From contig CP046178.1 of the NCBI GenBank assembly GCA_014075255.1, positions 705,616 through 769,615 on the forward strand: a stretch of DNA of 64,000 nt, written 5' to 3'. Source of the DNA: Gammaproteobacteria bacterium. Lineage in GTDB: Bacteria > Pseudomonadota > Gammaproteobacteria > UBA4575. The notes beneath the pieces were generated by a model, which had not been told where the DNA came from, did no database searches, and worked only from the letters and a program-made list of their open reading frames with translations. The first letter of the stretch is position 1; every line of letters begins with the position of its first letter. A program made the position numbers and the translations under genes. Shown here one piece after another: positions 1 through 64,000 of this stretch.

Positions 1-3
1 GCA

Positions 4-195
4 ATGAAACGGCAAAAAAATCCTTGCATTGATGTGTGTGAGTTCACTGGCCCCAAAGGATGGTGCATAGGTTGCGGTCGAACTCAGCAGGAATGTGATA
101 AATGGAAGACGATGAAGCCCTATGCAAGAAATACCCTTGATAAAGAACTTCAAAGAAGAATGTCCAAGATTAAATCTCTTTTTAATGCTCCATAA
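4..195 (+). CDS. DUF1289-family small Cys-rich protein (CxxC...CxGCxRT motif)
   Basis: 63-aa ORF with 'PCIDVCEF..GWCIGCGRT..EC' pattern typical of DUF1289 proteins. It is truncated at the window edge only by a few bases, if at all. Confidence 0.55.
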   Translation: MKRQKNPCIDVCEFTGPKGWCIGCGRTQQECDKWKTMKPYARNTLDKELQRRMSKIKSLFNAP

Positions 196-350
196 TCAAA
201 AAACACTGCACAAGACAAAGTACTGCTAGTACCCCTATTTATATAGGTTATCAAAGGCGTTTTGCTCGCTTTCAGGATGGTTTGTTTCGAACCTTTTGTT
301 TATTATCGGCAATATAATCAAAAACATGCAAATACTTAGGGCTACTTAAA

Positions 351-1721
351 ATGACGAATGAACTAATCTCGCCTCTTTCCGCACTTAGACGTCTTATCGA
401 ATCCAAACAGATGGAAAAATCTGATGTCGATTTTATTAACGATAAAGACTATGTCTGGTCTCCTCATAATAAAATTATCAACGTAACCCCAGGTCCTGCT
501 TTTGGGTCTGAATTGGTGACTCAATTTTCATCCAACCAAACAAGAGGCATGCGTGGCCCAGGTGTGGCGAAGTATTTTGCATCGGTTCGTGAGGACTACG
601 CAAAAATGGTGGATATGCAAGAAGGCGGTAGAGCGTTGTTTTATACCGGTTCAGGAACCTCTGCAACTGAAGCTGCTGCAGGCTCTTGCCAGACACCGGA
701 TGAAGTAGGTTCGGACAAGAAAGTGATCATCACATTAGAGATTGGCGCTTTCAGTAATGCCATGGGTAATTGCGTTGAAAACTTAGGTAGAGGTGTGGTT
801 CGCATTAATGGTGAACTGGGTGAAGACCTACCTTTTGCTAAGTGCAGAGAAGTGTTGGAAAAAGACACGAATCATGACATTAAGATGGTGATGGCACCGC
901 ACAATGAAACCGGTGCTGGTGTGACAACAGACCCTAAGAAGTTACGTGACTTATTAGATGAACTAAAACACCCTGCGCTGGTTTTTATTGACGGTATTTC
1001 TTCTATCGGCAGCATGCCGTGCTCGATGACTAAAATGGGCATCGACATGCTAGTGGGCTGTAGCCAAAAAGGTATGATGGGTACCCCTAGTATCGGAATG
1101 ATTACCCTCAGCCCTAAAGCAGTACAAAGAATTCAAGAGTCTGAAAAACAGATGGCAGATGCGGGAGTTAAGAAAGGCCAACATTACCTTAACCTTGGCA
1201 AAATGATTGAAGCCATGGATAGCCTGGGTTTACATATTGAAACCCCGAGTAATTACTCACAATTCGCGGTGGCATTGGATTCGATTGCGATCGAAGGCAT
1301 TGATCGCGTTTGCGATCGTCACAGAGAGTGTTCTGAAGTGTACCGTGCTGCAGTTCAGGCTGCAGGATTTGATTTAGTAACCAAAGATAACAGTTTGGCA
1401 TCGAATGCAGTAACCGCTATTCGAGCACCAGAAGGTCATGGCGAGAAAGACATTATGAACGTCCTCATGATTATGTATTACAAACACGCGGTAGAAGCGG
1501 CAGCCATTCCTGGTTATCCAGATATGGGTTGGCGACTTTGCGCAACAGGCGGAATTCAACCTCAACATGCGTTGATGGCTTCAATCGCTTTCTTGAAAGC
1601 AGCTGAAGAAGCAGGATTACCAATTGATGCTGACAAAGGTATCGCTGCGGGTTCTAAGAAGTATGCAGAAGTGGTTCAGTATCATCGCCCTCTTCCTGGA
1701 ATTGATGTATACGGAAGATAA
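351..1721 (+). CDS. Class V (AGXT-like) PLP-dependent aminotransferase
   Basis: 456-aa ORF. The central 'GCSQKGMMGTPSIG' resembles the PLP-lysine region of serine-pyruvate/alanine-glyoxylate-type aminotransferases. Confidence 0.6.
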   Translation: MTNELISPLSALRRLIESKQMEKSDVDFINDKDYVWSPHNKIINVTPGPAFGSELVTQFSSNQTRGMRGPGVAKYFASVREDYAKMVDMQEGGRALFYTGSGTSATEAAAGSCQTPDEVGSDKKVIITLEIGAFSNAMGNCVENLGRGVVRINGELGEDLPFAKCREVLEKDTNHDIKMVMAPHNETGAGVTTDPKKLRDLLDELKHPALVFIDGISSIGSMPCSMTKMGIDMLVGCSQKGMMGTPSIGMITLSPKAVQRIQESEKQMADAGVKKGQHYLNLGKMIEAMDSLGLHIETPSNYSQFAVALDSIAIEGIDRVCDRHRECSEVYRAAVQAAGFDLVTKDNSLASNAVTAIRAPEGHGEKDIMNVLMIMYYKHAVEAAAIPGYPDMGWRLCATGGIQPQHALMASIAFLKAAEEAGLPIDADKGIAAGSKKYAEVVQYHRPLPGIDVYGR

Positions 1722-1922
1722 GTCTGTTAAAAAATATTGAAGAAACAGAAGAAAGGACTCTAATACATTAACTAAAGTGCATTAGCTAAAGAAAGTTCTT
1801 CCTTCAAATACACTTCCCAAAACATCCAGTAGATCATCCAGTAAAATCTAAATTCTTTAGATTTTACTGGATATATAAACCGTTATTTATCCCACTTCAT
1901 TCAGTCTGGCTATTTGTTATCA

Positions 1923-1939
1923 TTGTTATATTATAACAA
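1923..1939. promoter_or_regulatory. Zur box (TTGTTATA-T-TATAACAA), 7 bp upstream of the start codon at 1946
   Basis: Perfect 7-1-7 inverted repeat TGTTATA/TATAACA. It matches the gammaproteobacterial Zur consensus GAAATGTTATAwTATAACATTTC. Confidence 0.7.
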
Positions 1940-1945
1940 TAGAAT

Positions 1946-2269
1946 ATGAAGCCATTTAAGCCACAAAAATTAGTCATAGCTTATTTTCTGCTTGCGTTAG
2001 TGAGCTCTCAATTCTTGCTGGCTCAACATAGTGCTGATCATCTAGATTCAACTAGCCACTCTCAACAAGATAATGAAAAAAATGAAAGTGATATTTGCCA
2101 GTTTTGCGTTACCGCAAAAAATCTAGAGCAAGATTTTATAATCCATAGCGAATTACTTTTCTCGACCCCATCATTTAAGAAAGTTTATTTATGCTCTCTA
2201 AAGTATTCTAGCCGTACAACCTGTAGCAAACCTTTTCAATCTCAGGCCCCTCCTGCACAGTTCTCTTAA
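1946..2269 (+). CDS. Small secreted protein with conserved CQFC (CxxC) motif; Zur-regulated leader gene of a zinc-uptake operon (possibly DUF2946-like)
   Basis: 107-aa ORF with an N-terminal signal peptide, His/Asp/Glu-rich segment and 'ICQFCV'. It has a paralog at 5805..6128 and a Zur box immediately upstream. Confidence 0.6.
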   Translation: MKPFKPQKLVIAYFLLALVSSQFLLAQHSADHLDSTSHSQQDNEKNESDICQFCVTAKNLEQDFIIHSELLFSTPSFKKVYLCSLKYSSRTTCSKPFQSQAPPAQFS

Positions 2270-2423
2270 AACTACGAATTAATAAGCCTTAATGTAAGGA
2301 CAGCAATACTCGCATTATTGTGCCGAATAACAGGCTTTGTGGTCGATGCTATAAACACCAGTAATCACCACTTCTCTGGACTTTATCAAATCACTATTAC
2401 AGTGAATTTGAAGGATCAAGATT

Positions 2424-3056
2424 ATGCAAATAACACCAAAAGCACTACTAACTATTTTTTTATTTTTACCCATCGTCACAATTTATGCTTCTGAAGATCA
2501 ACATTCTCACGATGAAGAAAGTATGTTTGAAGAGCATAGCGCTCATGAACATGGTCATGCTTCTTCACAAATTACGTTTATCAACCACACACTCAATCTA
2601 GCATTATCACTACCCTCGATTGATATATTTGGCTTTGAACATGAACCTCACAATGAAAAAGAACATGAAATCATCACTCAATCACAAGCTATCCTTAAGA
2701 ATGCGGATAACATAATTTCCATACATCCTAATAACGAATGTGAACTTAAATCTATTAGCTTGGAAAGCAGCATAATTGATTCTGTAAATGAAAATGATAA
2801 AGATCACAATGATCATGAGTCAGATGAACACCATGATGCCGAATCACATGACGAAGAAGAACACAATGATGAAGAACATAGCGACGTATCGCTCCACTAT
2901 GTTTACAGCTGCTCACAAGACAACCTAGAATCAATAGAATACAAAATATTTGATCACTTCCCCACAATTGAAGAAATTGAAGTACAGTTTGTTTCAAATG
3001 AGACTCAGAATCTATTTACTGCAACACCAAAATCTCGCGCTCTATCATTTAAATAA
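2424..3056 (+). CDS. Histidine-rich periplasmic zinc-binding protein, ZrgA-like (DUF2796-like)
   Basis: Signal peptide. Multiple H/E/D clusters (HSHDEE, HEHGH, HNDHESDEHHDAESHDEEEHNDEEH). The position matches the Vibrio zrgABCDE arrangement. Confidence 0.55.
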   Translation: MQITPKALLTIFLFLPIVTIYASEDQHSHDEESMFEEHSAHEHGHASSQITFINHTLNLALSLPSIDIFGFEHEPHNEKEHEIITQSQAILKNADNIISIHPNNECELKSISLESSIIDSVNENDKDHNDHESDEHHDAESHDEEEHNDEEHSDVSLHYVYSCSQDNLESIEYKIFDHFPTIEEIEVQFVSNETQNLFTATPKSRALSFK

Positions 3057-3091
3057 CAAAATCTAATCCATTACCTTCAATAAATTACTTT

Positions 3092-3796
3092 ATGTCACAA
3101 GATTGTATTCAGTTATCAAACGTTGAGTTTTGTTGGGGCAATAACCAACCATCATTATTCAATATTGAGTCACTGACGCTTAGAAAAGCAGAAAAGTTAT
3201 TTATTCACGGCCCGAGTGGCTGTGGAAAAACAACTTTATTGAATCTGATCTCTGGAGTCCTCATGCCTACTCGAGGAGATATTTTAGTTTTAGGGAATAA
3301 CATGTTTTCCCAAAAACAAAAGTTAAGAGATCAGTATCGAGCAGATCATATGGGAATTATATTTCAACAGTTTAATTTAATTCCCTATCTCAATGTATTA
3401 GAAAATATCACTCTTCCCTGCCTATTTTCATGGCGCAGACGAGAAATGCTTTCCATACAAAAACGTAGCTCTACTGATGAGGCATTAAGATTATTAGCGG
3501 CGCTTGGTTTAAAAGACAAAGATATTATCTTTAAAAATGTAACAGAGTTAAGTGCTGGCCAACAACAACGTGTAGCGGCAGCACGTGCATTAATCGGTTC
3601 TCCTGAAATTATTATTGCAGACGAACCCACATCTGCTTTGGATCAGGACGCTAAACAGGGCTTTTTAGAACTGCTGTTTGATGAAGCGAAGAAAAGTAAC
3701 AGCGCATTGTTATTTGTTAGCCATGATCTAACTTTATCAAATTTATTTGATCGCTCGGTATCATTAAATGAATTTCGCTCTGTGGAAAACGCATGA
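3092..3796 (+). CDS. ABC transporter ATP-binding protein (LolD/FtsE-like; ZrgB-like)
   Basis: Walker A 'GPSGCGKTT', ABC signature 'LSAGQQQRVAAARAL', Walker B 'IIIADEPTSALD'. There is an ATGA overlap with the next gene. Confidence 0.85.
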   Translation: MSQDCIQLSNVEFCWGNNQPSLFNIESLTLRKAEKLFIHGPSGCGKTTLLNLISGVLMPTRGDILVLGNNMFSQKQKLRDQYRADHMGIIFQQFNLIPYLNVLENITLPCLFSWRRREMLSIQKRSSTDEALRLLAALGLKDKDIIFKNVTELSAGQQQRVAAARALIGSPEIIIADEPTSALDQDAKQGFLELLFDEAKKSNSALLFVSHDLTLSNLFDRSVSLNEFRSVENA

Positions 3797-5061
3797 ATAT
3801 CAAGATTTTCCTACTAGCTTTAAAAAGTCTCCGCTTTCGTAAACTTTCAATAGGTTTAACTATTTTCTCACTAGCCATCAGCGTTGTGTTACTTCTAGGG
3901 GTAGATATCATACGCGTACAAGCTAAGGAGAAGTTTGCTAACACTATTAGCGGTACAGACTTGATTGTTGGCTCACGTAGTGGTTCTACACAACTATTGC
4001 TATACAGCATCTTTCATTTAGGTAATGCAACAAACAATGTTTCCTGGGAAAGCTACAACAAGATCATAAGTCATCCACGAGTAAATTGGAGCATCCCTAT
4101 TTCCTTGGGTGATTCACACAAAGGCTACCGTGTAGTTGGAACTACAACAGATATATTTCAATATTATCGATATAGCAAACGTCATAAATTAACGTTCTCA
4201 AGCGGCCAAGAGTTTTCAGGGATTTTTGGTGCAGTTCTTGGTGCAGAAGTTGCCAAAAAACTTGACTACCAACTTGATGAGAAAATTATTCTTGCGCATG
4301 GCATGGGTAATGTAAGTTTTGCCGAACATAAAAACCTACCTTTTACAGTAACAGGAATATTAAAACCTACCGGCACTCCCATTGACCGATCTGTATTGAT
4401 AACGTTAAAAGGATTAGAAGCCGTACATATAGGTTGGGAACAAGGCGTACCTAGTAAAAACGCTATTCAAACAAATGATCTAGAGAAGGATGACGATAGA
4501 CTTCAATCTAAATCCATAACAGCATTTCTACTAGGCCTTAAAAATAAACAAGATATCTTCTCCATACAACGTGGAATAAACAATTATAAATCAGAGCCGT
4601 TACTTGCGATTCTTCCAGGTATTGCACTCATGGAGCTATGGAAAGTGGTTGGAGCAGTAGAAAAAGTAATGCTGATCATTGCAGCACTGGTTGTTGTAAC
4701 GGGTTTGTTAGGGATGTTAGCCATTATATTAACCAACTTAAACGAGCGTCGACGCGAAATTGCAGTGCTGCGTTCTGTTGGAGCTTCACCTAAAACAATA
4801 TTTACACTAATGGTCATTGAATCAGAGATATTGGTGATACTAGGAATATTTTTAGGTTTAATAATTTTGTACTTTTTATTAGCGCTTATTAATCCTATGT
4901 TATTTAATACATATGGCTTAAATATTGAACTTCAATCACCCACCAAGCTCCAATGGATCATGCTACTCATCATCTTATTAGGTGGATTGGTTGCAGCAAT
5001 ATTTCCGGCGATCAGCGCTTATAGGAAAACTTTACAAGACGGGTTAACCATACGAACATGA
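3793..5061 (+). CDS. ABC transporter permease, FtsX/MacB-like (ZrgC-like)
   Basis: One N-terminal TM helix, a large periplasmic domain and three C-terminal TM helices with an FtsX-type layout. It is translationally coupled to flanking genes. Confidence 0.8.
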   Translation: MNIKIFLLALKSLRFRKLSIGLTIFSLAISVVLLLGVDIIRVQAKEKFANTISGTDLIVGSRSGSTQLLLYSIFHLGNATNNVSWESYNKIISHPRVNWSIPISLGDSHKGYRVVGTTTDIFQYYRYSKRHKLTFSSGQEFSGIFGAVLGAEVAKKLDYQLDEKIILAHGMGNVSFAEHKNLPFTVTGILKPTGTPIDRSVLITLKGLEAVHIGWEQGVPSKNAIQTNDLEKDDDRLQSKSITAFLLGLKNKQDIFSIQRGINNYKSEPLLAILPGIALMELWKVVGAVEKVMLIIAALVVVTGLLGMLAIILTNLNERRREIAVLRSVGASPKTIFTLMVIESEILVILGIFLGLIILYFLLALINPMLFNTYGLNIELQSPTKLQWIMLLIILLGGLVAAIFPAISAYRKTLQDGLTIRT

Positions 5062-5651
5062 ATTCATTCAAACATAAACAATACATTTCTTTTGCACTGA
5101 ACATATTGGTGTTCATTTCCATAGCATGCCCAACATTACAGGCAGAAGAAGCTAAAGAGTTAGATTGGGGTGACCTAGCACCAGAGGGTTATTTTGAAAG
5201 CTTGGAGCAAAACCAAAAGTCCACATTAGGTGGATCATTTGATGCTTTTGGTGATGCACTCGGTATTGAAACTTTTGAAGATGATTCTGAAGAAGCGCAG
5301 CAAGCCTATGATGAGTTACAAGTCACGTTACGCTCTGCACCTATTGTTCCTGAGTTAAATGGACAATATGTAAAACTCGCCGGATTCATTGTACCCTTAG
5401 AATATGATTTCGAAAATGGCACCTTTAGTGAATTCCTGTTAGCGCCTTACTTTGGTGCCTGCATACATGTTCCACCACCCCCATCCAATCAAATAGTATA
5501 TGTAAAGTCACCTAAGCCACTAGGTCAGAAATGGTTGGATAATGCCGCCTGGGTGGAAGGTACAATAACAACAGAAAGCGTTAATAGTGACTATGGTTCT
5601 GCTTCATATTCGATGAAAGATGTTCAATTAGATATCTATGATGCTGACTAA
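5058..5651 (+). CDS. DUF3299 domain-containing secreted protein (ZrgD-like)
   Basis: Signal peptide. The 'GACIHVPPPPSNQIV' motif is characteristic of DUF3299. It is the last gene of the Zur-box operon. Confidence 0.6.
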   Translation: MNSFKHKQYISFALNILVFISIACPTLQAEEAKELDWGDLAPEGYFESLEQNQKSTLGGSFDAFGDALGIETFEDDSEEAQQAYDELQVTLRSAPIVPELNGQYVKLAGFIVPLEYDFENGTFSEFLLAPYFGACIHVPPPPSNQIVYVKSPKPLGQKWLDNAAWVEGTITTESVNSDYGSASYSMKDVQLDIYDAD

Positions 5652-5781
5652 GCAGTGTGTATAGCACCGCAATAGAAAACTCGCTTGAAACCCCTATATA
5701 TTTAATACCCATGCGCAGGCTAGGCGCCTAGAAGCTAGGTGCGGTAGTGCGCTAGCTTAGCGAGTATACATCTCAAAATAG

Positions 5782-5798
5782 ATGTTATATTATAACAT
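5782..5798. promoter_or_regulatory. Zur box (ATGTTATA-T-TATAACAT), 7 bp upstream of the start codon at 5805
   Basis: Perfect 17-bp palindrome matching the Zur consensus. It lies at the same position relative to the gene as the first box. Confidence 0.7.
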
Positions 5799-5804
5799 AT
5801 CAAT

Positions 5805-6128
5805 ATGAAGCTATTTAAGCCACAGAAGCTAGTTATAGCTTATTTCCTACTTGCATTAATTAGCAGTCAATTCCTGCTGGCTCAGCATAGTGCAACTCAT
5901 CTTGATTCAGATAATCATTCCCAACACGATGAAGACGATAGTGAAAGTGATATTTGTCAGTTTTGTGTTACTGCAAAAAATCTAGAGCAAGAATTTCTAG
6001 TTCAGTCGCATGTATCTCTTTCAGCATCTACATCAAAACAAAATTCTTTATGTGTATTTGAATACACTCTTCACTCTACTTGTAACAAACCTTTTCACTC
6101 ACAAGCACCTCCTACTCTTTTCTCTTAA
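5805..6128 (+). CDS. Small secreted CxxC protein, paralog of 1946..2269; Zur-regulated leader gene
   Basis: 107-aa ORF with near-identical signal peptide, 'SDICQFCVTAKNLEQ' and C-terminal 'KPF.SQAPP..FS' compared with the first paralog. The nucleotide sequences are about 80% identical. Confidence 0.6.
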   Translation: MKLFKPQKLVIAYFLLALISSQFLLAQHSATHLDSDNHSQHDEDDSESDICQFCVTAKNLEQEFLVQSHVSLSASTSKQNSLCVFEYTLHSTCNKPFHSQAPPTLFS

Positions 6129-6161
6129 AAAACGTTTTAATTAACTTTATGAGGAAAGATT

Positions 6162-7517
6162 ATGTCCAGATTATATTACTGGGCGACTGTCTGTGTGGCA
6201 GTTGCCTTATTTACCTGTAGTCAAAATGTATTTTCAGCTGAAAATACAGATTTGATAAGCTTAAAAAATGAAATAGCTGAAATGCGAAAACTCTATGAGC
6301 AAAAAATTCAGCTCTTAGAAAAGAAAGTAACGTCATTACAGTCACAACAAGAAGAACTTAAAAAGCAAGAACCCGCAGCTCAAGTAGCGCGAGCGCCTGC
6401 AACGAGCCAACGTAGTATTGGCTCAAATGATTTCAATCCATCGATTAGCGCAATTCTGCAAGGAAAATATAATAGTTTTTCTAAACGAAACTCTGAATTT
6501 TCAGGCTTTGCAGTGGGCGAAGAAGGTGAACGATCATCAGAAGGATTCACGCTTGATGAAACCGAAATTAACCTTGCTGCAAGCATTGATGACAAGTTCC
6601 GAGGTAGCTCAACCATTGCACTAGTGCAAGAAGATGGTACACAAGTAGAGCTTGAAGAAGCGTATATCGAAACCATTGGCCTACCCTTTGGTATAAGCGC
6701 TAAAGCGGGAAGGTTTTTTGCATCTCTTGGTTACTTAAATGAACATCACAGCCATGCCGATGATTTTACGGATCGTCCATTACCGTATCGGGTATTTCTA
6801 AATAAGTCATATAACGATGATGGCGTTCAAGCCACATGGATTGCGCCAACAGATTTATACACTGAACTAGGGTTTGGTGTATTTCGCGGCGGTGACTTCC
6901 CTGGTGGTGGTGAAGGTGACTCGAATGTGGGTGCATGGACTGTATTTGCTCGCATTGGTGGCGATATGGGTGACAACTCTGCTTGGCGAATGGGGTTATC
7001 CACTTTACAAGTCGATGACTTAGAACGATCTAGCAATGAAGATGAACTAGAATTTGCCGGCGACAATAAAATGTACATTGTTGATGGTCGTTACATTTGG
7101 GCACCCACCGGAAACAATCGCGAGAAGGAATTAATCCTACAAGCTGAGTATATGCAACGCGATGAAGATGGTATCTATGACGACTTAGCAGCCGGCTCTG
7201 GCCCTGTTTCGTATGACGAAGATCAATCGGGTTGGTATGCGCAAGGCATTTATAAGTTTCACCCACAATGGCGTGTAGGCGCACGCTACAGTCACCTTAA
7301 CCCTGGCGATGTACCTACCGCATTAGTGGGAACCGTGTTGGATGATCAAAATCATGATCCGGAAAGTCTATCCTTAATGGCAGATTGGACGAATAGCGAA
7401 TTTGGTCGTTTGCGTTTGCAATACAACATGGAAGAGCTTGCAGATGATAATCGTGACCATCAGATCACGCTTCAATACATCATGAGTATGGGTGCACATG
7501 CCGCCCACTCTTTTTGA
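6162..7517 (+). CDS. Putative outer-membrane beta-barrel (porin-like) protein with N-terminal coiled coil; Zur-regulated
   Basis: Signal peptide, then a coiled-coil segment (LKNEIAEMRKLYEQKIQLLEKKVTSLQSQQEELKK). The body has alternating amphipathic strands and a terminal Phe, as is typical of OM proteins. The family is not assigned. Confidence 0.45.
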   Translation: MSRLYYWATVCVAVALFTCSQNVFSAENTDLISLKNEIAEMRKLYEQKIQLLEKKVTSLQSQQEELKKQEPAAQVARAPATSQRSIGSNDFNPSISAILQGKYNSFSKRNSEFSGFAVGEEGERSSEGFTLDETEINLAASIDDKFRGSSTIALVQEDGTQVELEEAYIETIGLPFGISAKAGRFFASLGYLNEHHSHADDFTDRPLPYRVFLNKSYNDDGVQATWIAPTDLYTELGFGVFRGGDFPGGGEGDSNVGAWTVFARIGGDMGDNSAWRMGLSTLQVDDLERSSNEDELEFAGDNKMYIVDGRYIWAPTGNNREKELILQAEYMQRDEDGIYDDLAAGSGPVSYDEDQSGWYAQGIYKFHPQWRVGARYSHLNPGDVPTALVGTVLDDQNHDPESLSLMADWTNSEFGRLRLQYNMEELADDNRDHQITLQYIMSMGAHAAHSF

Positions 7518-7525
7518 GGTGAAGT

Positions 7526-8422
7526 ATGAGTAAATATGTATTTTTTCTAATACTATCGTTACTTCCAACGGCTTCTATTGCCAAATTAGACATTTTTGCA
7601 TGCGCTCCTGAATGGGGCGCACTTGCAAAAGAAATTGGTGGTGAAGAAGTTAACGTATTTACGGCATCCAAAGCCTCGCAAGATATTCACCATCTTCGCG
7701 CAAAACCTAGTTTTTTAGCCAAAATGCGTAAAACAGAACTTGTGTTTTGCACCGGTGCATCACTGGAGGCAGGTTGGTTACCGGTTCTCTTACAAAAAGC
7801 AGGAGGCGCTAAAGTGCAAGCCGGTCAAGTGGGTCATCTCCTTGCAAGTGAATATGTAGAAAGACTTGAACAAGCCGAATCAGTAGATCGTTCAATGGGG
7901 GATGTACATGGTGAAGGTAACCCTCACATTCACTTAAACCCACATAACTTAATCTTAATAGCAGATGAACTAGCGGAACGGTTATCGATACTTTCTCCTG
8001 ATAAAGAAAAGTATTTTAATAATAGACTAGAAAACTTTAAGATAAACTGGCAGCAATATATAGAGGACTGGAAACAAAAAGCTCAATCTTTAACGAATAA
8101 ATATGTTGTCGTGTATCACCAAAACTGGATTTATTTACTGAAGTGGTTAAATATAAATCGAGTGACAACGCTTGAACCGGTACCCGGCATGCCCCCACGC
8201 ATTTCTCATTTAGAAAATGTACTTGCATCGGTTAAAAACCAAGACATCACGGCTATATTGTTAACGCCCTACCAACAAAACAAAGCGGCGGCTTGGCTAT
8301 CAGAACATGCAAACATACCTGTGGTTACACTTCCCTATACCGTGGGTGGGAGTAAAAATGTTACAGACTTGAAATCTTTATTTGATGAAACCCTGCAACT
8401 CTTGCTTGAAGCGAGTTCATGA
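7526..8422 (+). CDS. Metal (zinc) ABC transporter substrate-binding protein, ZnuA/TroA-like
   Basis: Signal peptide and a cluster-9 SBP-like sequence. The ATGA overlap with the downstream ZnuB-like permease supports the assignment. Confidence 0.7.
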   Translation: MSKYVFFLILSLLPTASIAKLDIFACAPEWGALAKEIGGEEVNVFTASKASQDIHHLRAKPSFLAKMRKTELVFCTGASLEAGWLPVLLQKAGGAKVQAGQVGHLLASEYVERLEQAESVDRSMGDVHGEGNPHIHLNPHNLILIADELAERLSILSPDKEKYFNNRLENFKINWQQYIEDWKQKAQSLTNKYVVVYHQNWIYLLKWLNINRVTTLEPVPGMPPRISHLENVLASVKNQDITAILLTPYQQNKAAAWLSEHANIPVVTLPYTVGGSKNVTDLKSLFDETLQLLLEASS

Positions 8423-9189
8423 TGATATCTGCTGACTTATTCGTTTTATTACTGCCTGCCTTTGCAGCGGGATGTTTAGTGGCAACCACGCACGTGCCTC
8501 TGGGCCTCGAAGTTTTAAAACGTGGGATTATTTTTATCGATCTAGCCATTGCACAAGTAGCAGCAATGGGTGTTGTGATAGGCCATGTAACTTTCCATAA
8601 TTCAGGCCAGCTTCAATCACTTCTGCTGGCTTTAGTCTTTGCCTTATCAGGCGGTGGATTGTTCGCTTGGCTAGAAGCAAAACAGTTTAAACATTTAGAA
8701 GCCATGATTGGTGCCGTTTTTGTGGTGAGCGCCTCCATTACCATTCTTCTCCTTGCCAAAGACCCTCATGGTATTGAAGCCATGGAAAAACTACTAGCAG
8801 GACAAGTGCTTTGGGTGAAATGGTGGCCAGATTTAATGATTACGTTAATCATTTATGCAATCATTTTACTAATCTGGTTTAAACGAGATACGAACAATTC
8901 ATCTTTATTTTATTTCATATTTCCAATAGTAGTGACTTTTTCAGTTCAGATCGCGGGAATTTATCTAGTGTTTGCTAGCTTGATCTTGCCTGCCATCGCC
9001 ACTTGCCAAATTAACGGGAAAACGAAGTTACTAAGTGGCTACGCGGTAGCATTGATGAGTGTAATTTTAGGTTTAATGAGCGCAGTATTCTTTGACCTAC
9101 CCACAGGACCTGTGATTGTATGCACTTACTTTGCAGTCTCTATGTTGCTGCTTTTAAGTACTTATAAAATTATTATTAAAGTTAAATAG
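8419..9189 (+). CDS. Metal ABC transporter permease, ZnuB-like (ABC-3 family)
   Basis: 256 aa with multiple TM helices and a composition similar to ZnuB/MntB. No cognate ATPase gene is adjacent. Confidence 0.75.
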   Translation: MMISADLFVLLLPAFAAGCLVATTHVPLGLEVLKRGIIFIDLAIAQVAAMGVVIGHVTFHNSGQLQSLLLALVFALSGGGLFAWLEAKQFKHLEAMIGAVFVVSASITILLLAKDPHGIEAMEKLLAGQVLWVKWWPDLMITLIIYAIILLIWFKRDTNNSSLFYFIFPIVVTFSVQIAGIYLVFASLILPAIATCQINGKTKLLSGYAVALMSVILGLMSAVFFDLPTGPVIVCTYFAVSMLLLLSTYKIIIKVK

Positions 9190-9320
9190 AAAACTCGTAT
9201 ATAGAAACAAGGTTAACTAACTAGAAATAACATTATTAGAAAACCTGGTTACAGAGTTAAGTTTCGTACTACCATTTTCTTAATGTCAGGTTCTGGCAAT
9301 ATGAGCTTGTAGCACGATTA

Positions 9321-9737
9321 CTAAGGTGGACACTGTTTAAATACCTGTGCTTTATATAGTTTGTCTTTTGCAAAGTGCAAATTTGTAATTTTTTCATTTG
9401 CTTGGGCGCTACTATCTGTAGCGAGGTAGGCAGGCAAGAAAAATAGACTGCCAAAAAATCCAATAGTTTGATTAGAATCTCGCTTATCACCTATTTCTTG
9501 GCTTTGTATAACGTGCTCGCTATTAAGTTCCACTAATTCTTGCTTTATTTCTTCACAAGTTAAGTTTGCAGTCTCAGGGTCAAAATCATCTACACTTAGC
9601 CTATGTTTTGAGTGCACAGAGCCATAATCTGGAGGTAGATCTGGTGCACTTGTGGCGCATCCGTATAAAGCTAGTAAAAATACGATGATTAGTAAGAACT
9701 TATTCAATGTACTCAACCGCTCTACCTTTACCTTCAA
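9321..9737 (-). CDS. Hypothetical lipoprotein
   Basis: Lipobox 'LALYGC' after a hydrophobic signal. It overlaps the upstream gene by 38 nt, so the true start may differ. Confidence 0.4.
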   Translation of the reverse strand: MKVKVERLSTLNKFLLIIVFLLALYGCATSAPDLPPDYGSVHSKHRLSVDDFDPETANLTCEEIKQELVELNSEHVIQSQEIGDKRDSNQTIGFFGSLFFLPAYLATDSSAQANEKITNLHFAKDKLYKAQVFKQCPP

Positions 9738-10101
9738 GCGCCCCCCCCCAACTCATTAACGAAATCCCTACTTCTCCATATCGTACTAGTATCACTGCGT
9801 CCGCTCCTAACTCTGCAGCTTTTACTTTTAACTTTTCGTCTACCAATACTGGAGTAGGATCTTTGTGAAATATAGTAGTCTTTCGAACAGTCACCGAGAT
9901 ATCTCCTAGTATTTTATATTTCTTATTTGAGATATCTTCTTTAGTTACAAGAATTGAATCGGGAGACTTAACCGCTTTTGCTGATTCAGTAGCAATTTCG
10001 GAATCAGCAGTATTCTCAACATTCTTAACCTTGGATGTACTCCATGTGCTACTACAACTACTCAGAATAACGATTAAAAAACCTATATATGCTAAACGCA
10101 T
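9700..10101 (-). CDS. Lipoprotein with C-terminal YbjQ/UPF0145-like (putative heavy-metal-binding) domain
   Basis: Lipobox 'LSSCSS'. The C-terminal 'AAELGADAVILVRYGEVG' resembles YbjQ-family proteins. Confidence 0.4.
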   Translation of the reverse strand: MRLAYIGFLIVILSSCSSTWSTSKVKNVENTADSEIATESAKAVKSPDSILVTKEDISNKKYKILGDISVTVRKTTIFHKDPTPVLVDEKLKVKAAELGADAVILVRYGEVGISLMSWGGALEGKGRAVEYIE

Positions 10102-10270
10102 AACGCACCTCTCATAAAATTAATAAAGATATTCTGGGAACCTAAGAACAATTCACAACCAACCTGTTTCTAATTGGTTGTGATTATATAACTTATAATA
10201 TTAACTTGGCTATAGAAGCCAGTTTATTACTACCGTTACTGATGTCTGCTTTAGGTTAATAGTAATTAAT

Positions 10271-10870
10271 TTAATTTTTATTTGTTTCATTTCTCCACTT
10301 CCATGGTGGAATAGGATTTTCTGTTTTCCATAAACCTACCTTTTTTGATTTCGCCCAATATTCTTTGCTGTTTAAATCTTTCTGCCTTTCTTTTGGCAAA
10401 TGTTTATAAAATCTTCGCATCACCCAAGCGTGTCCGCAGACGACCATTTTTGCATTCACATTAATCCATTCATTATCTACATTATTTTTGACATAAACAG
10501 TTGCCACCATACGATCATATTTATCGTAACCATGCGGTTCTAATCGAATTTTCTGGCCACCAATAAATCGAATCAAGCCGTATTTAGCCGTATCTCCCCA
10601 AGGTTGGCCATCTTCTGGGCAATCGATTGAATCTAAACGCACTCGAAAATTACTCCAAGCATCTCCAACTATAATCGTATCTCCATCAATCACATGATGA
10701 ACTTTTTTAATTACAACATTTTTTCTATCTAAACTTGATCCTCTCTTATTGGAAACTCCTTTATCAACATAATTTTCTGATTCTGGCTTTGTGCCTTCAT
10801 CTGACTTAAGTCTAAATACTATGGCTAGAGCAATTAATATAACTACAATTAAAAGTACTCCTACTTCCAT
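10271..10870 (-). CDS. Thermonuclease (SNase/staphylococcal nuclease-like) family protein, membrane-anchored
   Basis: N-terminal TM helix and 'VIDGDTIIV...VRLDSIDCPE', the classic SNase active-site region. It lies 28 bp downstream of the MerR-family gene on the same strand. Confidence 0.8.
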   Translation of the reverse strand: MEVGVLLIVVILIALAIVFRLKSDEGTKPESENYVDKGVSNKRGSSLDRKNVVIKKVHHVIDGDTIIVGDAWSNFRVRLDSIDCPEDGQPWGDTAKYGLIRFIGGQKIRLEPHGYDKYDRMVATVYVKNNVDNEWINVNAKMVVCGHAWVMRRFYKHLPKERQKDLNSKEYWAKSKKVGLWKTENPIPPWKWRNETNKN

Positions 10871-10898
10871 TATTTTGCTTGCATTACTTTACTCGATC

Positions 10899-11753
10899 TC
10901 ATTTAGTCATCTCGTATTGCCATTTAAGTATGGCGTGGTCCTCACCTGAAATAATGCCGGTTACTTCATACATATCTGAACTAAGCATGCGGGCGTGTTC
11001 GCAAGAACCGTAGCCGACATCTGTCATTTCGTAATTTAAAAAGATGCAATCCCCTGCAAATGCTATTTTTCCGGTTACATCACCAAAGGTAGAGCAGTTT
11101 GCTACACAGCGTACTATTTCAGATTCACTCGTTACAATTGGCATGTGTATATTAAATATTCCTGTAGCTTCACCGGGCTCATCAAAGTTAATTTCTCGTA
11201 GAATATTCCAGATCTTATCTTCGTGAGTTACCGTTTGTTTGCCGCTTATGCCAATAGCATCCGCTCCGTATTTTTGAACGGTACCAGTAAATTTCCATTC
11301 TGCTGGTTCTAACAAGTAAGTATGCGTACATAGATTTAATGATGATGTTTTAAGATCGGACGGGTCGAACAAGCTATCTAAGAAGCTACACCCGTTATAT
11401 TCACGAACCGGATTTGTATGCGCCTGCATGAAGTCTAGTGTTCTTTTTATAGCGGCAATATCTGCTAACCGCTGGCCAATTTCTTTACTTTTACGACGAA
11501 TCAAAAACATAACATCCTGGTATGAATTACCGAGGTAATCGAAATCGAGTAGCTGTTTAATTTCGCCTAAACTGAAACCAAGATCTTTGGCTCGTTCGAT
11601 GAACGTGAGTTCTTTTATAGAATTATCGTTATATATGCGATAGCCGCTTCTTTTCCGATGCGTAGGTTGCAGCAGCCCTTGCCGTTCGTAGTATCTGATT
11701 GTGTCGACATTCACCCCAGTTTCTGCCGATAACTTGCCTATTTTGAATTCCAT
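10899..11753 (-). CDS. MerR-family transcriptional regulator with about 170-aa C-terminal domain of unknown type
   Basis: N-terminal 'MEFKIGKLSAETGVNVDTIRYYERQGLL' is a MerR HTH. The likely true start is the ATG at 11753, preceded by GGAGG. The ORF-track start at 11768 is a TTG inside the promoter. Confidence 0.8.
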   Translation of the reverse strand: MEFKIGKLSAETGVNVDTIRYYERQGLLQPTHRKRSGYRIYNDNSIKELTFIERAKDLGFSLGEIKQLLDFDYLGNSYQDVMFLIRRKSKEIGQRLADIAAIKRTLDFMQAHTNPVREYNGCSFLDSLFDPSDLKTSSLNLCTHTYLLEPAEWKFTGTVQKYGADAIGISGKQTVTHEDKIWNILREINFDEPGEATGIFNIHMPIVTSESEIVRCVANCSTFGDVTGKIAFAGDCIFLNYEMTDVGYGSCEHARMLSSDMYEVTGIISGEDHAILKWQYEMTK

Positions 11754-11779
11754 ATTTGTGTCCTCCAATTGGTGCTGGA

Positions 11780-11810
11780 ACTTTAAACTCTGACCCTACT
11801 CCAGAGTCAA
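11780..11810 (-). promoter_or_regulatory. MerR-type promoter: -35 TTGACT, 19-bp spacer carrying dyad ACTCTG-N9-CAGAGT, -10 TAAAGT
   Basis: On the minus strand, TTGACT (11810-11805) and TAAAGT (11785-11780) are separated by exactly 19 nt. The dyad lies inside the spacer. The -10 sits 27 nt upstream of the merR-family start. Confidence 0.5.
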
Positions 11811-12096
11811 GTGGTTACGGAATTTAATTATTTAATACTGTAACTATTCTTCTATAATTATATTTATGGGCTTTTTTAAGGAAGCCTGTAGAGAATGACT
11901 GTTAAACAATGACTTAGCAGATTTTTAGAAGGCACATTCGAGCATTGAATGAAGGGTTCATCTGTGACGATTTATCGCAGTAAACTATGAGGCCACCCTC
12001 TTAAGTTAGCGGTAAGTAGTAGAATGTTATGTGCAATTGGAAGTGCTGCACCACCGATTGAAAATGGATTAATGCATTCTATTTCCACTCATCCAT

Positions 12097-12579
12097 TTGG
12101 GAATTATTATGAAAAAGAAAATTATTATTGCCATTATCTTAGTGTTGATCATTGGGTTATTAGCCTTTGCTAACATGAATAAGATAAGTTCTGTCTCATG
12201 GATCCCATGGGGAGACATTAATAATACAAATGGAATAGCAATGAGTGGTTATGACCCGGTTGCCTATTTTACTTTAAACCGAGCCACTGTAGGTGATGAG
12301 ACGATTTCCTATAACTGGAAAAACGTTGAGTGGCAATTTGCATCAACAGAACATTTAGCACTGTTTAAAGAAACTCCAGAAAAATATGCTCCTCAGTATG
12401 GTGGATATTGTGCAACGGCCATCAGCATTGGATTAACCGCGGACGTTGACCCTAGAAGTTGGCATATAGAAGACGGAAAATTGTATTTATTTTTCAATGG
12501 TGACCCTAAAAATGATTATATAGCTGATATCGGAGATGGCATTATTCAAAAATCAGAGTCTAAGTGGAACAATAGATAA
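12097..12579 (+). CDS. YHS domain-containing protein (membrane-anchored)
   Basis: N-terminal TM helix and a 'GYDPVAYF...GGYCATAIS' YHS/TRASH-like pattern. It is divergent from the MerR-family gene. Confidence 0.5.
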   Translation: MGIIMKKKIIIAIILVLIIGLLAFANMNKISSVSWIPWGDINNTNGIAMSGYDPVAYFTLNRATVGDETISYNWKNVEWQFASTEHLALFKETPEKYAPQYGGYCATAISIGLTADVDPRSWHIEDGKLYLFFNGDPKNDYIADIGDGIIQKSESKWNNR

Positions 12580-12635
12580 CGCGTAGGGTTTATTTAAAAT
12601 ATTCGAACCTGTTCAAGTGATATGGAGAATGAGTT

Positions 12636-13341
12636 ATGAAAAATAATATCGTCTCGCATAATGAGTGGATTGAGGCACGAAAAGCATTCTTAACTAAAGA
12701 AAAGGAATTTACTAAATTACGTGATGAACTCAGTCAGCAGCGTCGAGAATTACCTTGGGAGAAAGTAGATAAGGAATATATTTTTGAAGGCCTCAATGGA
12801 CCCATTTCTTTGTCTGATTTATTTGATGGTCGCACCCAGCTAATTATTTATCATTTTATGTATGGCGCTGACTGGGAAGCGGGTTGCCCCAGTTGCTCGC
12901 TACTCACTGATCATTTTAATCCCGCCATTATTCATCTTAACCATCGAGATGTTTCCATGGCAGTGATTTCCAAAGCGCCTTATACAAAATTAGCAGAATA
13001 CAAAAAGCGTATGAATTGGGGCCTTAATTGGGTGTCTTCATTTAAAAACGACTTCAATCGTGACTATCATGTTTTCATTTACACAAGATGAAATCGATAA
13101 TAATAAAATTTATTATAATTATCAGAAGGATGCATTTCCCAGCACAGAAGCGCCAGGGGTAAGTGTCTTCATTAAAGAAGATGACGGAAGCATTTATCAC
13201 ACGTATTCTACTTACGCACGTGGCCTAGATATGTTTATTACGGCCTATCATTACTTAGACTTGGCACCAAAAGGACGCGACGAAGACGACCTGTCTTTTA
13301 CGATGGAGTGGGTGCGTCGACACGACGAATACGAACGTTAA
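12636..13341 (+). pseudogene. DUF899 (thioredoxin-like) family gene interrupted by a -1 frameshift near 13070-13085
   Basis: Two overlapping ORFs (12636..13091 and 13060..13341) in different frames together cover the full DUF899 architecture. The shift lies in the run 'catgttttcattt'. Confidence 0.6.
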
Positions 13342-13435
13342 CCCATCAAAATTATATTCGTTTATTAGGCATGTAACTAAGAGGTTATCTGCAAAAATAG
13401 CCTCTTAGTTTTTATATGTAAAACTTAGTGATTCG

Positions 13436-13786
13436 CTATAGAACTCCAAACTTACGTTGCCCTACATAAAAAGCAGTACCTGAAGACTCTGAAGAAAACG
13501 TAATGGTGGTACCTGCATCAAAATAAACCACGTCGCCTGGTTTCATTTGAACGGTTTCGCCACCCTTCTCAGTTAAAGACATCTCTCCTTCTAGCATGAT
13601 CTTACATTCATCATAACTGTAGGTGTATTCCAATGGATTGCCGGCTTCCATTCGGAAAAAGCCGCCACTAATAGGTGCTGCTTCATTTTCAGAAGCTACC
13701 GTATCCTGCAAAAATGCATTTATACCATCAATATTTAATGATGAAATTTCTTTAGACTGTGCTTTATTAAAATATTTCATTGCCAT
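13436..13786 (-). CDS. Cupin-domain protein (EutQ/DUF861-like)
   Basis: 116 aa with a 'GDVVYFDAGTTITF' cupin motif. It has a paralog at 17982..18329. Confidence 0.55.
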   Translation of the reverse strand: MAMKYFNKAQSKEISSLNIDGINAFLQDTVASENEAAPISGGFFRMEAGNPLEYTYSYDECKIMLEGEMSLTEKGGETVQMKPGDVVYFDAGTTITFSSESSGTAFYVGQRKFGVL

Positions 13787-13973
13787 TTTTAGATTCCTTT
13801 TTTATTGAAAATTTCCAAATTAATTTTAACCAGCGCTCATAATAAATGATTATGGCTAATATAATCATGGGTGCTTAAATTATATTCTATGAAATGTGTG
13901 TGATTATCTTTATAAAAAAATAAGCGTCCTTGCTAAACACTGAAGAATTCCTGTTCGTCCAGATAGGAGGTGA

Positions 13974-15029
13974 CTATTTATTCATCGTAAGGAGGAGTTT
14001 TAATCGATAATTATCAGCCACCACTGCCAGTATCAGCAAAATGCCGATTACCACCATTTGTAAATAAGAATTAAGCTGCAAAAGATTCATACCGTTTTGC
14101 ACAAGAATGATAAATATTGCCCCCAAAACTACGCCACTTAATTTTCCTATACCGCCAAAAATACTTACGCCACCAATTGCACACGCCGCAATGGACATAA
14201 GAGGATATTCGACCCCTATATTAGATTCCCCGCTCTCTAATCTTGCTGTGAGTAATAATGTTGCAATGCCTGTTATTAAGCCTGCTATCACATAGGTAAA
14301 AAATATGACTCGTTTTGTATTTATGCCTGACAATTCAGCGGCTTTAGGATTTCCACCAATTGCATAAAAGTAACGTCCTAGACGGGTCCAGTTAATTAAA
14401 AAGTACATGCCGATAATAATAAGAACGGTTATACATACCGGAACAGAAATGCCAAATACTTTTCCATATCCAAAGAAATCTGAAAAACCTCCTGGCATTC
14501 CATAAACCGGTGTTCCTCCCGTCACGTAAAAAGCAAGCCCTGCTACAATTGAAGATACAGCTAACGTCATTACAAACGGTGGCACATCAAATACTGCAAT
14601 ACCAATGCCATTAAACGCACCAATGGCCATCGTTGTTGCCATTCCTGCTAAGCAACCCATGGCAATCACTAGCGCTGGAGACATGCCACTTGATGCAAGT
14701 GCCACCATCGTCATAGAGGTGGTCACCGAGCTCATGGCAAACATCGTGCCTATGGATAAGTCCAGGCCACGCGTTAATAAGACAATCATCTGAGCCATTG
14801 CGGCCAGTACCAAATAAGTTGATTGGCGTGCTACGGTAGAAAGATTAGATTCTGTAAGAAAAGTATCTGTAGTACTGGTTAGAAAAATAACGGCAATGAC
14901 TAAAAACCAAGGTAGCACTCCCGCTTTAACAAAGACTATTTTTAGTAAATTGATGGCTTTCTCAACTACGCCTGTTTCTATAAACCCTTCATGGATACTT
15001 TCAGCCTGATTCGAACTCATTGTGAACAC
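13974..15029 (-). CDS. Sugar ABC transporter permease (CUT2/RbsC-like)
   Basis: 351 aa with about 10 TM helices and a branched-chain/ribose-type permease composition. It overlaps the ATPase gene by 13 nt. Confidence 0.85.
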   Translation of the reverse strand: MFTMSSNQAESIHEGFIETGVVEKAINLLKIVFVKAGVLPWFLVIAVIFLTSTTDTFLTESNLSTVARQSTYLVLAAMAQMIVLLTRGLDLSIGTMFAMSSVTTSMTMVALASSGMSPALVIAMGCLAGMATTMAIGAFNGIGIAVFDVPPFVMTLAVSSIVAGLAFYVTGGTPVYGMPGGFSDFFGYGKVFGISVPVCITVLIIIGMYFLINWTRLGRYFYAIGGNPKAAELSGINTKRVIFFTYVIAGLITGIATLLLTARLESGESNIGVEYPLMSIAACAIGGVSIFGGIGKLSGVVLGAIFIILVQNGMNLLQLNSYLQMVVIGILLILAVVADNYRLKLLLTMNK

Positions 15030-16651
15030 CCTTCCTTTTCAAAGAAATACTTGAGTACATTTTGTTCTGATAATTGTTCTTTTGGTAATTCCGTCTGCAG
15101 CGCACCACGATGCATTACGTATGCACGATGCGCTAGATTTAAAATTTCTGGTAAATCAGACGATATGAGTAATACACCCGCACCTTTTTCACATAGCTCT
15201 GCAATAAATTTGTAAATTAACATTCGTGCACCCACATCTACACCCACCGTGGGCTCATCGAATATAAAAAGTTTGACGTCTCGAACTAACGCCTTACCTA
15301 TTAATGCTTTTTGTTGATTGCCACCTGAAAAATGTTCGACATCGCGTTCAATATTGGGTGGATTTATATCTAATTTTTTAGATACATCTTCGATTTTTTT
15401 CTTTTCTTCTGATCTTCGTAGAAACCAATTATAGGAAAAGGCTTTTAACCCAAGAGAAGCTAAAGATACATTTTCTCTAACATTTTGAACCATCACTAAC
15501 CCTTCTTCTCGTCTATCCGATGGCACGTAATACATGCCGCGGTCTAGCATCACGCGAGGCTTTAAGGTGTTTATATGACGCTTACTGCAGTAAACTGTGT
15601 CGCCACAAAATTTTATTTTTCCACTTGTAATATTTTCTATCCCAAATACAGCACGCCCTACTTGTGATTTTCCTGACCCCACAAGTCCCGCAATTCCAAC
15701 CACTTCCCCGCTTTTAATTTGCATAGATACATCTTGTAAAACATTATTTTGAAGTGTTAAATTTTCAATTGTTAATAATGCTTTATCCGGTTTTGCTTGA
15801 ATGTCTGGAAAGACTTGATCAATTATCCGGCCGGTCATCAATTCAACTAATTTTTGCTCACTGGCTTCTTTAACGGGTATGGTTGATACAAATTTACCGT
15901 CGCGAAGAACCGTAATACGATCACCAATTCTCTGAATTTCATTAATTCTATGCGTGATGTAAATGATTCCAATTCCTTCTTGCTTAAGTTCTTCAATTTT
16001 TGAAAAAAGCTGATCTGTTTCACGCTCAGTGAGTGAAGCTGTAGGCTCATCTAGAATTACAATTGAAGGTTTGGTGCGAAATGCTTTTGCTATTTCTACC
16101 ATCTGCTGTTCTGCACGAGATAAATACATCACTAAACTATCAGGATCGAGAGGAAATCCTAATCGGCCTAGTGTTTCATTAGCTTTTTCGCGTAATTGGT
16201 TTTTATTTAGGAATGGTCCTCTGGTCATCTCTGAACCCAGAAATAAATTTTCTCCTACCGTTAATTGCGGAATAATAGAAAATTCTTGAAAAACCGCACT
16301 GATACCGAGATTTCGCGCTTGATGCACAGATTGCAGTTCTACCTCCTGCCCATTTAGTAAGATCTTGCCTTTTGTTGGAAGATGCACACCCGCAATGGCT
16401 TGAACAAGTGTTGACTTGCCTGCGCCATTCTCACCAAATAACACGTGCACTTCACCACTTCTTACATCAAGGCTTACATTATCTAGCGCTAATGTGCCTG
16501 GAAATTGTTTAGAGATATTCTCTACACGTAGCAGTACTGAATTTTCAACTGCTTTCATTACTTTATCCTTGTCAAAAGGAGTCGACTTCAAACCATTAAT
16601 CGACTCCCTTACTGCAGTTTCTTCAACACGAATTTTAAATTGAGCAGACAT
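15017..16651 (-). CDS. Sugar ABC transporter ATP-binding protein with two ABC domains (RbsA/MglA-like)
   Basis: Two Walker A motifs (GENGAGKST; GLVGSGKS), two signature/Walker B sets, and 544 aa. Confidence 0.9.
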   Translation of the reverse strand: MSAQFKIRVEETAVRESINGLKSTPFDKDKVMKAVENSVLLRVENISKQFPGTLALDNVSLDVRSGEVHVLFGENGAGKSTLVQAIAGVHLPTKGKILLNGQEVELQSVHQARNLGISAVFQEFSIIPQLTVGENLFLGSEMTRGPFLNKNQLREKANETLGRLGFPLDPDSLVMYLSRAEQQMVEIAKAFRTKPSIVILDEPTASLTERETDQLFSKIEELKQEGIGIIYITHRINEIQRIGDRITVLRDGKFVSTIPVKEASEQKLVELMTGRIIDQVFPDIQAKPDKALLTIENLTLQNNVLQDVSMQIKSGEVVGIAGLVGSGKSQVGRAVFGIENITSGKIKFCGDTVYCSKRHINTLKPRVMLDRGMYYVPSDRREEGLVMVQNVRENVSLASLGLKAFSYNWFLRRSEEKKKIEDVSKKLDINPPNIERDVEHFSGGNQQKALIGKALVRDVKLFIFDEPTVGVDVGARMLIYKFIAELCEKGAGVLLISSDLPEILNLAHRAYVMHRGALQTELPKEQLSEQNVLKYFFEKEGCSQ

Positions 16652-16695
16652 TTTTAATATTCGCCTACTTAATTAACTTATGTGTTACATAGAGG

Positions 16696-17877
16696 TCAGT
16701 CCACACGGAACACAGGCTTCCATCCATCTGGCGCTAAGGTAGATGCTGGATCGAAATCGTTGTAATTTTCTTTCGTTACAACGGTTGGTACGGGTTGAAC
16801 ATGCTCAGTAATGCGGTCTGGGTTTTTGTATTCTGGTGAACCACCCGTTGACATTGGAAGACCTTCAAGAATACGTACGGCTTGATCGATAGCAATTTGA
16901 CCTTGTAGCACCATGTGATCGGTTGGCGCCATATCCATACGACCTTGCTTTAAGAGAATGTGTGATCCGGTATTGTAGTAATAAGCTACCAATCTGGTGG
17001 TGTCTTGAATTCCGCGATCACGTACTACGCCTACTGCAGCTTCAATTGTGGGTGTTGCACCTACAATATAGTTTAGATCTGTAGTGCCACCTTTTGTTCG
17101 AGAAGCAACAACATCTTCTACAAGTTTTAACTGGATACTTTTCCCTGTATCGCCCCATTTCGTGGCAATGATTTCAACATCACTACCTTTAACCGCATCA
17201 TGACAACCCTTATCACCGGCTACTGACCATGCTGCACCCGGAGGACCTGGGAACCATGCCGCTGAAGTTTTACCGCTTCCTTCAGGATGTTTCTGAGCAA
17301 TCCAATCGCATGCAAGATATCCAAGTAAATACCAGCTTTCTAAAATTTTTGCATCGACTTGTGTGCCAATACCATTTACAAGATCTACAACCGGAATTCC
17401 TTTGCCTCGAATTTCATCGACTTGATTGATATTACCTTTACCTGAAATAGCCGATAGAATTAACGCATCAGCCCCCGCCGATATACAATCTTCTACTTGG
17501 CGAAGTTGTCGTTCAAGATTTGTGTAACCGCCCGCTTCTAATAACGTGACTTTTTGACCCAGTCTTTTGCCTTCAGAAATAATTCCATAAGCCACACCTA
17601 CCCAGTAAGAATCTTTCAAATGGGGAAAAGACACACATATGTTGTGTTTCTTTTTAATTTGATCAGGGCTAAGGGGGACATATTTAGCACCGGGTAGTTT
17701 TGCAGCATTGTTTTCTGGCAATGCCCAACATTCATCCGTTCCACCCGAACAAGATGGGTTATAGGGGTTTACATCTGCTGGCCACCAATCTTTTGCATTC
17801 AGTGACGAGGTAACCATTATGACTGCTGCGAATAGTACAGCATACATAACTGAGTTTAATAATACTTTCATAAACAC
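16696..17877 (-). CDS. Periplasmic substrate-binding protein, PBP type I (TorT/sugar-binding-like)
   Basis: Signal peptide and a periplasmic-binding-protein I fold pattern. It is adjacent to the CUT2 ABC genes. Confidence 0.7.
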   Translation of the reverse strand: MFMKVLLNSVMYAVLFAAVIMVTSSLNAKDWWPADVNPYNPSCSGGTDECWALPENNAAKLPGAKYVPLSPDQIKKKHNICVSFPHLKDSYWVGVAYGIISEGKRLGQKVTLLEAGGYTNLERQLRQVEDCISAGADALILSAISGKGNINQVDEIRGKGIPVVDLVNGIGTQVDAKILESWYLLGYLACDWIAQKHPEGSGKTSAAWFPGPPGAAWSVAGDKGCHDAVKGSDVEIIATKWGDTGKSIQLKLVEDVVASRTKGGTTDLNYIVGATPTIEAAVGVVRDRGIQDTTRLVAYYYNTGSHILLKQGRMDMAPTDHMVLQGQIAIDQAVRILEGLPMSTGGSPEYKNPDRITEHVQPVPTVVTKENYNDFDPASTLAPDGWKPVFRVD

Positions 17878-17981
17878 TTCTCCTTCGATTTTGTTTTCAA
17901 TTATTGTTATCTAAATTTAAAATTTTTATGTTTCTTAAATCATTTACGGACATCTCAAAATTATTTGATTTAATTCTTTGA

Positions 17982-18329
17982 TTAAAGAACACCTTCTTTA
18001 CGTTGCCCAACATAAAAAGCCAATCCAGATGATTTCGATTCGAAAGTCACCGATGTGCCTTTATCAAAATAAACAACATCACCTGGTTTTAACGTGCACG
18101 TCACACCGCTTTCGGTAATCGTCATTTCCCCTTCCAGCATAATTTTGCATTCGTCATAGCTGTACGTGTAATCAAGCGGATTACCCAAATCCATGCGAAA
18201 CATTCCACATGTAATGGGTGCACTTTTATTATTGGACGACACGACGTCTTGAAGAAACACATTAATTCCATCCATGTTTAAAGACTCAATATCCATCGAT
18301 TGAGTTTTTTCAAAATATTTCATTCCCAT
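17982..18329 (-). CDS. Cupin-domain protein (EutQ/DUF861-like), paralog of 13436..13786
   Basis: 115 aa, about 65% identical to the other cupin. 'YSYDECKIMLEGEM' is conserved in both. Confidence 0.55.
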   Translation of the reverse strand: MGMKYFEKTQSMDIESLNMDGINVFLQDVVSSNNKSAPITCGMFRMDLGNPLDYTYSYDECKIMLEGEMTITESGVTCTLKPGDVVYFDKGTSVTFESKSSGLAFYVGQRKEGVL

Positions 18330-18588
18330 AATTTTTCCTTATCTTTCTTATTGGAAATACAATGTGTATTTATTTGACTAAATCTAATTGAGTGCTGAAA
18401 TTACTTTTTTTGTATATAAATATTTATAATTCTTATGAGTTTAGTATTGCGAGTTATATTTGGAATGGATATGACAAAATACTCCTAAAATTACAAAATA
18501 ATTTATTCGCATATGACAATAAATACTCATATCAATGCGAATCAGATCAAGTATATTTATATTCTTTATTATTATTTAGGATGCCAAT

Positions 18589-19398
18589 TTGCTTGTGACT
18601 GAAATTCAATCAAGCACATTTGAGAATGAGCCTCCAACAACGAAAGATCTCAAAAAGTATTTTGTTGATAAAAATTTAAACAATACGACGAGAGAATCGA
18701 TTGATTGTGCAGCGCACATGATTCTAGTTATAGAGAGCCCCAGAGACACTGTTCATGTGGGACTTGCGCATATGGTAAATAGACTCAAAGTTTGTCGTGC
18801 AGATGCAGGGTTTGCTACTCCTGAAACTGAGATATACACACCTATTTCTGAGTTCTGCAGCGAAGATACTATTCCTCCATCAATCGTTGGATGCGTATTA
18901 CCAAATCAGCATGAAACAATGCAGAGAGTTTGGAATAGCTCATCGCCTGTTAAATATGAGGATGTTGAAAATAATCCACAGTTAGCACTTATCAAAAATA
19001 AACTTCTAGAATTGAAATGTAAGTCAATGTTAATGCAACGGTTAGTCTGGAACGATAAGTTAATAGGAATAGCTTGTGTGGATCACACCACCAGTAACCA
19101 TATATGGAACCAAACAGAAATAGATTTTATGGAAAGGTTTTGCACAAAGTTTTTAGCCCCTTTAGCAGGTATAAGTAACTACTGGCACAACCCAAAAATG
19201 CATCATATGTTTAAAAAACCATCTGATTCGGAATTAGTTGCAATTCAATTAGCCGCTAAAGGTATGAGCAGCAAACTGATCGCTATTGAATTAAATAAAT
19301 CTGTTAGAACAGTAGAAAATCAGTTACGCCATGCACGCAAGCGACTAAATGCACACAACCTCGCTGAGCTTATTAAGAAATGTGAACCATGGTTGTAA
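18589..19398 (+). CDS. LuxR-family transcriptional regulator (C-terminal GerE/LuxR HTH)
   Basis: C-terminal 'SELVAIQLAAKGMSSKLIAIELNKSVRTVENQLRHARKRL'. The ORF-track start is a TTG, so the true start is uncertain. Confidence 0.65.
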   Translation: MLVTEIQSSTFENEPPTTKDLKKYFVDKNLNNTTRESIDCAAHMILVIESPRDTVHVGLAHMVNRLKVCRADAGFATPETEIYTPISEFCSEDTIPPSIVGCVLPNQHETMQRVWNSSSPVKYEDVENNPQLALIKNKLLELKCKSMLMQRLVWNDKLIGIACVDHTTSNHIWNQTEIDFMERFCTKFLAPLAGISNYWHNPKMHHMFKKPSDSELVAIQLAAKGMSSKLIAIELNKSVRTVENQLRHARKRLNAHNLAELIKKCEPWL

Positions 19399-19531
19399 TT
19401 CTATAGTAAAAGTGCTCTTGCTTTAAATCAATTCAAAATATTCATTGGCTATTAACTTAACCATGTATATGGATATTTAAATAATCAATACTTTCATATT
19501 TAAATTTAACTTAAAAGTAAATTAACAAGCA

Positions 19532-20860
19532 ATGATAAAAATTAAATCACATTTATATTTTATAATAGTAATTATATTACTTGGTTCTTCATTAGTGTTC
19601 GCAAGTTCTAATAATCAAGAAACAAATACTGAAAGATATAAAGGGTCTGGTGATCGTAAGCAAGGTTACGACAAAGACTCCTATGTAACTAATTCCCTAA
19701 GTCTCGAAAAGAGAACTGGTAAGGAAGCCAATCTATTGCAGTTTGCGCAAGAAGCGCCACTTGGGTTGCCAAATTTAAAGATACCTCTTGATAACCCTAT
19801 TGACGCAAATAAAATAAATTTAGGGCGACGTCTTTTTTTCGACAGACGATTATCGCTGAATGATACTTTTTCTTGCGCTATTTGCCACGTTCCTGAACAA
19901 GGATTCACAAGCAATGAGTTATCTACCGCAATTGGCGTTGAAGGTCGAAGCATCAAACGTAATAGCCCAACCATGTATAACGTTGCTTACTACTCTGTTT
20001 TTTTTCACGATGGCAGAGAAACAACGCTAGAACAACAAGCTTGGTCACCTTTATTAGCTCAAAATGAAATGGCAAATCCTTCAATTGGCTATGTCCTTAA
20101 AAAACTCAAAGCGATTAAAGATTATGAAGGCTTATTTGAGAATGCATTCGCTGGCAAAGGCCCTACGATGGAAACTGTAGGCATGGCCTTAGCAAGTTAT
20201 CAACGCACATTGAATTCTGGAGAGTCTAAATTTGATCAATGGTATTTTGGTAAAAAAGATGCTGCCTTAAGCGCAGATGAAAAAGCCGGCTTCGAGCTAT
20301 TTACAGGTAAAGGTAGTTGCTCTTCCTGCCATATCATTAATGATCAGTATGCATTGTTTACTGATAATCAATTTCATAACACAGGACATGGATACGCTGT
20401 ATCAATGGCTCCTAAACCAGAAAAAGTGAATGTTCAATTAGCACCTGGTGTATTTGTAGATGTTGATTATGAAATTATAAAATCCGTATCACAAAGAACT
20501 AAAGCAAATGATGTTGGCCTATATGAAGTAACACAAAATCCTAATGATCGCTGGAAATTTAGAACTGCAAGTTTGCGAAATATAGAATTAACCGCTCCAT
20601 ATATGCATGACGGAGCTTTCAAGTCTATTAGAGAAGTAGTCGAGTTTTATAACCATGGAGGTGTGTCTAACGAGTTATTAAGTCCATTGATCAAACCTTT
20701 AAACCTCACCGAGAAAGAAATAGATAATTTAGTAGCTTTCTTACATGCGCTCACAGGTAACAACATACAAACGATTGTTGCAGATGCATTTTCTGCTCCA
20801 ATCGGTGATTTAAAAACGGAAGACCCAAACTGGGCACATGAAGCAGAATTAACAAATTAA
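19532..20860 (+). CDS. Di-haem cytochrome c peroxidase (CcpA/MauG family)
   Basis: Two CxxCH motifs (CAICH, CSSCH), a signal peptide and the conserved 'PYMHDG' region. Confidence 0.85.
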   Translation: MIKIKSHLYFIIVIILLGSSLVFASSNNQETNTERYKGSGDRKQGYDKDSYVTNSLSLEKRTGKEANLLQFAQEAPLGLPNLKIPLDNPIDANKINLGRRLFFDRRLSLNDTFSCAICHVPEQGFTSNELSTAIGVEGRSIKRNSPTMYNVAYYSVFFHDGRETTLEQQAWSPLLAQNEMANPSIGYVLKKLKAIKDYEGLFENAFAGKGPTMETVGMALASYQRTLNSGESKFDQWYFGKKDAALSADEKAGFELFTGKGSCSSCHIINDQYALFTDNQFHNTGHGYAVSMAPKPEKVNVQLAPGVFVDVDYEIIKSVSQRTKANDVGLYEVTQNPNDRWKFRTASLRNIELTAPYMHDGAFKSIREVVEFYNHGGVSNELLSPLIKPLNLTEKEIDNLVAFLHALTGNNIQTIVADAFSAPIGDLKTEDPNWAHEAELTN

Positions 20861-21124
20861 TTAACATATCCGCTTTTGGTCGTTAGCATTTTTGCACTCC
20901 CATTAGGTTTGAAAGAACCGCCTACAGCCGAAAGTTAATGGGATATATGGGGATTCAAGTAAATCTAGTTATTTATATAATTCAATCATTTATGAAATAA
21001 AGGATAGTCGCAGCTTTAATTAATTTAGTAAATTTGTATGGACGACCTTAGTTTGTATAAAGCTGAGAATTTCATTGGTAGAATAAGCTCTCAATAGACA
21101 TTGTTTATTCATTGGAAGCAAGAT

Positions 21125-21391
21125 ATGGCTAGCGGGTGGTCTCGTGATGGAGCGGTTCAAGATCAGATAGATGCCAGTGTAGAGGATGCGATAAAGCTGG
21201 CACGTAGTCGATTACCTGATGGCGAGAGCTTACATAATTGTGAGGAATGCGAGAACGTAATTCCAGACGCACGCCGTAAAGCCATTCCTGGCGTTCGATT
21301 ATGTGTAGACTGTCAGTCTGAGCACGACAAAGAGCAGACTACATTCACTGGTGTCAATCGACGTGGCAGCAAAGACAGTCAACTGCGGTAA
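21125..21391 (+). CDS. TraR/DksA-family C4-type zinc-finger protein
   Basis: 'CEECENVIPDARRKAIPGVRLCVDCQ' C4 finger. The ATG at 21125 is preceded by a GGAAG RBS. Confidence 0.65.
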   Translation: MASGWSRDGAVQDQIDASVEDAIKLARSRLPDGESLHNCEECENVIPDARRKAIPGVRLCVDCQSEHDKEQTTFTGVNRRGSKDSQLR

Positions 21392-21452
21392 ACGAGTTAC
21401 CCTGCTCTTCTCTAATTAGTTCAATTGAGTTTTGCTGGGATAGAATAAGCAA

Positions 21453-21797
21453 TTAACAGCTCTTATAGCTCTTCTCCTTACACTCGGCGTATAATTTTTC
21501 CGCTGCTTCGATTTGAGTGGGAGTCATTTGCTTTACAAGTTCGCTTTTATATTCGCTTGCAGAATCGCCTAACCCTTGAATGTCGGCAGCATTAACCCAC
21601 ATATAGGCATATAACTTATCCTCTGGCACTCCTTCACCACTTGCATACATCTTACCTAGTTTGAATTGCGCTAAAGCCGCACCCTGCTCTGCAGACAATA
21701 GTGCTTTGTTTGCAGCTTTTTCTTCTTTTGTTTTACAACCCTGAATTACAAATACTAAAGCAAACAATGCTATACAAATAGGTAATGTAGATTTCAT
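21453..21797 (-). CDS. Sel1-repeat lipoprotein
   Basis: Lipobox 'VIQGC' and a Sel1-like 'AQFKLGKMYASGEGVPEDKLYAYMWVNAA'. Confidence 0.55.
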   Translation of the reverse strand: MKSTLPICIALFALVFVIQGCKTKEEKAANKALLSAEQGAALAQFKLGKMYASGEGVPEDKLYAYMWVNAADIQGLGDSASEYKSELVKQMTPTQIEAAEKLYAECKEKSYKSC

Positions 21798-22157
21798 GCA
21801 AGTAACTCCCGCGTAAAAAGTGTGATATTCATTTGCTGTAAGGATTACATCAAACCATCACTACTTAATTTAATACCATTAATCCAACGCACACATCTTT
21901 CGTTACTCATAACAAGAAACGAAGTATTTGCGCAAGTCTGTCTACCAAAATTCTGTCAACACTATCATAGAAACAACCTAGGCATTTTTGTGGAAGGATA
22001 TTTAACATTCTTAGAGATTTAAATACTAAATAGACTATATAATTGAATGAGATACGTTACCTATATTGAAATTGCCGCATCCTTTTACACTATCACATCA
22101 TAATTTAAGATAATGCCTTCTACTTCTAATACATTTATAAATTAGATAATTATTAGG

Positions 22158-22967
22158 ATGAATAATTCGCCAGAATCTATACAGAATGATGTGATACACA
22201 GTTGGCATATTCGCGCGCACGCTTACGTTCAACTCATCGAACGATGGCCTATTTTTACCCATATGGTCGCACGGCTTTTGGCTTTTATACCTAAAGAATT
22301 TGATGGGCATGCACTGGATATCGCTGGCGGGAGTGGTCTAGTTTCGGAACATTTGCTTAGAAGAAGCCCAAAGTCGCGTGTAACTCTAATAGAACCGGCG
22401 CAAGGAATGCGCGAACTAGCTTCACATCGTCTTGGCAAACAAGTTGAAATCAAGGACACCACTAGCGACAACATAGATAAACTTGAGCTTACTGCTGATG
22501 CTGCATTATGTAGTGCTTCATTTCATTTAATAAACGAAGAAACAACGCTGCCTTCAATAGCTTCAGCACTTAAGAAAGACTCTATATTTGCTGTTAATCT
22601 GTGGGGACATTCCTTCGATGAAACCATAAATTTGCAGAAAAATACTGATTGGACTCAATTTGTGGATCAAGCACTACATGAATTCTATCTGCCACCGATG
22701 AAACCGCCCAACAAAATATCGTCCAGAATAAAAAGCAAGGAGAGATTAGAAATAATTGGGAACAATTGTGGTCTTCAATTGAATGAAATGAACATCGTAA
22801 CCACGAATATCGATACTCGATTCAGTATCGAATTTGCCGCTATGGACTATAAATTTCTTAATCAGGTTGAGAAAGGAATACGAGAAAAAGTAATAGCTCG
22901 AGCGCTGGAGTTATGTCGCGGTATAGATACAATTTCTACTGTTGATTTTAAATTTGAGAAAATTTGA
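22158..22967 (+). CDS. Class I SAM-dependent methyltransferase
   Basis: Motif I 'ALDIAGGSGLVSEHL' and post-I 'VTLIEPAQGM'. Confidence 0.7.
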   Translation: MNNSPESIQNDVIHSWHIRAHAYVQLIERWPIFTHMVARLLAFIPKEFDGHALDIAGGSGLVSEHLLRRSPKSRVTLIEPAQGMRELASHRLGKQVEIKDTTSDNIDKLELTADAALCSASFHLINEETTLPSIASALKKDSIFAVNLWGHSFDETINLQKNTDWTQFVDQALHEFYLPPMKPPNKISSRIKSKERLEIIGNNCGLQLNEMNIVTTNIDTRFSIEFAAMDYKFLNQVEKGIREKVIARALELCRGIDTISTVDFKFEKI

Positions 22968-23050
22968 ATTTGCTCATAGAATTCTAAATTATTTTTTGTT
23001 CCTAGCTATTTGTAATGTTAGAGCTGGGACAAAATAAGCTTTCTTAAGTC

Positions 23051-23761
23051 TTACGCTAATTCAATCATTTTCAAATCTCTCTCTATATTTTCCCAACTCG
23101 GTATAAAACTATCTAATAGCCTTCGAAAATGCTTGTTATGATTACGTTCTATTAAGTGTGTCATTTCATGTACTACAACATACTCTAAACATGCTTCTGG
23201 TTGTTTCGCTAACTCAAGATTCAACCAAATTCTCTTCTTATTAATATTACATGTACCCCATCGGGTTTTCATTTTTTTTACACTCCACTCAGATACCTTT
23301 TTACCAATTATAGGTTGCCATTTTTCAATTAAAACTGGAATACGCATTTTTAATTCAGCTCGATACCATTCGTTCAATACTCTTTCTCTATTAACTAATT
23401 TTGTATTTGGGCGAATACACATTTTCAATGTGCCAGATGATTGCAGCTGCATTTGTGGTTTACCAGATTGTTCGACGACTTCTAATGTATATTGCTTTCC
23501 CATGAAATCATGAGTCTCACTGGTAACGTATTTTTTAACTTGCAGTATTGGCAGGCTTTTAATAGTTTGTATTCTTTTGTGTATCCAGCCCATTCTAGAT
23601 AGCACAGCTGCCTCTAAAGCTTCATCTGTAATATATTTTGGTGCCGAAATACGGACCTGACCATTGGCCGCACGAACCGAAAAATTGATATTTTTTATAT
23701 TTTTTCTTACGACCTGAATATTAATGCCAGAAACAATCAGATTTTCACCCGAAACAAGCAT
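23051..23761 (-). CDS. M48-family metallopeptidase (YgjP/DUF45-like)
   Basis: 'WGTCN..KRIWLNLELAKQPEACLEYVVVHEMTHLIERNHNKHF' is the DUF45/YgjP signature with HExxH. Confidence 0.75.
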   Translation of the reverse strand: MLVSGENLIVSGINIQVVRKNIKNINFSVRAANGQVRISAPKYITDEALEAAVLSRMGWIHKRIQTIKSLPILQVKKYVTSETHDFMGKQYTLEVVEQSGKPQMQLQSSGTLKMCIRPNTKLVNRERVLNEWYRAELKMRIPVLIEKWQPIIGKKVSEWSVKKMKTRWGTCNINKKRIWLNLELAKQPEACLEYVVVHEMTHLIERNHNKHFRRLLDSFIPSWENIERDLKMIELA

Positions 23762-23844
23762 CGTTAATACTTCTGAATTGAGATCAAGATGTTAAATAAC
23801 CAGCTTGTTGATTATGCTAAGAATCAATATTTAATTACAAGTAT

Positions 23845-24396
23845 TTACTTAATATTTTTTTCAGCCATTTCATCTTTTACTAAGCTGATATTTATACTAA
23901 TTTGCCCTTGAATAAACTCGCTAATAATTGAATCGTATTTTTCTGAAGATTTTTTTGCAGCTTGCTCTGGTACTTTTTGTGAAAACTCAATGGTTTTTTT
24001 GCCAAGAGGTGAGCTGTAAAATTTCACGAGTTCTATAACTTCATCATGTGTATATGTTTCTTTATATATAGGCATATAGATATCTTTTTCTACAGCAGCA
24101 TAAGGCATTTTTTCAGCAACAAAGTCTTGGTAACCTTTTACCATTTCACTAAATCTATTTTTTAGAATTTCCCCTACCTGTTTCTTCTGCTCTACTGTCA
24201 AGGATTCAGAGCTAATATCTCGATCTGCAGCTTGGAAAAAACCGCCTTGCATTTGATTTATGATCACATTATTCAGACTAGAATAATTATTTTTCACGCC
24301 TGTTAGCTCAAATAACGTTTTTAGATCATTATCATAGCTATCTGCCAAAGCGGGAAAGCTAGCAAAAAGTAATGTGGCAGCAAAAAATATTTTCAT
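23845..24396 (-). CDS. DUF2059 domain-containing periplasmic protein
   Basis: Signal peptide and 'VKFYSSPLGKK', typical of DUF2059. Confidence 0.55.
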   Translation of the reverse strand: MKIFFAATLLFASFPALADSYDNDLKTLFELTGVKNNYSSLNNVIINQMQGGFFQAADRDISSESLTVEQKKQVGEILKNRFSEMVKGYQDFVAEKMPYAAVEKDIYMPIYKETYTHDEVIELVKFYSSPLGKKTIEFSQKVPEQAAKKSSEKYDSIISEFIQGQISINISLVKDEMAEKNIK

Positions 24397-24521
24397 GATT
24401 AATTATTCCTGGTGGTAAACAAAATTATAACTAAGTGTTTAATTATCTTCATAGTAGTCGATTAAAATTCGCCTTACTGCATGGGTAGCCTCATCAACTT
24501 TTAGATTATATTGCTTGGCAA

Positions 24522-25859
24522 CTAATTTGCCAATTTCCTCAATGCTTCATCCCCATCGATGGCGCCTAATACTTGTGCTTGAAGCAAATGTTCTGATGAA
24601 CTAATTTCATTTTCATATTGCTTTGGTATGGATTTTGATGTGCTGCGAACCCATTCAGGAAGATATTCGTATTTTGTGGGGACTACAGCATCTTTAATTT
24701 TTTTTGCATGAAAAGTAAATACAGCCTCTGTACGCCCATGAGCACTTAAGGGTGAATGCATATACCGAATTGTGTTTCTCTTAGTTGAAACAATTTCAAA
24801 TCCATTTTTCTCAATCAACTCTATTACTTCTTCTTCACTGTAACACCAGGATTGCTGCTTATGGAAGAAAGCTAATGACCCAGTATTGATCCATGAACCC
24901 CCTTCTTTTAGGCATGAGTTTATACGGGGAATATAATCTCTCAAATTTTGCGGGATGATATCTAGTAACCATGGGGTCACTAAGGTGTCAAAACTTCTTT
25001 CTTTTACCGGCGGATTCATACCATCGCCAAACATAAAGAAAATATTCTTATTAATATCTTCCGGCGCTCGACAATTTTGTTCTTTAACAAATGAATCTTT
25101 ATTGAGTGGCGCAATTGGAAATTCATTTAAGCTAAATGGCTGGCCTTGAATTGCCTGGCAAGCTGCAAACATTAATAATGGATTGATATCTAATAAAACT
25201 GAACATGTTGGTATGTACTTTTGATGCAAATCGTAAGAAAGCCGCCCTGCCCCTGAACCTATTGTAAGTACTTTACCTAACTGCTGGTGTTCGGATAGAA
25301 CATTATTTACCGCATCAATCATTTGTTCGTTTTCACCATTATCCCACGCCCAATCACGAAAGATATTATCGTAATAACTAGTTAACCCTTGAACTTTAGG
25401 TGTTTTTGATTTCAATGCACTCAATGGATCATTTATTAACTCAGTATTTAGATGTTCGAATTTAAGCGGAGACAGTAAATCTAATATCTGTGATATCTGT
25501 TGTTTTTTAGCGTTGAGTAATTTATTAATTCGTTTTTGGCCCGACTTACTTAAGCGTTTATCTTTTTGAGCCTCTTTTAAACGCTGTTGCGCTTGTTGAT
25601 TAAGATGCAAAAAACCGTTTAAGCGCGCTTTCCACTCCAGAAGATTTATACTTGGTTGTTCAAACAACCATGGGATTGTCACTTCGCCGCACTTGAATAG
25701 AGGAAATTCGGTACTACATTGATCACATTGAATAACTTGGCCCACTAGCGAGATAGTGGCTTGTTGGTGATTGCATGCTGGGCAAGACATGCTTTCTAGA
25801 AGACACGTAGCTATTGATCCAGAAGCATCAGTTGTTTGCGAAACTTGGGGAGCGCTCAA
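24522..25859 (-). CDS. Putative SAM-dependent methyltransferase with N-terminal zinc-ribbon
   Basis: N-terminal CPAC..CDQC zinc ribbon. The central 'VLTIGSGAGRLSYDL' is a Rossmann motif I. Confidence 0.45.
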   Translation of the reverse strand: MSAPQVSQTTDASGSIATCLLESMSCPACNHQQATISLVGQVIQCDQCSTEFPLFKCGEVTIPWLFEQPSINLLEWKARLNGFLHLNQQAQQRLKEAQKDKRLSKSGQKRINKLLNAKKQQISQILDLLSPLKFEHLNTELINDPLSALKSKTPKVQGLTSYYDNIFRDWAWDNGENEQMIDAVNNVLSEHQQLGKVLTIGSGAGRLSYDLHQKYIPTCSVLLDINPLLMFAACQAIQGQPFSLNEFPIAPLNKDSFVKEQNCRAPEDINKNIFFMFGDGMNPPVKERSFDTLVTPWLLDIIPQNLRDYIPRINSCLKEGGSWINTGSLAFFHKQQSWCYSEEEVIELIEKNGFEIVSTKRNTIRYMHSPLSAHGRTEAVFTFHAKKIKDAVVPTKYEYLPEWVRSTSKSIPKQYENEISSSEHLLQAQVLGAIDGDEALRKLAN

Positions 25860-26007
25860 TTTATGCAGAGAAAATATGATTTACAGGACTTAGTATTGTG
25901 CTAATTCAACCTCAGTATGTCACGAATCTTATCGTCTAATAAACACCGAGCATAAAAAAACGGGATGATTATAAATCATCCCGTTTCTAGTTAGTTTATG
26001 CTACTGA

Positions 26008-27549
26008 TTATACAGTGATTTGGTTGAAAGCAATATGCTCCACACCAGGGTTAGCGCCTAAGGTAGGCGTACCTAATGCTGCTCCAAATGCACCTGCATC
26101 TCCATGTAGTGCCAAGTAGTTTAAGACCACTACTTCAGCAAGAGAAACTACACTGTTTGCATAAGGGCTAGAGTTAGTATCGATGGTACCACCTGCCGTA
26201 AATGCACCAAGCTGATTAGATGCTGCACCGTTGCGCATCAGATTAGCTGTAGCTACCAGTGGACTGTACACAAACATAGCACTTGATGCTCTTTGTGAAT
26301 TGTCTGAACGCCAGCGGAATTTAGTTACATTACCGCCATTTGCACCTGCATTTTCAGGATTGTTCGTATCTGCAACTACAGCGCCATCACTGAAAAGATA
26401 GATCATCAAAGGTTGGTTTTGTAATCTTGCATACTCTAATGATGCACCAATGATTTGACCAATCTTAAAGTCTTTGTCATCCGTATCAGGACGTGGATTC
26501 TGGTGATAATCTCGACCACCAAACTCCATGGTGCCTATACCGCCATAGCCATTCACAACCACTTTCATGGTTGCTGCAGCTTTGCGGAAGTCACCATCAT
26601 TACTAATCTCACCATTAGGAAAGATGCTTAGTAAATCAGCATCCGCTTCAGGATCTAAATCCGTTGGCAAGATAGGTGATTGGAAGGTTGCAAGACTTTG
26701 ATCGTAGCCACATTGTATTAACTCTTCAGTAGCCGCTGCTTCAGTAATTAAACCAAGTTTAAGCTGCGTAAGAATTTGAGTTGCTACGGCAACACTATCG
26801 CTTGGGAAACCATCTGCTTCACCACCACTTAGACCAACTGCTTCGTTACGGTTGCTAACACGTGTCGGACCAAACTCTGCAGAAACCATGTAATCAGGTG
26901 CTCTTGAGCGACCGCCTGACTCTGAGTTTCGCGTACCTGTTGATACAACAAATTCACCTCGAGCCCCTGTACGAGCAATTCCGTACATAGGGTTATGAGG
27001 ATTGTTGCCTGTATCGTTTTCAGATCTGGCTGCGATAATGGATCCGTTCACATTACCTCTTGTGCCCGCACTGGTTTTATCCAGCATGCCTCTTAACATC
27101 GCACTATTTGGGTGCATCGCCAAACCAAAATCAGTGTTTACACCGACTGCATTTGGACTAATTGCTGCAGGCAGCCCTAATGATTCGTATGCATCATCTG
27201 GTAAGAAGGCAGTTTGACCACCTGCGCCGCCGACCATGATGTTAGAACCTGCAATGTTTGCACCGCCGCCCATATCAATCGCTAGGAAAGGAATTTTTCC
27301 TGCACCTAGCAATCCGTCGTCTGCACTAATTTCGCATGCATGTGCTCTGTTAACCATTGCACCTAAACTTGGTAGTAAAACTGTGCTAGTGCCTGCAATG
27401 AGCCCTCTTCCAAGAAACTCTCTGCGGGTGACAGGTCTACCATGACCGGTACTTCGGCACGATTCCTCGATGCGCTGCTCAAAGTGGCGATGAGCCTCTT
27501 CTGCGCGTCGACTTTGCTCTCTGTATTTCGTCATTGTCATATACCTCAC
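26008..27549 (-). CDS. Tat-signal secreted protein, unassigned family (possibly DUF1501-like sulfatase-fold)
   Basis: 'RPVTRREFLGRGLIAGTSTVLL' twin-arginine signal. Gly-rich 'FLAIDMGGGANIAG' and 'MEFGGRDYHQN' are reminiscent of DUF1501. It is the last gene of a three-gene operon, 7 nt after the previous gene. Confidence 0.4.
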   Translation of the reverse strand: MRYMTMTKYREQSRRAEEAHRHFEQRIEESCRSTGHGRPVTRREFLGRGLIAGTSTVLLPSLGAMVNRAHACEISADDGLLGAGKIPFLAIDMGGGANIAGSNIMVGGAGGQTAFLPDDAYESLGLPAAISPNAVGVNTDFGLAMHPNSAMLRGMLDKTSAGTRGNVNGSIIAARSENDTGNNPHNPMYGIARTGARGEFVVSTGTRNSESGGRSRAPDYMVSAEFGPTRVSNRNEAVGLSGGEADGFPSDSVAVATQILTQLKLGLITEAAATEELIQCGYDQSLATFQSPILPTDLDPEADADLLSIFPNGEISNDGDFRKAAATMKVVVNGYGGIGTMEFGGRDYHQNPRPDTDDKDFKIGQIIGASLEYARLQNQPLMIYLFSDGAVVADTNNPENAGANGGNVTKFRWRSDNSQRASSAMFVYSPLVATANLMRNGAASNQLGAFTAGGTIDTNSSPYANSVVSLAEVVVLNYLALHGDAGAFGAALGTPTLGANPGVEHIAFNQITV

Positions 27550-27556
27550 TAGCCTA

Positions 27557-29719
27557 TTAGTTAATTGTTACTGTGCTGCTTGCTAAGCCTGCTGCACATA
27601 CTGCTTGTAGAACTTGACGACCTGCATTGCCATTACATCCATTTGCACAGTTTTCAGCATCCATGATGCCTACTAGCGCTGCTATAGATGCAGTGCGATC
27701 AGGTTGATTTAGCAAGTTCACTCCAGCAGTTTTATCTATAACTGCTCCAGCAATTGCATCTTTTTCACCAGCTGCTATTGCACAGTTATTATCATTAAAG
27801 AAGTCTCTGCAACGACCATTGTTATTGGTGATCTCACCACAATAAGTTGTTGCTAAACGTTGAATCGCTATTTGTTGTGCACCACCAAAGCCAAGTGCAT
27901 CAGCAGTTGGAGGCAACTGATCTCGTAATGCGTCATAACGATCTCGTACGTCACGATCACGCTGACTGATTCCTGTGAGAGCAGCCATAGTGTCGTGCAC
28001 TTGTGAGAAAGTACGCACACCTACATCCGGCTCCGGCACATCAGCTGGCGGCACAGGTTCTGATGGTCCTGCAATAGATTCTGTAGTACCCGTTTGAGCA
28101 CCAAGCACTTCAAATTGAAGGCTCAATTGATCTAATGCTGCACCATTTACAGATGGAATTAATGCACCAAGAGGCGAAATCTCTTGACCAGATTGATTCA
28201 CCATCATGTTGACTCTGCGGAATGTTTGCATCGCTAAAGGAACATCGTTGTTCACTGCAATGCGCATGTTCTTCACTTGAACACCTGCTACATCCGTCAC
28301 CAACTTAGGACGTGCAAATACATATGAAAAAGGATCCATTTCGTACGCTTGCATTTCAACGTATCCAGGAGCTCCTAATACAGACGCTACATCAAAACGT
28401 AGAGATGTAATCGCACCTGCACCTGCTTCAAAGTTTTGTGCTACTTGTGCACCATTTAAAGCCGCATTGTGAATCGCTACCATTTTAAAGGTTCCGCGCC
28501 ACAAACGATCGTTTGTAACCTCATTACCTAACACAAACAAGTTATCGTCCTGCCAGTTCAACATATCACCCGCTATGGCTTCTTCGACAGCTAATTGACC
28601 ATTAACATACAACTTACGACCTCCAGCCATATTGTCATACGTCATTACTACATGTGTTAGCTCAGTAATTACCATGTCTTCAGTACGAAGCGCAGGATTA
28701 CTCCCATTCGCACCTGAGTTTATGGTTTGAACACGTGAATCATATTGTTCTACTTGTTGACCTAAAGTGAAATTACGTCGACCAGTACTAATAGAATATG
28801 AAACGATCCGTGCAGGTCCAGTTTGAGTTATATTTTCTGGGATAACCCATGCTTCAACACTAAACTGGTTTCCGCCAGATAATAAATTAAATAGCTTTTG
28901 ACTATCTGCTAAAGAAGCTTGAGCTTTTCCTGATACGTTGGTTAAACCGCCTTGTGGGTCCCATTCAGTTCCCTCAAGAGCTAAAGTCAAGTCAGCGCCT
29001 ACGTTACTGGTTCCGACTGTGGTATTACCAGTACCTTCAGCAAATGCAAATAGGGTAATCATGTTTGCATCTGCACGTGGAATACTGCCTTCTACAACTT
29101 GTGAGAAATTTGTAGTTGCACTAGCAACAATGTTGCCATTGTTGTTATTTCCACCCGCTGCATCAATTTCTGCTTTCATAGCGGTTATAGCTGCTAAATA
29201 CTCTCCAGCAATTCTTTCACAATTTGGAGCACAGTTATGATCGTTATTAGGCCTTACATAAAAACTAGATAGATTTGGCGTACTAGTATTGTACAGACCT
29301 TGACCACTTGCCAATGCATAGGAACCTGCAGCGTTATCGACAGCAAATTGTATGGGTGCGTTTTCATTTGCATTATTTGAATGACAAAACATGCATGAAT
29401 TTATAGGGCTTCTAATCACTGGAAATAAGTGAGTCGTAAATAAAGCTAAGTTATCTACATCATTACCAGCGTCATTATTGCCACCGTCACCATTATCAAT
29501 AGGCTCATCATCACCCATGTCGCCGTTACCGCTACCGCTACCGCTACCGCTACCGTTTGATGCAGTTGACGCAGGATCATCAGATCCACCGCCTCCACCG
29601 CCACCGCAAGCAGTTAATACAAACGCTAGCGCAATCATGCAAATCATCTGTAGCACATAACTACGTGATGTTTGTACACTTGTGCTGCTACGCTCAAATA
29701 AATAATTATTCTGACTCAT
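27557..29719 (-). CDS. Large lipoprotein with Gly/Ser linker, single CxxCH haem motif and LamG/concanavalin-like domain
   Basis: Likely start MSQNN at 29719, with AGGAG 8 nt upstream, giving about 720 aa. The ORF-track start at 29779 gives 740 aa. The lipobox is 'VLTAC'. There are GGGGGGGS and SGSGSGSGN low-complexity runs and a 'CMFCH' motif. The Laminin_G_3-like segment runs from about 'VSGKAQASL' to 'VAQNFEAG'. Confidence 0.5.
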   Translation of the reverse strand: MSQNNYLFERSSTSVQTSRSYVLQMICMIALAFVLTACGGGGGGGSDDPASTASNGSGSGSGSGNGDMGDDEPIDNGDGGNNDAGNDVDNLALFTTHLFPVIRSPINSCMFCHSNNANENAPIQFAVDNAAGSYALASGQGLYNTSTPNLSSFYVRPNNDHNCAPNCERIAGEYLAAITAMKAEIDAAGGNNNNGNIVASATTNFSQVVEGSIPRADANMITLFAFAEGTGNTTVGTSNVGADLTLALEGTEWDPQGGLTNVSGKAQASLADSQKLFNLLSGGNQFSVEAWVIPENITQTGPARIVSYSISTGRRNFTLGQQVEQYDSRVQTINSGANGSNPALRTEDMVITELTHVVMTYDNMAGGRKLYVNGQLAVEEAIAGDMLNWQDDNLFVLGNEVTNDRLWRGTFKMVAIHNAALNGAQVAQNFEAGAGAITSLRFDVASVLGAPGYVEMQAYEMDPFSYVFARPKLVTDVAGVQVKNMRIAVNNDVPLAMQTFRRVNMMVNQSGQEISPLGALIPSVNGAALDQLSLQFEVLGAQTGTTESIAGPSEPVPPADVPEPDVGVRTFSQVHDTMAALTGISQRDRDVRDRYDALRDQLPPTADALGFGGAQQIAIQRLATTYCGEITNNNGRCRDFFNDNNCAIAAGEKDAIAGAVIDKTAGVNLLNQPDRTASIAALVGIMDAENCANGCNGNAGRQVLQAVCAAGLASSTVTIN

Positions 29720-29763
29720 AACATTTCTCCTAATTGCCATACCTAATTCGTTGGGCAACATCG

Positions 29764-30951
29764 TTATTGGCCCATGCAATAAATAGCCGTCTCTGCAAAG
29801 ACTCGCTTCATACTGCGGTTATTCGCTTCAAAAATAGTTGCAATGTTTTCCACTGCTGTGTTATCTGCATCTCCGTTAGGACTGCGATGACACACTTTTT
29901 CAAATACTTTCTTAACTTGGCATTCGGAAAACTGTCGCGACTGTGAAAGCTCCATACCTAATTCTTTAGCGCCATTACCTAGTCCGCCATTAGCAGCATT
30001 CCAACCTACCCAGCTGTTCTTGCCAGAACGCCAGTAGTTAGCCCATGAATCATTTTGAGTATTAAATCCCGTTGGGAACACACCTGCATCGCGTACATAT
30101 TTTGGCTGTACTTCGCCTGCTGTATAAATAAGTCGCTCACCTTCATCTTCAACTTCAACATAGTCGTAGTAGGCGAATGCACCCGCAAGACCATCTAAAC
30201 CTGCGTGACAGGTAAGACAATCATTCATAAATATTTTGCTGTCGCCACCTGGTGAACGATCTACGTCTTGACGCACACGGTTTGGATAAGCTGCTTTATC
30301 ACGAAAAGCTTCCATATCCATACACATGAAATTTAACGTCGCAAAACGTACTGCTGCGCGGTTTGTGCCCGCTACTATAAAAGCCTCAGCATAACCACGT
30401 GTAGTCATGATGCCTGCAGTTTGAGCAGCACCGAGTTCACTATTAAGTGAAGACTGAGTTGAAAAAATTAAAACAGAGGGGTCACTAAAATTAACACGAT
30501 CGTTTTGAAGATCTACATAGTGATCATTATCATTGATTGAATAATCAGCATCAGCTGCTCCTGCTGGAGCGTGATAAACCCTATCTGCATATAGAATTTG
30601 ATCAAAGGGAACGTTATCACGAACAAAACCCATTACTGTCGCCGTAGAATCATTGAGATCTCGATAAACTGATTGATCTCGATTAGTCCAAGGTGTCGCC
30701 CAATCTTTAATTGTAGTGTTTATAAAAGACGGGTTAGCCATTGCAATATCTGCAGCTAGAAGCGGCTGTGCTGTAATCAGATTCGTCATCTGTGTAAGCA
30801 CTGCTTCTGTTGGCGGCACACCGGCTAAGCGGTCATGCATTCGTTTAGCTTGTTCGCGTGGTCCTGCAAGAGAAACTGAAGTACTTACAATTCCTAATGT
30901 AAAGATAAACGCACCACATACGTTAATAATTTTTTGTCTACTTAAATGCAT
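29764..30951 (-). CDS. Secreted protein with single CxxCH haem motif (PSCyt-like?), first gene of the operon
   Basis: Likely start MHLSRQK at 30951 gives a clean signal peptide. 'NDCLTCHAGLDG' is the haem motif. Confidence 0.45.
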   Translation of the reverse strand: MHLSRQKIINVCGAFIFTLGIVSTSVSLAGPREQAKRMHDRLAGVPPTEAVLTQMTNLITAQPLLAADIAMANPSFINTTIKDWATPWTNRDQSVYRDLNDSTATVMGFVRDNVPFDQILYADRVYHAPAGAADADYSINDNDHYVDLQNDRVNFSDPSVLIFSTQSSLNSELGAAQTAGIMTTRGYAEAFIVAGTNRAAVRFATLNFMCMDMEAFRDKAAYPNRVRQDVDRSPGGDSKIFMNDCLTCHAGLDGLAGAFAYYDYVEVEDEGERLIYTAGEVQPKYVRDAGVFPTGFNTQNDSWANYWRSGKNSWVGWNAANGGLGNGAKELGMELSQSRQFSECQVKKVFEKVCHRSPNGDADNTAVENIATIFEANNRSMKRVFAETAIYCMGQ

Positions 30952-31489
30952 TTTCGCACCTCTCGTATTTAAAACATTCATATCGATTAACTTAAAATTC
31001 GCTCGCTTAAGCAATTAAGTAAACGAAAGCTTATCGACAGCCACTTCCCGGACTGTGTGGAATGAGAAAAAACGAAACGAAATGCGGTAGGTAACTATTA
31101 ACAAAAGCTCTTTTAACCACCACTGGTTAAAATAACTATTATTTAATCGTTACGGTCCAACCTGATGAACTGATTTTCACCATCCTAGCGAATATCATGC
31201 TCGGCAAGATGCCGTTTCATTGTTCCAAACTCCAGGTACGAATACTGAAGCTAAATAAAAGCAATAAAACAGCAAGTAAGATAAATGGATGGTTTTAACC
31301 TATGAACGGTTATTAAGAATTGGGAAGAAAAATAATCAACTTAAAATCAATACATTATGAATTCTCGAAATATTCAAATTACACAATATTATTAGAATAT
31401 AGCCAGCAATTAAGATAACCGACTGAAAGAAGGAAGTATAATTTTTAAGTTAAATAATACTCAAATCTACTTTGAATTTTCATTCTAGA

Positions 31490-31527
31490 AAAGAATTTGT
31501 AAGTGCATCACAGTTTGATGCACTTAC
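31490..31527 (-). terminator. Rho-independent terminator after nfeD (12-bp perfect stem GTAAGTGCATCA/TGATGCACTTAC)
   Basis: The hairpin at 31499..31527 lies immediately downstream of the NfeD stop. It is followed on the minus strand by AAATTCTTTTCT. Confidence 0.5.
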
Positions 31528-31534
31528 AGAATTA

Positions 31535-31981
31535 TTAGACATGCTCTACATTTAATACCGTACCATTAAGCGAGGTCACTTTTACTTTTTGTCCCACCTC
31601 ACAATCATTGCCGTACACTTTCCACATGGTGTCATCAACATTTATTTTCCCGTAGTTATCATTAATAGGTGTCTTTAATGTAAAAACACGGCCTATCAGC
31701 TCTTCGCCACGCTTATTTAATGTAGGGTGTGCGTCCACCTCAGGAACCTTTTTCCTATATAGGCGCCAGCCAAGTATAGAAAGTACAGACAAGATTCCAA
31801 ACAAAGTAATTTGCCATTGCCAGCTCAGGTCAGGCAGCATCCATACAAGAAGCCCTAATACAGCTGCAGATGCACTAAACCAAATAAAGACTGCACCTGG
31901 CGCAAATATTTCTATTGATAAACAAACAATAGCAATCACCCACCAGTGCCAGTATTGCAAATTTGTAATGAATTCACTCAT
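31535..31981 (-). CDS. NfeD-family membrane protein (YbbJ-like)
   Basis: Two TM helices plus a C-terminal OB-fold, and the classic pairing with a stomatin-like gene. Confidence 0.8.
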   Translation of the reverse strand: MSEFITNLQYWHWWVIAIVCLSIEIFAPGAVFIWFSASAAVLGLLVWMLPDLSWQWQITLFGILSVLSILGWRLYRKKVPEVDAHPTLNKRGEELIGRVFTLKTPINDNYGKINVDDTMWKVYGNDCEVGQKVKVTSLNGTVLNVEHV

Positions 31982-32016
31982 AACATCAGTTCCTTAATAA
32001 AATACTTTATAAACAT

Positions 32017-32931
32017 CTAGGCTTTATCGGACAAAGCAGATTTTGCAATTTCCGATATTCCAGCTATGGATCCCATCAAACTTGAAGCCTCTAATGGCAA
32101 CATGATGATCTTCTGATTATCCGCTGAACCAATTGTACTTAGCGCCTCTATGTACTTGGTTGCCACAAAGTAATTCACCGCTTGAATATCGCCACTCGCT
32201 ATAGCTTGAGAAACCATCGAAGTTGCATTCGCTTCAGCTTTGGCTAAGGCCTCTCGTGCTGCCGCATCACGTTTTGCAGCTTCAAGTCGGCCATCCGCAT
32301 CCAGTATTGCTGCTTGTTTTTCGCCCTCAGCTTTTAGAATTTCAGATTGCTTATAACCTTCGGAGGTCAAGATTTCTGCACGCTTGTCACGCTCTGCTTT
32401 CATTTGTCGTGCCATGGAATCCACCAAGTCTTGTGGAGGCGCAATATCTTTAATTTCGATACGAGTAACTTTAACGCCCCATGGTGAAGTCGCTTCATCT
32501 ACTACGTGTAATAGCTGAGCATTGATTTGATCACGATTTGATAAAGACTGATCTAAATCCATCGAACCTAATACAGTACGAATGTTCGTCATGGTTAGAT
32601 TTAACGTCGCTCGTTGTAAATTATTTACATTGTATGATGCCTTTACTGGGTCAAGCACTTGGTAAAATACAACGCCATCCACTCTCACCACGGCATTATC
32701 ACGCGTGATCACTTCTTGCGATGGCACATCAAGCACCCGCTCCTTCATATTCATCTTATTACTAATGATATCTACGTATGGAATGATGAAAGATAATCCA
32801 GGTTGCAAGGTTCTGCGAAATTTGCCAAACCGCTCAACTGTCCATTCAAAACCCTGTGGTACGCGCTTTACCGCCATAACGACGGTAAGAACCGCCAACA
32901 CTAAAAAAGCAATGGGTAAGATTTCTAACAT
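32017..32931 (-). CDS. qmcA: SPFH/band-7 (stomatin-like) protein
   Basis: N-terminal TM helix, SPFH domain and C-terminal coiled coil. It is followed by nfeD. Confidence 0.8.
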
Positions 32932-33079
32932 GTGTCCCTCCTAGTAAAAGACCAAATGTAATGATATCGTTTTGTATGTAACGATATATTTACATATTTT
33001 TACATTTTAGTCAAGGTATCTAGAAGTTTTAATTTACTAATGGTAATATATATTTACGTCAGTAACTTATACATTACAT

Positions 33080-33367
33080 ATGCAAACAGCACAAAAGAGC
33101 CCACCCCATTATGTTCATGACCCAAAATGGGCTACCGGGGTTTCAAGACTTATAAAAGCCCATATGGCAGCGACAGGCATTACCTACGCTGATTTGAGCG
33201 CTAAGCTTAAAAATCTGGGTACTTCCCAATCTCCAGAAAATTTACGAGTAAAAATCAATCGCGGTAACTTTGGTGCTCAGCTATTTGTGCAACTATTAAT
33301 CGTGATGGGCAAAACGGAAATTAACCTCAAAGAGCTTGAATTGATTGTAGATAACGTTGATCTGTAA
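33080..33367 (+). CDS. DUF6471-like small protein
   Basis: 'KWATGVSRLIKAHMAATGITYADLSAKL...KINRGNFGAQLFVQLL' resembles DUF6471. Confidence 0.45.
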   Translation: MQTAQKSPPHYVHDPKWATGVSRLIKAHMAATGITYADLSAKLKNLGTSQSPENLRVKINRGNFGAQLFVQLLIVMGKTEINLKELELIVDNVDL

Positions 33368-33538
33368 CTTCATTAGAAAAACGTCGTGAGCTAGTTCTCA
33401 CTAAATCACTAATACCTGAATCTAATGTGGTTAAACTCAACTACTTAACCTTTAGATCCTACCTTCTATCCTCTTCCTTGCTCCGCATAAGCAAGTAACA
33501 AGTAAAAATATCAGTCTACTTTTCCATGGCGGTCAAAG

Positions 33539-34177
33539 ATGATCAATAAAACCGTATTTGTTTCTAAGTTAATGCTTTCAATACTATGTCTTGCACCTTG
33601 GGTAGTTAATGCAGAAGAAGAAACTCCACATGAGATTATTGAGCATACTTCTACAGAGGTTTTAACTGCTCTAAAAAATGATGTGAGTGGAATAAAGAAT
33701 AATCCAAATAGAATAAACGAATTGGTTGATGAAATTATCCTTCCTATTTGTGATGTTGAAAGAATGGGAAAATATATACTAGCCAAGCATTGGAAAACCG
33801 CTAGCGAAGATCAACGTAGTGCATTTGTGAGTGAATTTAAACAAATGCTAATTCGCAACTACGGCAAACACTTAGCTGCATATTCGAATGCAACGGTAAC
33901 GGTAATCCCACTTAAAATAACAGAAGAAAAACTTTATCAAACTGTTAGCACTGAACTCGATACTCGTATCGGATCTAAGCCATTTCAAGTTGATTATGTA
34001 TTTAGAGTGACTGATAGCTCCACTAAAGTGGTCGACGTGCGCATAGAAGGAATGAGTATACTTAAGACTTTTCGCACTGCATTTACACAAGAAATAGCCG
34101 AAACCTCACTGGAATCGTTAATAGAAAGGATTACATTAGTAAACCAGCCTTCACTTGCAATGAACACTGTACATTAA
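33539..34177 (+). CDS. MlaC/Ttg2D-family periplasmic phospholipid-binding protein (orphan)
   Basis: Signal peptide and 'ILPICDVERMGKYILAKHWKTASEDQRSAFVSEFKQMLIRNYG', typical of MlaC. Confidence 0.7.
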   Translation: MINKTVFVSKLMLSILCLAPWVVNAEEETPHEIIEHTSTEVLTALKNDVSGIKNNPNRINELVDEIILPICDVERMGKYILAKHWKTASEDQRSAFVSEFKQMLIRNYGKHLAAYSNATVTVIPLKITEEKLYQTVSTELDTRIGSKPFQVDYVFRVTDSSTKVVDVRIEGMSILKTFRTAFTQEIAETSLESLIERITLVNQPSLAMNTVH

Positions 34178-34192
34178 GTCAATCACCCTATT

Positions 34193-34666
34193 TTAGAATT
34201 TTTGACCCGCTATTACCGCTTTACTCTCTAGATCTTCTATCCACCAATGTGAAAATGGAACACAACGAACAAGATAGGTTCGTTGTATTTGTGCTTCAAA
34301 TTCTAGTGTTTTAGCTTTCCCGCTAAACTCTTCAGAGTTGAATTCTCCTTGAGCTTCATCACAAAAAACTTTAATTTGATGCTTACCAACAGCCACTTCG
34401 ACTAGATTGTTGCTAGGTTTTACCACTTTTTTACCATCAATCTCAGCAATTAATGCACTGCGCACATAATCGCCACTCACAAAGACTCCATCACGCACAT
34501 AGGCAATTGGGGTTGCAGGTGTTTGCTCAATTGAATGCCAACTAAGCGCACCGCAAGAATACAAAGGGACAACCAAAGCCAAACATTCTAGGCAAAGCAT
34601 ACTTTTACATAGATAGACACCGAAAATCTTACGCCAATAGGTAATAAAAGATGGTATCAGTGGCAT
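34193..34666 (-). CDS. Hypothetical secreted/membrane protein
   Basis: ORF with a hydrophobic N-terminus and no recognisable domain. Confidence 0.3.
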   Translation of the reverse strand: MPLIPSFITYWRKIFGVYLCKSMLCLECLALVVPLYSCGALSWHSIEQTPATPIAYVRDGVFVSGDYVRSALIAEIDGKKVVKPSNNLVEVAVGKHQIKVFCDEAQGEFNSEEFSGKAKTLEFEAQIQRTYLVRCVPFSHWWIEDLESKAVIAGQKF

Positions 34667-34736
34667 ATAACGTATTCTTTATATTGCATAAGATGTTTTT
34701 CTAAACTTATATCTGTTAAAAATTTCAGGAATTATT

Positions 34737-34991
34737 ATGTCTTCTGCATTAGCAGTTTCAGATTCTAAGCATCTCATTCAAGAATTAGAACCCATACTGG
34801 TTTCTCTTTATCAAAGTGAAAATGGCAAATCTCCTACACTTTATGAACTAAAGCAGTACTTAGTAAGCTACGCATCAGAGAAAATTGTGGATTCATTAAT
34901 AAACTCTGATTCCACTATGTTCAAATCTATGTCTTCAAATGAAGCTTTGGCTGCAATTAATCTCTACATTAGAAAGCTACGTGTTTGGTAA
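34737..34991 (+). CDS. Hypothetical protein
   Basis: 84-aa ORF with no recognised motif. Confidence 0.25.
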   Translation: MSSALAVSDSKHLIQELEPILVSLYQSENGKSPTLYELKQYLVSYASEKIVDSLINSDSTMFKSMSSNEALAAINLYIRKLRVW

Positions 34992-35051
34992 CAGATTGTT
35001 TCGCTTTTAGTCTTCCATCTAAATTGAGAGCAGGTAAAATCAGCCGCTCTC

Positions 35052-35465
35052 ATGATAATCGAGTTACTACATAATTATAAGAATGAATTTTTTATCCTAG
35101 CTTGGATTTCTCTTGCCTTGTTTATAGTTAGTATAGCGATAATTCCTTGGATCGTTATTAAAATTCCCGAAGATTATTTCCACGAGCGATATCGTGTGCG
35201 GGTTAGCAAAAATAGTGGCCATCCACTCATTGCACAGTTATTTACTGGTCTGAAAAATATAGCCGGATTTATATTTGTTGTACTAGGAGTCTTAATGCTG
35301 ATCCTACCTGGTCAAGGAATACTCACAATTCTCATGGGTTTATTTTTGATGAATTTCCCTGGCAAATATCGACTTGAGCGAAAAATCGTATCTCTCCCAC
35401 GCATATTGAAGTCATTAAATTGGATTAGAGCTAAAGCCAATAAAGCTCCGCTGATGATAGAATAA
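35052..35465 (+). CDS. Small membrane protein (PGPGW-like)
   Basis: Two TM regions and 'LPGQGILT', similar to the PGPGW family. Confidence 0.4.
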   Translation: MIIELLHNYKNEFFILAWISLALFIVSIAIIPWIVIKIPEDYFHERYRVRVSKNSGHPLIAQLFTGLKNIAGFIFVVLGVLMLILPGQGILTILMGLFLMNFPGKYRLERKIVSLPRILKSLNWIRAKANKAPLMIE

Positions 35466-35503
35466 TGGGCAAGCTAATCGCTATTTGATAGAGGTAGAGG
35501 TAA

Positions 35504-35932
35504 ATGCAAAATACTAACCCTGACTCAAACCCTAAAGCTACAACGTGGTTTAGTGGGCTAATATTTATTCTCGGCATCATTTGTACAGGTATTGCAGCAG
35601 TAGGCATATTTTGGTTAAGCAAAATTATACCTGGGATTTATCAAACTCTGGCCGGAACTGACTTCTCTTTCATGTCAAATTCAGTTGTGTTTCATTTACT
35701 TTGGGTTGTGTTCTTTTTAAGTCTACTCATGACAGGAGTCAAATTACTAATTTCTGCATTAAATAAACGCACCACGGACCTTGTGCCTGGGGTTTCTCTA
35801 TATTTTCTAGGCGCTTCGCTGCTAATTATAGGTTTGTTTTATTTGCTGTTTGGTCAGTTGATTTATGCGCTAATTTCCATCATTGCGGGAACATTTTTTA
35901 TCTATGTAGAGGGTACAACTGAGTTAGCCTAG
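35504..35932 (+). CDS. Hypothetical membrane protein (4 TM)
   Basis: Four hydrophobic helices. Confidence 0.35.
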   Translation: MQNTNPDSNPKATTWFSGLIFILGIICTGIAAVGIFWLSKIIPGIYQTLAGTDFSFMSNSVVFHLLWVVFFLSLLMTGVKLLISALNKRTTDLVPGVSLYFLGASLLIIGLFYLLFGQLIYALISIIAGTFFIYVEGTTELA

Positions 35933-36172
35933 CTTACCCAAGCAAGCTTATTTATTAGATTACTTAACCTTTCAATTCAGATTATCTGCCTGCCTTGAGT
36001 ATGAATTAGTCATATAATTCCTGCTCTTTCATCCATTTCGTCCCCAAAATCCGCATCCTTTATCGGTAAGAACACCACTATGAATGGGATTTATGTCCCA
36101 ATACAACACAGAAAATTCTCTAAAAATTATAGTTTTACCTACTCTTATGCGATTAACCCTAGTTAGGATCAT

Positions 36173-36778
36173 ATGGAAATGAAATACTCTTCTTTAATTA
36201 AATTCTCAATTCTCACAGCACTTCTTAACTTAGGTTTAGCAAGTAACGTGATTGCAGATGACGCAACTAATGAAATAAAAATTGCTAAATCCGAAGAAGT
36301 CTACTCCGTGCCGGATGATTACGGCAAAAGTAAGCAAGGTAAATTTTATTCAGAAAACAGCGAATCAATTCTCGAAGATGGACGATTATTTCTACAAGTA
36401 AATATTGCTTCATATCATCCAAGCGAAGATAAAGACGATGATTTCAATGAATTTAACCCTGGTGCAGGTTTTGAATACCATATGGACGGTTACTACTACG
36501 CTGCGGGATTCTTTGAAAATAGTATTGATAAATTCAGTACCTATTGGGGTGTGGGCCACGAACGAACAATCGGTACAGATTGGTTTGGTCTCGGCATTTT
36601 AGGTGGCGTAGTTACAGGATATGATGGCGGTTTTTCACCGCGGTTAGCCGCTGTACCTTATATTTTATTAAAAAATGGGCGCTCTTCACTAAAAATACAT
36701 TATGTTCCAGCTGTTGGTGATGTAGATTCAGATGCCATTGGTTTTTCCGCTCGCTTTGATATGGGCGGTTTTTTCTAG
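36173..36778 (+). CDS. Putative outer-membrane beta-barrel protein
   Basis: Signal peptide, aromatic-rich alternating strands and a C-terminal 'GGFF'. Confidence 0.4.
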   Translation: MEMKYSSLIKFSILTALLNLGLASNVIADDATNEIKIAKSEEVYSVPDDYGKSKQGKFYSENSESILEDGRLFLQVNIASYHPSEDKDDDFNEFNPGAGFEYHMDGYYYAAGFFENSIDKFSTYWGVGHERTIGTDWFGLGILGGVVTGYDGGFSPRLAAVPYILLKNGRSSLKIHYVPAVGDVDSDAIGFSARFDMGGFF

Positions 36779-36896
36779 CTATCGTTTTAGACTCAGTCCA
36801 GAGTCATGTTTGTAAGAAGACTAGGCTAATACCACTCTTTAAACTGTCCCACGCTCTAGTTATACTTGCCTCAAGTAATGGAGAGACCGTTATTCC

Positions 36897-37313
36897 ATGA
36901 GCTTCAGTGATTTAATTCTTGCGATTCTAATTCTTACAGGCGCTGCCTGCATAGTTTGGATTTTAGATATCAATCCTTACGATAAGAAACTACATGTATA
37001 TACTCAAACTTGTGACAATATGATTTTGGAAAATACCTATTGCAAAGGAAATTGGCAAGATAACCCTATAGAAATATTCGTTATCAATCAGGATACTAAG
37101 CAGATTATATCTAAGTTGGAAAATCAGCATGATTCAAGTATTTATGAAAGTTGCACAATACGAGATCGAAAAAACTGGCTATGTAGCGTAGGGCTAACCC
37201 AGCAAAATATTACAGTAAAAGATGGGCAGATCACTTACAGTGAAAACAGCGATACCCGTCAAATCACACGCCTAGAATGGTTGCAAAATAAATTTCTAAA
37301 AATAATGGATTAA
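36897..37313 (+). CDS. Hypothetical membrane-anchored protein
   Basis: N-terminal TM helix and no recognised domain. Confidence 0.3.
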   Translation: MSFSDLILAILILTGAACIVWILDINPYDKKLHVYTQTCDNMILENTYCKGNWQDNPIEIFVINQDTKQIISKLENQHDSSIYESCTIRDRKNWLCSVGLTQQNITVKDGQITYSENSDTRQITRLEWLQNKFLKIMD

Positions 37314-37330
37314 ATTAATCGTTAATCATT

Positions 37331-37672
37331 ATGAGTGAAACAATTTTTAATAAGATAATCAGCAAAGAAATTCCTGCTGAAATTGTTTATGAAGACGAAC
37401 AGTGTTTAGCGTTTAAAGATGTAAACCCGCAAGCGCCTATTCATTTACTCATCATCCCTAAAATATCTATTGAAAAAATTGCTGATGCAGAAATAAGCGA
37501 TCAAAAACTACTAGGCCATTTATTATTAAAAGCAGGTGAAATAGCAGAAGAACTAGGAGTTAAAGATGCTTTTCGCTTAATAATTAACAACGGAGAAGAT
37601 GCAGGACAAACCGTATTTCATCTACACATCCATTTACTGGCGGGAAGACCTTTTAGCTGGCCACCTGGTTAA
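37331..37672 (+). CDS. HIT-family (histidine triad) nucleotide-binding protein
   Basis: 'HLHIHLLAG' histidine-triad motif. Confidence 0.85.
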   Translation: MSETIFNKIISKEIPAEIVYEDEQCLAFKDVNPQAPIHLLIIPKISIEKIADAEISDQKLLGHLLLKAGEIAEELGVKDAFRLIINNGEDAGQTVFHLHIHLLAGRPFSWPPG

Positions 37673-38577
37673 TCCTCATCTACTAGAAGCTTGCGCGCAT
37701 CACTGAGTTTTCCCCGCTCTTCATCTCCTAAATTAGGATATTTAAGCTCTAAGCTTTCTAAAGATTTCTTTACTATTTTTGCAACGGTGTATCGCATGTA
37801 AGGTTTATCATCAGCCGGAATGGCATACCAAGGTGCCCATGGCTTTGATGTTGCATTTAACGCATCTTCGTAAGCGCGCATATACTCATCCCAATGCCCA
37901 CGTTCTCTTAAATCAGACGATGACCACTTCCACTGTTTTTCTTGTGTATCAATTCTACTTATAAAACGGTTCTTTTGTTCTTCTTTTGACACATTAAGCC
38001 AAAATTTCAAAATAATCGTACCGTTTCTAGCCAAATGTTTTTCCATATCTTGTATAGATTCAAAACGCTCTTGCCAAATGTTCTTTTGATCAATCTCATC
38101 CGGGAGATTTTGGAAGTTAAGAATCTCAGGATGAACTCGTACGACCAAGACTTCTTCATAGTAGCTGCGATTAAATATCCCAATTCGACCGCGTTCAGGT
38201 AAGTTTTTATTCGTTCGCCATAGAAAATCATGATCAAGTTCCGAAGCAGAAGGTTTTTTAAATGAGAATACTTGGCAACCTGCAGGATTGATTCCCGACA
38301 TTACGGCACGGATGGTTGAATCCTTACCTGCAGCATCCATTGCTTGGAAAATTAGCAATACTGAATGCTTGTCAAAGGCATATAGTATTTTCTGCAGGTC
38401 TTGTAGATCATTAACTACTTTACCTAATTTTTTTTTATAATCTTTATTATCATCAAAAGATGATGAAGATTTTGTAGAAGCGGAAGCTAAAGAAAAGCTG
38501 CCATCTGACGGCACTAAAAACTCTGATTGAATCGCTTTGAACATATAATCGTAAAAGTAGTAAATGTTAGTAGACAT
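37669..38577 (-). CDS. Polyphosphate kinase 2 (PPK2) family protein
   Basis: 'LIFQAMDAAGKDSTI' Walker A and 'GIFNRSYYEEVLVVRVH' PPK2 motifs. Confidence 0.85.
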   Translation of the reverse strand: MSTNIYYFYDYMFKAIQSEFLVPSDGSFSLASASTKSSSSFDDNKDYKKKLGKVVNDLQDLQKILYAFDKHSVLLIFQAMDAAGKDSTIRAVMSGINPAGCQVFSFKKPSASELDHDFLWRTNKNLPERGRIGIFNRSYYEEVLVVRVHPEILNFQNLPDEIDQKNIWQERFESIQDMEKHLARNGTIILKFWLNVSKEEQKNRFISRIDTQEKQWKWSSSDLRERGHWDEYMRAYEDALNATSKPWAPWYAIPADDKPYMRYTVAKIVKKSLESLELKYPNLGDEERGKLSDARKLLVDED

Positions 38578-38628
38578 AAAAAAGCCCCTTAGTGCTGCAC
38601 TAAGGGGCTTTAATTATACAGCTTTTAA

Positions 38629-40116
38629 TTAAAGCTTTATGCCAAGCTTGGATAATGTTTGCATTGTCAAACCACCGCGCGGCAGTCCATTAGCTCTTTG
38701 GAAAGCATCTACTGCAACCATAGTTTGGTTACCAATCACGCCATCAATCGTGCCTGGATTATGACCTGCCTTTTTTAAAGCACGTTGAATATCAGTAATG
38801 GTTGTACCTGTCATATTGGTTTCACACAATACCGGTCTCCACTGCATGGATTCTTCAGTTACTTTAACTTTCTTTGAAACTACTTGCGTTTTGGCAGGAA
38901 TTTCAATTTTCTTTTCAATGGCTGCAGAAGCTAATTTACGCTTCTTAATGACTTTATATTCAGCTGGCACTTCTACCACTTTAGTAGCGGCAGCTGTTTT
39001 CACTTTCTTCTGTTTAACTGTTTTATATACTGCTGCAATTTCTTTGAGGCACAAACTCGAGCCTGTTGCCTTACCATTACCGCCAGCACTACTACCCTTT
39101 AGGGCCCACATAACTTTTTCATCAGCAGTCTTAACACGCTTAGTTACGGTTTCATAAGTAGCAGGAATTTCGATTTTCTTTTCTTTTGAAGGTGTGACTA
39201 ATTTACGAACCTTCTCTACTTTATACTCAGCGGGAATTTCTACTTTTTTAGTTGAAGATGGGCTTTTGAGTACGCGCTTACTTACTGTGTTGTAAACTGC
39301 AGGAACCTCTACTAAACACATAATTTCGCCAGTACTTCCGTCTAATCTTTCAACCGGGCCTCGCCCTTTCTTCCATTCTGTAGTGGCGGGTTGTACTAAA
39401 ACTTTTTCTGTAACCGTTTCATACATTGCTGGAATTTCAATAAGTTTTGCAGAAGCTTCTTTGACTAAAACCTTCTCTGTAGACCACTCATATTTAGCAG
39501 GAATAATTTCAATTTTCGCGGAGGCTTCAGATTTTAATACTTTCTGGGTTTCTGTTTTATACTGCGAAGGAATGCTATATTCAGCATAACAGCCTCCTAC
39601 TTTCGCATCCGTAAGATTCAAGCCATTTGCAACAGCACCTGACAATGACGATGCATTTGCACGACTTGCTTTAGATCCCGCTCCACGTGTCCATATTTTT
39701 TCAGATGGAGTAACCAATACTTTTTCGCTTACAGACTCATAAGTAGCCGGCACTGGAATTAACTTTTTTGAAGCTTCTTTCACTAAAACTTTTTCTTCTG
39801 CCCATTCATATTTTGCAGGAATAATTTCAATTTTAGATGATGCTTCTTTAACGGTTACAGTTTGTGATTCAGTTTTATATGCTGCAGGAATAATTACTTT
39901 TGCATAACACTCGCCTGCTTTTGCATTGGGTAGAGCAGATGAAGCATCAGTAGTTACGTTCTTAACAGCGGATACGGCAGCGCTTCCAGCTTTTTTCGCC
40001 ATTTCACCCGCTTCTTTCATAGCGTGGTTATCTGCAAAAATCGTATGCGTGCTCGTCAGCATAGCGATAGATGCAACTGTAGTGAAAATTCTCTTAATTT
40101 TCATCGACTTCTCCAA
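38629..40116 (-). CDS. Secreted protein with internal tandem repeats and C-terminal peptidoglycan-binding domain
   Basis: Signal peptide, repeated 'KIEIIPAKYEW..EKVLVKEAS' units and a C-terminal PG_binding_1-like 'DIQRALKKAGHNPGTIDGVIGNQTMVAVDAFQRANGL'. Confidence 0.55.
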   Translation of the reverse strand: MEKSMKIKRIFTTVASIAMLTSTHTIFADNHAMKEAGEMAKKAGSAAVSAVKNVTTDASSALPNAKAGECYAKVIIPAAYKTESQTVTVKEASSKIEIIPAKYEWAEEKVLVKEASKKLIPVPATYESVSEKVLVTPSEKIWTRGAGSKASRANASSLSGAVANGLNLTDAKVGGCYAEYSIPSQYKTETQKVLKSEASAKIEIIPAKYEWSTEKVLVKEASAKLIEIPAMYETVTEKVLVQPATTEWKKGRGPVERLDGSTGEIMCLVEVPAVYNTVSKRVLKSPSSTKKVEIPAEYKVEKVRKLVTPSKEKKIEIPATYETVTKRVKTADEKVMWALKGSSAGGNGKATGSSLCLKEIAAVYKTVKQKKVKTAAATKVVEVPAEYKVIKKRKLASAAIEKKIEIPAKTQVVSKKVKVTEESMQWRPVLCETNMTGTTITDIQRALKKAGHNPGTIDGVIGNQTMVAVDAFQRANGLPRGGLTMQTLSKLGIKL

Positions 40117-40277
40117 TAAAGTTAATTAGATTGATTATGAATAAATAGTCTGATTTATTTAAGTGTATTGCAGACTAAGCTCCTCTAAGATTTTCGCATT
40201 ATACGACAACCGTTTTCGAACCAAAAGTATAACTCACATATGCATATGTACTAATTTGTATGTGAAATTCCTAATAA

Positions 40278-41117
40278 TTATGAACCGCAATATTTTTCTC
40301 TAACTTCTAGAGCCTCTGGCATCCATCCATTAAGTAATCTAATGCGCGTTTCATGACTAGGGTGAGTCGACATAAATTCCGAAGGCTGCCCTTTACTATG
40401 TTCAGCCATCCTTTCCCATATCTTAGGCGCCTCGCGTGGATCAAAACATGCTCTAGCCAAATAAATAAGCCCCATATAGTCTGCTTCTGATTCATGCTTT
40501 CTAGAAAATGGTAGTAATACTCCATACTGAGCCCCCATCCCCAAGGCACCCATAACCATTCTCTGAGTACCCACATCCATAGAGCCAAGAGCCATTCCCG
40601 CCGCCATACTTCCATATTGAACAAGCTTTTGATGCGCCATTCGTTCAGCCCCATGCCTAGCAATAGCATGCGCGATCTCGTGACCCATTACTGCACTAAG
40701 CCCATTTACGTTTTCTACAATCGGAAGTATTCCTGTGTAGACTGCAACTTTACCGCCAGGTAAAGCGAATGCATTTGCTTGGCCTTCATCAATGACATTA
40801 AATTCCCATTCAAATCCTGGATCCTCATCAATTACTTTCGCAAGGCGGTAACCAATCTCACGCACAAGATCTACAGCTTGTCCGGATCGTAAGACATTCG
40901 CTTGCGACAATAATTGTTGATAGCTCTGCAAACCTAATGCCATTTCTTGTTGTTGAGAAATATCTATAAGCTGCGAACGTCCCGTCATAGCAACTTCTTC
41001 TTGATTGCTAAAATAGTAATACGCTAGATACAAACCAAATAAAACAATCGGCAGTAAACGCAGAGCGCCGCCTCGACGGCTACCACCACGTCCATACCGA
41101 TATGCGCTTCTTCTCAT
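40278..41117 (-). CDS. M48-family metallopeptidase
   Basis: 'HEIAHAIARH' HExxH plus a downstream 'ESEADYMG', with an N-terminal TM helix. Confidence 0.75.
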   Translation of the reverse strand: MRRSAYRYGRGGSRRGGALRLLPIVLFGLYLAYYYFSNQEEVAMTGRSQLIDISQQQEMALGLQSYQQLLSQANVLRSGQAVDLVREIGYRLAKVIDEDPGFEWEFNVIDEGQANAFALPGGKVAVYTGILPIVENVNGLSAVMGHEIAHAIARHGAERMAHQKLVQYGSMAAGMALGSMDVGTQRMVMGALGMGAQYGVLLPFSRKHESEADYMGLIYLARACFDPREAPKIWERMAEHSKGQPSEFMSTHPSHETRIRLLNGWMPEALEVREKYCGS

Positions 41118-41150
41118 ATGGAGATTATTATAGTTCGTGTAAATAAATGT

Positions 41151-41720
41151 TTATTGAACTAACGCTTTTGCACCTATTCGTAAAACATCATCCATAATTG
41201 AGCCATCACCGCCGACATCTAAAAATCCACTGAGCAGATCCATCATTCCGCTATTTGGCCGTGCGGCCTGTTGTGGGCGAAGTAAACCATCCGATGATGC
41301 GCGTTTATTCATAGCGCCCATCACAACCGTTGCAATCACTGGCAATAATTTTTTAATTAACGCTGAATCAATTCCTGTATTAGAGGCTGCGTGCCCCGCG
41401 AGACTTCGACTAGCGTCTTTATTTCCTAAGATATGCCCTAAAATTCCGTTACCATCTAAAAGTGTATTTTTGTTGCTCAATGAGTCAGGTTGATCATAGT
41501 ATCGATCATGCCTGCCAGAGGTTAGTGCTCCCATTAATCCATCAAGCCCATTTTGTGTCGCTGCACCATTTTTTATTCCACCGGCAAGTACAGGCAAAAC
41601 CTGACCCAATAATTGTTGCATTTGGTTAGGTTTTAATCCCGACATGGAGGTTAAAGTATCCAGAGGGCCACCTTTTTGTGATTGCAAAAGCATTTCGAGT
41701 ACATTCATAAATTCACCCAC
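41151..41720 (-). CDS. DUF937-like protein
   Basis: Gly/Leu-rich 'LLGQVLPVLAGGIKNG...LDGLMGAL' pattern typical of DUF937/YidB. Confidence 0.4.
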   Translation of the reverse strand: MGEFMNVLEMLLQSQKGGPLDTLTSMSGLKPNQMQQLLGQVLPVLAGGIKNGAATQNGLDGLMGALTSGRHDRYYDQPDSLSNKNTLLDGNGILGHILGNKDASRSLAGHAASNTGIDSALIKKLLPVIATVVMGAMNKRASSDGLLRPQQAARPNSGMMDLLSGFLDVGGDGSIMDDVLRIGAKALVQ

Positions 41721-41792
41721 ATATTTTTAATGTCACACTTGTCTAAGACATCTTGTTTATATCAATAATATTTAAGTATTACACATATAAGA

Positions 41793-42977
41793 TTATGAAT
41801 TTTTGTAAATTTTTAAAACATGTTTTGCTATCATCAGTGCTTCATTGGTGGGGATTACAGAGATTTCCACAGAACTTTCCGGGTTACTTATTGTAGCTTG
41901 GCCACGCTCATTAGCCTGTTGATCCAGTGCTATCCCAAGCCATTTAGCTAACATACATATTTTTTCACGAATAACTGGCGAGTTTTCTCCAATCCCTGCT
42001 GTAAATACAATTTGATCTACACCACCCAACTCAGCTACTAAGGCTCCGATGTGTCGATTCACCTGATAACAAAATAATTCAACTGCTTGCACAGATGCGT
42101 GAAGACTAGAAGCTAGTAATGTACGCATGTTGTTACTTTCATTTGACACTCCTCGCAAGCCAGATTCTTTATAAAGTAAATCTGAAATATCTTCAGCGCT
42201 CATTGAATAATGACTCATTAAATGTAATACAACTCCAGGATCTAGGTCACCACAGCGCGTACCCATTACTAAACCATCCAATGGTGTAAAACTCATTGTC
42301 GTAGCGATAGATTTTTTATTTGCAACCGCACACAAACTGGCGCCATTGCCTAAATGAGCAATAATAATTTTCTTGCCGTCGATGATTTGCTGCTTATTAA
42401 TACGTTCGACAATATATTCATATGACAAGCCGTGAAAGCCATACCGCCTAATTCCATCGTCATAATATTGTTTTGGCAACGCAAAACGTTTTGCCACACC
42501 TGGCATAGATTGATGGAATGCCGTGTCAAAACAAGCAATTTGCAGTAAATCAGGATATAAATTTTTAACAATTTCTACTGGTGCTAAATTATGCTGCTGA
42601 TGCAAGGGTGCTAGTGGCTGATAACTATGCAGATCTTCATTAACCTCATCGGTAATTAATACTGGCTTAGAATATTTCGGTCCGCCATGAACAATTCTAT
42701 GCCCTACTGCCACCAGTTTTATATTAACTTGCTGTGACAACCAATCAAGAAAAAATTCAATCGCAACTTTATGGTTTGGTAGATCGACGGTAATTTCGGA
42801 CAGCTTTTTATCAATCAACAAATTATTATTTGCATCATAAATATTAATTTGTGCCTCTTCATGAAAAAGCCTAACTGCACGAGCATTGATTATGCGAGTT
42901 AATTTATTTTTTTCTCTATCGAAGACTGAAAGTTTAACGCTAGAGGAACCAGCGTTAATAACTAGAACATTTTCCAT
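41793..42977 (-). CDS. ackA: Acetate/propionate kinase family protein
   Basis: 'VLVINAGSSSVKLSVF' start and ASKHA fold motifs. It lies downstream of the PTA_PTB gene. Confidence 0.75.
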   Translation of the reverse strand: MENVLVINAGSSSVKLSVFDREKNKLTRIINARAVRLFHEEAQINIYDANNNLLIDKKLSEITVDLPNHKVAIEFFLDWLSQQVNIKLVAVGHRIVHGGPKYSKPVLITDEVNEDLHSYQPLAPLHQQHNLAPVEIVKNLYPDLLQIACFDTAFHQSMPGVAKRFALPKQYYDDGIRRYGFHGLSYEYIVERINKQQIIDGKKIIIAHLGNGASLCAVANKKSIATTMSFTPLDGLVMGTRCGDLDPGVVLHLMSHYSMSAEDISDLLYKESGLRGVSNESNNMRTLLASSLHASVQAVELFCYQVNRHIGALVAELGGVDQIVFTAGIGENSPVIREKICMLAKWLGIALDQQANERGQATISNPESSVEISVIPTNEALMIAKHVLKIYKNS

Positions 42978-42985
42978 CCTTTATC

Positions 42986-43909
42986 TTACAACTTTGAATT
43001 ATGAACCATTATCACTGCGAGTGCGCATGCAGCCAATCGACTCACTGCATCATCCGCACGACTAGGAAGCACCACGGGAACTTTTGCGCCTAATACAATT
43101 CCTGCTCCTTCTGCGTTAGCTAAGTATTCAAGCTGTTTGGCTAGCATATTACCGGCCTCGATATCTGGTACGACCAATACTTCAGCTTTACCCGCAACAT
43201 CAGACTTTATACCTTTAATCTTTACCGACTCTTCAGAGACAGCATTATCAAATGCTAATGGCCCATCTAATAAGCCACCTTTTATTTGACCACGATCAGC
43301 CATTTTGCATAAGGCTGCAGCATGCAAAGTGGATTCTATTTTAGAAGTGACCGTTTCTACCGCTGATAAAATTGCAACACGAGGAACTTTTATATCGAGC
43401 AAAATTGCTAGATCGATCACATTGCGAATAATGTCAGCCTTGGTTTCTAAATCAGGTTCTATATTTATGGCAGCATCGGTAATAAAAAGTGGTCTTGGAT
43501 AAGTCGGCACATCAAATGCAAATACATGACTCATTCTGCGACCTGTGCGTAATCCTCCTTCTCGACTCACTACAGCTCCCATAAGTTCATCGGTATGAAT
43601 TTTACCTTTCATAATTGCAGATACGGAACATCCTTTTGCCATATCAACAGCAATCTTTGCAGAGTCATGACTATGTTCTGTGGCAACTAACTCGTATGCA
43701 CTAATATCCAACTTTGCTTCTGTAGCAGCTTTTTTAATACGCTGTTCAGGACCTATAAGAATTGGGTTTATTAAGCCTTCTTTTGCAGCTTCGACTGCAC
43801 CTAACAATGAAGTTTTACCGACTGGATGAACCACTGCAGTATTTAAAGCGGGCATTTTGGACACTGCTTTAAGTAATCGTTCTAAGTGTGGCCGTGCTGG
43901 AGTTTGCAT
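42986..43909 (-). CDS. Phosphate acetyl/butyryl-transferase (short-form PTA_PTB)
   Basis: 307 aa with a PTA_PTB domain only ('VLVVPDIEAGNMLAK'). Confidence 0.75.
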   Translation of the reverse strand: MQTPARPHLERLLKAVSKMPALNTAVVHPVGKTSLLGAVEAAKEGLINPILIGPEQRIKKAATEAKLDISAYELVATEHSHDSAKIAVDMAKGCSVSAIMKGKIHTDELMGAVVSREGGLRTGRRMSHVFAFDVPTYPRPLFITDAAINIEPDLETKADIIRNVIDLAILLDIKVPRVAILSAVETVTSKIESTLHAAALCKMADRGQIKGGLLDGPLAFDNAVSEESVKIKGIKSDVAGKAEVLVVPDIEAGNMLAKQLEYLANAEGAGIVLGAKVPVVLPSRADDAVSRLAACALAVIMVHNSKL

Positions 43910-44047
43910 AATATTTAACCTGAAATTTAAGGCGAATTAAGAAAGTTATCGAAAAGATGAAATATTCAAGCAGATTACAATTATTTAACAACTAAGGTAA
44001 GCTTGAAATTCTCAAATACGAATACAAATAATATCAGGAGAGCACCA

Positions 44048-44248
44048 ATGAGCGTTGCAAAAATTTCAGAAATTAGTTCTTCATCCACCAAAAGCTATGA
44101 AGATGCTATAGAAACAGGCATTGCCCGCGCTAATAAAACCCTAAACGGCATTAAAAGCGCGTGGGTTAAGGATCATCAAGTATCGGTAAAAGGTGGCAAA
44201 GTCACAGAACATAGAGTCGTGCTTAAGATCACCTTTGTTCTTGATTAA
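44048..44248 (+). CDS. Dodecin-family flavin-binding protein
   Basis: 'VAKISEISSSSTKSYEDAIETGIARANKTLNGIKSAWVKDHQV...KITFVLD' matches the dodecin pattern. RBS AGGAGAG lies before the ATG at 44048. Confidence 0.6.
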   Translation: MSVAKISEISSSSTKSYEDAIETGIARANKTLNGIKSAWVKDHQVSVKGGKVTEHRVVLKITFVLD

Positions 44249-44311
44249 CTTAATACTTGGCTGTAGACATGAAAATCTACAGCCAAGCATTAAAGAGGCG
44301 AGGGAATTTTT

Positions 44312-44554
44312 ATGAAAAGCGTTATTGTTGTAATTCTTGGTTTACTTTCTCTTATATATATCATGAATCCTACTGCCGGATTCATTGAAATCATTCCTGA
44401 CAACTTCCCTATAATTGGAAATCTAGATGAAGCAGCTGCTACTGCATTATTATTAAGTTGCTTGAGCTATTTCGGTATCGATCTGTTCAATCTTTTCAGA
44501 AAAGACAAGAAAAAAAACAGCGTGATCGAAAACGAAGAAATCACTAAGCAGTAG
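44312..44554 (+). CDS. DUF1232/YkvA-family membrane protein
   Basis: 'IIPDNFPIIGNLDEAAATALLL' motif. Confidence 0.6.
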   Translation: MKSVIVVILGLLSLIYIMNPTAGFIEIIPDNFPIIGNLDEAAATALLLSCLSYFGIDLFNLFRKDKKKNSVIENEEITKQ

Positions 44555-44656
44555 AATCTCCATTTGCTTCTTTTACGCTACGGCATGATTGTAGCGACTA
44601 TCACAAAAAGAAGTGTTTAATAATACTGAAGATTAATTAAGCTCAGCTAAGAACTA

Positions 44657-45103
44657 CTACCCTTCATTACGTTGAATTTCATTGAATCGTTTATCGATCC
44701 ATTGTTTTAATCTTTGAATACGCTGCTCAGTCGCCCCTCTACCATCAGTATCACTTAAGTTTTCACGTATATGTAGTATGAGTTCTTCATATTTTCCAGA
44801 TTGTTCTCGATAATATTCAACATTGGCTTTACATTTTTGAAGCTCTTTCTTAAGTGAAGCGAAAGTCATTTCACCATGTTGTTTGGCAGCGCCATTTTCA
44901 AACGACTGCTCTTTTATCTTCTCTACCAAAGAAAGCATATCTGCCTGCTCTGCTTGAACCTGGGGGTAACAATCTATTAGATCATCAATATGAATTTTGC
45001 CGCGCGTAGACGCAAGTTGATTGTTGTTGATTTTTTCTTGAATTTCTTTTGCTTGAACCTTTGCTAGCGATGCAGCTTTAGAAACTGAAATAAATTGCGA
45101 CAT
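44657..45103 (-). CDS. Hypothetical coiled-coil protein
   Basis: 148-aa ORF with no recognised domain. Confidence 0.3.
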   Translation of the reverse strand: MSQFISVSKAASLAKVQAKEIQEKINNNQLASTRGKIHIDDLIDCYPQVQAEQADMLSLVEKIKEQSFENGAAKQHGEMTFASLKKELQKCKANVEYYREQSGKYEELILHIRENLSDTDGRGATEQRIQRLKQWIDKRFNEIQRNEG

Positions 45104-45143
45104 TAAAAGTTATGCCTTACTTAATGTGCTTACCAAAGTATTA

Positions 45144-46262
45144 TTATCGAATAGGCGTGTAACCGCCGGCAATTCCCTCTTTACTGAGAACAAATTGCCA
45201 GAGCTGCAGGTTTCTTGCGCGAAATGCGCCTGCACAGCATAGCAAGTAATACTTCCACATTTTATAATGTTGCTCGTCATATTTTTTACTTAAATGCTTC
45301 CAGCCATTCTCAAAATTATCGAACCACGCCATTAATGTTTTATCGTAATCAGGACCAAAACTATGATAGTCCTCTATGATAAATTCATCATCAATTGCCA
45401 TAGTAATATCTTTCATAGAGGGAAGCACGCCATTAGGAAATATATATTTATTAAACCAAGGGTCTGGACTATGACGCGTAAAATTCGAACCAATTGTGTG
45501 CAATAGAAAAAGCCCATCATCCTTTAAACAACGTGAAGCTACTTTCATATAGGCTTTATGATTTTTCGGGCCTACATGCTCAAACATTCCAAGTGAAACC
45601 ACATGATCAAACTTTTCGTTTAGTTCACGATAGTCTTGCACACGCACATCAACAGATAATCCAGCACAATCATTCTTGGCATATTCAGCTTGTTCTTTTG
45701 ACACCGTGACACCAACTGCATGCGCACCATATCGCTCTGCAGCAAACTTTATAAAGCTCCCCCAACCACAACCAATATCTAATACACGTTGGTTTTCTTG
45801 TAAACCAATTTTACGACAAACAAGATCTAATTTATTTTCTTGAGCCTGATCAAGATTTGCCGCATCTTTCCAATAACCGCAAGTGTAGGTAAGGCGCTTA
45901 TCAAGCATACACTCGAAAAGATCATTCCCCATATCATAATGTTGCTCGCCAACACGAAAGGCACGACGAATATTTTGCAGATTAAAAAACTTTGCTTGTA
46001 AAACAGCCCATATATAAGAACGGCCCTTAACTCTTCGTTCTAAATCAGTACTTAAAAGTTTATCGAAAAATTGATCAAGAGTAGCGACATCCCACCACCC
46101 TTCCATATAAGATTCTCCTAAACCCAAAGAGCCTTGCGCCAATATGCGTTGAAAAAATCTACCGTCATGAACTTGTATGTCCCAAGACCTATCACCACCG
46201 ATGTGAACATCAACATCGGCTAATAGTTTATTTACGCGCACCTCGAACTTATCCAAACCCAT
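45144..46262 (-). CDS. cfa: Cyclopropane-fatty-acyl-phospholipid synthase
   Basis: 'VLDIGCGWGSF' SAM motif, CFA synthase-specific N- and C-terminal regions, and 372 aa. Confidence 0.85.
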   Translation of the reverse strand: MGLDKFEVRVNKLLADVDVHIGGDRSWDIQVHDGRFFQRILAQGSLGLGESYMEGWWDVATLDQFFDKLLSTDLERRVKGRSYIWAVLQAKFFNLQNIRRAFRVGEQHYDMGNDLFECMLDKRLTYTCGYWKDAANLDQAQENKLDLVCRKIGLQENQRVLDIGCGWGSFIKFAAERYGAHAVGVTVSKEQAEYAKNDCAGLSVDVRVQDYRELNEKFDHVVSLGMFEHVGPKNHKAYMKVASRCLKDDGLFLLHTIGSNFTRHSPDPWFNKYIFPNGVLPSMKDITMAIDDEFIIEDYHSFGPDYDKTLMAWFDNFENGWKHLSKKYDEQHYKMWKYYLLCCAGAFRARNLQLWQFVLSKEGIAGGYTPIR

Positions 46263-46588
46263 ATTCCCACTATAAATTTGTAGTTATTTAACAGAGAAAC
46301 TTACTTTTTATTTTTGATGCTTCCGCATACAATTGAAATATAATAAAAATAAAAACCCATAACAAGAAAAGATAAGCCCATGTTGCTATCTATCAATCTA
46401 ATATTTGCATTTTTAGTGCTGTTGATTGGTGTTTTGATGCTTTTAATCAGACATTAAATCAAGATTCAGATAAATTTAGTTGTCTGTTATATGCAATTTT
46501 TAATGAGAACAATTGTGTACAGCTGACACAGCAGTTGTTGTGGCTAAAACAACAATAGAAAAAGGGTTTTAAGGCTAAGGATAATATT

Positions 46589-47134
46589 TTAGCTGCAGAG
46601 GAATCTGATACAAGCATCATCATCACGATCAATCGGTGCACCTAAACTTAATACACCGTCTCCGTATAAATATGCTTTTTGCCCTTGAATACGAATTTTG
46701 CCTAGATCATCCGCCTCAATGAAGGTGCCATTGAGACTATTATCTTGTAGAACAAATTCGCCATTCTCATAGCTGATAATTGCATGATGTTTAGAAACAA
46801 AACTATTTACGACACGCAAATCGCATTGATGTGAACGCCCTAAAGTAAATTGCTTTAAACGAGTATCAAAATAGTAGCGCTGCCCGGCAAATTTCAGGTT
46901 AAGCGTGCTGGTATTACGAATAGGCTGATTTTCTTGCCAAATGAGTTTCAAATTAATTTTTCGGCGATCGGATATGCGCCGTCTATCCTTGCGCACAATA
47001 TTAAAATCGCTATCTAATAGCGGAAACTGTATAGACGTCGCATCGACACGACGATCTCTCTCACGATGAACGTATACCTTTGACTCTGCTTGTACGCTTT
47101 CCATTGAACTATTACTTTGCATTCTCAATCTCAA
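46589..47134 (-). CDS. FHA domain-containing protein
   Basis: The C-terminal 'FTLGRSHQCDLRVVNSFVSKHHAIISYENGEFVLQDNSLNGTFI' is a canonical FHA domain. Confidence 0.65.
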   Translation of the reverse strand: MRLRMQSNSSMESVQAESKVYVHRERDRRVDATSIQFPLLDSDFNIVRKDRRRISDRRKINLKLIWQENQPIRNTSTLNLKFAGQRYYFDTRLKQFTLGRSHQCDLRVVNSFVSKHHAIISYENGEFVLQDNSLNGTFIEADDLGKIRIQGQKAYLYGDGVLSLGAPIDRDDDACIRFLCS

Positions 47135-47257
47135 TCACATTAGTATAAGCATGGAATAGCGTCTAAAAAGTGAACTAGATCAACCTGCCCAGCAAATTAT
47201 TTCGAAATAAAAAACTATATATTCCCTATATTATTCATGGATTTAGGATAATTATAT

Positions 47258-47575
47258 CTAGTGATTTGCAGACTGCTCTGCCCGATATTTGTGAGTAAAA
47301 CCAAACCCAATGCCTTCATTTGATAGATGCACCACAACTGCCCACACGCGGATCAGTTTAATTGCGTTGGCTTCAGAGACTGAAAACACGAGTTGCACTC
47401 TTCTACCCACGTAAGCATGTTCTGGCACAGAATCTAGAAATGCACCTCGAGTACTCAAATTTGTTGGGCGGCAACGCGTTAAATTCAATTGCGGGCAATA
47501 TAAACGCAAATTTGTAGGAGAGGTTTTACGCCTTGCTATGCGTCTCTCATCCTTAGTAGCAGCACTTTGGTTCAT
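47258..47575 (-). CDS. PilZ-domain-like small protein
   Basis: 'RRIARRK' and 'TNLSTRGAFLD' resemble the PilZ RxxxR and D/NxSxxG c-di-GMP-binding motifs. Confidence 0.45.
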   Translation of the reverse strand: MNQSAATKDERRIARRKTSPTNLRLYCPQLNLTRCRPTNLSTRGAFLDSVPEHAYVGRRVQLVFSVSEANAIKLIRVWAVVVHLSNEGIGFGFTHKYRAEQSANH

Positions 47576-48040
47576 CGATCCCTCTTTGAGTTAATTATTA
47601 TTATTGTAGTTGGATAGTAGTAAAGGTATATAACTTACTAAAATATAATAAACCCTTGTTTAACAAGGTCTTATACTGTTAATTAAAAACAGTCTAGCGC
47701 AACTTGAAGCGGGTTTATAGTTCAATTTGTTAATAAATCAGGCTCATATTGACAGAAATTAATATCCTCAACTCTCTAAAATTAAGCTTAAAGCCTCAAT
47801 AATTAGAAATATATTGAGGCTAAATCATTAGCTTTGGACAATGAATATTTGCAAATCGAGCGATCTAGCAATAATAGACTTGGTAAGTGTAACGTTTTTA
47901 CTTACAATATCGCCGTTCTGTCATAACACTAGATAAGTTATTATCTAGTGCATCCACCTGGGAAGTTGGGTGGTACGTGACAAACACAAAAATTAATCAA
48001 TCGTACGATTATCAATTAAAATAACTTCGGAGTTATAATT

Positions 48041-48340
48041 ATGCTAACTAAGAAACTTCTAATCCCTGCAGCCTTTGCTATGGCGGCAACATTCACCACA
48101 GGGTGTCAGCAAACTACTATGGCTGAACCAGCTATGGAAGCTGAAGCAGACCCTATCGCAGAAGTGCGTGAAATTGCTAATGAAGCTTTGCGTACAGCGA
48201 ATACAGCTGCACATGACGCTGCTACTGCAAAAGATATGGCTCTAGCGGCTCAAGACGCTGCTGCTGCTGCTCAAGCTTGTTGTGACGCGAATTCACGTCG
48301 CATGAGCCGTATGTTTGACGGTTCTATGAGCTCTAAGTAG
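48041..48340 (+). CDS. Lpp/OprI-like alanine-zipper outer-membrane lipoprotein
   Basis: Lipobox 'TTGC', an Ala-rich coiled coil, and a C-terminal 'RMSRMFDGSMSSK' similar to the Lpp/OprI C-terminal Lys. Confidence 0.5.
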   Translation: MLTKKLLIPAAFAMAATFTTGCQQTTMAEPAMEAEADPIAEVREIANEALRTANTAAHDAATAKDMALAAQDAAAAAQACCDANSRRMSRMFDGSMSSK

Positions 48341-48374
48341 TTCTAGTAAGATTTATCTTCACTTTTGAAGATAA

Positions 48375-48404
48375 GCAAAAAGGCCCGTATACGGGCCTTT
48401 TTTG
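48375..48404. terminator. Bidirectional rho-independent terminator (GGCCCGTA-TACGGGCC + T6, preceded by A5)
   Basis: Perfect 8-bp GC stem flanked by an A-run and a T-run. It lies between convergent genes. Confidence 0.75.
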
Positions 48405-48449
48405 TGCATGTCTAAGTAGCTTGTTCTGATTAACAAATAGTAATTAGAT

Positions 48450-49367
48450 CTACTGTGTTTTAGTCCCCACTGAAATAGGCAATCCTGTCTTATTCTTCGC
48501 TAATTGATTAGCAAGTTCCCAGTTAATTTTATAGCCTTCTTTAGACTTAGTAGCGCCAATAATGGCTTGCACAAACTGAGTTAAATTCCTTGAATTAGTA
48601 CCTGTTTCATCGCCTTCACTTGGATGCATTTCGGCATATAGCTTGCCACCACTCCACGCCAGCTTGTAGGGTTCGTTAACAATGGTGACAGGAGTGTTTA
48701 TGGATACTCGGCTAAACAAGTCCTTAATATCATCGGGATGTAAACGCACGCATCCATGAGTTACTTTCATGCCAATGCCACGCGGGTTATTGGTGCCGTG
48801 AATTAAATAGCCAGACAAGCCTAAGCGAATAGCATAATCACCAAGTGGATTATCCGGCCCAGGAGGAACCGTAGCGGGTAAAGGGTCATTTTTCTCTTCA
48901 TGCTCCTTACGGATTGATTCAGGCGGGGTCCACGTTGGGTTTTTCTTCATCCCAATAACACTAGTCTGTGTGTTAGGCGTGTCCCAACCCTCTTTCCCGA
49001 TACTTATCGGATAGGTATACACATAACCTGGTGCATTTTTAGGGAAGTAATAAACACGCATTTCAGCAAGATTGAGAATGAGGCCTTTATGCTTAGTGTT
49101 AGGCAAAATATAGCGAGTTGGCATTACAAGCTGTGTGCCCTCGCCCGGTAACCATGGATCAACATTTGGATTTGCCAGTACTAATTCTTGAAAGCCCAAA
49201 CTATAGCGCCTAGCCAATTCAATGAAAGTATCCGATTCTTTAGCCGTCATCAGGCTCATTTGGCCTACGATTGAATCGCCATTTTTAGGTAATTGGTATC
49301 GTTCTGCCTGTAGCTGCATCGAGCTAAGCAAAAGAAATAAGCCAATGATCAAGTAAATAGTTTTCAT
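48450..49367 (-). CDS. L,D-transpeptidase (YkuD/ErfK-YbiS family)
   Basis: 'HGCVRLHPDDIKDLF' catalytic Cys motif and a signal peptide. Confidence 0.85.
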   Translation of the reverse strand: MKTIYLIIGLFLLLSSMQLQAERYQLPKNGDSIVGQMSLMTAKESDTFIELARRYSLGFQELVLANPNVDPWLPGEGTQLVMPTRYILPNTKHKGLILNLAEMRVYYFPKNAPGYVYTYPISIGKEGWDTPNTQTSVIGMKKNPTWTPPESIRKEHEEKNDPLPATVPPGPDNPLGDYAIRLGLSGYLIHGTNNPRGIGMKVTHGCVRLHPDDIKDLFSRVSINTPVTIVNEPYKLAWSGGKLYAEMHPSEGDETGTNSRNLTQFVQAIIGATKSKEGYKINWELANQLAKNKTGLPISVGTKTQ

Positions 49368-49467
49368 GCTAAATTTTGCAATATCAAATAAATTGCGCCT
49401 ATGATTTAAACTATAGTGAGCTATTGGACTGAAGTAAAATAAAACCGTTTAAATACCCAATTAAAAT

Positions 49468-49926
49468 ATGACTAAAAGACCCATATACACGCTCGACAAT
49501 TGCTTAAAAAAAGTGAACCTAAACCCGCATAGGCTCTCCCACAAAGGTTATCTGTATATATGCATTTGCTTATTTCTATCAAGTTTATTACTGGCTTGTG
49601 CTTCTACCCCGCCCTCCAAAACGTTGCCACAATCAAAAGTGGCGGTTTCAAGTGTTGACCATACAAATTATCGTAAACATGTGAGTGGCGATGTAGACAC
49701 CGTAAAAGCAAAGCTCAAACAAGCACAAGATTTAGAGGCAGACAAGCAACACGCAACTGTTGAACAACTAGCCCAACAGATACTGGTAGATGTTGAATTG
49801 ATACGAATTAAAACCCAACGTTTAAATGTAGAACAAGAAGTTAAAAAAATTGAAAGCAGCATTTCTAATTTACACGATGAATTGAACTGGCGCGAGCCCG
49901 TTCAACTTAGTCCACTAAATCAATAA
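49468..49926 (+). CDS. Hypothetical lipoprotein (DUF4398-like coiled coil)
   Basis: Lipobox 'LLACAS'. The real start is probably internal. Confidence 0.35.
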   Translation: MTKRPIYTLDNCLKKVNLNPHRLSHKGYLYICICLFLSSLLLACASTPPSKTLPQSKVAVSSVDHTNYRKHVSGDVDTVKAKLKQAQDLEADKQHATVEQLAQQILVDVELIRIKTQRLNVEQEVKKIESSISNLHDELNWREPVQLSPLNQ

Positions 49927-49935
49927 GCGTTAATC

Positions 49936-50736
49936 ATGTTCAGAATTTATTTAATTATTTTTATAGTAACGGCTGCTTGCAGTTGCGCAAGCGCACCGAA
50001 ATCTTATCCACCGTTAGCTGAAGCTAAAGCAGCTCTTGAGAAAACTAAAAAGAAAGCCGGTATATTTGAAGTTGCATCGGTAACGCTATTTGAAGCGGAT
50101 GAGCAACTCAAACATGCTGAAACTGCTTTAAACGAAAACGATACGGATAGCGTCGACCATTACGTTTATCTTGCAACTCGCAAACAACAAATTGCTCAAG
50201 AATTGTTGCTTAAACATCAGCAAGAACAAGAACTCATTAATCTCAAGCAACAGCAACATGAAATGATTGCACATGCACGTCGCACTGAATCAACGCGCGC
50301 ATCCTCGGAAACACGCAAAGCTCAACAACGGATACAACAGCTTGAAAAAACACTTGGGCAATATAAAGCAGAAGAAACCAGTCGCGGCACGATTTTAGTC
50401 ATCAACGATTTGCTGTTCAATACAGGTGGAGCCAACTTAAAACCACAATCTCAAAGAAGATTAGAGCCGCTGGTACAGTATTTACAGGGTAACTCTCAAC
50501 GAGAAATTATCATTGAAGGACATACCGACAGCATAGGCAACCCACAAGTGAATAAACAATTATCCTTACAACGCGCCGACACTGTAAAAGAATTTCTTAT
50601 GACACGTGGAATAGATTCCAACCGTGTAGAAACCCGCGGCTTTGGCGAAGAAGTTCCCGTTGCAACGAATACCACCAATGCTGGCAGAAGCTTAAATCGT
50701 CGCGTAGAAGTAGTGATTAAAACGCCGGGTCAATAA
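49936..50736 (+). CDS. OmpA-family protein with N-terminal DUF4398-like domain
   Basis: The C-terminal 'IIIEGHTDSIGNPQVNKQLSLQRADTVKEFL...RRVEVVI' is an OmpA_C domain. Confidence 0.75.
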   Translation: MFRIYLIIFIVTAACSCASAPKSYPPLAEAKAALEKTKKKAGIFEVASVTLFEADEQLKHAETALNENDTDSVDHYVYLATRKQQIAQELLLKHQQEQELINLKQQQHEMIAHARRTESTRASSETRKAQQRIQQLEKTLGQYKAEETSRGTILVINDLLFNTGGANLKPQSQRRLEPLVQYLQGNSQREIIIEGHTDSIGNPQVNKQLSLQRADTVKEFLMTRGIDSNRVETRGFGEEVPVATNTTNAGRSLNRRVEVVIKTPGQ

Positions 50737-50899
50737 TTTAATAATAATCGCTTACAGCCAATTTGCGAGCACATGGGTGTAGGTGTACCAGAATAAGTAA
50801 CATCAAGGATGATACAACTCATTAAATCTTTTCTTCAGCTAATGATCACTTTCGGCCATAAGCGGAATTACAACTTAGAAGTTCGGATTGATATGCCTT

Positions 50900-51157
50900 T
50901 CAAAAAAAACCCGTAGTCAAATCAGCACAAAACGCATCAGAAAATTTTACTTGACCCTCTAGTACATAACTTTTCTCAACGCCTGTACTGATTCGTGATG
51001 CGTATACCACGGCCGTTGGATCAAGTATTCCTTGTTTGTAGCTCTGGGTACGCTGTGTAGAAAACTCAAAATCATCGACATTGTATCCATGCTCTTCTAT
51101 GCATGTGATGATTGCGATTAAGAAGTTATCCGTAAGTAATGTACGGTCAAAATCCAT
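50900..51157 (-). CDS. Hypothetical protein
   Basis: ORF only. Confidence 0.25.
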   Translation of the reverse strand: MDFDRTLLTDNFLIAIITCIEEHGYNVDDFEFSTQRTQSYKQGILDPTAVVYASRISTGVEKSYVLEGQVKFSDAFCADLTTGFF

Positions 51158-51370
51158 TTCGATTCCTTCAAAATTACCAACCTGATTTTATTGAACAATG
51201 TTGAATTATAGTTCAAGAATAAATTATTAGCACGTTGCAGTTAGATATAATGTTAAACGTAAAAAGATAGTTTACGTAGTTGCTTGATTATTTTAATTGT
51301 TATACGACCGCTTTGGGTCGTTAGCGGTCATTGAACAAGGCTGCTTTGAAAACGCGAGTAAGACTATTAC

Positions 51371-51691
51371 TTAATGTTTAAATTTATTCAGGTTTAAAGC
51401 CTTATACCGCTCCACAATGATAGGAAATCCCATATCTTTCCAAAATATTGGACTTACTCCCCCAGTCAGCATTCCGCCAAACTTACTACATTCAATATAG
51501 AGTGATTTCTCATAATTTATACTATATTCCGTTAAGTCCAAGAATGCGGTTTCAAGTATTTGATTTAACGCATCAACAGAATTCGGTACATCTACTCCTT
51601 TAAAGTGATGCTCTAAGATTTTCCATAAATAGGGGTCACCTTGTAGCCCCCATTTAATAGGATTATCGTGAAATAATTCTGAAAGTTTCAT
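51371..51691 (-). CDS. Hypothetical protein
   Basis: ORF only. Confidence 0.3.
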   Translation of the reverse strand: MKLSELFHDNPIKWGLQGDPYLWKILEHHFKGVDVPNSVDALNQILETAFLDLTEYSINYEKSLYIECSKFGGMLTGGVSPIFWKDMGFPIIVERYKALNLNKFKH

Positions 51692-51744
51692 TTCTACATT
51701 TATCTAAAAATATCACCTTTAATTTGAAAGCAGGCATTAAAAAC

Positions 51745-53106
51745 TTATTTTGCAACCGCTAATTCAATCCCCTGCTCTGCTACATCCACCAACATCTTAA
51801 TCTCCTCAGGTGTAATCACATATGGCGTCATGAAGTAAATCACGTCACCCAGAGGTCTTAGCAAAACATTATTCTTCAAGCCGTGTTTGTAAACCTCCAA
51901 TCCTCTGCGTTCCTGCCATGGATAAGATTGTTTACTCGCTTTATCTTTTACCAATTCAATGGCTGTGATCATACCATGCTGCCTTACATCTCCCACATTC
52001 GGATGAGCATGGAAACGCTCACACTGCTTTGCGAATTCAGCACTAAGTATGTGGTTGTTTTCTACAGTATTCTCAGTTTTAAATATCTTTAAGGTAGCGA
52101 GTGCCGCCGCACAACCGAGTGGATTTCCGGTATAGCTATGTGAATGCAAGAAGGCTGTGAGATTTTCATAATCATCATAAAAGGCCTCATAAACATTATT
52201 GGTCGTCAATACTACAGATAATGGAAGATATCCGCCTGTGAGACCTTTAGATAAGCACATAAAATCAGGACTGATATTGGCTTGTTCACAGCCAAACATA
52301 GTGCCGGTTCTACCAAACCCTACTGCAATTTCATCTGCAATCAGGTGCACACCATATCGATCACATGCTTCACGCAATAACGTGAGATATTCCGGTGCGT
52401 ACATGCGCATGTAACCTGCGCATTGCACTAGAGGTTCTACGATGACAGCACAAACCTCTTCGTGATGCTGTTCTAAAGTTTTCTCCATGTGCGCAAACAT
52501 ACGTTTAGCATATTCTGCTTCTGGCTCACCCGCTTCGCGGTTATAGCTATCTGGACTAGGAACAGTGATTACATCTAACAATAGAGGTTCATAGACTTCT
52601 TTATAAAGTGCCACATCACCTAAAGACAAAGCCCCGATGGTTTCGCCATGATAGGAATTACTGAGATTAATAAATTTCGTTTTTTTAGTTTTATCAGTAT
52701 TTTTCCAATAATGAAAACTCATCTTTAATGCAACTTCTACTGCAGAAGAGCCATTGTCAGCGTAAAAACATTTGCGCAGTGGCTCTGGAGTTATCTCAAT
52801 CAACTGCTCTGATAGATTAATAACGGTCTCATGTGAAAATCCAGCCAACAATACATGCTCCATGCGATCTAACTGTTCTTTAATCGCATTGCTTATCGTT
52901 TCGTTTGCATGGCCAAATATATTTACCCACCAGGAACTGACCGCATCTAAATATCGAGTTCCATTAAAATCTTCTAGCCAAACTCCCTTAGCACTTTTAA
53001 TCGGTACCATGGGCAGGTGCTTATGATCTTTCATCTGGGTACAAGGGTGCCAAACAACTTCTAAATCTCTGCTTTTAAGTTCCTCAGCTTGATTGGATAA
53101 AGTCAA
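51745..53106 (-). CDS. bioA: Adenosylmethionine-8-amino-7-oxononanoate aminotransferase (class III aminotransferase)
   Basis: 'VVWHPCTQM', 'SSWWVNIFGH', 'YADNGSSAVEVALKM' and 'IADEIAVGFGRTG' follow the BioA pattern. Confidence 0.7.
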   Translation of the reverse strand: MTLSNQAEELKSRDLEVVWHPCTQMKDHKHLPMVPIKSAKGVWLEDFNGTRYLDAVSSWWVNIFGHANETISNAIKEQLDRMEHVLLAGFSHETVINLSEQLIEITPEPLRKCFYADNGSSAVEVALKMSFHYWKNTDKTKKTKFINLSNSYHGETIGALSLGDVALYKEVYEPLLLDVITVPSPDSYNREAGEPEAEYAKRMFAHMEKTLEQHHEEVCAVIVEPLVQCAGYMRMYAPEYLTLLREACDRYGVHLIADEIAVGFGRTGTMFGCEQANISPDFMCLSKGLTGGYLPLSVVLTTNNVYEAFYDDYENLTAFLHSHSYTGNPLGCAAALATLKIFKTENTVENNHILSAEFAKQCERFHAHPNVGDVRQHGMITAIELVKDKASKQSYPWQERRGLEVYKHGLKNNVLLRPLGDVIYFMTPYVITPEEIKMLVDVAEQGIELAVAK

Positions 53107-53371
53107 AATTCATATTCCTAGGTGTTGGGGAGGAAGACTCCCATTCTGCTCTTAGCTAAATTCGTTTCGAAGCCGTAAGCGCTATTGTAATTAACCGGTC
53201 TTGTGGATGGCAAAAACTACTGTATTTATGCTTCACATGAAATAAAAACCAACCTGCTGCTTAAAAAACGTACTTATGTAGTTGATGTAAATAAAGATGC
53301 AAAAGCCCGAAACCACTTTAACTTTGAATATCTTTAGCTTAGTTAAGTCCTAACGTACACTGCGGTTATCA

Positions 53372-54661
53372 ATGAGTACTAATAGCGTATATATCGTCGA
53401 TGGCAGTCGCTCTCCTTTCCTTAAAGCAAGGGGGAGACCCGGACCATTTCAAGCTTCAGATTTTGCGGTTCAATCCGCTACACCATTATTGATGAGACAA
53501 CCGTTCGAACCAGAAGAGTTCGATGAAGTTATTGTGGGGTGCGTAGGACCCAGTGCAGATGAAGTAAATATTGCGCGCGTAATTAGCTTACGTCTGGGAT
53601 GCGGAGATAAAGTTCCTGCCTGGACCGTACAGCGCAATTGCGCCTCAGGTATGCAATCAATTGATAGTGCATTTTCAAATATTTTACTCGGCAAATCAGA
53701 TTTGGTTTTAGCAGGGGGTGCTGAAGCCATGAGTCATTCCCCTGTTTTATATAACCATCACATGGTGAATTGGCTAGCAGACATGAATCGTTCCAAAACA
53801 CCATTACAAAAACTAAAGACCATTACGCAATTACGGCCTAAGTTTTTTACTCCAGTAATTGGCTTATTAAAAGGACTTACCGATCCAGTTGTTGGATTAT
53901 CGATGGGACAAACTGCAGAAAATCTTGCACATATGTTTAATATTTCTCGTGAAGAGATGGATCAATATGCTGTCGATAGCCATTTGCGTTTGGTGTATGC
54001 ACAAGAGAACGATCTTTTCGACAATGAAATAGTAAATCTGTACGACGACAAAGGTAAAACGTATAACAGTGACGATGGCGTGCGACCCGATTCAAGCTTA
54101 GAAAAGCTGGCAAAATTAAGACCGGTATTTGATAAAAAGCACGGCAATATTACTGCAGGCAATAGCGCACAAATCACCGATGGTGCTTCCTGGGTCATTC
54201 TAGCCAGTGAGCAAGCGGTTAAAAAACACAATCTTAATGTCATGGGACGATTGGTAGCCTCCAACTGGGCAGCCTTAGATCCAAGACATATGGGATTAGG
54301 CCCGGTACATTCAACTGTACCGATGCTGCAAGCGCAAAATTTGAATGTTAACGATATTGATTATTGGGAGCTAAATGAAGCTTTTGCTGCCCAAGTATTA
54401 GGTTGTTTAGCCGCATGGAAAGATCCGCACTATTGCCAAGAACATCTAGGTTTAGATAAGGCTTTTGGTGAAGTCCCACATGAAAAACTTAACGTTGATG
54501 GTGGGGCAATTAGCATGGGACATCCTGTTGGCGCAAGTGGAACTCGCATCGTTCATCACGTATTAAACGTTTTAAAACGCAACAAAGCTAAACTAGGTGT
54601 AGCTACCATATGTATTGGTGGAGGCCAAGGCGGCGCTATGTTGGTTGAAAATTTACAATAA
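53372..54661 (+). CDS. fadI: 3-ketoacyl-CoA thiolase
   Basis: Thiolase active-site 'NCASGMQSI' and C-terminal 'GGGQGGAM'. It is immediately followed by the multifunctional alpha subunit. Confidence 0.75.
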   Translation: MSTNSVYIVDGSRSPFLKARGRPGPFQASDFAVQSATPLLMRQPFEPEEFDEVIVGCVGPSADEVNIARVISLRLGCGDKVPAWTVQRNCASGMQSIDSAFSNILLGKSDLVLAGGAEAMSHSPVLYNHHMVNWLADMNRSKTPLQKLKTITQLRPKFFTPVIGLLKGLTDPVVGLSMGQTAENLAHMFNISREEMDQYAVDSHLRLVYAQENDLFDNEIVNLYDDKGKTYNSDDGVRPDSSLEKLAKLRPVFDKKHGNITAGNSAQITDGASWVILASEQAVKKHNLNVMGRLVASNWAALDPRHMGLGPVHSTVPMLQAQNLNVNDIDYWELNEAFAAQVLGCLAAWKDPHYCQEHLGLDKAFGEVPHEKLNVDGGAISMGHPVGASGTRIVHHVLNVLKRNKAKLGVATICIGGGQGGAMLVENLQ

Positions 54662-54667
54662 CAAACT

Positions 54668-56704
54668 ATGCCTGACGAAAACTTTAAGCATTGGGTAATT
54701 GAAGAAAAAGAAAACGGCATTATTTGGCTAGGCATGGATGTTGAAAATGCAAGTGCTAATGTGTTATCCGCCACTGTATTAGCAGAACTTAATCAACTAC
54801 TCGTCCATTACTCTAAGAACCTCCCAATAGGAATTGCGATCACTTCTAACAAAGCAAAAGGCTTTGTTGCCGGAGCAGATGTTAAAGAATTTACTAAAAT
54901 TTCTAACCACCAAGAAGCTCTCGAGTTAGTGCAATACGGGCAATCCGTTTTTAATCAACTTGACAAAATGTCTTGCCCTACTGTTGCTGTAATTAATGGC
55001 TTTTGTATGGGTGGTGGTTTGGAGCTAGCGCTCGCTTGCGATTATCGTGTTGCATTAGAAGACCCCAAAACACGTTTATCACTACCAGAAGTTAGGTTAG
55101 GCATACATCCTGGATACGGCGGTACAGTGCGTATATTACGCCATGTGAACCCACTTGTTGCTATGGATCTCATGCTCACAGGCAGGAGTATCAGCTCTAG
55201 TTACGCTAAAAAAATTGGCTTAATTGATGCTGCTGCTCCACTACGCCTATTAAACAGTGTTGCTAATAAATTAATATTGAGCAAACCAGATAAGCAAAAA
55301 GCTCCAAAAATTTCCAAACTTCTGAACAGTCGATTAGTACGACCTATTGTTGCCATGCAAATGCGTAAGCAAGTCGCCAAAAAAGCCAAACCTGAACATT
55401 ACCCTGCTCCATATGCCATTATCGACCATTGGCAAAAGCACTACGGCAATGAAGTAAAATTTTTACAACATGAAGCAGAATCTGTCGCACGTCTTAGTAC
55501 AAATGACACAACTAAAAACTTAGTACGTGTATTTTTATTGCAAGATGAATTGAAATCTCTAGCCACTGAAGATAATGAAAAGATAAAACATGTACACATA
55601 ATTGGCGCAGGTGTCATGGGCGGTGATATTGCCACCTGGTGCGTATCACAGGGGTTACAAGTTACGCTGCAAGACTTAAAAGCAGAAAGTTTGGCTCGCG
55701 CAAAACAGCGTGCCTATGATTATTTTAAGAAACGTTTAAAAAAGCGTTTGCTAATTAAAAGTGCAATGGATCAATTTATTTTAGATATCCATGGCGATGG
55801 TTTAGCAAAAGCAGATATCGTAATTGAGGCTATATTTGAAAACAAAGATGTGAAGCGAAATTTGTATGCATCGATAGATGCTAAGATCAAAAAAGATGCA
55901 CTCATCGTTACCAATACTTCAAGCATTGAAATCGAACTACTTTGCGATGCTATTTCTGACCCTACTCGCCTTGTCGGTTTACATTTTTTTAATCCAGTTA
56001 CTAAAATGCCATTGATTGAAATTGTTAATGGGGCACAAACCGATCCTACTGTTTCGCAACGTGCAATTAATTTTGCAAAACAGATTGGCAAACTACCATT
56101 ACCGACAAAAAGCTCACCTGGTTTTTTAGTCAACCGAATTTTAACACCTTATATGGTTGAAGCAGGCTTGCTATATGACACAGGCACTTCAATTGAAGCA
56201 ATAGACCGTGCTGCCAAACAATTTGGTATGCCAATGGGTCCAGTGGAATTAGCAGATACTGTCGGGCTTGATATCGGACTACACGTTGGAGAGCTACTCA
56301 GCAAAGCCTATAACTATAGTCTTCCCAATTCGTTTAAGACCTTGGTAGATGCAGGAAATCTTGGAAGAAAATCCGGCCAAGGATTCTACACTTGGAAGAA
56401 AGGCAAAAAAATCTCGCCAAAAACTAAATCATCCACCGACAACATTGAATACATTCAAAATCGTTTGATGTTGAGGTTTCTAAACGAAGCCGCAGCCTGT
56501 CTGCGAGAAGAAGTCGTGGCCAATAAGGACCATCTAGATGCGGGGGTAATATTTGGTACCGGTTTTGCTCCCTTTAAAGGGGGTCCAATTAACTACATTG
56601 AGTCCCGTGGCCCTGATTCGTTGCTTAAGATTTTAGAGTCTTTGCGCGGACAGTATGGCAAACGCTTTGAACCTGACTCCGAGTGGCAAAAAATTAGCAA
56701 ATAA
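54668..56704 (+). CDS. fadJ: Fatty-acid oxidation complex alpha subunit (enoyl-CoA hydratase/3-hydroxyacyl-CoA dehydrogenase)
   Basis: N-terminal crotonase fold ('AVINGFCMGGGLELALACDYRV') and central 'IIGAGVMGGDIA' NAD-binding motif. Confidence 0.75.
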   Translation: MPDENFKHWVIEEKENGIIWLGMDVENASANVLSATVLAELNQLLVHYSKNLPIGIAITSNKAKGFVAGADVKEFTKISNHQEALELVQYGQSVFNQLDKMSCPTVAVINGFCMGGGLELALACDYRVALEDPKTRLSLPEVRLGIHPGYGGTVRILRHVNPLVAMDLMLTGRSISSSYAKKIGLIDAAAPLRLLNSVANKLILSKPDKQKAPKISKLLNSRLVRPIVAMQMRKQVAKKAKPEHYPAPYAIIDHWQKHYGNEVKFLQHEAESVARLSTNDTTKNLVRVFLLQDELKSLATEDNEKIKHVHIIGAGVMGGDIATWCVSQGLQVTLQDLKAESLARAKQRAYDYFKKRLKKRLLIKSAMDQFILDIHGDGLAKADIVIEAIFENKDVKRNLYASIDAKIKKDALIVTNTSSIEIELLCDAISDPTRLVGLHFFNPVTKMPLIEIVNGAQTDPTVSQRAINFAKQIGKLPLPTKSSPGFLVNRILTPYMVEAGLLYDTGTSIEAIDRAAKQFGMPMGPVELADTVGLDIGLHVGELLSKAYNYSLPNSFKTLVDAGNLGRKSGQGFYTWKKGKKISPKTKSSTDNIEYIQNRLMLRFLNEAAACLREEVVANKDHLDAGVIFGTGFAPFKGGPINYIESRGPDSLLKILESLRGQYGKRFEPDSEWQKISK

Positions 56705-56958
56705 AAGTGTTTTTTAGCTAAGTAAATAACTTAAGTTCTTCCTGTAAACTATTGATTTACAGAAAATACGTTTATATTAAAATACCTTAAATAAGTATTT
56801 TAACTTATTGTATATAAATACATTTATTGCACAACATATAATTGACGCTCTAAAATAGCACTTTCCTTGTGCGACCTTCTACACTACAGTGATTCGACAA
56901 TAAAACAGATAGGCAATGAAATAGCTTATCAACAATAAATTTCTCTAGGAGGATTCAG

Positions 56959-57216
56959 ATGGAAGCATTAATGCCATTGATTATGCAGCTTATAAGTGGA
57001 GCTGTAGGCGGAAACATTATTGGAGCTCTAGCTAAGAAACTTAGCTTAGGGTTTCTCGGTAACACAGTCGCTGGACTGGTTGGCGGTGGATTAGGCGGAC
57101 AATTGCTTGGCGGGATGCTTGGTAGTGGAATGGTCGGCGAAATAGGTGTGGCTGCAGGTGGTGGCGGTATTGTGATGGTCATCATTGGCTTAATTAAAAG
57201 CATGATGGCGAAATAG
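56959..57216 (+). CDS. Glycine-zipper small membrane protein (GlsB/YeaQ/YmgE-like)
   Basis: 85 aa, Gly-rich, with two hydrophobic helices. Confidence 0.4.
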   Translation: MEALMPLIMQLISGAVGGNIIGALAKKLSLGFLGNTVAGLVGGGLGGQLLGGMLGSGMVGEIGVAAGGGGIVMVIIGLIKSMMAK

Positions 57217-57410
57217 GTCGACACTAGCTAAAGTAGAAATCTATTCTCGCATGCATCGTAGGGCGTTTATGATTCATAGACGCCTTACTCGTTACTAAGG
57301 ATCGTAGTCAATTAAGAGTCCAAATTAGTACCCTTACCTATCCAAACCTAGCACTTACTAACTTGCCTTTTCAGGCACTTTGCACTCTTTAGAGTGCTCA
57401 TTATTAAAAC

Positions 57411-57680
57411 TTATCGTCGACCACCACTACGGTTATCATTTCTTGGCCGTGCTTCGTTTACTCTTACACTACGACCTTGAACATCGGTTTCGTTGATCGC
57501 ATTAATTGCAGCTTCACCTTGCGCATTATCTGACATTTCAATGAACCCAAATCCTTTCGATCGACCAGAGTCTCTGTCCATAATAATATTTGCACTGGAG
57601 ACCTCTCCATGAGCTGCAAATAAATCACGAAGTTCATCTTCTGAGATACTGTAAGGTAAGTTACCGATATAAATATTCAT
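57411..57680 (-). CDS. RRM-type RNA-binding protein
   Basis: RNP2 'IYIGNL' and RNP1 'KGFGFIEM'. Confidence 0.8.
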   Translation of the reverse strand: MNIYIGNLPYSISEDELRDLFAAHGEVSSANIIMDRDSGRSKGFGFIEMSDNAQGEAAINAINETDVQGRSVRVNEARPRNDNRSGGRR

Positions 57681-58040
57681 TTTTTCTCCTAATTACTCAA
57701 ATCACTATGCGAACTGTAAAAATTACATCGCCAACAAAGCAGTTCACAACTTTGGCGACAATAAAAAGGTCGGGTCAGACTTGAATACATAACTTAAGAG
57801 AAACTTAATAGTGCCTAGGAACGAGTGAGTACAAGGAATATAAGTAGGGATTTCTTTAGATAGTTACAAATAAGACGAACAGAGCCAGATACGGAAATAT
57901 TAAACTATGTGCTATGACCTAAATGTGCTTGAATACAAAATTGATATAATCATTAACAGATTAGATAGTGCACGAAACAAGCATAAAAGTCTATGTTTAC
58001 GCATTTCCAAGTGTTTCCTATTGCCCCAAATTACTAATAT

Positions 58041-58595
58041 TTACTTGCAACGCAATACATTCCACTGTCCGCTAAGCGGATGAGGTTGCCAAGCATAATC
58101 ATCATCCGCAACTTTTATCCAATATGGAACTCCGGCTTTACGCCAAGGGTCGAACACAATGCCTTCTGACCAGTTGGACTCTGCTGCATAAATTACTACC
58201 GTATTATGTTCACGCAATTGGCTACCAAGGCGAGCAACCAACCAGTCAAACTTTAATGAACTAGTATGCAATTCGCGTAATTTTGTATGCAAATCTTCAG
58301 CCCAGTGACAACATAAACCTCTTTGACGAAACCCCGTATTGACTAACATGTTGTGGTACAAAGCAGGGCTAGCCATATCATATTCATCCGCAAGTACAAT
58401 CGCCGTGCTAATTAATACGCGCGATGTTTGACTTGCATCGGTTACTAGAACTTCTGCCGATAAAGCATTTATAGCTTGTGTAAAATCTTCGACTTCACTA
58501 TCAATATTTTCAGGTGTAGGCACATGTGAGCAAGCTGTAATAACTATAACAATAAGCAAGTAACCTAACAGCCTCAATTGCTTAAGTTTAGGCAT
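58041..58595 (-). CDS. Hypothetical lipoprotein
   Basis: Lipobox 'ITACS' and no recognised domain. Confidence 0.35.
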   Translation of the reverse strand: MPKLKQLRLLGYLLIVIVITACSHVPTPENIDSEVEDFTQAINALSAEVLVTDASQTSRVLISTAIVLADEYDMASPALYHNMLVNTGFRQRGLCCHWAEDLHTKLRELHTSSLKFDWLVARLGSQLREHNTVVIYAAESNWSEGIVFDPWRKAGVPYWIKVADDDYAWQPHPLSGQWNVLRCK

Positions 58596-58636
58596 CAGAA
58601 AATAGAAGTGCAGTAGCTTATTTATATGAAAAATAA

Positions 58637-59041
58637 CTAGTCAGGTTTAATAGCGTACCGTCCGCTACCGATTAACATTATCACTAAACTGATTAATAAA
58701 TAGAAAGCTTGAAGCTCTAATCTCCAACCGCCATGTTCTGTCAAACTTAACAGATCATTCATATGCACCAAGCCGATGGCTAGTAGCATATTTATAAATA
58801 TTAGAAATCCACCAAATCGCGAATAAATCCCCAAGATAATTAGTAATGGCGCAACAATTTCACCTACATATACGCCATAAGCAAAAATGGGGTGCATTCC
58901 TACTCCTTCAAGCTGGTTTTTAATAAAACCAAGTGCTTGCAAATCAACCAGTTTTGCCACGCCATGAAACAACATTAGCATACCAAGTGTGACCCTCAGG
59001 ATAAACTTGGCTAGGTCTTCGGTTCGATAAATGCTACTCAT
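58637..59041 (-). CDS. DoxX-family membrane protein
   Basis: 'LRVTLGMLMLFHGVAKL' and about 4 TM helices. Confidence 0.7.
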   Translation of the reverse strand: MSSIYRTEDLAKFILRVTLGMLMLFHGVAKLVDLQALGFIKNQLEGVGMHPIFAYGVYVGEIVAPLLIILGIYSRFGGFLIFINMLLAIGLVHMNDLLSLTEHGGWRLELQAFYLLISLVIMLIGSGRYAIKPD

Positions 59042-59253
59042 AGGTACCTTAATAATTGCAGTTAATATTCGAATGATCTTTAGTATACAATTCTAAAATT
59101 CGTCATCAATTTATTAGATCTTATCGCTTTTTAAGTTCCACACATATCGACACATTATAATAGCCACTAACTAGGCTTGGAACATAAAACTACTTGTATG
59201 GTTCTGGGTCTATATCTTTATCAATCTAAAATAATGCTTAAATTATAATAAAA

Positions 59254-59790
59254 ATGAAAATACTCGTCAGAACAACCCTATTTAGATCAACTATATTGCT
59301 TTTCCTTTTATCGATTAGCGGTATTTTCTCGACCAATCTATGGGCAAAAGACCCTGCTAGAGTGATTGCTGGGTGGGTAGAAAAAGTGAGGATCGAAAAT
59401 CAAGAATTTGATGTGAAAGCTAAATTAGATACCGGTGCACGAACCTCTTCCATAAATGCTCGAGATATAAAGTCTTTCAAAAAAGATGATGGGCAACGCT
59501 GGGTACAATTTACTCTGATATTAATTGACAGCAAAGATAATAAACATGAAATACAAATGGAAAAACAACGTTCACGCCGTACCAACATTAAGAACCATAA
59601 TGGTGAGCATGATAAACGACATGTAGTAGATATAGAACTATGCTTTAACGGTCGAAAAATAATTACCGAATTCACTTTAGCTGATCGTCGAGAATATATT
59701 TACGATATACTTTTAGGTAGACAATTTTTGAAAAAAACGGCAATTGTTGACCCAAAACGAATTTTTATGACCACCCCAACATGCGAATAA
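59254..59790 (+). CDS. Retropepsin-like 'ATP-dependent zinc protease' family protein (RimK-associated)
   Basis: Signal peptide and 'KLDTGARTSSINA' D-T-G aspartic protease motif. A second half-domain follows. Confidence 0.65.
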   Translation: MKILVRTTLFRSTILLFLLSISGIFSTNLWAKDPARVIAGWVEKVRIENQEFDVKAKLDTGARTSSINARDIKSFKKDDGQRWVQFTLILIDSKDNKHEIQMEKQRSRRTNIKNHNGEHDKRHVVDIELCFNGRKIITEFTLADRREYIYDILLGRQFLKKTAIVDPKRIFMTTPTCE

Positions 59791-59857
59791 AACATTATAG
59801 CCAACAAGCTTCATAAAGCTTAAATGTTACATTCATCCTTACAATTTCTATACACAA

Positions 59858-61381
59858 ATGCATAAATTAGCAGTTCGTTTTTGGTCAATAATATTTATTG
59901 CTATTGGGTTAGCTATTTTCGCGCATAAAGTTTTTCAGTTGGGGATGCCTATCACCCCAGACGCTACAGCTGAAACCTGGACGATACAAGCGCGCTTAGC
60001 TTTTACTGGCAATGGCAGAAACATTAAAGCTTCTATGTCTATACCCAACATAACTCCGGGATATATTAAAATTGATGAACATTACATCTCGGGAGATTTT
60101 GGACTTAATGCAAAAGTAAGTGGCGATAATAAAACGGCAGAATGGGCAAAACGCAAAGCAAGAGGCCAACAAACACTTTATTACCGCACAACCCTAACAC
60201 GCTCGAAGGTCGCTACAAATTGGACAGAAGTTCCAGTTTACCCTAAAGCACCAGAATTCTTTGAACCGTATTCAACAGCAGTTGATAAAATAATTGAAGA
60301 TGTTAGAAGTCAATCTGCCGACACAGCTTCATTTACATATGAGTTAATTGCTCAGCTGCGCTCTTCCAGTGGTAATGAAAATATCGCGCTGATAAAAGAT
60401 TTAGCTAGAACAGACGAACAGTTTGCAAATTTGATTACTAAACTTCTTTCAGTAGCACACATCCCCACACGCAAGCTTTGGATAGTCGAACTTACAGATG
60501 CTGCAAATGACATCATTCCGCAAATTTTGATACAAGCTTACAATGGTGAGAGATGGCTCACTTTCAATCCTAAATCAGGTGTATCAGGCATCCCTGCAAA
60601 TCATTTGATATGGAAAATTGGCAGCGGCCCCCTCTACAAACTAAAAGGTGGAGATGCAGCTGAAATAAAATTTTCCGCAACCAGATCTTTTATTGAGTTA
60701 CTTGAAGTGGCCAAACTAGCTGCTAAAGAAAAAGGCTCTGTTTTAGGAAAATTTACTTTATTTTCACTGCCTGTCCATAGCCAGAACACTTTTAGCTTGA
60801 TCTTAATGGTGCCACTAGGCGCCGTACTCGTAGTATTTATGAGAACGTTTATCGGCGTGCAAACTTTTGGAACGTTCATGCCGATTTTGATTGCAGTAGC
60901 ATTTCGTGAAACGCAATTGTTATGGGGCATAGTTCTGTTTACCGTAATTGTATTTGTCGGATTGCTGATACGTTTGTATTTAGAGAGACTACGCTTGCTA
61001 CTAATACCAAGACTCGCTGCGATATTAGTTATCGTTGTTATATTGATGTTGCTGATTAGTTTTACCACGAGCCAATTAGGATTAGATCGCCTATTATCAA
61101 TTTCGTTATTTCCCATGGTGATTCTTGCAATGACCATTGAGCGTATGTCAATAACCTGGGAAGAAAATGGTGGACAAACTGCAATAATTCAAGGTTTAGG
61201 CAGTCTGCTAGTTGCCTGTCTTGGTTATTTAATCATGACCAACCAACATTTAAATTATTTAATGTTTGCATTCCCTGAATTTCTTCTTGCCATTTTGGGC
61301 ATATGCATCTGGATGGGACGTTACACAGGTTATCGTGTTAGCGAATTATTTAGATTTCGCGACATTAAAACTTCAACATAA
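59858..61381 (+). CDS. Inactive transglutaminase-like domain fused to 7TM domain
   Basis: N-terminal TM helix, an extracytoplasmic domain of about 300 aa and seven C-terminal TM helices. This architecture is known to co-occur with RimK-like ligases. Confidence 0.55.
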   Translation: MHKLAVRFWSIIFIAIGLAIFAHKVFQLGMPITPDATAETWTIQARLAFTGNGRNIKASMSIPNITPGYIKIDEHYISGDFGLNAKVSGDNKTAEWAKRKARGQQTLYYRTTLTRSKVATNWTEVPVYPKAPEFFEPYSTAVDKIIEDVRSQSADTASFTYELIAQLRSSSGNENIALIKDLARTDEQFANLITKLLSVAHIPTRKLWIVELTDAANDIIPQILIQAYNGERWLTFNPKSGVSGIPANHLIWKIGSGPLYKLKGGDAAEIKFSATRSFIELLEVAKLAAKEKGSVLGKFTLFSLPVHSQNTFSLILMVPLGAVLVVFMRTFIGVQTFGTFMPILIAVAFRETQLLWGIVLFTVIVFVGLLIRLYLERLRLLLIPRLAAILVIVVILMLLISFTTSQLGLDRLLSISLFPMVILAMTIERMSITWEENGGQTAIIQGLGSLLVACLGYLIMTNQHLNYLMFAFPEFLLAILGICIWMGRYTGYRVSELFRFRDIKTST

Positions 61382-61387
61382 CGAGCC

Positions 61388-62332
61388 ATGCCCAGCTTTG
61401 TAAGTCCATTACGTTTAAGAGACAAAGGCGTACTTGGTATGAATCAACGCAATAGTGACTTCATTATGCGTTACAACAAGAGAAAACTTTATCCTCTTGT
61501 AGATGGCAAACTGCAAACCAAACAACTTGCAATAAATGCGGGTATAGCTGTACCAAAGCTTTACTCAACAATAAAATATAATCATCAACTAAAAAAGTTA
61601 GAAACACTTTTAGAAGAACATAATGATCTAGTGATTAAACCTGCACATGGTAGCGGTGGTAGTGGCATATTGGTGCTCTCAGGAAAAGTTGGAAAATTAT
61701 ATAAAACCCCTAGCGGCGACTTGATGAGTTCAAATGCCATTAGGCATTACATCTCTAATATTTTATCGGGCATGTACAGTTTAGGCGGAGTGCCTGATCA
61801 TGCTTTTTTTGAATATCGAATTAAATTTGATCCCATTTTTAATCAAGTCAGTTTTAAAGGTGTACCGGATATTCGCATCATTGTATTTCGCGGCGTACCT
61901 GTTTCAGCGATGGTTCGATTACCTACCAGCGATTCAAACGGTAAAGCAAACTTACACCAAGGCGCGATTGGCGTGGGTGTAAATTTGGAAACGGGGTGCA
62001 CGACTCATGGTGTAATAGGAAATACCGCCACAATACTTCATCCTGATACCGGACATTCCATTCAAGGCCTGCAGTTGCCACGCTGGAAAAAGATCTTGCA
62101 AATTGCAGTTAAATGCTCAGATACCGTGGGTTTAGGCTATTTAGGTGTTGATATCGTCTTAGACCGCACGTTGGGCCCGCTTATGCTTGAATTGAATGCC
62201 CGTCCAGGATTGAATGTCCAACTAGCCAATCAACGTGGATTGCTAGCTAATTTAAACACTATTGAGAATTTGGAAAAAATACCTTCTGAAGTAGATCAAC
62301 GCGTAGCCTTCGCACAAGCATTAAATCAATAA
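61388..62332 (+). CDS. Alpha-L-glutamate ligase-like ATP-grasp protein (RimK family)
   Basis: ATP-grasp motifs 'VIKPAHGSGGSGILV' and 'GVDIVLDRTLGPLMLELNARPGL'. Confidence 0.8.
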   Translation: MPSFVSPLRLRDKGVLGMNQRNSDFIMRYNKRKLYPLVDGKLQTKQLAINAGIAVPKLYSTIKYNHQLKKLETLLEEHNDLVIKPAHGSGGSGILVLSGKVGKLYKTPSGDLMSSNAIRHYISNILSGMYSLGGVPDHAFFEYRIKFDPIFNQVSFKGVPDIRIIVFRGVPVSAMVRLPTSDSNGKANLHQGAIGVGVNLETGCTTHGVIGNTATILHPDTGHSIQGLQLPRWKKILQIAVKCSDTVGLGYLGVDIVLDRTLGPLMLELNARPGLNVQLANQRGLLANLNTIENLEKIPSEVDQRVAFAQALNQ

Positions 62333-62358
62333 CTGGAAGAAATACTCAATCATTCTAT

Positions 62359-63720
62359 ATGTCTTCTAACTTCTTCAAATCCATCGCAGCGTTATTTTTA
62401 GTTATTATTCAGCTTAATATTGTTAGTTTTGCTGATGAGCTACAAATCAAGAATGGAGATAACCTAGCAAATGACAAGCAAAGAGAAGAACCAGCTATAG
62501 ATAAAAAAGAATCCGAAGAAGTAAAAGTAGCACCTAACCTTGATCTTAAAGAAGTTGCACCTCCACCCGAGCCAGTAGTAATTACGCCTAAAGCCGAAGA
62601 GAATGATACAAAAACTAATAATGTAGAAACTTCGAACGAAGCAGAAGTTGCAGAAGAAGACTCATACCCCAGTGCGACCGCTGTAAAAGAAAAACCTGAA
62701 CGCAAAAAGTTAGTCATCTTAGGCGCTGAAGTTCCACCGGGCACTTCAACACGTCTCGCATGGTCCCCACAAGTCAGCATATCTGGATTAGCATTACCCA
62801 CACCTGTATTAGTAATTAATGGTGCAAACCCTGGCCCTACTCTATGTCTTACCGGCGCAATTCATGGTGATGAATTAAACGGAATCGAAGTGGTTCGTCG
62901 CGTGATGTATGACATATCGCCTGAAGAATTTAATGGCACACTCATTGGTATACCGATTGTTAATCTTCAAGGCTTTCAACGTGGTTCACGATATTTATCA
63001 GATCGACGTGATTTAAATCGTTATTTCCCAGGCGAAGCAAATGGTAGTTTAGCTTCTAGAATTGCAAGTTCACTATTTAATGAAGTCATCAGCCATTGTG
63101 AATATTTAATTGACTTACATACCGGTTCTTTACGCAGAACAAATCTTCCACAGATTCGCGCCAATATGAACAACCCTAATGTTGCAAAGTTTGTAGAAGG
63201 TTTTGACAAAATTGCGGTAGTTCATCATAGCGGCAATCAAGGCATGTTACGTACTGCCGCAAACAATGCAGGAATTATTGCAATAACAATGGAACTCGGT
63301 GAATCCTTGCGCATTCAAGAAAATCAAATTCTTGCAGGCACTCATAGCGTGAATAGCTTACTCGATAAATTTGAAATGTACCCTCGTGTATTTATCTGGG
63401 GCGATCCTAAACCAGCTTATTATAAATCGACATGGATTCGTGTTGAAAGTGGCGGCATCTTATTCAGCAAGATGGGCTTAGGTGATAATGTTTCAGTCGG
63501 TGATGTACTAGGAATCGTTACTGATCCCATCACAAATCAAAGCGCCGATTTAGCAGCCCCCATCAAAGGTCACATTATCGGCATGGCAGTAAATCAAGTC
63601 GTAATGCCGGGCTTTGCTGCGTATCACATCGGTATAGAATCCAATCAAGAAGATATGACCATAACTGAAGAGGAATCACAGTTGGATGTGAATCCTAATG
63701 ATGAACTAGATCCTGAATAA
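62359..63720 (+). CDS. Succinylglutamate desuccinylase/aspartoacylase (AstE/AspA) family protein with N-terminal secreted linker
   Basis: 'LTGAIHGDELNG' and 'DLHTGS' zinc-ligand motifs. The N-terminus has a signal peptide plus an E/K/P-rich linker. Confidence 0.7.
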   Translation: MSSNFFKSIAALFLVIIQLNIVSFADELQIKNGDNLANDKQREEPAIDKKESEEVKVAPNLDLKEVAPPPEPVVITPKAEENDTKTNNVETSNEAEVAEEDSYPSATAVKEKPERKKLVILGAEVPPGTSTRLAWSPQVSISGLALPTPVLVINGANPGPTLCLTGAIHGDELNGIEVVRRVMYDISPEEFNGTLIGIPIVNLQGFQRGSRYLSDRRDLNRYFPGEANGSLASRIASSLFNEVISHCEYLIDLHTGSLRRTNLPQIRANMNNPNVAKFVEGFDKIAVVHHSGNQGMLRTAANNAGIIAITMELGESLRIQENQILAGTHSVNSLLDKFEMYPRVFIWGDPKPAYYKSTWIRVESGGILFSKMGLGDNVSVGDVLGIVTDPITNQSADLAAPIKGHIIGMAVNQVVMPGFAAYHIGIESNQEDMTITEEESQLDVNPNDELDPE

Positions 63721-64000
63721 CCTCTGCTATTGTTCAACTATAGATATATATTTATCCACAAAGTTTAGCCAGAATCGCAGCTAGAAATACTAATACTATT
63801 TGTTAGGAATAGTCAGTTACGCATAGCTACCCTACAGCACCTCTTTTAGAACACTGCTACCAGCTTAGCTAGCAATAGCACAGACGCTTCAAACCAGCCT
63901 CTGCAAAATATCTTTTATTATGATTACTTCAGGTCTTAGCGATGGATTCCAATACAATCACTTCATTTAGGCACTTAGCACTGAAAGATACTCTGCTAAA

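Follow-up and report, generated by a model that had tools for sequence, protein, structure and literature searches.

Two metal-uptake operons in the window (the whole 64-kb stretch of DNA that was analysed) each begin with a 107-aa ORF that can be traced, through its sequence relatives, to the DUF2946 family. We consider it probable that each of these ORFs is a cis-acting, metal-sensing arrest-peptide leader of the kind represented by CruR and CutF, layered on Zur repression; read in this way, they most likely are not components of the transporters. To DUF2946 belong CruR and CutF, upstream ORFs that respond to copper, act in cis via ribosome stalling and whose mature products were undetectable or are thought to be short-lived (PMC9426467; bioRxiv 10.1101/2022.11.11.516240). 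What most likely makes the window leaders unusual compared with CruR and CutF is their setting in zinc-uptake operons, together with a stalling-type motif that reads QAPP. The two operons, referred to as A and B, contain the following features:

1924–1938, no strand assigned: Zur-type palindromic operator, copy A, TGTTATATTATAACA, 7 nt 5' of the ATG
1946–2269, forward strand: leader ORF A, 107 aa, with H28/H32; CQFC codons at 2096–2107, QAPP codons at 2243–2254; tail after QAPP of 4 codons plus stop
2270–2423, forward strand: spacer between leader A and zrgA, 154 nt
2424–3056, forward strand: zrgA, His-rich periplasmic zinc-binding protein of the ZrgA/PA4063 family (PF10986, E 9e-41)
3092–3796, forward strand: ABC ATPase of the Zrg-type transporter (PF00005, E 1e-31)
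3793–5061, forward strand: FtsX/MacB-type permease of the Zrg-type transporter (PF02687 and PF12704)
5058–5651, forward strand: DUF3299 periplasmic protein, ZrgE/PA4066-like, the last gene of operon A (PF11736, E 6e-40)
5783–5797, no strand assigned: Zur-type palindromic operator, copy B, the identical 15-mer with the identical 7-nt gap to the ATG
5805–6128, forward strand: leader ORF B, 107 aa; CQFC codons at 5955–5966, QAPP codons at 6102–6113; tail TLFS, stop at 6126–6128
6116–6129, forward strand: 5' arm (anti-Shine-Dalgarno) of a hairpin, formed by the last codons and stop of leader B, 3 nt past the Pro-Pro codons
6146–6159, forward strand: 3' arm of the hairpin, including the Shine-Dalgarno GAGGAAAGA (6151–6159) of the 451-aa gene
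6162–7517, forward strand: outer-membrane protein, 451 aa, with signal peptide, coiled coil and porin-like beta-barrel (AF2 pTM 0.62)
7526–8422, forward strand: ZnuA-family substrate-binding protein (PF01297, E 1e-37)
8419–9189, forward strand: ABC-3 (ZnuB-like) permease (PF00950, E 4e-15)

The preliminary description of this DNA had recognized a duplicated cassette of operator and small gene, and the alignment bears it out. Leaders A and B align without gaps at 66% amino-acid identity (BLASTP, E 2e-51); as had been noted, they have in common the core 'SDICQFCVTAKNLEQ' and the C-terminal KPFxSQAPPxxFS and diverge in the middle (residues 61–92). The underlying DNA repeat (1924–2271 versus 5783–6130, ~81% identity in two ungapped blocks) has its left edge exactly at the palindrome, and the operator was copied along with the gene. 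A search of the 64-kb window for a third copy of the cassette found none. Comparison of leader A with leader B gave a dN/dS of 0.23 at a dS of about 1, with every motif residue retained in A. Copy A is an old duplicate, located ahead of zrgABC-DUF3299, and is under purifying selection despite having lost the hairpin.

The hydrophobic N-terminal segment, the CxxC and the His-rich stretch previously ascribed to these proteins are all present. The N-terminus appears to consist of a basic n-region and hydrophobic residues 9–26, with a possible cleavage site between LLA and QH (AxA and QH in relatives). AlphaFold2 modelled a helix at residues 6–35 and gave no confident fold for the leader (pLDDT 65, pTM 0.33); these sequence features and the modelled helix predict export. 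H28 and H32 (HxxxH) are invariant in the leader alignment, a His/Asp-rich linker separates the His pair from CxxC, and the 3' ends of both leaders contain a region with more C than G.

The exact 15-mer TGTTATATTATAACA occurs only twice in the 64 kb (1924–1938 and 5783–5797); when matches with up to 3 mismatches are counted, about 7 are expected by chance. It is a putative Zur site by its likeness to published Zur boxes, e.g. GATGTTATATCATAACAAT, and the copy A operator is similar to the Caulobacter boxes (PMC4176598). The identical box is found at −22 in five loci, among them L001–L003. Neither leader has a Shine-Dalgarno sequence between the operator and the ATG.

The zinc-uptake setting proposed in the preliminary description is supported by this Zur-type box, by ZrgA and by the three aligned His of the ZnuA-like protein, and the division into two different transporter operons also holds. 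Operon A brings together ZrgA (DUF2796), an ABC ATPase, an FtsX-type permease and DUF3299, i.e. the composition of ZrgABC(D)E, in which ZrgE is the DUF3299 protein (PMC9817125). The zrgA product matches the NF047873 ZrgA model with E 2.3e-29 and 102.6 bits, short of its 185-bit cutoff. In operon B, a porin-like gene, a ZnuA-like gene and an ABC-3 permease gene follow the leader; in L001, L002 and L003 this operon likewise starts with an orthologue of leader B. The 451-aa protein has at least 2477 homologues, none of which falls in a Pfam family, with an invariant cluster of H196, H198, D200, D201 and F202 (consensus HHSHADDF); Foldseek matched its model to OmpT, OprO/OprP, chitoporin and DcaP. 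The best solved relative of the ZnuA-like protein is 1pq4, and three of its His residues, which we take to be zinc ligands, fall on conserved His positions of Synechocystis ZnuA. Operon B departs from the ZnuABC composition in having the porin-like gene in place of a ZnuC ATPase: no ABC ATPase motif was found near the ABC-3 permease, no ATPase gene follows it, and none is present in operon B or in any related locus with a complete operon.

The Pfam DUF2946 HMM (PF11162) did not match either window protein even at E-values up to 1, and the kinship with DUF2946 suggested earlier is right by way of intermediate relatives only. The family cutoff of 23.7 bits is passed by the relatives P0017 (26.7), P0022 (28.9) and P0023 (26.3). 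A clade profile built from 10 close homologues and searched against a library of 1.84 billion representatives returned solely small proteins of the same layout, the distant ones bearing RAPP and being reached at E 3e-6 to 9e-4, and hhalign aligned the QAPP clade with the RAPP set at 99.2% (E 2e-19, residues 6–106). By this transitive link, the leaders are assigned on sequence grounds to a divergent DUF2946 subclade. One relative, P0024, matches DUF2607 weakly (E 0.035). The leader-type ORF is the first gene in both window operons and in all loci with enough flanking sequence, with metal-uptake genes behind it, and these genes are of three unrelated kinds (porin, TonB receptor and ZrgA). A leader with such varied downstream genes is more easily understood as a regulatory cassette than as a dedicated partner protein.

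The geometry of the conserved motifs is nearly fixed. CQFC occupies residues 51–54 in both copies and CxxC is invariant in 23/23 aligned proteins. The gap between CxxC and xAPP is 45 residues in 22 of 24 proteins, including both window copies, and 44 in the other two; all variation in leader length lies N-terminal to CxxC. The xAPP motif lies 2–5 residues from the stop in 22/24 proteins (window QAPP, residues 100–103, is four residues ahead of it), the exceptions being P0015, with a tail of 9 residues, and P0013, with a tail of 12 and a suspected homopolymer frameshift. The window proteins do not carry RAPP itself: Gln replaces Arg and is invariant in the close clade (His in P0015), and the K-P-F-x-S upstream of QAPP, invariant in the window clade, is absent from the RAPP relatives. 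In CruR, CXXC is at residues 90–93 and RAPP at 139–142, and the distance between them matters for function and is conserved to within 1–2 residues (PMC9426467). When CruR stalls, its two Pro codons occupy the P and A sites; its R139A variant loses arrest in vitro, and the RAPP Arg proved irreplaceable in mutagenesis of ApcA, ApdA, ApdP and SecM (PMC12992588), so QAPP may pause weakly or not at all.

The arms of the copy B hairpin, which bridges the 33-nt spacer between leader B and the 451-aa gene, are seen in the MFE fold, with a duplex energy of −12.6 kcal/mol (shuffle p = 0.002); only 2% of the same-geometry segment pairs in the window fold equally well. When the 18 nt 3' of Pro-Pro were scored for pairing with the 24 nt 5' of the next ATG, all 14 scored junctions into porin-like or TonB-receptor genes gave −9.7 to −21.8 kcal/mol (shuffle p <= 0.022, with only the 5' arm shuffled as the composition control). 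These junctions, copy B and 13 others on 11 contigs, represent 12 independent contigs: L001 and L004 share a contig, as do L002 and L005, and the junction sequences of L017 and L018 are identical. The composition of the hairpin itself favours pairing because one arm is pyrimidine-rich and the other purine-rich. In the 12 junctions measured, the 5' arm starts 1–3 nt past the Pro-Pro codons, and the arm pairs vary by clade (CUCUUUUCUC/GAGGAAAGA, UCCUUUCUUUCC/GGAAGAAAGGA and CCUUAUCUA/UAGAUAAGG). A stem-loop of the CutF type is therefore found at copy B and the 13 further junctions and is missing from copy A, whose tail pairs with the zrgA Shine-Dalgarno at −4.0 kcal/mol (shuffle p = 0.76). The 154-nt spacer of copy A retains a degenerate remnant of the 3' arm at about 2295–2305, and a search of this spacer for a terminator or a known RNA element found none.

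In the arrest-leader reading that we prefer, transcription would be controlled by Zur at the palindrome, as its sequence suggests. The leader would be translated next, its N-terminal hydrophobic segment leaving the ribosome first, with His28/His32 and CxxC held at a fixed distance from the arrest-type motif KPFxSQAPP. A ribosome paused with both Pro codons in the P and A sites would hide the next 12–15 nt. In operon B these nucleotides are the anti-Shine-Dalgarno arm, so that the ribosome-binding site of the porin-like gene would be freed and the porin/ZnuA/ZnuB operon switched on. The length of the pause would change when the nascent chain binds a metal, which is most likely zinc held at a Cys2His2-type site. 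The polarity expected for an uptake operon is that of CruR: metal would relieve the pause, the hairpin would re-form and the operon would be turned off. Copy A, if it is regulatory, would most likely work as CruR does, with ribosomes on the C-rich 3' end of the leader modulating Rho-dependent termination. A caveat is that copper is the metal sensed by the DUF2946 members characterised to date, and that CxxC is a textbook set of Cu(I) ligands. A more specific version of this scheme, which we offer tentatively and regard as possible rather than probable, makes the leaders natural zinc-sensing arrest peptides, in which a Cys2His2-type site (H28/H32/C51/C54) lies 45 residues from a non-canonical QAPP pause and zinc gates the hairpin (B) or the access of Rho (A). 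Equally tentatively, the operator, leader, hairpin and signal peptide of the next gene would then form a portable cassette, a unit moved ahead of the porin/ZnuA operon, TonB-receptor genes and the Zrg operon. A second role may exist for the mature leader peptide.

The closest counterpart is CruR (Bp2923, DUF2946) of Bordetella pertussis, the upstream ORF through which the bfrG TonB-receptor operon responds to copper (PMC9426467). Like the window leaders, cruR is the small first gene of a metal-uptake operon and encodes an N-terminal export signal (predicted in the leaders) and a CXXC separated by 45 residues from an xAPP a few residues before the stop. Its 3' end is C-rich, the C>G regions of the leaders resembling the rut region mapped in cruR, and its 162-bp spacer compares with the 154 nt behind copy A; homology rests on the 99.2% hhalign match to members that pass the Pfam cutoff. 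CruR differs in having a functionally required Arg where the window proteins have Gln, and the latter are missed by the Pfam HMM directly; their invariant HxxxH is not among the hallmarks given in the CruR paper (PMC9426467). The context is copper for CruR and zinc here (Zur-type box, ZnuA-like protein, ZrgA), and the long spacer and Rho-dependent termination of CruR contrast with the 33-nt spacer and anti-Shine-Dalgarno hairpin of copy B. CutF of Rhodobacter capsulatus is a nascent exported copper sensor upstream of cutO (bioRxiv 10.1101/2022.11.11.516240; 10.1101/2025.02.05.636593), similar to the leaders in its Cys motif and C-terminal proline motif, in its signal peptide (predicted in the leaders) and in its cis action (proposed for the leaders). 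The last four codons of its leader contain an anti-Shine-Dalgarno, and a stem-loop shields the Shine-Dalgarno of the next gene; operon B is laid out alike. However, CutF has CxxxC and a PPP motif, and copper strengthens its stalling and turns on a detoxifying oxidase; with importers downstream here, the opposite polarity is expected. The main text of the CutF survey deals with copper and nickel/cobalt contexts and does not mention zinc, ZnuA or Zur. SecM, ApdA, ApdP and ApcA (RAPP/RAGP) resemble the leaders, whose export is predicted, as small exported proteins that have an arrest-type motif ending in Ala-Pro-Pro near the C-terminus and are encoded upstream of a regulated gene, and their stalling takes place when the last two codons occupy the P and A sites; they differ from the window clade, with its invariant Gln and extra K-P-F-x-S, in their irreplaceable Arg (PMC12992588).

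The preliminary description suggested for the small proteins a role as periplasmic zinc chaperone, or a zincophore-like one, supplying the Zrg- and Znu-type importers; the mature exported peptide could also do so while anchored in the membrane. This would account for the hydrophobic N-terminus, the His/Asp-rich stretch, the CxxC with the invariant H28/H32 and the purifying selection across the whole ORF, and it has a precedent of sorts in Vibrio ZrgD (DUF2607), a protein of ~100 aa with a single TM segment that heads the zrg operon (PMC9817125, PMC9820375). The order zrgD-A-C-B-E in V. parahaemolyticus matches that of operon A (small TM protein, ZrgA, ABC ATPase, permease, DUF3299), and ZrgD is Zur-regulated (PMC9817125, PMC9820375); it belongs to a different Pfam family and was compared with the leaders by description. 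However, knockouts of zrgD are without phenotype (PMC9817125, PMC9820375), those in V. cholerae showing no growth defect under zinc chelation, and the characterised DUF2946 members act in cis, with products undetectable or thought to be degraded. A chaperone also leaves unexplained the fixed 45-residue spacer, the stop-adjacent invariant KPFxSQAPP and the anti-Shine-Dalgarno hairpin, and sits poorly with the lack of a confident predicted fold and with the three unrelated kinds of gene behind the same leader. We therefore find a chaperone or zincophore role unsupported and quite unlikely.

Two further alternatives keep the ORFs in a regulatory or initiating position. One, which we consider unlikely, is an upstream ORF that senses copper or another thiophilic metal, either tying a zinc importer to copper status or serving a ZnuA-like system that moves a metal other than zinc. 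The DUF2946 members studied so far do answer to copper via CXXC or CxxxC, and the RAPP-type relatives at the front of the same porin/ZnuA/ABC-3 operon showed no Zur-type box upstream. Against this stand the identical Zur-type operator at a fixed distance in five loci, the zinc-type three-His pattern of a binding protein closest to Synechocystis ZnuA, the position of copy A ahead of a ZrgA operon (the ZrgA family has been shown to bind zinc and to take part in its uptake) and the invariant HxxxH and CxxC, which are compatible with a Cys2His2 site. The other, which we judge improbable, has neither metal sensing nor programmed arrest: the hairpin would provide translational coupling only, so that translation of the porin-like gene requires ribosomes to pass through the leader, and copy A would do no more than supply the zrg operon with a Zur-regulated promoter. 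It would suit the absence of the Arg required for robust RAPP arrest and of a hairpin at copy A; and with leaders that lack a Shine-Dalgarno and an operator adjoining the ATG, the cassette could be mainly a promoter/initiation module. Coupling alone, however, leaves unexplained why C51, C54, H28, H32 and KPFxSQAPP are invariant and the 45-residue spacing is fixed across clades down to about 20–25% identity with the window proteins, and why copy A has retained all of these after a dS of about 1.

To our knowledge, post-transcriptional sensing of transition metals by a nascent leader peptide has so far been shown for copper alone (CruR and CutF). According to the authors of the CruR study, neither copper nor zinc has a known riboswitch (PMC9426467). 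If the arrest-leader reading is true, a Zur-boxed leader before zinc importers would extend the nascent-peptide mechanism to zinc. In the more tentative zinc-sensing version, no earlier member of the CruR/CutF class would be zinc-responsive, and the leaders would provide a fast post-transcriptional zinc switch atop Zur as well as a natural Gln replacement of the supposedly irreplaceable RAPP Arg. The change from Arg to Gln bears on the question of which features let xAPP arrest translation. The system would be directly testable through changes to the Cys and His pairs, QAPP, the anti-Shine-Dalgarno arm and the start codon. Finally, the analysis flags an unannotated porin-like family of at least 2477 members that accompanies an ATPase-less ZnuA/ZnuB pair, and such leaders would explain the small 'hypothetical' genes at the head of many metal-uptake operons.

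Two leader ORFs of equal length are found in the window, each at the head of a different transporter operon, and we refer to them as copy A (ahead of operon A) and copy B (ahead of operon B):

1946-2269, leader ORF copy A, 107 aa
5805-6128, leader ORF copy B, 107 aa

The two proteins are 66% identical with no gaps. At the DNA level the repeat comprises positions 1924-2271 and 5783-6130 (~81% identity over two ungapped repeat blocks) and starts exactly at the 15-bp palindrome TGTTATATTATAACA. This exact 15-mer occurs at only two sites within the 64 kb, both of them 7 nt 5' of a leader ATG, and no third copy of the cassette was found within the window. Copy A is followed by genes for ZrgA (PF10986), an ABC ATPase, an FtsX/MacB permease and a DUF3299 protein, and copy B by genes for a 451-aa protein without an assigned family, a ZnuA-family binding protein and an ABC-3 permease. 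The preliminary description, two 107-aa ORFs with the operator copied along ahead of two transporter operons, is confirmed as written. Its proposal that these small proteins act as zinc chaperones or zincophores appears less likely to us than a role as cis-acting, metal-sensing leader peptides of the CruR/CutF class.

Direct Pfam and NCBIfam scans of both small proteins returned no family, and among 5.8 billion proteins searched there were no more than ten close relatives, every one from an uncultured gammaproteobacterium (a metagenome-assembled genome with locus tags GKR92_03585 and GKR92_03610 matches the window itself). A profile built from this group, hereafter the QAPP clade, had 18 matches among 1.84 billion representatives; 17 were small proteins of 81-122 aa, the exception being a 2284-aa protein in which a short stretch was matched. 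The full-length matches have the same layout as the window leaders, the more distant ones ending in RAPP, not QAPP, and three of these distant matches score above the Pfam gathering score for DUF2946 (PF11162). In a profile-profile comparison, the QAPP clade and the RAPP set align along almost their full length (99.2% probability, E = 2e-19). The suggested link to DUF2946 thus fails in the direct scan and stands through the relatives. CruR, a copper-responsive upstream ORF of Bordetella pertussis, is a member of DUF2946 (PMC9426467), as is CutF of Rhodobacter capsulatus according to its authors.

The layout of operon A (1946-5651) is also that of the Vibrio zrg operon, transcribed in V. parahaemolyticus in the order zrgD, zrgA, zrgC, zrgB, zrgE, where ZrgD is a DUF2607 protein of ~100 aa with one transmembrane helix and ZrgE belongs to DUF3299 (PMC9817125, PMC9820375). 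ZrgD may be a distant relative of the window leaders or an analogue. Among the relatives collected, P0024 matches DUF2607 weakly (E = 0.035); a tblastn search of ZrgA against plasmids for an annotated zrgD gave no match.

Within the QAPP clade, C51, C54, K58-N59-L60, C93 and K95-P96-F97-x-S99-Q100-A101-x-P103 are invariant, as are H28 and H32. P102 is nearly so, the sole exception being P0005, a suspected homopolymer frameshift. In both window leaders CQFC occupies positions 51-54 and QAPP positions 100-103, 45 residues apart and four residues before the stop; in CruR the CXXC (90-93) and RAPP (139-142) motifs are likewise 45 residues apart (PMC9426467). This spacing is 45 in 22 of the 24 family proteins collected and 44 in the other two, and length variation is confined to the His/Asp-rich stretch that links CxxC to the hydrophobic N-terminus. 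The AlphaFold2 model of the leader has no confident fold (N-terminal helix at residues 6-35, low-confidence second helix; pLDDT 65, pTM 0.33), and CruR has likewise been described as poorly structured. The APL ending of P0005 (locus L001) and the 12-residue tail of P0013 (locus L007) were rejected as real variants, given that the DNA shows one-base differences in C/T homopolymer runs; they are probably errors of the respective assemblies. At both sites (L001 ~10298-10330, L007 ~6304-6354) the nucleotide sequence, including the hairpin described next, is otherwise conserved.

In the minimum free energy fold of operon B, segments 6116-6124 and 6126-6129, which comprise the final leader codons and the stop, pair with 6151-6159 and 6146-6149, which contain GAGGAAAGA, the Shine-Dalgarno (SD) sequence of the 451-aa gene. 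At 14 junctions we measured how well the 18 nt that follow the Pro-Pro codons pair with the 24 nt ahead of the next gene's ATG. These junctions represent 12 independent contigs (L001/L004 and L002/L005 lie on the same contigs, and L017 and L018 have an identical junction sequence). All 14 pair, with duplexes of -9.7 to -21.8 kcal/mol, and at each junction no more than 2.2% of 5'-segment shuffles score as well; the copy B value is reached by only 2% of same-geometry segment pairs across the window. The 5' arm begins 1-3 nt past the Pro-Pro codons in 12 of the 12 junctions measured. The arms differ by clade yet remain complementary (CUCUUUUCUC/GAGGAAAGA, UCCUUUCUUUCC/GGAAGAAAGGA and CCUUAUCUA/UAGAUAAGG), and this accounts for the conserved pyrimidine-rich codons of the tail (LFS, FLS, FLI). 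The same layout, with an anti-SD in the last four cutF codons, has been shown experimentally for cutF-cutO. Judging from general ribosome footprint sizes, a ribosome at the Pro-Pro codons of leader B (P site 6108-6110) would cover the message roughly to 6123; if stalled there, it would keep the hairpin from forming and leave the SD of the 451-aa gene free. A ribosome stalled on CruR has one of the two Pro codons in its P site and the other in its A site (PMC12992588).

Copy A differs. Its tail fails to pair with the zrgA SD (-4.0 kcal/mol, p = 0.76), and the 154-nt spacer between copy A and zrgA keeps no more of the old 3' arm than a degenerate remnant. No structure in this spacer outdid those of shuffled sequence (z = -0.63 and +0.9), and a hairpin mechanism was rejected for this copy. 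The spacer resembles in length the 162-bp cruR-bfrG spacer, which is under Rho-dependent termination. The last ~60 nt of both leaders form a C>G stretch (C21/G6 and C19/G3, in the top 0.7% of windows) of the same kind as the rut region mapped in cruR; as rut-like elements these 3' ends are suggestive only, since codons for Pro, Ser, Thr and Leu account for part of the bias.

The main difficulty for a CruR/CutF-class leader is the invariant Gln (His in P0015) that the window clade has at the Arg position of the RAP(P/G) peptides. In ApcA, ApdA, ApdP and SecM no residue could replace this Arg, and the R139A substitution in CruR abolished arrest in vitro (PMC12992588). The K-P-F-x-S segment just upstream of QAPP, invariant in the clade and missing in the RAPP relatives, may compensate for Gln. 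Alternatively, the leaders may hold the ribosome more weakly, in a Pro-Pro pause that is sensitive to EF-P, as has been reported for CutF.

As to the metal, the palindrome resembles published Zur boxes (PMC4176598). Five loci have it at -22 and L008 at -25, and in L007 and L009 it lies farther upstream. The closest solved structure to the operon B binding protein is Synechocystis ZnuA, with three His positions aligned; we take these to be the zinc ligands of that protein. ZrgA is a zinc-binding protein required for zinc uptake in Vibrio (PMC9817125, PMC9820375). In the CruR paper, CXXC and RAPP are the only hallmarks given for the family (PMC9426467); across the 23 proteins aligned here, H28 and H32 show little or no variation and, judging from sequence, would complete a Cys2His2 ligand set with CxxC. 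On these grounds, the Zur-like palindrome, the ZnuA-like protein, ZrgA and the His/Cys set, zinc is most likely the ligand, with copper a possible alternative.

No SD sequence is present between the palindrome and the leader ATG, and transcription may begin at or close to the ATG, giving a leaderless or nearly leaderless mRNA, which the strict -22 spacing in five loci would fit. Candidate -10 hexamers (TATTAT, TATAAC) lie inside the operator box (window 1924-1948 and 5783-5807; also L001-L003); a promoter and terminator scan gave no excess over shuffles and did not fix the transcription start. Between the end of operon A and the copy B operator, a G+C-rich stretch (5700-5765) with short palindromes such as CTAGGCGCCTAG stands out amid A+T-rich DNA and may be a terminator or REP-like element. 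A permissive Rfam search of 1700-9400 gave two sub-threshold chance matches only.

Orthologues of copy B head the same operon of 451-aa, ZnuA-like and ABC-3 genes in three other contigs (L001/L004, L002/L005 and L003). RAPP-type relatives from other lineages (L011, L012/L013, L014, L017-L022) head it as well, with a 451-aa homologue only 47-59% identical, so the four-gene unit is old. Other members of the QAPP/HAPP clade precede genes for TonB-dependent receptors (L007, L008, L009); in L009 the leader adjoins, in back-to-back orientation, a zrgA-ABC-DUF3299 operon that has 57-87% identity to its window counterpart. A leader ahead of zrgA was found in the window genome only. Copy A is neither a recent copy nor a decaying relic, given a dS of ~1.0 from copy B, a dN/dS of 0.23 and the retention of every motif residue. 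The receptor signal peptides that follow the leader, MSKLYPWAIACMAI (L007 6367-6450) and MFRLFFWEAACVAV (L008 642-730), resemble by eye that of the 451-aa protein, MSRLYYWATVCVAV (window 6162-6245); the mobile unit thus seems to take in the next gene's signal peptide along with the operator, the leader and the hairpin.

The 451-aa protein (6162-7517) belongs to a family of at least 2477 proteins (E < 1e-10) for which Pfam has no model. Its predicted structure combines a signal peptide and an N-terminal coiled coil with a porin-like barrel. A PDB sequence search gave no meaningful match; Foldseek matches include OmpT, OprO/OprP, chitoporin and DcaP. With an invariant H196, H198, D200, D201, F202 cluster (consensus HHSHADDF), it is a candidate zinc-specific outer-membrane channel. 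The operon of the ZnuA-like and ABC-3 pair (7526-9189) contains no ATPase gene, as at every locus with a complete operon (also L001, L002, L003, L012, L017-L019 and L021); within the window, another Walker-A ABC ATPase occurs only near 16435 (minus strand). The window ZrgA homologue (2424-3056) has His/Asp/Glu-rich N-terminal and central stretches, e.g. DHNDHESDEHHDAESHDEEEHNDEEH, longer than those described for PA4063.

The three key papers, on CruR, CutF and the RAPP arrest peptides, make no mention of zinc, ZnuA or Zur in the main text. What the window adds to that literature is a context of zinc uptake and a Zur-type box, a conserved leader-porin-ZnuA-ZnuB operon, the QAPP variant, a geometry of the CruR type joined to a hairpin of the CutF type, and a cassette that is re-used ahead of uptake genes of three kinds and occurs twice within a single genome.

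Follow-up and report, generated by a model that had tools for sequence, protein, structure and literature searches.

We describe a conserved operon of three genes (g1, g2 and g3; Table 1) that encodes two exported proteins with haem c attachment motifs, one of them a lipoprotein with a LamG domain, and a Tat-exported protein predicted to adopt a fold of the alkaline phosphatase superfamily. The operon is located in the window, by which we mean the whole stretch of 64,000 nucleotides analysed here. We propose, with confidence that stays somewhat below even, that it encodes a conserved extracytoplasmic multi-protein enzyme, in which a Tat-exported metalloenzyme would be wired to two c-type haem partners.

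Table 1. Genes and sequence features of the operon and its surroundings in the window
Feature	Position	Strand	Remarks
g1	29764-30951	minus	395 aa; Sec signal; one haem c site; remotely PSCyt2/PSCyt3/PSD2-like
g1 haem c attachment motif CLTCH	30205-30219	minus	from translation
g2	27557-29719	minus	lipoprotein, ~720 aa; Gly/Ser linker; CMFCH; LamG
g2 lipobox LTAC, Gly at +2	29606-29617	minus	from translation
g2 haem c attachment motif CMFCH	29381-29395	minus	from translation
g2 HNCxxxC motif, HNCAPNC	29219-29239	minus	H137, C139 and C143 are invariant columns in alignment A5
g2 LamG/concanavalin-A-like domain, Laminin_G_3 (PF13385)	28439-28882	minus	E = 4e-21, 76 bits, cut-off 27.6
g3	26008-27534	minus	508 aa; Tat-exported; predicted alkaline-phosphatase-superfamily fold; candidate catalytic metalloenzyme
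g3 twin-arginine motif TRREFL	27412-27429	minus	from translation
g3 motif GGRDYH	26503-26520	minus	D342 and H344 invariant in alignments A3 and A6
g4	24522-25790	minus	N-terminal Trm112-like zinc ribbon and CARME-type SAM methyltransferase domain; cytoplasmic
Terminator-like hairpin	31498-31528	minus	13-bp stem; after the upstream NfeD gene
Promoter-like hexamers	31435-31483		between hairpin and g1; consensus matches only

Layout and conservation of the operon

The ORF listing bears out the row of three genes described in the original prediction: g1, g2 and g3 follow each other on the minus strand and have the predicted coordinates. For g1, a GAGAGG Shine-Dalgarno-like sequence and the orthologue alignment agree on the start. 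The start of g2 was placed at the ATG at 29719, which has the Shine-Dalgarno-like sequence AGGAG ahead of it (alternative starts are located at 29761 and 29647), and this leaves 44 nucleotides between g1 and g2, in line with the predicted gap of about 45. For g3, the ATG at 27534 is a better start than the GTG at 27549, judging from the orthologue alignment and from Shine-Dalgarno-like sequences; since the ATG is taken as the start, the gap between g2 and g3 is 22 nucleotides and not 7, as had been predicted. The terminator-like hairpin marks the upstream boundary of the g1-g2-g3 unit. At its other end the block had been predicted to stop at position 26008; however, a conserved fourth gene (g4) also belongs to it in many genomes. 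An Rfam scan revealed no RNA families in the window.

The order g1-g2-g3 is the same in every related locus with enough flanking DNA (~70 loci, with at least three phyla represented), and the spacing of the genes is tight or overlapping throughout, while the flanking genes vary. In addition, a scan of the window found no terminator-like site at the junctions of the three genes. Both observations argue against the view that the three exported proteins function independently of each other and share no more than a conserved gene order, an explanation that we regard as highly improbable.

Carriers of the triad are uncultured marine Gammaproteobacteria, Woeseiaceae, Microbulbifer and Steroidobacteraceae as well as metagenome-assembled genomes of Myxococcota and Spirochaetales. 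The triad is single-copy and present in at least 586 species genomes, with marine and soil Gammaproteobacteria as hosts, and g1 and g3 show 60-65% identity across families. Its presence in a gammaproteobacterium had been predicted to be notable, but a single-copy and widespread triad is no oddity there; it is native to this class.

The two predicted haem proteins

The signal peptide and the single CLTCH motif expected for g1 were both found. The signal peptide is of the Sec type, with a likely cleavage site between SVSLA and GPREQ, and all of the 66 orthologues have exactly one CxxCH, which is located at the aligned position. Neither a Met nor a second His is invariant in the orthologue alignment of the g1 family; because no sixth ligand is conserved, the distal haem site of g1 may be open. 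The structural model of g1 is of moderate confidence (pLDDT ~60), and the haem region is modelled poorly.

The kinship of g1 to planctomycete PSCyt/PSD proteins, which had been suggested before, is visible in the orthologues but stays below the Pfam threshold for the protein of the window. The latter reached 16.1 bits against PSD2 (PF07624; Pfam cut-off 25.8), and PSCyt3 (PF07627) was not reported for it. Among 26 diverse g1 orthologues, however, matches recur to PSD2 (20 proteins, best E = 1.6e-7), PSCyt3 (13 proteins, best E = 0.019) and PSCyt2 (seven proteins). The CxxCH motif precedes the PSD2-like C-terminus, which is the order expected for PSCyt3-PSD2 proteins. Judged by its sequence, g1 is probably related to the PSCyt3/PSD2 domains of planctomycetes, with scores that stay below the threshold. 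The g1 homologues form more than 5,000 clusters, and none of the clusters among those listed has a Pfam family.

In g2, all predicted elements (lipoprotein signal, Gly/Ser linker, CMFCH motif and LamG domain) were confirmed by translation, Pfam and orthologues. Along the protein, the lipobox and a low-complexity linker of Gly, Ser, Asp and Asn are followed by the cytochrome module and the LamG domain; further on come a beta-rich region, a linker rich in Pro and a helical C-terminal domain that contains Cys. Of 66 g2 orthologues, 63 have a lipobox, and the residue at +2 is mostly Gly or Ser and only once Asp. The haem motif is kept in all full-length orthologues, with the variant CAALCH (CX3CH) in L006, and most of the clade B proteins have two cytochrome modules. 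Matches to cytochrome c families were weak and seen in 13 of 23 g2 proteins, and Laminin_G_3 was found in 23 of 23. About 48 residues past the haem motif, g2 contains an invariant His-Asn-Cys. The invariant His of this HNCxxxC motif is a candidate for the sixth haem ligand, and its two invariant Cys likely form a disulfide.

When the proteins are shuffled with their composition preserved, a CxxCH arises by chance in 0.14-0.23% of the shuffles of each. Lack of conservation of the CxxCH motifs in orthologues had been set beforehand as a result that would speak against the original prediction; the motifs are real and conserved in both families, and this refutation thus fails. A paralogous relationship between g1 and g2 was considered and rejected (hhalign probability of 9%, with an alignment confined to the surroundings of CxxCH). 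The two proteins fell together in BLAST clustering, for which overlapping stop-to-stop ORFs are suspected as the source.

The Tat-exported protein g3 and the methyltransferase g4

The twin-arginine signal of g3 was predicted correctly: 75 of 77 orthologues contain the pattern [ST]RRx[FLM][LIV], and both Arg are invariant in 40 diverse members. Likewise invariant in 40 members, at 26-47% identity, are D174, N178, D342, H344, D383 and D411. The Asp and His of the GGRDYH motif, which the model places after a core beta-strand, are candidate metal ligands. The predicted fold is of the sulfatase/alkaline-phosphatase type and places g3 in this class at the level of the fold. The closest structural matches are carbohydrate sulfatases, nucleotide pyrophosphatases and phosphoethanolamine transferases. 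A Foldseek search against the PDB yielded nothing significant; nonetheless, the top 50 hits all came from the alkaline phosphatase superfamily. The model has moderate confidence (pLDDT ~60), and the conserved RSENDTGNNPHNP loop is modelled poorly.

A DUF1501-like sulfatase fold had been predicted for g3. The predicted fold agrees with this, but a match to DUF1501 was not detectable: DUF1501 (PF07394) was absent from the window protein (E <= 1), from 26 orthologues (E <= 10) and from 10 divergent representatives (E <= 1), and HXXSHH/DUF1552 (PF07586), with which PSCyt3/PSD2 proteins are usually paired, was found in none of these proteins either. Pfam, NCBIfam and a family-profile search of PDB sequences gave no sequence link between g3 and any sulfatase or phosphatase family, and a regex search of the fetched loci returned no usable DUF1501-like motif sequence. 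The order of the motifs in g3 resembles what we take to be that of DUF1501, i.e. a first beta-strand followed by GG, R-S, GGxDxH and S-D/E-G. Compared with known members of the alkaline phosphatase superfamily (type I sulfatases, NPP/autotaxin, PhoK/PafA, EptA/MCR-1, LtaS, BcsG), g3 shares the conserved Asp and His after core strands, but its identity to them is only 5-14%, it lacks a formylglycine motif and a match to any family HMM, and it carries a Tat signal and is obligatorily adjoined by haem proteins.

The structural matches of g3 would also fit a non-redox enzyme acting on an envelope or extracellular glycoconjugate, with g3 as phospho- or sulfo-ester hydrolase or as transferase like EptA, LtaS, BcsG or OpgB, with the LamG domain of g2 binding carbohydrate and with haems that are merely structural or sensory. 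This would be consistent with the retention of LamG in all g2 proteins and with the weak matches of its profile to CBM40 modules of sialidases, which bind sialic acid, and also with the PSCyt genes of Verrucomicrobia, which often encode carbohydrate-binding modules and have sulfatase genes nearby (PMC5615132). A formylglycine sulfatase was rejected, however, as the C/S-x-P/A-x-R motif is absent from the g3 of the window and from the four other orthologues inspected, and Pfam gave no Sulfatase match for the g3 of the window or for 26 orthologues; a pattern of this type occurs, at any position, in 22 of 77 orthologues. The g3 family has no invariant Ser, Thr or Cys as a nucleophile (only S144 is nearly invariant), and genes for glycoside hydrolases or sulfatases do not recur next to the triad. 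Furthermore, two or three strictly kept haem sites and neighbours such as cytochromes, ApbE and DsbD are hard to explain without redox chemistry. Overall, we consider a non-redox hydrolase or transferase unlikely.

The product of g4 matches the Pfam family CARME (PF07942) with E = 3e-16 (60 bits, cut-off 27) and shows weak sequence matches to solved carnosine N-methyltransferases; on the basis of these sequence comparisons it is a carnosine/histidine N-methyltransferase-like enzyme. The gene is a lineage-dependent part of the operon: it is located downstream of g3 in 38 loci, and in the two distant homologues checked it begins 9-26 nucleotides past g3. With 468 matches the family is small, and PF07942 is present in all 120 homologues among those listed. 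A gene for a 130-aa zinc-ribbon protein, located after g3 in L002, was considered as a remnant of g4, which was not supported.

Redox context, known relatives and a possible mechanism

In several lineages the triad is accompanied by redox genes. Cytochromes with 21 and with 7-9 haems were found in 10 loci, a di-haem propeller protein resembling hydrazine synthase alpha in 33 loci and ApbE in 16 loci; the spirochaete and myxobacterial loci contain DsbD together with a thioredoxin-like protein, and TPR proteins and an outer-membrane beta-barrel protein are additional neighbours in different lineages. Such recurrent neighbours might suggest that the triad services the adjoining multihaem cytochromes or the di-haem propeller protein, helping to assemble or maintain cytochrome systems of the periplasm or the outer membrane, or that it is a metal-handling module, and in either case not a metabolic enzyme. 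A single-copy, very highly conserved and housekeeping-like triad would fit such a role. We nevertheless hold this to be quite improbable: redox accessory genes of this kind are absent near the triad in the genome of the window, many clade A loci have no cytochrome genes near the triad, and the three proteins show no match to any known family of maturation factors. The accessory sets of clades A and B are unrelated as well, since the 187-190-aa and TPR proteins, tried as genes common to both clades, are not detectably homologous. Thus, the redox context is a recurring theme and not a fixed set of partners.

In the multi-protein enzyme that we favour, g3 would be the catalytic subunit, with a conserved Asp/His/Asn metal site on an alkaline-phosphatase-superfamily scaffold, and would be folded and probably metallated in the cytoplasm before export through Tat. 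Its dedicated partner would be g1, Sec-exported, mostly helical and carrying one c-type haem; this pairing is modelled on the PSCyt/PSD proteins, which are thought to be dedicated partners of DUF1501/DUF1552 proteins. The lipoprotein g2, probably located in the outer membrane and carrying one or two haems with probable bis-His ligation, would connect g1 and g3 to the network of electron transfer in the periplasm, and its LamG domain may dock a glycan or a protein. Where g4 is present, possible roles of its product are a modification of g3 ahead of export and the synthesis of a small-molecule partner. We know of no redox-active enzyme with an alkaline-phosphatase fold, and because of this a direct electronic link between the haems and the metal site of g3 would be without known precedent.

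It might also be possible, although we see this as a long shot, that the operon represents a new class of periplasmic redox metalloenzymes. Here g3, with its alkaline-phosphatase fold and a redox-active or oxyanion-binding metal centre, would exchange electrons with the open-site haem of g1 and the bis-His haem of g2 after a histidine-type methylation by g4 in the cytoplasm ahead of Tat export, and the enzyme would act in abundant sediment Gammaproteobacteria such as Woeseiaceae. If true, such a class would for the first time give functional access to the large universe of PSCyt/DUF1501 proteins.

The triad is a distant cousin of the planctomycete PSCyt/DUF1501 modules. In the pairs of PSCyt/PSD and DUF1501/DUF1552 proteins known from Planctomycetes, Verrucomicrobia and Lentisphaerae (Kamneva et al. 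2012, PMC3542564; He et al. 2017, PMC5615132), a Tat protein likewise adjoins a secreted, non-cytochrome protein with a single CxxCH, Laminin_G_3 is an optional addition, and the PSD2, PSCyt3 and PSCyt2 domains are those whose matches recur in g1. Two traits characteristic of DUF1501, a Tat signal and an adjoining PSCyt/PSD-type haem protein, were found for g3 as well, the signal in 75 of 77 orthologues and the neighbours in the form of g1 and g2 upstream in all loci. The triad differs from these pairs in that g3 is not detected by the Pfam models for DUF1501 and DUF1552, the haem-binding part is split over two genes, and a CARME-type methyltransferase gene often extends the unit; moreover, the pairs are massively paralogous, whereas the triad is single-copy per genome and occurs mainly in Gammaproteobacteria. 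Published descriptions of modules that combine DUF1501, PSCyt/PSD, LamG and Tat signals regard them as enzymes that are probably linked to electron transport (PMC3542564, PMC5615132), and these descriptions assign no function to the pairing, in agreement with the original prediction. The literature searched on DUF1501, DUF1800, DUF1549, DUF1552, DUF1553, DUF1585, DUF1588 and DUF1592 yielded comparative-genomic descriptions only and no functional study, and the literature searched on related DUF families yielded no paper about such a module in Gammaproteobacteria.

The families of g1 and g3 have neither a Pfam or NCBIfam model nor a solved relative, and they are large and very strongly conserved in hundreds of species, including the cosmopolitan Woeseiaceae of marine sediments. 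The triad can be seen as a compact single-copy version of the modules of PSCyt/PSD and Tat-exported enzymes with which planctomycete and verrucomicrobial genomes are filled. PSCyt/PSD modules were first described in about 2004. Cultured carriers of the triad exist among Microbulbifer and relatives of Steroidobacter, for example Microbulbifer harenosus CGMCC 1.13584, M. variabilis ATCC 700307 and Peristeroidobacter soli JW-3. For experiments, an operon with one copy per genome in Gammaproteobacteria that can be cultivated offers a far better start than dozens of planctomycete paralogues.

Two further systems can be compared. Periplasmic dehydrogenases such as the sulfite dehydrogenase SorAB consist of a Tat-exported cofactor subunit and a Sec-exported haem c subunit; g3 has no family signature for molybdopterin, copper or iron-sulfur clusters, and the likeness in export logic and operon layout is a functional analogy only. 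The pairs of DUF1800 and DUF1501 proteins in Proteobacteria also combine a helical secreted partner with an enzyme-like protein that is exported through Tat and has a similar size, but the triad has no Pfam match to DUF1800 or DUF1501, and the lipoprotein g2 has no counterpart in these pairs. To our knowledge, DUF1800 proteins contain no CxxCH. A phycobilisome-linker-like fold has been reported for DUF1800 proteins (PMC12981691), and the model of g1 likewise gave weak matches to a fold of this kind.

Organisation and distribution of the triad

Four ORFs follow one another on the minus strand between 24.5 and 31.0 kb of the window: g1, g2 and g3, which we call the triad, and g4, with intergenic gaps of 44, 22 and 217 nt. 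The three-gene block of the original prediction is real, but the start of g3 had to be corrected and g4 was added as a fourth gene. All motifs described there (CLTCH, CMFCH, TRREFL, GGRDYH and the lipobox LTAC ahead of a Gly/Ser-rich linker) were recovered by translation, and about 0.2% of shuffled versions of g1 or of g2 contained a CxxCH by chance, which confirms that observation. A strong terminator-like hairpin separates the upstream NfeD/Band_7 gene pair from the 500-nt region upstream of the triad. No terminator-like site was found at the g1-g2 and g2-g3 junctions of the window. The G+C content over the triad (26001-30000) is 0.43-0.46, compared to 0.35-0.39 in the flanking 10 kb; either a foreign origin or the abundance of Gly and Ala in the proteins may lie behind the difference.

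Features of the window and of loci from other genomes (L numbers); starts of g1 to g4 were set from Shine-Dalgarno-like sequences and orthologue alignments
Feature	Sequence	Coordinates	Strand	Description
g1	window	29764-30951 (start 30951)	-	395 aa, Sec signal, CLTCH
g2	window	27557-29719 (start 29719)	-	~720 aa, lipoprotein, CMFCH, LamG
g3	window	26008-27534 (start 27534)	-	508 aa, Tat signal
g3 N-terminal extension	window	27435-27534	-	g3 residues 1-33
g4	window	24522-25790 (start 25790)	-	422 aa, zinc ribbon, methyltransferase
Hairpin	window	31498-31528	-	13-bp stem, 3' of NfeD/Band_7 pair
g2 orthologue	L006	about 2701-4947		CAALCH at haem site
Clade A cytochrome	L002	461-2784	-	21 or 7-9 CxxCH motifs
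Clade A cytochrome	L085	1-3621	+	21 or 7-9 CxxCH motifs
Clade B lipoprotein	L042	1141-3855	-	~900 aa, divergent gene
ApbE	L042	9596-10600	+	flavin-transferase
DsbD-like	L041	2409-4376	-	divergent from g1
DsbD-like	L071	1796-4150	-	divergent from g1

The module had been considered remarkable for a gammaproteobacterium; instead, the gene set is native to this class, in which it is widespread and under strong constraint. A scan with one genome per species detected at least 586 carriers. When 1.84 billion cluster representatives were searched exhaustively with a profile, 1,194 relatives of g3 were retrieved (E <= 0.001), a compact family without a tail into a larger one. At 90% identity the homologues form more than 3,600 clusters for g3 and more than 5,200 for g1; among those listed, nearly all are unnamed and none has a Pfam domain. 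A few g3 homologues (P0043, P0107) are named 'general secretion pathway protein GspF' in databases, a mislabel that no result obtained here backs.

Two clades can be distinguished among the 79 loci fetched. Clade A, with g3 at least 55% identical to that of the window, comprises uncultured marine Gammaproteobacteria, Woeseiaceae, Azotimanducaceae and one Thiotrichales MAG, while clade B (g3 at about 42% identity) includes many cultured Microbulbifer species, Steroidobacteraceae, Lentisalinibacter and MAGs of Myxococcota and Spirochaetales. The order g1-g2-g3 was found in all fetched loci with sufficient upstream DNA, and mere synteny of the three genes is, in our opinion, very improbable. No genome contributed more than one of the fetched loci, suggesting a single copy of the triad per genome. 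The window itself comes from an uncultured MAG, and a g1 identical to its own (100%) is also present on an ENA scaffold, where the flanking genes are the same.

The three proteins

Conservation of the CxxCH motif in orthologues had been proposed as a check on the original prediction, and all 66 orthologues of g1 indeed contain exactly one, at the aligned position, together with four further invariant cysteines. The family alignment shows neither an invariant Met nor a second invariant His, so that the haem may have an open distal side or an unusual ligand there. The g1 of the window matches only PSD2, below the Pfam threshold, but among 26 diverse orthologues PSD2 was matched by 20 (best E = 1.6e-7), PSCyt3 by 13 and PSCyt2 by 7. 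The local pattern CxxCHxGMDPLAQAFAYYDF is followed by a PSD2-like C-terminus, in agreement with the PSCyt3-PSD2 order of planctomycete proteins. The AlphaFold2 model of g1 (pLDDT 60) is confident only in its helical N- and C-terminal parts and gave no convincing match in the PDB.

Of 66 g2 orthologues, 63 have a lipobox. The residue at +2 is mainly Gly or Ser, an indication, in Proteobacteria, of sorting to the outer membrane. A low-complexity linker is followed by a cytochrome module, consisting of CxxCH and, about 48 residues on, an invariant His-Asn-Cys-x3-Cys; this module occurs twice in most clade B and in a few clade A proteins. A close orthologue (L006) carries CX3CH at the haem site instead of CxxCH. 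Laminin_G_3 was found in all 23 g2 orthologues searched and weak matches to cytochrome c families in 13 of them. That g1 and g2 are paralogues was considered and rejected.

A twin-arginine motif, [ST]RRxFL, is present in 75 of 77 g3 orthologues. The window protein matched no Pfam or NCBIfam family, 26 diverse orthologues (E <= 10) and 10 divergent representatives (E <= 1) gave no Pfam match, and the family profile found no sequence relative in the PDB. Among 40 members with 26-47% identity, D174, N178, D342, H344, D383 and D411 are invariant, as are the twin arginines and several glycines; H31, S144, S171 and two cysteines are nearly so. D342 and H344 (GGxDYH) as well as D383 (FSDG) come after predicted core strands, where metal ligands sit in the alkaline-phosphatase superfamily, and are candidate metal ligands. 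Neither the window g3 nor the four other orthologues inspected have the formylglycine motif of type I sulfatases. The original interpretation is partly supported: the sulfatase fold proposed for g3 is retained as a prediction and the PSCyt-type kinship of g1 as a weak one, whereas DUF1501 membership of g3 is not demonstrable, as no Pfam family matches.

Relation to known systems and possible function

Of the systems described so far, the PSCyt/PSD modules with DUF1501 or DUF1552 of the PVC superphylum come closest; they have Tat signals, a single CxxCH, an optional Laminin_G_3 domain and no known function (PMC3542564, PMC5615132). The triad shares this overall logic, and the similarity of g1 to PSCyt3 and PSD2 is weak but recurrent. 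Unlike in the PVC modules, however, the models for DUF1501 and DUF1552 do not detect g3, two genes share the haem component, and the triad is largely gammaproteobacterial, apparently present in one copy per genome and often extended by a methyltransferase gene. We therefore class it as a variant of known, uncharacterised PVC-type modules. Although the results suggest no particular unexpected function, the operon offers a good and tractable way into this long-standing family of unknowns.

With a predicted sulfatase fold in g3 and a LamG domain in g2, a non-redox hydrolase or transferase that works with a glycan-binding protein has to be considered, but appears unlikely to us. We tentatively lean towards a redox-enzyme system. 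Most economically, the three proteins would form a dedicated extracytoplasmic complex, in which g3 might be a Tat-exported metalloenzyme partnered with the haem protein g1, and g2 might tether this pair and link it to electron carriers of the periplasm. The analysis shows the export signals and haem motifs, the LamG domain, the predicted fold class of g3, and the synteny and conservation of the genes; that the proteins form a complex, which cofactors they bind, which way electrons flow and what the substrate is are inferences.

Neighbouring genes and the methyltransferase

The constant unit is the triad alone, with g4 in addition in clade A. Other neighbours are lineage-specific and repeatedly redox-related. 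In about 10 clade A loci, 21-haem and 7-9-haem cytochromes adjoin the triad, and some also encode an 850-aa TPR protein and a 190-aa lipoprotein; in L085 all three genes lie directly upstream of g1 on the same strand. Clade B loci encode an outer-membrane beta-barrel protein (32 loci), TPR proteins (29 loci), ApbE (L042 and 15 others) and, divergently, a ~900-aa lipoprotein (33 loci, Microbulbifer and Steroidobacteraceae); the latter combines a PD40 beta-propeller with a hydrazine-synthase-alpha middle domain (Pfam E = 5e-14) and carries two CxxCH. In Microbulbifer, ApbE is located immediately 3' of g3, and behind it come the genes of a secreted 187-aa protein and of two large TPR proteins. 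Spirochaetales MAGs carry a DsbD-like thiol-disulfide reductase, and in spirochaete and myxobacterial loci this gene lies beside an ORF (190 aa in L071) that clusters with the thioredoxin/AhpC-type gene of L001. No homology was detected between the accessory genes of the two clades, and the window has none of them. Such neighbours also bear on an accessory role of the triad in cytochrome or metal handling, which we regard as rather improbable.

The g4 protein has an N-terminal CxxC...CxxC zinc ribbon, labelled Trm112 in some records, and a CARME-type methyltransferase domain (60 bits, Pfam cut-off 27), with weak matches to carnosine N-methyltransferase structures and to a model of the mercaptohistidine N-methyltransferase OvoA. 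It is encoded downstream of g3 in 38 loci, nearly all of clade A and five of clade B, and two independently chosen distant homologues start 9 and 26 nt after g3. The family is small (468 matches) and seems to be confined to the triad context; the contigs that carry its matches agree in length with those of g3 matches. No signal peptide was found in g4, and it is possible that it modifies g3 ahead of Tat export.

In clade A, the Tat motif of g3 is preceded by an extension of about 30 aa (KYREQxRRAE...EQRIEESCR) that is conserved and predicted to be helical, and a His six residues ahead of the twin arginines is nearly invariant across the whole family. The region could be a chaperone-binding or modification site.

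Follow-up and report, generated by a model that had tools for sequence, protein, structure and literature searches.

The closest described system is the rlo (retropepsin-like osmotic-stress-tolerance) operon of Pseudomonas, an envelope-stress operon that has been studied by genetics, two RloA crystal structures and cleavage of polyglutamate in vitro (Lormand et al., mBio 2025, PMC12239564). In P. aeruginosa it is described with three genes, rloABC, and two properties have been shown there: the secreted retropepsin RloA cuts alpha-linked Glu runs of at least eight residues and leaves runs of six or fewer uncleaved, and the lethality of a triple rloA deletion is suppressed by deletion of rloB or rloC (PMC12239564). 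In the RimABK system, an ATP-grasp glutamate ligase (RimK) is likewise paired with a retropepsin-like poly-alpha-Glu protease (RimB), but all of it works in the cytoplasm, with RpsF (S6) as target. In eukaryotes, tubulin polyglutamylation by TTLL ATP-grasp ligases is opposed by deglutamylases, which are M14 cytosolic carboxypeptidases. The cyanophycin system (CphA, cyanophycinase and CphZ) brings in a further enzyme type: CphZ, of the AstE/AspA family, is encoded in one cluster with a polymer peptidase and an ATP-grasp-containing polymer synthetase, and hydrolyses the small products (PMC9974463).

An rlo operon with a fourth gene

The window, that is, the whole 64 kb stretch of DNA analysed here, comes from a marine bacterium. 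At 59254-63720 it holds four ORFs on the + strand. An earlier note had described them as a cassette encoding a retropepsin-like protease, an inactive transglutaminase-7TM protein, a RimK-like ligase and an AstE/AspA-type deacylase; its coordinates are exact and all four Pfam assignments hold. The features are as follows.

59042..59253, + strand: AT-rich intergenic region between a divergent DoxX gene and rloA, presumed promoter region
59254..59790, + strand: rloA (gene 1), secreted retropepsin-like aspartic peptidase, 178 aa (PF05618, E 1.9e-35)
59858..61381, + strand: rloB (gene 2), N-terminal TM helix, periplasmic inactive transglutaminase-like domain and 7TM bundle, 507 aa
61388..62332, + strand: rloC (gene 3), cytoplasmic RimK-related ATP-grasp ligase, 314 aa (PF14397, E 6.4e-87)
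62359..63720, + strand: gene 4, secreted AstE/AspA-superfamily zinc hydrolase of the COG3608/DoeB-like branch, 453 aa
62359..62433, + strand: gene 4 signal peptide predicted from hydropathy, residues 1-25, cleavage after SFA
62434..62709, + strand: gene 4 disordered acidic E/K/P-rich linker, residues 26-117
62524..62574, + strand: conserved short linear motif VAPNLDLKEVAPPPEP in the linker, residues 56-72
62710..63642, + strand: gene 4 catalytic and C-terminal beta domain, residues 118-428 (confident AF2 model)
63643..63717, + strand: gene 4 disordered acidic C-terminal tail, residues 429-453, ending ...GELDPE

The spacers are 67, 6 and 26 nt, rloC and gene 4 starting 6 and 26 nt past the stop codons of rloB and rloC, and a sequence scan found no convincing terminator inside the cassette. 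The cassette is bounded by the divergent DoxX gene, 212 nt upstream, and by a DeaD helicase gene that starts 222 nt downstream. Promoter-like matches in 59042..59253 (for example 59062-59091) were not commoner than in shuffled sequence, and no promoter was therefore assigned; Rfam gave no family match in the same interval.

Genes 1 to 3 are the rloA-rloB-rloC operon. Gene families, order and strand are those of P. aeruginosa, as are the signal peptide and DTG motif of RloA, the inactive-transglutaminase 7TM architecture of RloB and the cytoplasmic TIGR02291 ATP-grasp ligase RloC. Unlike their P. aeruginosa counterparts, the RloA and RloB proteins of the cassette score under the narrow NCBIfam cutoffs, and one RloA is visible in the window against three paralogues in P. 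aeruginosa. The top NCBIfam model for the rloA product is RloA3 (131.7 bits, below the equivalog cutoff of 210). Two RloA crystal structures, 9G58 and 9G59, align with the protein (E 8e-18), whose K57-L-D59-T-G, R122 and R145 fall at the positions of conserved basic and catalytic residues, and hydropathy gives a single N-terminal hydrophobic segment ending ...NLWA|KD.

The rloB product matches PF14400 (E 1.1e-45) and PF14402 (E 1.3e-95), and scores 452 bits on the RloB model, under its 'exception' cutoff of 900. Neither Cys nor His is invariant in the periplasmic domain, which in the AF2 model (pLDDT 76.9) resembles transglutaminase-like 3ISR (E 1e-8). Many charged residues are invariant in the TM bundle; the 7TM part of the model had no PDB match.

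The rloC product, for which hydropathy predicts no TM segment, exceeds the cutoff of TIGR02291 (alpha-L-glutamate ligase-like; 440.5 bits, cutoff 314.2). RimK Pfam matches are present but weaker than PF14397, and there is a weak TTL match (E 6.5e-4). As the earlier note had supposed, the ligase is not an ordinary RimK modifying S6: this identity was rejected with PRK10446 (22 bits, cutoff 331) and TIGR00768 (48.6 bits, cutoff 143). The failure on RimK and S6-ligase models also separates the cassette from RimABK, as do its 7TM protein and the signal peptides of its protease and of gene 4. With rloABC already known, the addition in the cassette is gene 4, a co-oriented gene for a secreted AstE/AspA-type zinc hydrolase that the published account of rlo does not mention (PMC12239564).

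Features of the gene 4 protein

Family membership rests on PF24827 (AstE_AspA_cat, E 6.3e-43); scores on all named NCBIfam equivalogs were under cutoff, including the DoeB model (78 bits, cutoff 402.7). AstE/AspA enzymes act on substrates whose C-terminal acidic amino acid has a free alpha-carboxylate, hydrolysing its N-acyl bond. The closest relatives in sequence and fold are DoeB/EutE (N-acetyl-L-2,4-diaminobutyrate deacetylase), 3CDX, 3NA6 and 2QJ8, which have the same zinc ligands (E 1e-16 and TM-score up to 0.78 for DoeB-type relatives). Foldseek retrieved DoeB 6TWM (2.7e-23), these three structures and CphZ 8EIN (2e-15), and TM-scores against the DoeB, 3CDX and 2QJ8 chains were 0.74-0.78. 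DoeB-type proteins (about 330 aa) align only from about residue 127 of gene 4, and so have neither the signal peptide nor the linker. The neighbourhood of gene 4 holds no ectoine-utilisation genes. DoeB, the closest characterised relative, deacetylates N-acetyl-diaminobutyrate rather than a glutamyl substrate, an observation that speaks against a glutamyl role.

The clustering of ligase, polymer peptidase and AstE/AspA zinc hydrolase follows the same logic as in the cyanophycin system. CphZ is a structural match of gene 4, yet with about 15% identity and a TM-score of about 0.6; it is cytoplasmic and specific for beta-Asp-Arg/beta-Asp-Lys, whereas gene 4 is exported and carries a linker and a tail. 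The likeness to tubulin, where an ATP-grasp Glu ligase is also set against a zinc hydrolase of M14-like fold, is an analogy only: M14 carboxypeptidases resemble the fold of gene 4 only distantly, compartment and substrates differ, and no orthology is shown.

No variation was seen at H169, E172, H254, E312, R211, R217, N220 and R221 across 94 members of the gene-4 family, which leaves the zinc triad, the R...NR carboxylate-binding motif and the catalytic Glu intact. From these residues, gene 4 is read as a probably active enzyme; none could be assigned to substrate specificity. The single N-terminal hydrophobic segment (peak at residues 5-23, ending ...IVSFA|DE) has an equivalent in most of 49 aligned orthologues, in many followed by an AxA-like site. 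It may alternatively be an uncleaved signal anchor. Gene 4 and RloA are thus predicted to share one compartment, the periplasm.

Secretion and a long E/K/P-rich linker, both claimed in the earlier note, are borne out: E, K and P make up 41% of residues 26-117 (net charge -10, AF2 pLDDT <50). In orthologues, between 48 and about 370 aa precede the catalytic domain. Within the linker, the motif follows the pattern (V/I)APNxDLKEVAP, A58, P59 and L63 being invariant in A1, and is found in 49 of 55 family members linked downstream of rloABC and in 28 of 34 unlinked ones. Selection acts on it at the protein level, its 104 copies occurring in 95 DNA versions with all synonymous codons in use, and it is exclusive to the family (108 of 110 matches in a 2.3 Mb six-frame translation). 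The tail has a net charge of -10 and a pLDDT <50 from residue 438 to the C-terminus. A C-terminal Glu is strongly over-represented in the family: 115 of 117 close homologues have it, as do 41 of 47 locus orthologues and, among diverse representatives of the secreted type, 46 of 86, compared to 2 of 24 cytoplasmic-type relatives and a background of 5.5%.

Linkage of gene 4 to rloABC

Genome loci with RloB numbered 80 (RloB identity 43-94%), of which 69 could be evaluated for gene 4. Wherever locus length allowed, rloA, rloB and rloC were found together in the same order. The module is therefore conserved, as the earlier note had held, although its description as uncharacterised does not stand given the published work on rlo (PMC12239564). 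Co-conservation extends to gene 4 in many lineages: it adjoins rloABC in 51 of the 69 loci. In 46 of these it directly follows the operon; in the others it lies upstream, on the same strand in 2 and divergently in 3. Linked loci belong to several named gammaproteobacterial families, including the cultured Alkalimarinus and Allohahella, and their junctions are very short or overlapping (just 2 nt between rloC and gene 4 in Alkalimarinus coralli). Linkage in three arrangements supports a process shared by gene 4 and rloABC.

Linkage is nevertheless lineage-specific. Gene 4 is missing from 18 of the 69 loci, among them 16 of the 20 evaluable loci in which RloB identity is under 50%; the P. aeruginosa operon being described with three genes as well, gene 4 is not essential to the rlo system. 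No substitute fourth gene recurred in rlo loci lacking it. Conversely, of 57 evaluable metagenomic loci carrying a gene-4 relative (50-64% identity), 40 had no rloABC within 3.5-8 kb, and four more divergent family members were stand-alone. Of the earlier proposal, in which a dedicated de-glutamylase or deacylase would undo the work of the ligase, the shared process thus remains supported, while 'dedicated' is too strong. In an outgroup-rooted neighbour-joining tree without support values, a stand-alone clade separates upstream-type from downstream-type members, so linkage was gained or lost more than once.

Possible roles of the fourth gene

Our best reading, which taken as a whole has about an even chance of being right, is that gene 4 extends the rlo operon, is co-transcribed with rloABC (judged from spacing), and acts as a periplasmic zinc hydrolase completing turnover of the RloC product. 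RloC would build an acidic product, most likely of poly-alpha-L-glutamate type; the gamma linkage that had also been considered is unsupported, published RloA activity being on alpha-linked runs (PMC12239564). Without RloB the product would not reach the envelope or have its effect there. Its accumulation would be harmful, and the secreted RloA would cleave long Glu runs. Since RloA fails on six or fewer Glu, a niche would exist for an exo-acting enzyme; together with the acyl-acidic specificity of AstE/AspA enzymes, this led us to propose that gene 4 hydrolyses the leftovers, either short oligo-Glu fragments or a residual N-acyl-Glu stub, releasing free glutamate. The secreted hydrolase may thus help degrade a glutamate-rich rlo product, as a periplasmic exo-hydrolase finishing what RloA cannot cut. 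The RloC product, the export role of RloB and the gene 4 substrate are all points that we infer.

It is possible, but rather unlikely, that gene 4 is independent of Rlo, a general periplasmic scavenger of N-acyl amino acids, dipeptides or osmolyte-derived compounds whose adjacency to rloABC in some lineages reflects only drift or shared regulation. Among relatives, the characterised DoeB and CphZ are catabolic enzymes, and most sampled members outside the downstream-linked clade stand alone in unrelated neighbourhoods. Signal peptide and Glu-ended tail are kept in the family whether linked or not, and the linker motif in both the downstream-linked clade and its nested unlinked clade. Drift is however hard to invoke for separate linked clades, and for adjacency that recurs across families in three arrangements with such tight junctions.

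We consider a cell-wall role for gene 4 improbable. In this reading it would be a peptide amidase or carboxypeptidase of the periplasm, comparable to M14-type murein peptide amidases on gamma-D-Glu stem peptides, and would share an operon with rloABC because both serve peptidoglycan homeostasis rather than because it degrades the RloC product. Cell shape, beta-lactam sensitivity and hypoosmotic lysis of the triple rloA mutant were put down to possible peptidoglycan defects (PMC12239564), and a periplasmic protein with M14 carboxypeptidases among its weaker structural neighbours would fit; the long Pro/Glu-rich linker could bring an anchored enzyme to the wall. The best sequence and structure matches, however, are N-acyl-amino-acid deacylases (DoeB, 3CDX, 3NA6) and not peptidoglycan hydrolases, Pfam found no peptidoglycan-binding domain in gene 4, and no murein-related neighbour recurs.

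Least probable is that the gene-4 protein is itself a glutamylation target, its acidic tail accepting Glu from RloC (as RpsF does from RimK) and being trimmed by RloA, or that the tail is a pseudo-substrate filling the protein's own N-acyl-Glu-binding site: the excess of terminal Glu (>85% of close relatives), the likeness of many family tails (-EDSE, -DSEE, -ESEE) to known RimK acceptors (...DNADE, ...GDSEE) and the expectation of a post-translationally polyglutamylated periplasmic substrate (PMC12239564) are countered by a cytoplasmic RloC facing an exported gene 4, a tail equally present in rlo-unlinked members, a P. aeruginosa operon described without gene 4, and a low-confidence tail with no docking apparent in the AF2 model.

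The cassette and its rlo operon

The cassette comprises four genes on the forward strand. Their coordinates and domain calls, proposed in an earlier note made from the sequence alone, were borne out, as each open reading frame (ORF) was exact and each gene had a Pfam match.

Genes of the cassette (from the ORF listing)
59254-59790, + strand: rloA, 178 aa
59858-61381, + strand: rloB, 507 aa
61388-62332, + strand: rloC, 314 aa
62359-63720, + strand: gene 4, 453 aa

The intergenic gaps are, in order, 67, 6 and 26 nt. Since a divergent DoxX gene lies 212 nt upstream of rloA, and the next gene downstream, encoding a DeaD helicase, is 222 nt away, the cassette is taken to consist of these four genes. 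Opposite-strand ORFs within them were without support, no convincing internal terminator was found (promoter and terminator scans were not above shuffled expectation), an Rfam search of positions 57000-64000 gave no match, and the 64-kb window held no further Rlo or AstE paralogues. Among genomes, the closest are metagenome-assembled ones from uncultured Thiotrichales and Gammaproteobacteria. The upstream DoxX, 184-aa and RRM genes were considered as parts of the system and rejected, being kept only in close relatives, that is, by plain synteny. The 184-aa protein (58041-58595, - strand) has a lipobox-like N-terminus (...VITAC) and no match in Pfam or NCBIfam; its gene adjoins the DoxX gene (58637-59041, - strand), is divergent from rloA, and is conserved at that place only in close relatives.

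Genes 1 to 3 are an rlo operon, the names RloA, RloB and RloC being those of Lormand et al., mBio 2025 (PMC12239564). Gene-neighbourhood conservation, the check suggested in the earlier note, was found for these three genes: the order rloA-rloB-rloC on a single strand occurs in the window and at every locus long enough for all three among 80 loci retrieved with RloB. The note's broad picture, a glutamyl-type system at the membrane, is in line with the later publication, which has made its words 'experimentally uncharacterised' outdated (PMC12239564). The cassette is therefore real, and three quarters of it belong to a system described in 2025.

Gene 1 matched PF05618 ('Zn_protease', now named RimB-like, retropepsin-like; E 1.9e-35). 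Against the crystal-structure sequences 9G58 and 9G59 (E about 1e-17), its catalytic DTG is aligned at residues 59-61, and K-L-D-T-G and two further conserved arginines are kept. K57, R122 and R145 align with conserved K/R in both sequences and, judging from the K-x-D spacing, would be equivalent to the polyGlu-coordinating K46, R114 and R137 of P. aeruginosa. An N-terminal signal peptide is the feature that sets RloA apart from RimB; hydropathy gave a single N-terminal hydrophobic segment (residues 3-27, then LWA/KD), which is consistent with one. The protein ends ...TTPTCE, the near-terminal Cys being kept in relatives and in 9G59 (...KPTC); RloA of close relatives ends in Glu too.

Gene 2 matched PF14400 and PF14402 (inactive transglutaminase and 7TM bundle; E 1e-45 and 1e-95). 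An N-terminal transmembrane helix is followed by a large loop, some 280 residues long, and then by a bundle of helices at the C-terminus. When 59 RloB sequences were aligned, no Cys or His of the periplasmic domain was invariant, which fits the 'inactive' label. In the AF2 model (pLDDT 76.9), the periplasmic part resembles the transglutaminase-like fold of 3ISR (E 1e-8). The 7TM part had no match in a PDB structure search and may serve in transport or catalysis; among the many invariant charges of this bundle (residues ~305-507) are R329, R350/E351, R372/E376, R385, E428/R429, E436 and E474.

Gene 3 matched PF14397 (ATP-grasp, E 6e-87), with weaker RimK, YheCD, GSH-S and TTL matches, and scored 440.5 bits on the NCBIfam model TIGR02291 (alpha-L-glutamate-ligase-like), above the cutoff of 314.2. 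Hydropathy indicated no transmembrane segments, which fits a cytoplasmic ATP-grasp enzyme. The possibility raised in the earlier note against its own reading, that the ligase is an ordinary RimK acting on ribosomal protein S6, was rejected: RloC falls far below the cutoffs of PRK10446 (22 bits versus 331) and TIGR00768 (48.6 versus 143.4).

For genes 1 and 2, the best NCBIfam matches were the RloA, RloA2 and RloA3 models and 'osmotic stress tolerance membrane protein RloB', whose cutoffs were missed (RloA3, 131.7 bits versus 210; RloB, 452 versus 900). Being of the equivalog or exception type, these models carry very high cutoffs, which were presumably set for proteins close to those characterised in Pseudomonas; the shortfall reflects divergence and does not imply a different family.

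Linkage of gene 4 to rloABC

The association of gene 4 with the operon was analysed in both directions. The forward test was a scan with RloB of one genome per GTDB species, which yielded 80 loci with RloB identities of 43 to 94%.

Position of gene 4 at the 80 RloB loci
Directly downstream of rloC, same strand: 46 loci
Just upstream of rloA, same strand: 2 loci
Upstream, divergent: 3 loci
Absent within the flanks, evaluable: 18 loci
Locus too short for judging: 11 loci

The presence of gene 4 tracks RloB similarity: it was found in 47/49 evaluable loci at or above 50% RloB identity, compared to 4/20 below. Carriers belong to Oleiphilus, Hahellaceae, Oceanicoccus, Marinobacteraceae, Porticoccaceae, Spongiibacteraceae, Ectothiorhodospiraceae, Thiotrichaceae and Abyssibacter. 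Cultured carriers are Allohahella marinimesophila, Allohahella sp. A8 and Alkalimarinus coralli, the last with 2 nt between rloC and gene 4. At rlo loci lacking gene 4, no substitute fourth gene recurred, the neighbours being unrelated (purD, a DegS-like protease, a CoA-transferase). One of these loci (L083:6500-8023) encodes, directly after rloC, a 507-aa RLAN (PF14401) and RimK-like ATP-grasp protein, a second amidoligase beside the rlo operon. At two other loci gene 4 may be disrupted: it is apparently frameshifted or split at L018:9226-10420, where linker motif and catalytic domain lie in different frames, and at L019:12485-13861 the motif-bearing frame has only 140 codons. Pseudogenisation or assembly error could account for both.

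The reverse test, a metagenome scan with the gene-4 alignment, also gave 80 loci. In 17 of them gene 4 directly follows rloABC, the arrangement of the window; at 40 evaluable loci no rlo gene lay within 3.5-8 kb, and 23 were too short for judging. The co-conservation in related genomes on which the earlier note made its reading depend thus holds in part, at the gene-4-bearing RloB loci (46, 2 and 3 of the 80), but not at the 18 evaluable rlo loci without gene 4, nor at the 40 metagenomic loci. Signal peptide, linker motif and Glu-ended tail are all retained in the unlinked relatives (50-64% identity). This unlinked clade (L100-L147) has a conserved neighbourhood of its own, with a 575-aa Nudix and MBL-fold fusion upstream and, on the downstream side, an EamA-like transporter, a secreted protein of 185 aa and an aminotransferase, which may reflect either function or plain synteny. 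Four members of the secreted type that diverge still further are stand-alone.

A tree of the catalytic domain (neighbour-joining, outgroup-rooted) falls into three parts: a linked clade in which gene 4 lies ahead of rloA, either co-oriented or divergent; a clade of stand-alone genes; and a large downstream-linked clade with one nested unlinked group. Linkage therefore appears to have been gained or lost repeatedly, at least two or three times on this tree, which carries no support values. We conclude that gene 4 does not belong to the core of Rlo; it is an accessory, optional and specific to certain lineages. On the rival reading of gene 4 as an independent periplasmic scavenger, the stand-alone members speak for it, and against it stands the repeated gain or loss, which supports a functional tie of gene 4 to rloABC.

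Enzyme domain, linker motif and acidic tail of gene 4

Gene 4 matched PF24827 (AstE_AspA_cat, E 6.3e-43); within the AstE/AspA superfamily it falls in the COG3608/DoeB-like branch. Its best PDB sequence matches were 3CDX, DoeB (6TWL, 6TWM), 3NA6 and 2QJ8 (E 1e-16 to 1e-14). The AF2 model is confident over residues about 118-433, and Foldseek returned DoeB (2.7e-23, TM-score 0.77) and then, ever more weakly, CphZ, AstE, aspartoacylase and M14 carboxypeptidases. The protein was rejected as AstE proper (TIGR03242, 29.6 bits versus a cutoff of 305.65), AspA proper (NF002601, 31.6 versus 180) and DoeB proper (TIGR02994, 78 versus 402.7). The zinc ligands H169, E172 and H254 (H-x-x-E...H) and the catalytic E312 are invariant in 94 family members from all genomic contexts, as are R211, R217, N220, R221 and six further arginines, so that gene 4 very likely encodes an active enzyme. 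A loop, NLQGFQRGSRYLSD (62962-63003, residues 202-215), has a pLDDT below 50 in AF2 despite its largely invariant sequence (8/14 positions invariant in the family alignment, 4 more at 90% or above), and may be a mobile active-site lid bearing R211.

The domain order is a signal-peptide-like N-terminus (...IVSFA/DE), a linker, the catalytic domain, a beta domain and a tail. The linker (residues 26-117) is disordered, with 41% E+K+P and a net charge of -10; the tail is disordered and acidic, also with a net charge of -10.

Conserved elements outside the catalytic domain
62524-62574, + strand (gene 4 residues 56-72): short linear motif VAPNLDLKEVAPPPEP, conserved within a disordered linker that varies elsewhere
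63643-63717, + strand (gene 4 residues 429-453): disordered acidic tail, ...GELDPE, ending in Glu

The linker motif, (V/I)APN(L/I/V)DLKEVAP, occupies residues 56-67 of the window's gene-4 protein, followed by PPEP, and several of its positions are invariant in the family alignment. Its 104 copies comprise 95 DNA versions using every synonymous codon, which argues for selection at the protein level. In a six-frame translation of 2.3 Mb, 108 of 110 matches belonged to the gene-4 family and the motif was absent from other proteins, hence exclusive to the family. Within the downstream clade, linked and unlinked members carry it alike; upstream-type members lack it, as do nearly all diverse representatives. 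AF2 gave no indication that it docks onto the enzyme (pLDDT about 52).

The tail varies in length and sequence, yet a terminal Glu is far more frequent than expected, in 53 to 98% of secreted family members compared to 5.5% of background ORFs.

Proteins ending in Glu
Close gene-4 homologues: 115/117, of which 91 end in -DPE
Complete locus orthologues: 41/47
Diverse 50%-identity representatives, long N-terminal region: 46/86 (binomial p 5e-35, independence assumed)
Distant, short, cytoplasmic-type relatives: 2/24
Background ORFs: 5.5% of 1,813

Terminal Glu is independent of rlo linkage. Many tails in the family end in -EDSE, -DSEE or -ESEE, and known RimK acceptors have C-termini ...DNADE and ...GDSEE; the gene-4 tail resembles the RpsF tails extended by RimK. 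A C-terminal Glu is chemically an N-acyl-L-glutamate, so that a Glu ligase could use the tail as its acceptor, or the tail could act as a pseudo-substrate of gene 4 itself; both are improbable, and AF2 gave no sign of the tail docking onto the enzyme (tail pLDDT below 50).

Possible role in the Rlo pathway

RloA proteins are secreted and form retropepsin-like dimers whose substrate channel is positively charged; they cut reporters with 8 or 10 consecutive Glu and leave those with 6 or fewer uncut, thus requiring at least 8 contiguous Glu (PMC12239564). In P. aeruginosa, Rlo influences survival under hypoosmotic conditions, tolerance to beta-lactams, the formation of biofilms and the shape of the cells (PMC12239564). 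Loss of all three rloA genes is lethal in hypoosmotic medium and brings defects in biofilms, beta-lactam tolerance and cell shape; deletion of rloB or rloC suppresses these defects, and the physiological substrate and the chemistry in vivo are still unknown (PMC12239564). These genetics suggest that RloB and RloC would jointly make something harmful unless it is cleared by RloA. RimK, a relative of RloC, makes free poly-alpha-L-glutamate. Glu runs in the four cassette proteins do not exceed 3 residues, so that none of them is a direct RloA substrate.

AstE/AspA-family enzymes hydrolyse the N-acyl bond to an amino acid with a free alpha-carboxylate, and the conserved R...NR motif of gene 4 is in line with such substrates. 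A precedent is CphZ of the same family, which clusters with a cyanophycin polymer synthetase and a polymer peptidase and hydrolyses the dipeptide products (PMC9974463). By analogy, gene 4 may be a periplasmic exo-hydrolase that degrades what RloA leaves, either short oligo-Glu fragments or an N-acyl-Glu stub. CphZ is itself distant from gene 4 (identity near 15%, TM-score near 0.6), and no cyanophycin genes occur at the window locus; it serves as a mechanistic precedent only. We give about even odds to a role of gene 4 in the Rlo pathway, and are less confident of the specific exo-hydrolase chemistry. The 'de-glutamylase or deacylase' of the earlier note agrees with the exo-hydrolase proposal, and is likewise something that we infer.

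Besides a scavenger, gene 4 may be read as a peptidoglycan-peptide amidase; M14 carboxypeptidases were among its weaker structural matches. A third reading makes it a glutamylation target. The Glu-ended, RpsF-like tail and the family-specific linker motif would make the secreted AstE-like family a candidate for the missing physiological partner of Rlo, its C-terminus being polyglutamylated by RloC and trimmed by RloA, or the protein being an RloB-tethered deglutamylase restrained by its own N-acyl-Glu-like tail. We consider this very unlikely; if true, either version would provide the first in vivo substrate or regulator of a bacterial envelope polyglutamylation cycle.

No earlier description of the four-gene form was found in the searchable literature, with a mention possible in the 2009 amidoligase comparative-genomics paper of Iyer et al., reportedly the work that defined these Pfam families. 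The Rlo paper (PMC12239564) and the RimB paper make no mention of such a fourth gene. Gene 4 thus defines a variant of the Rlo system and overturns nothing. It is a second periplasmic hydrolase repeatedly recruited to the rlo operon. The known members of its family cleave N-acyl bonds where the alpha-carboxylate of the amino acid is free, which gives independent support for a product whose C-terminal residue is acidic. As such it offers a concrete biochemical handle and a lead toward the Rlo substrate, and the idea is directly testable, since cultured strains (Alkalimarinus coralli, Allohahella marinimesophila) carry the four-gene form.
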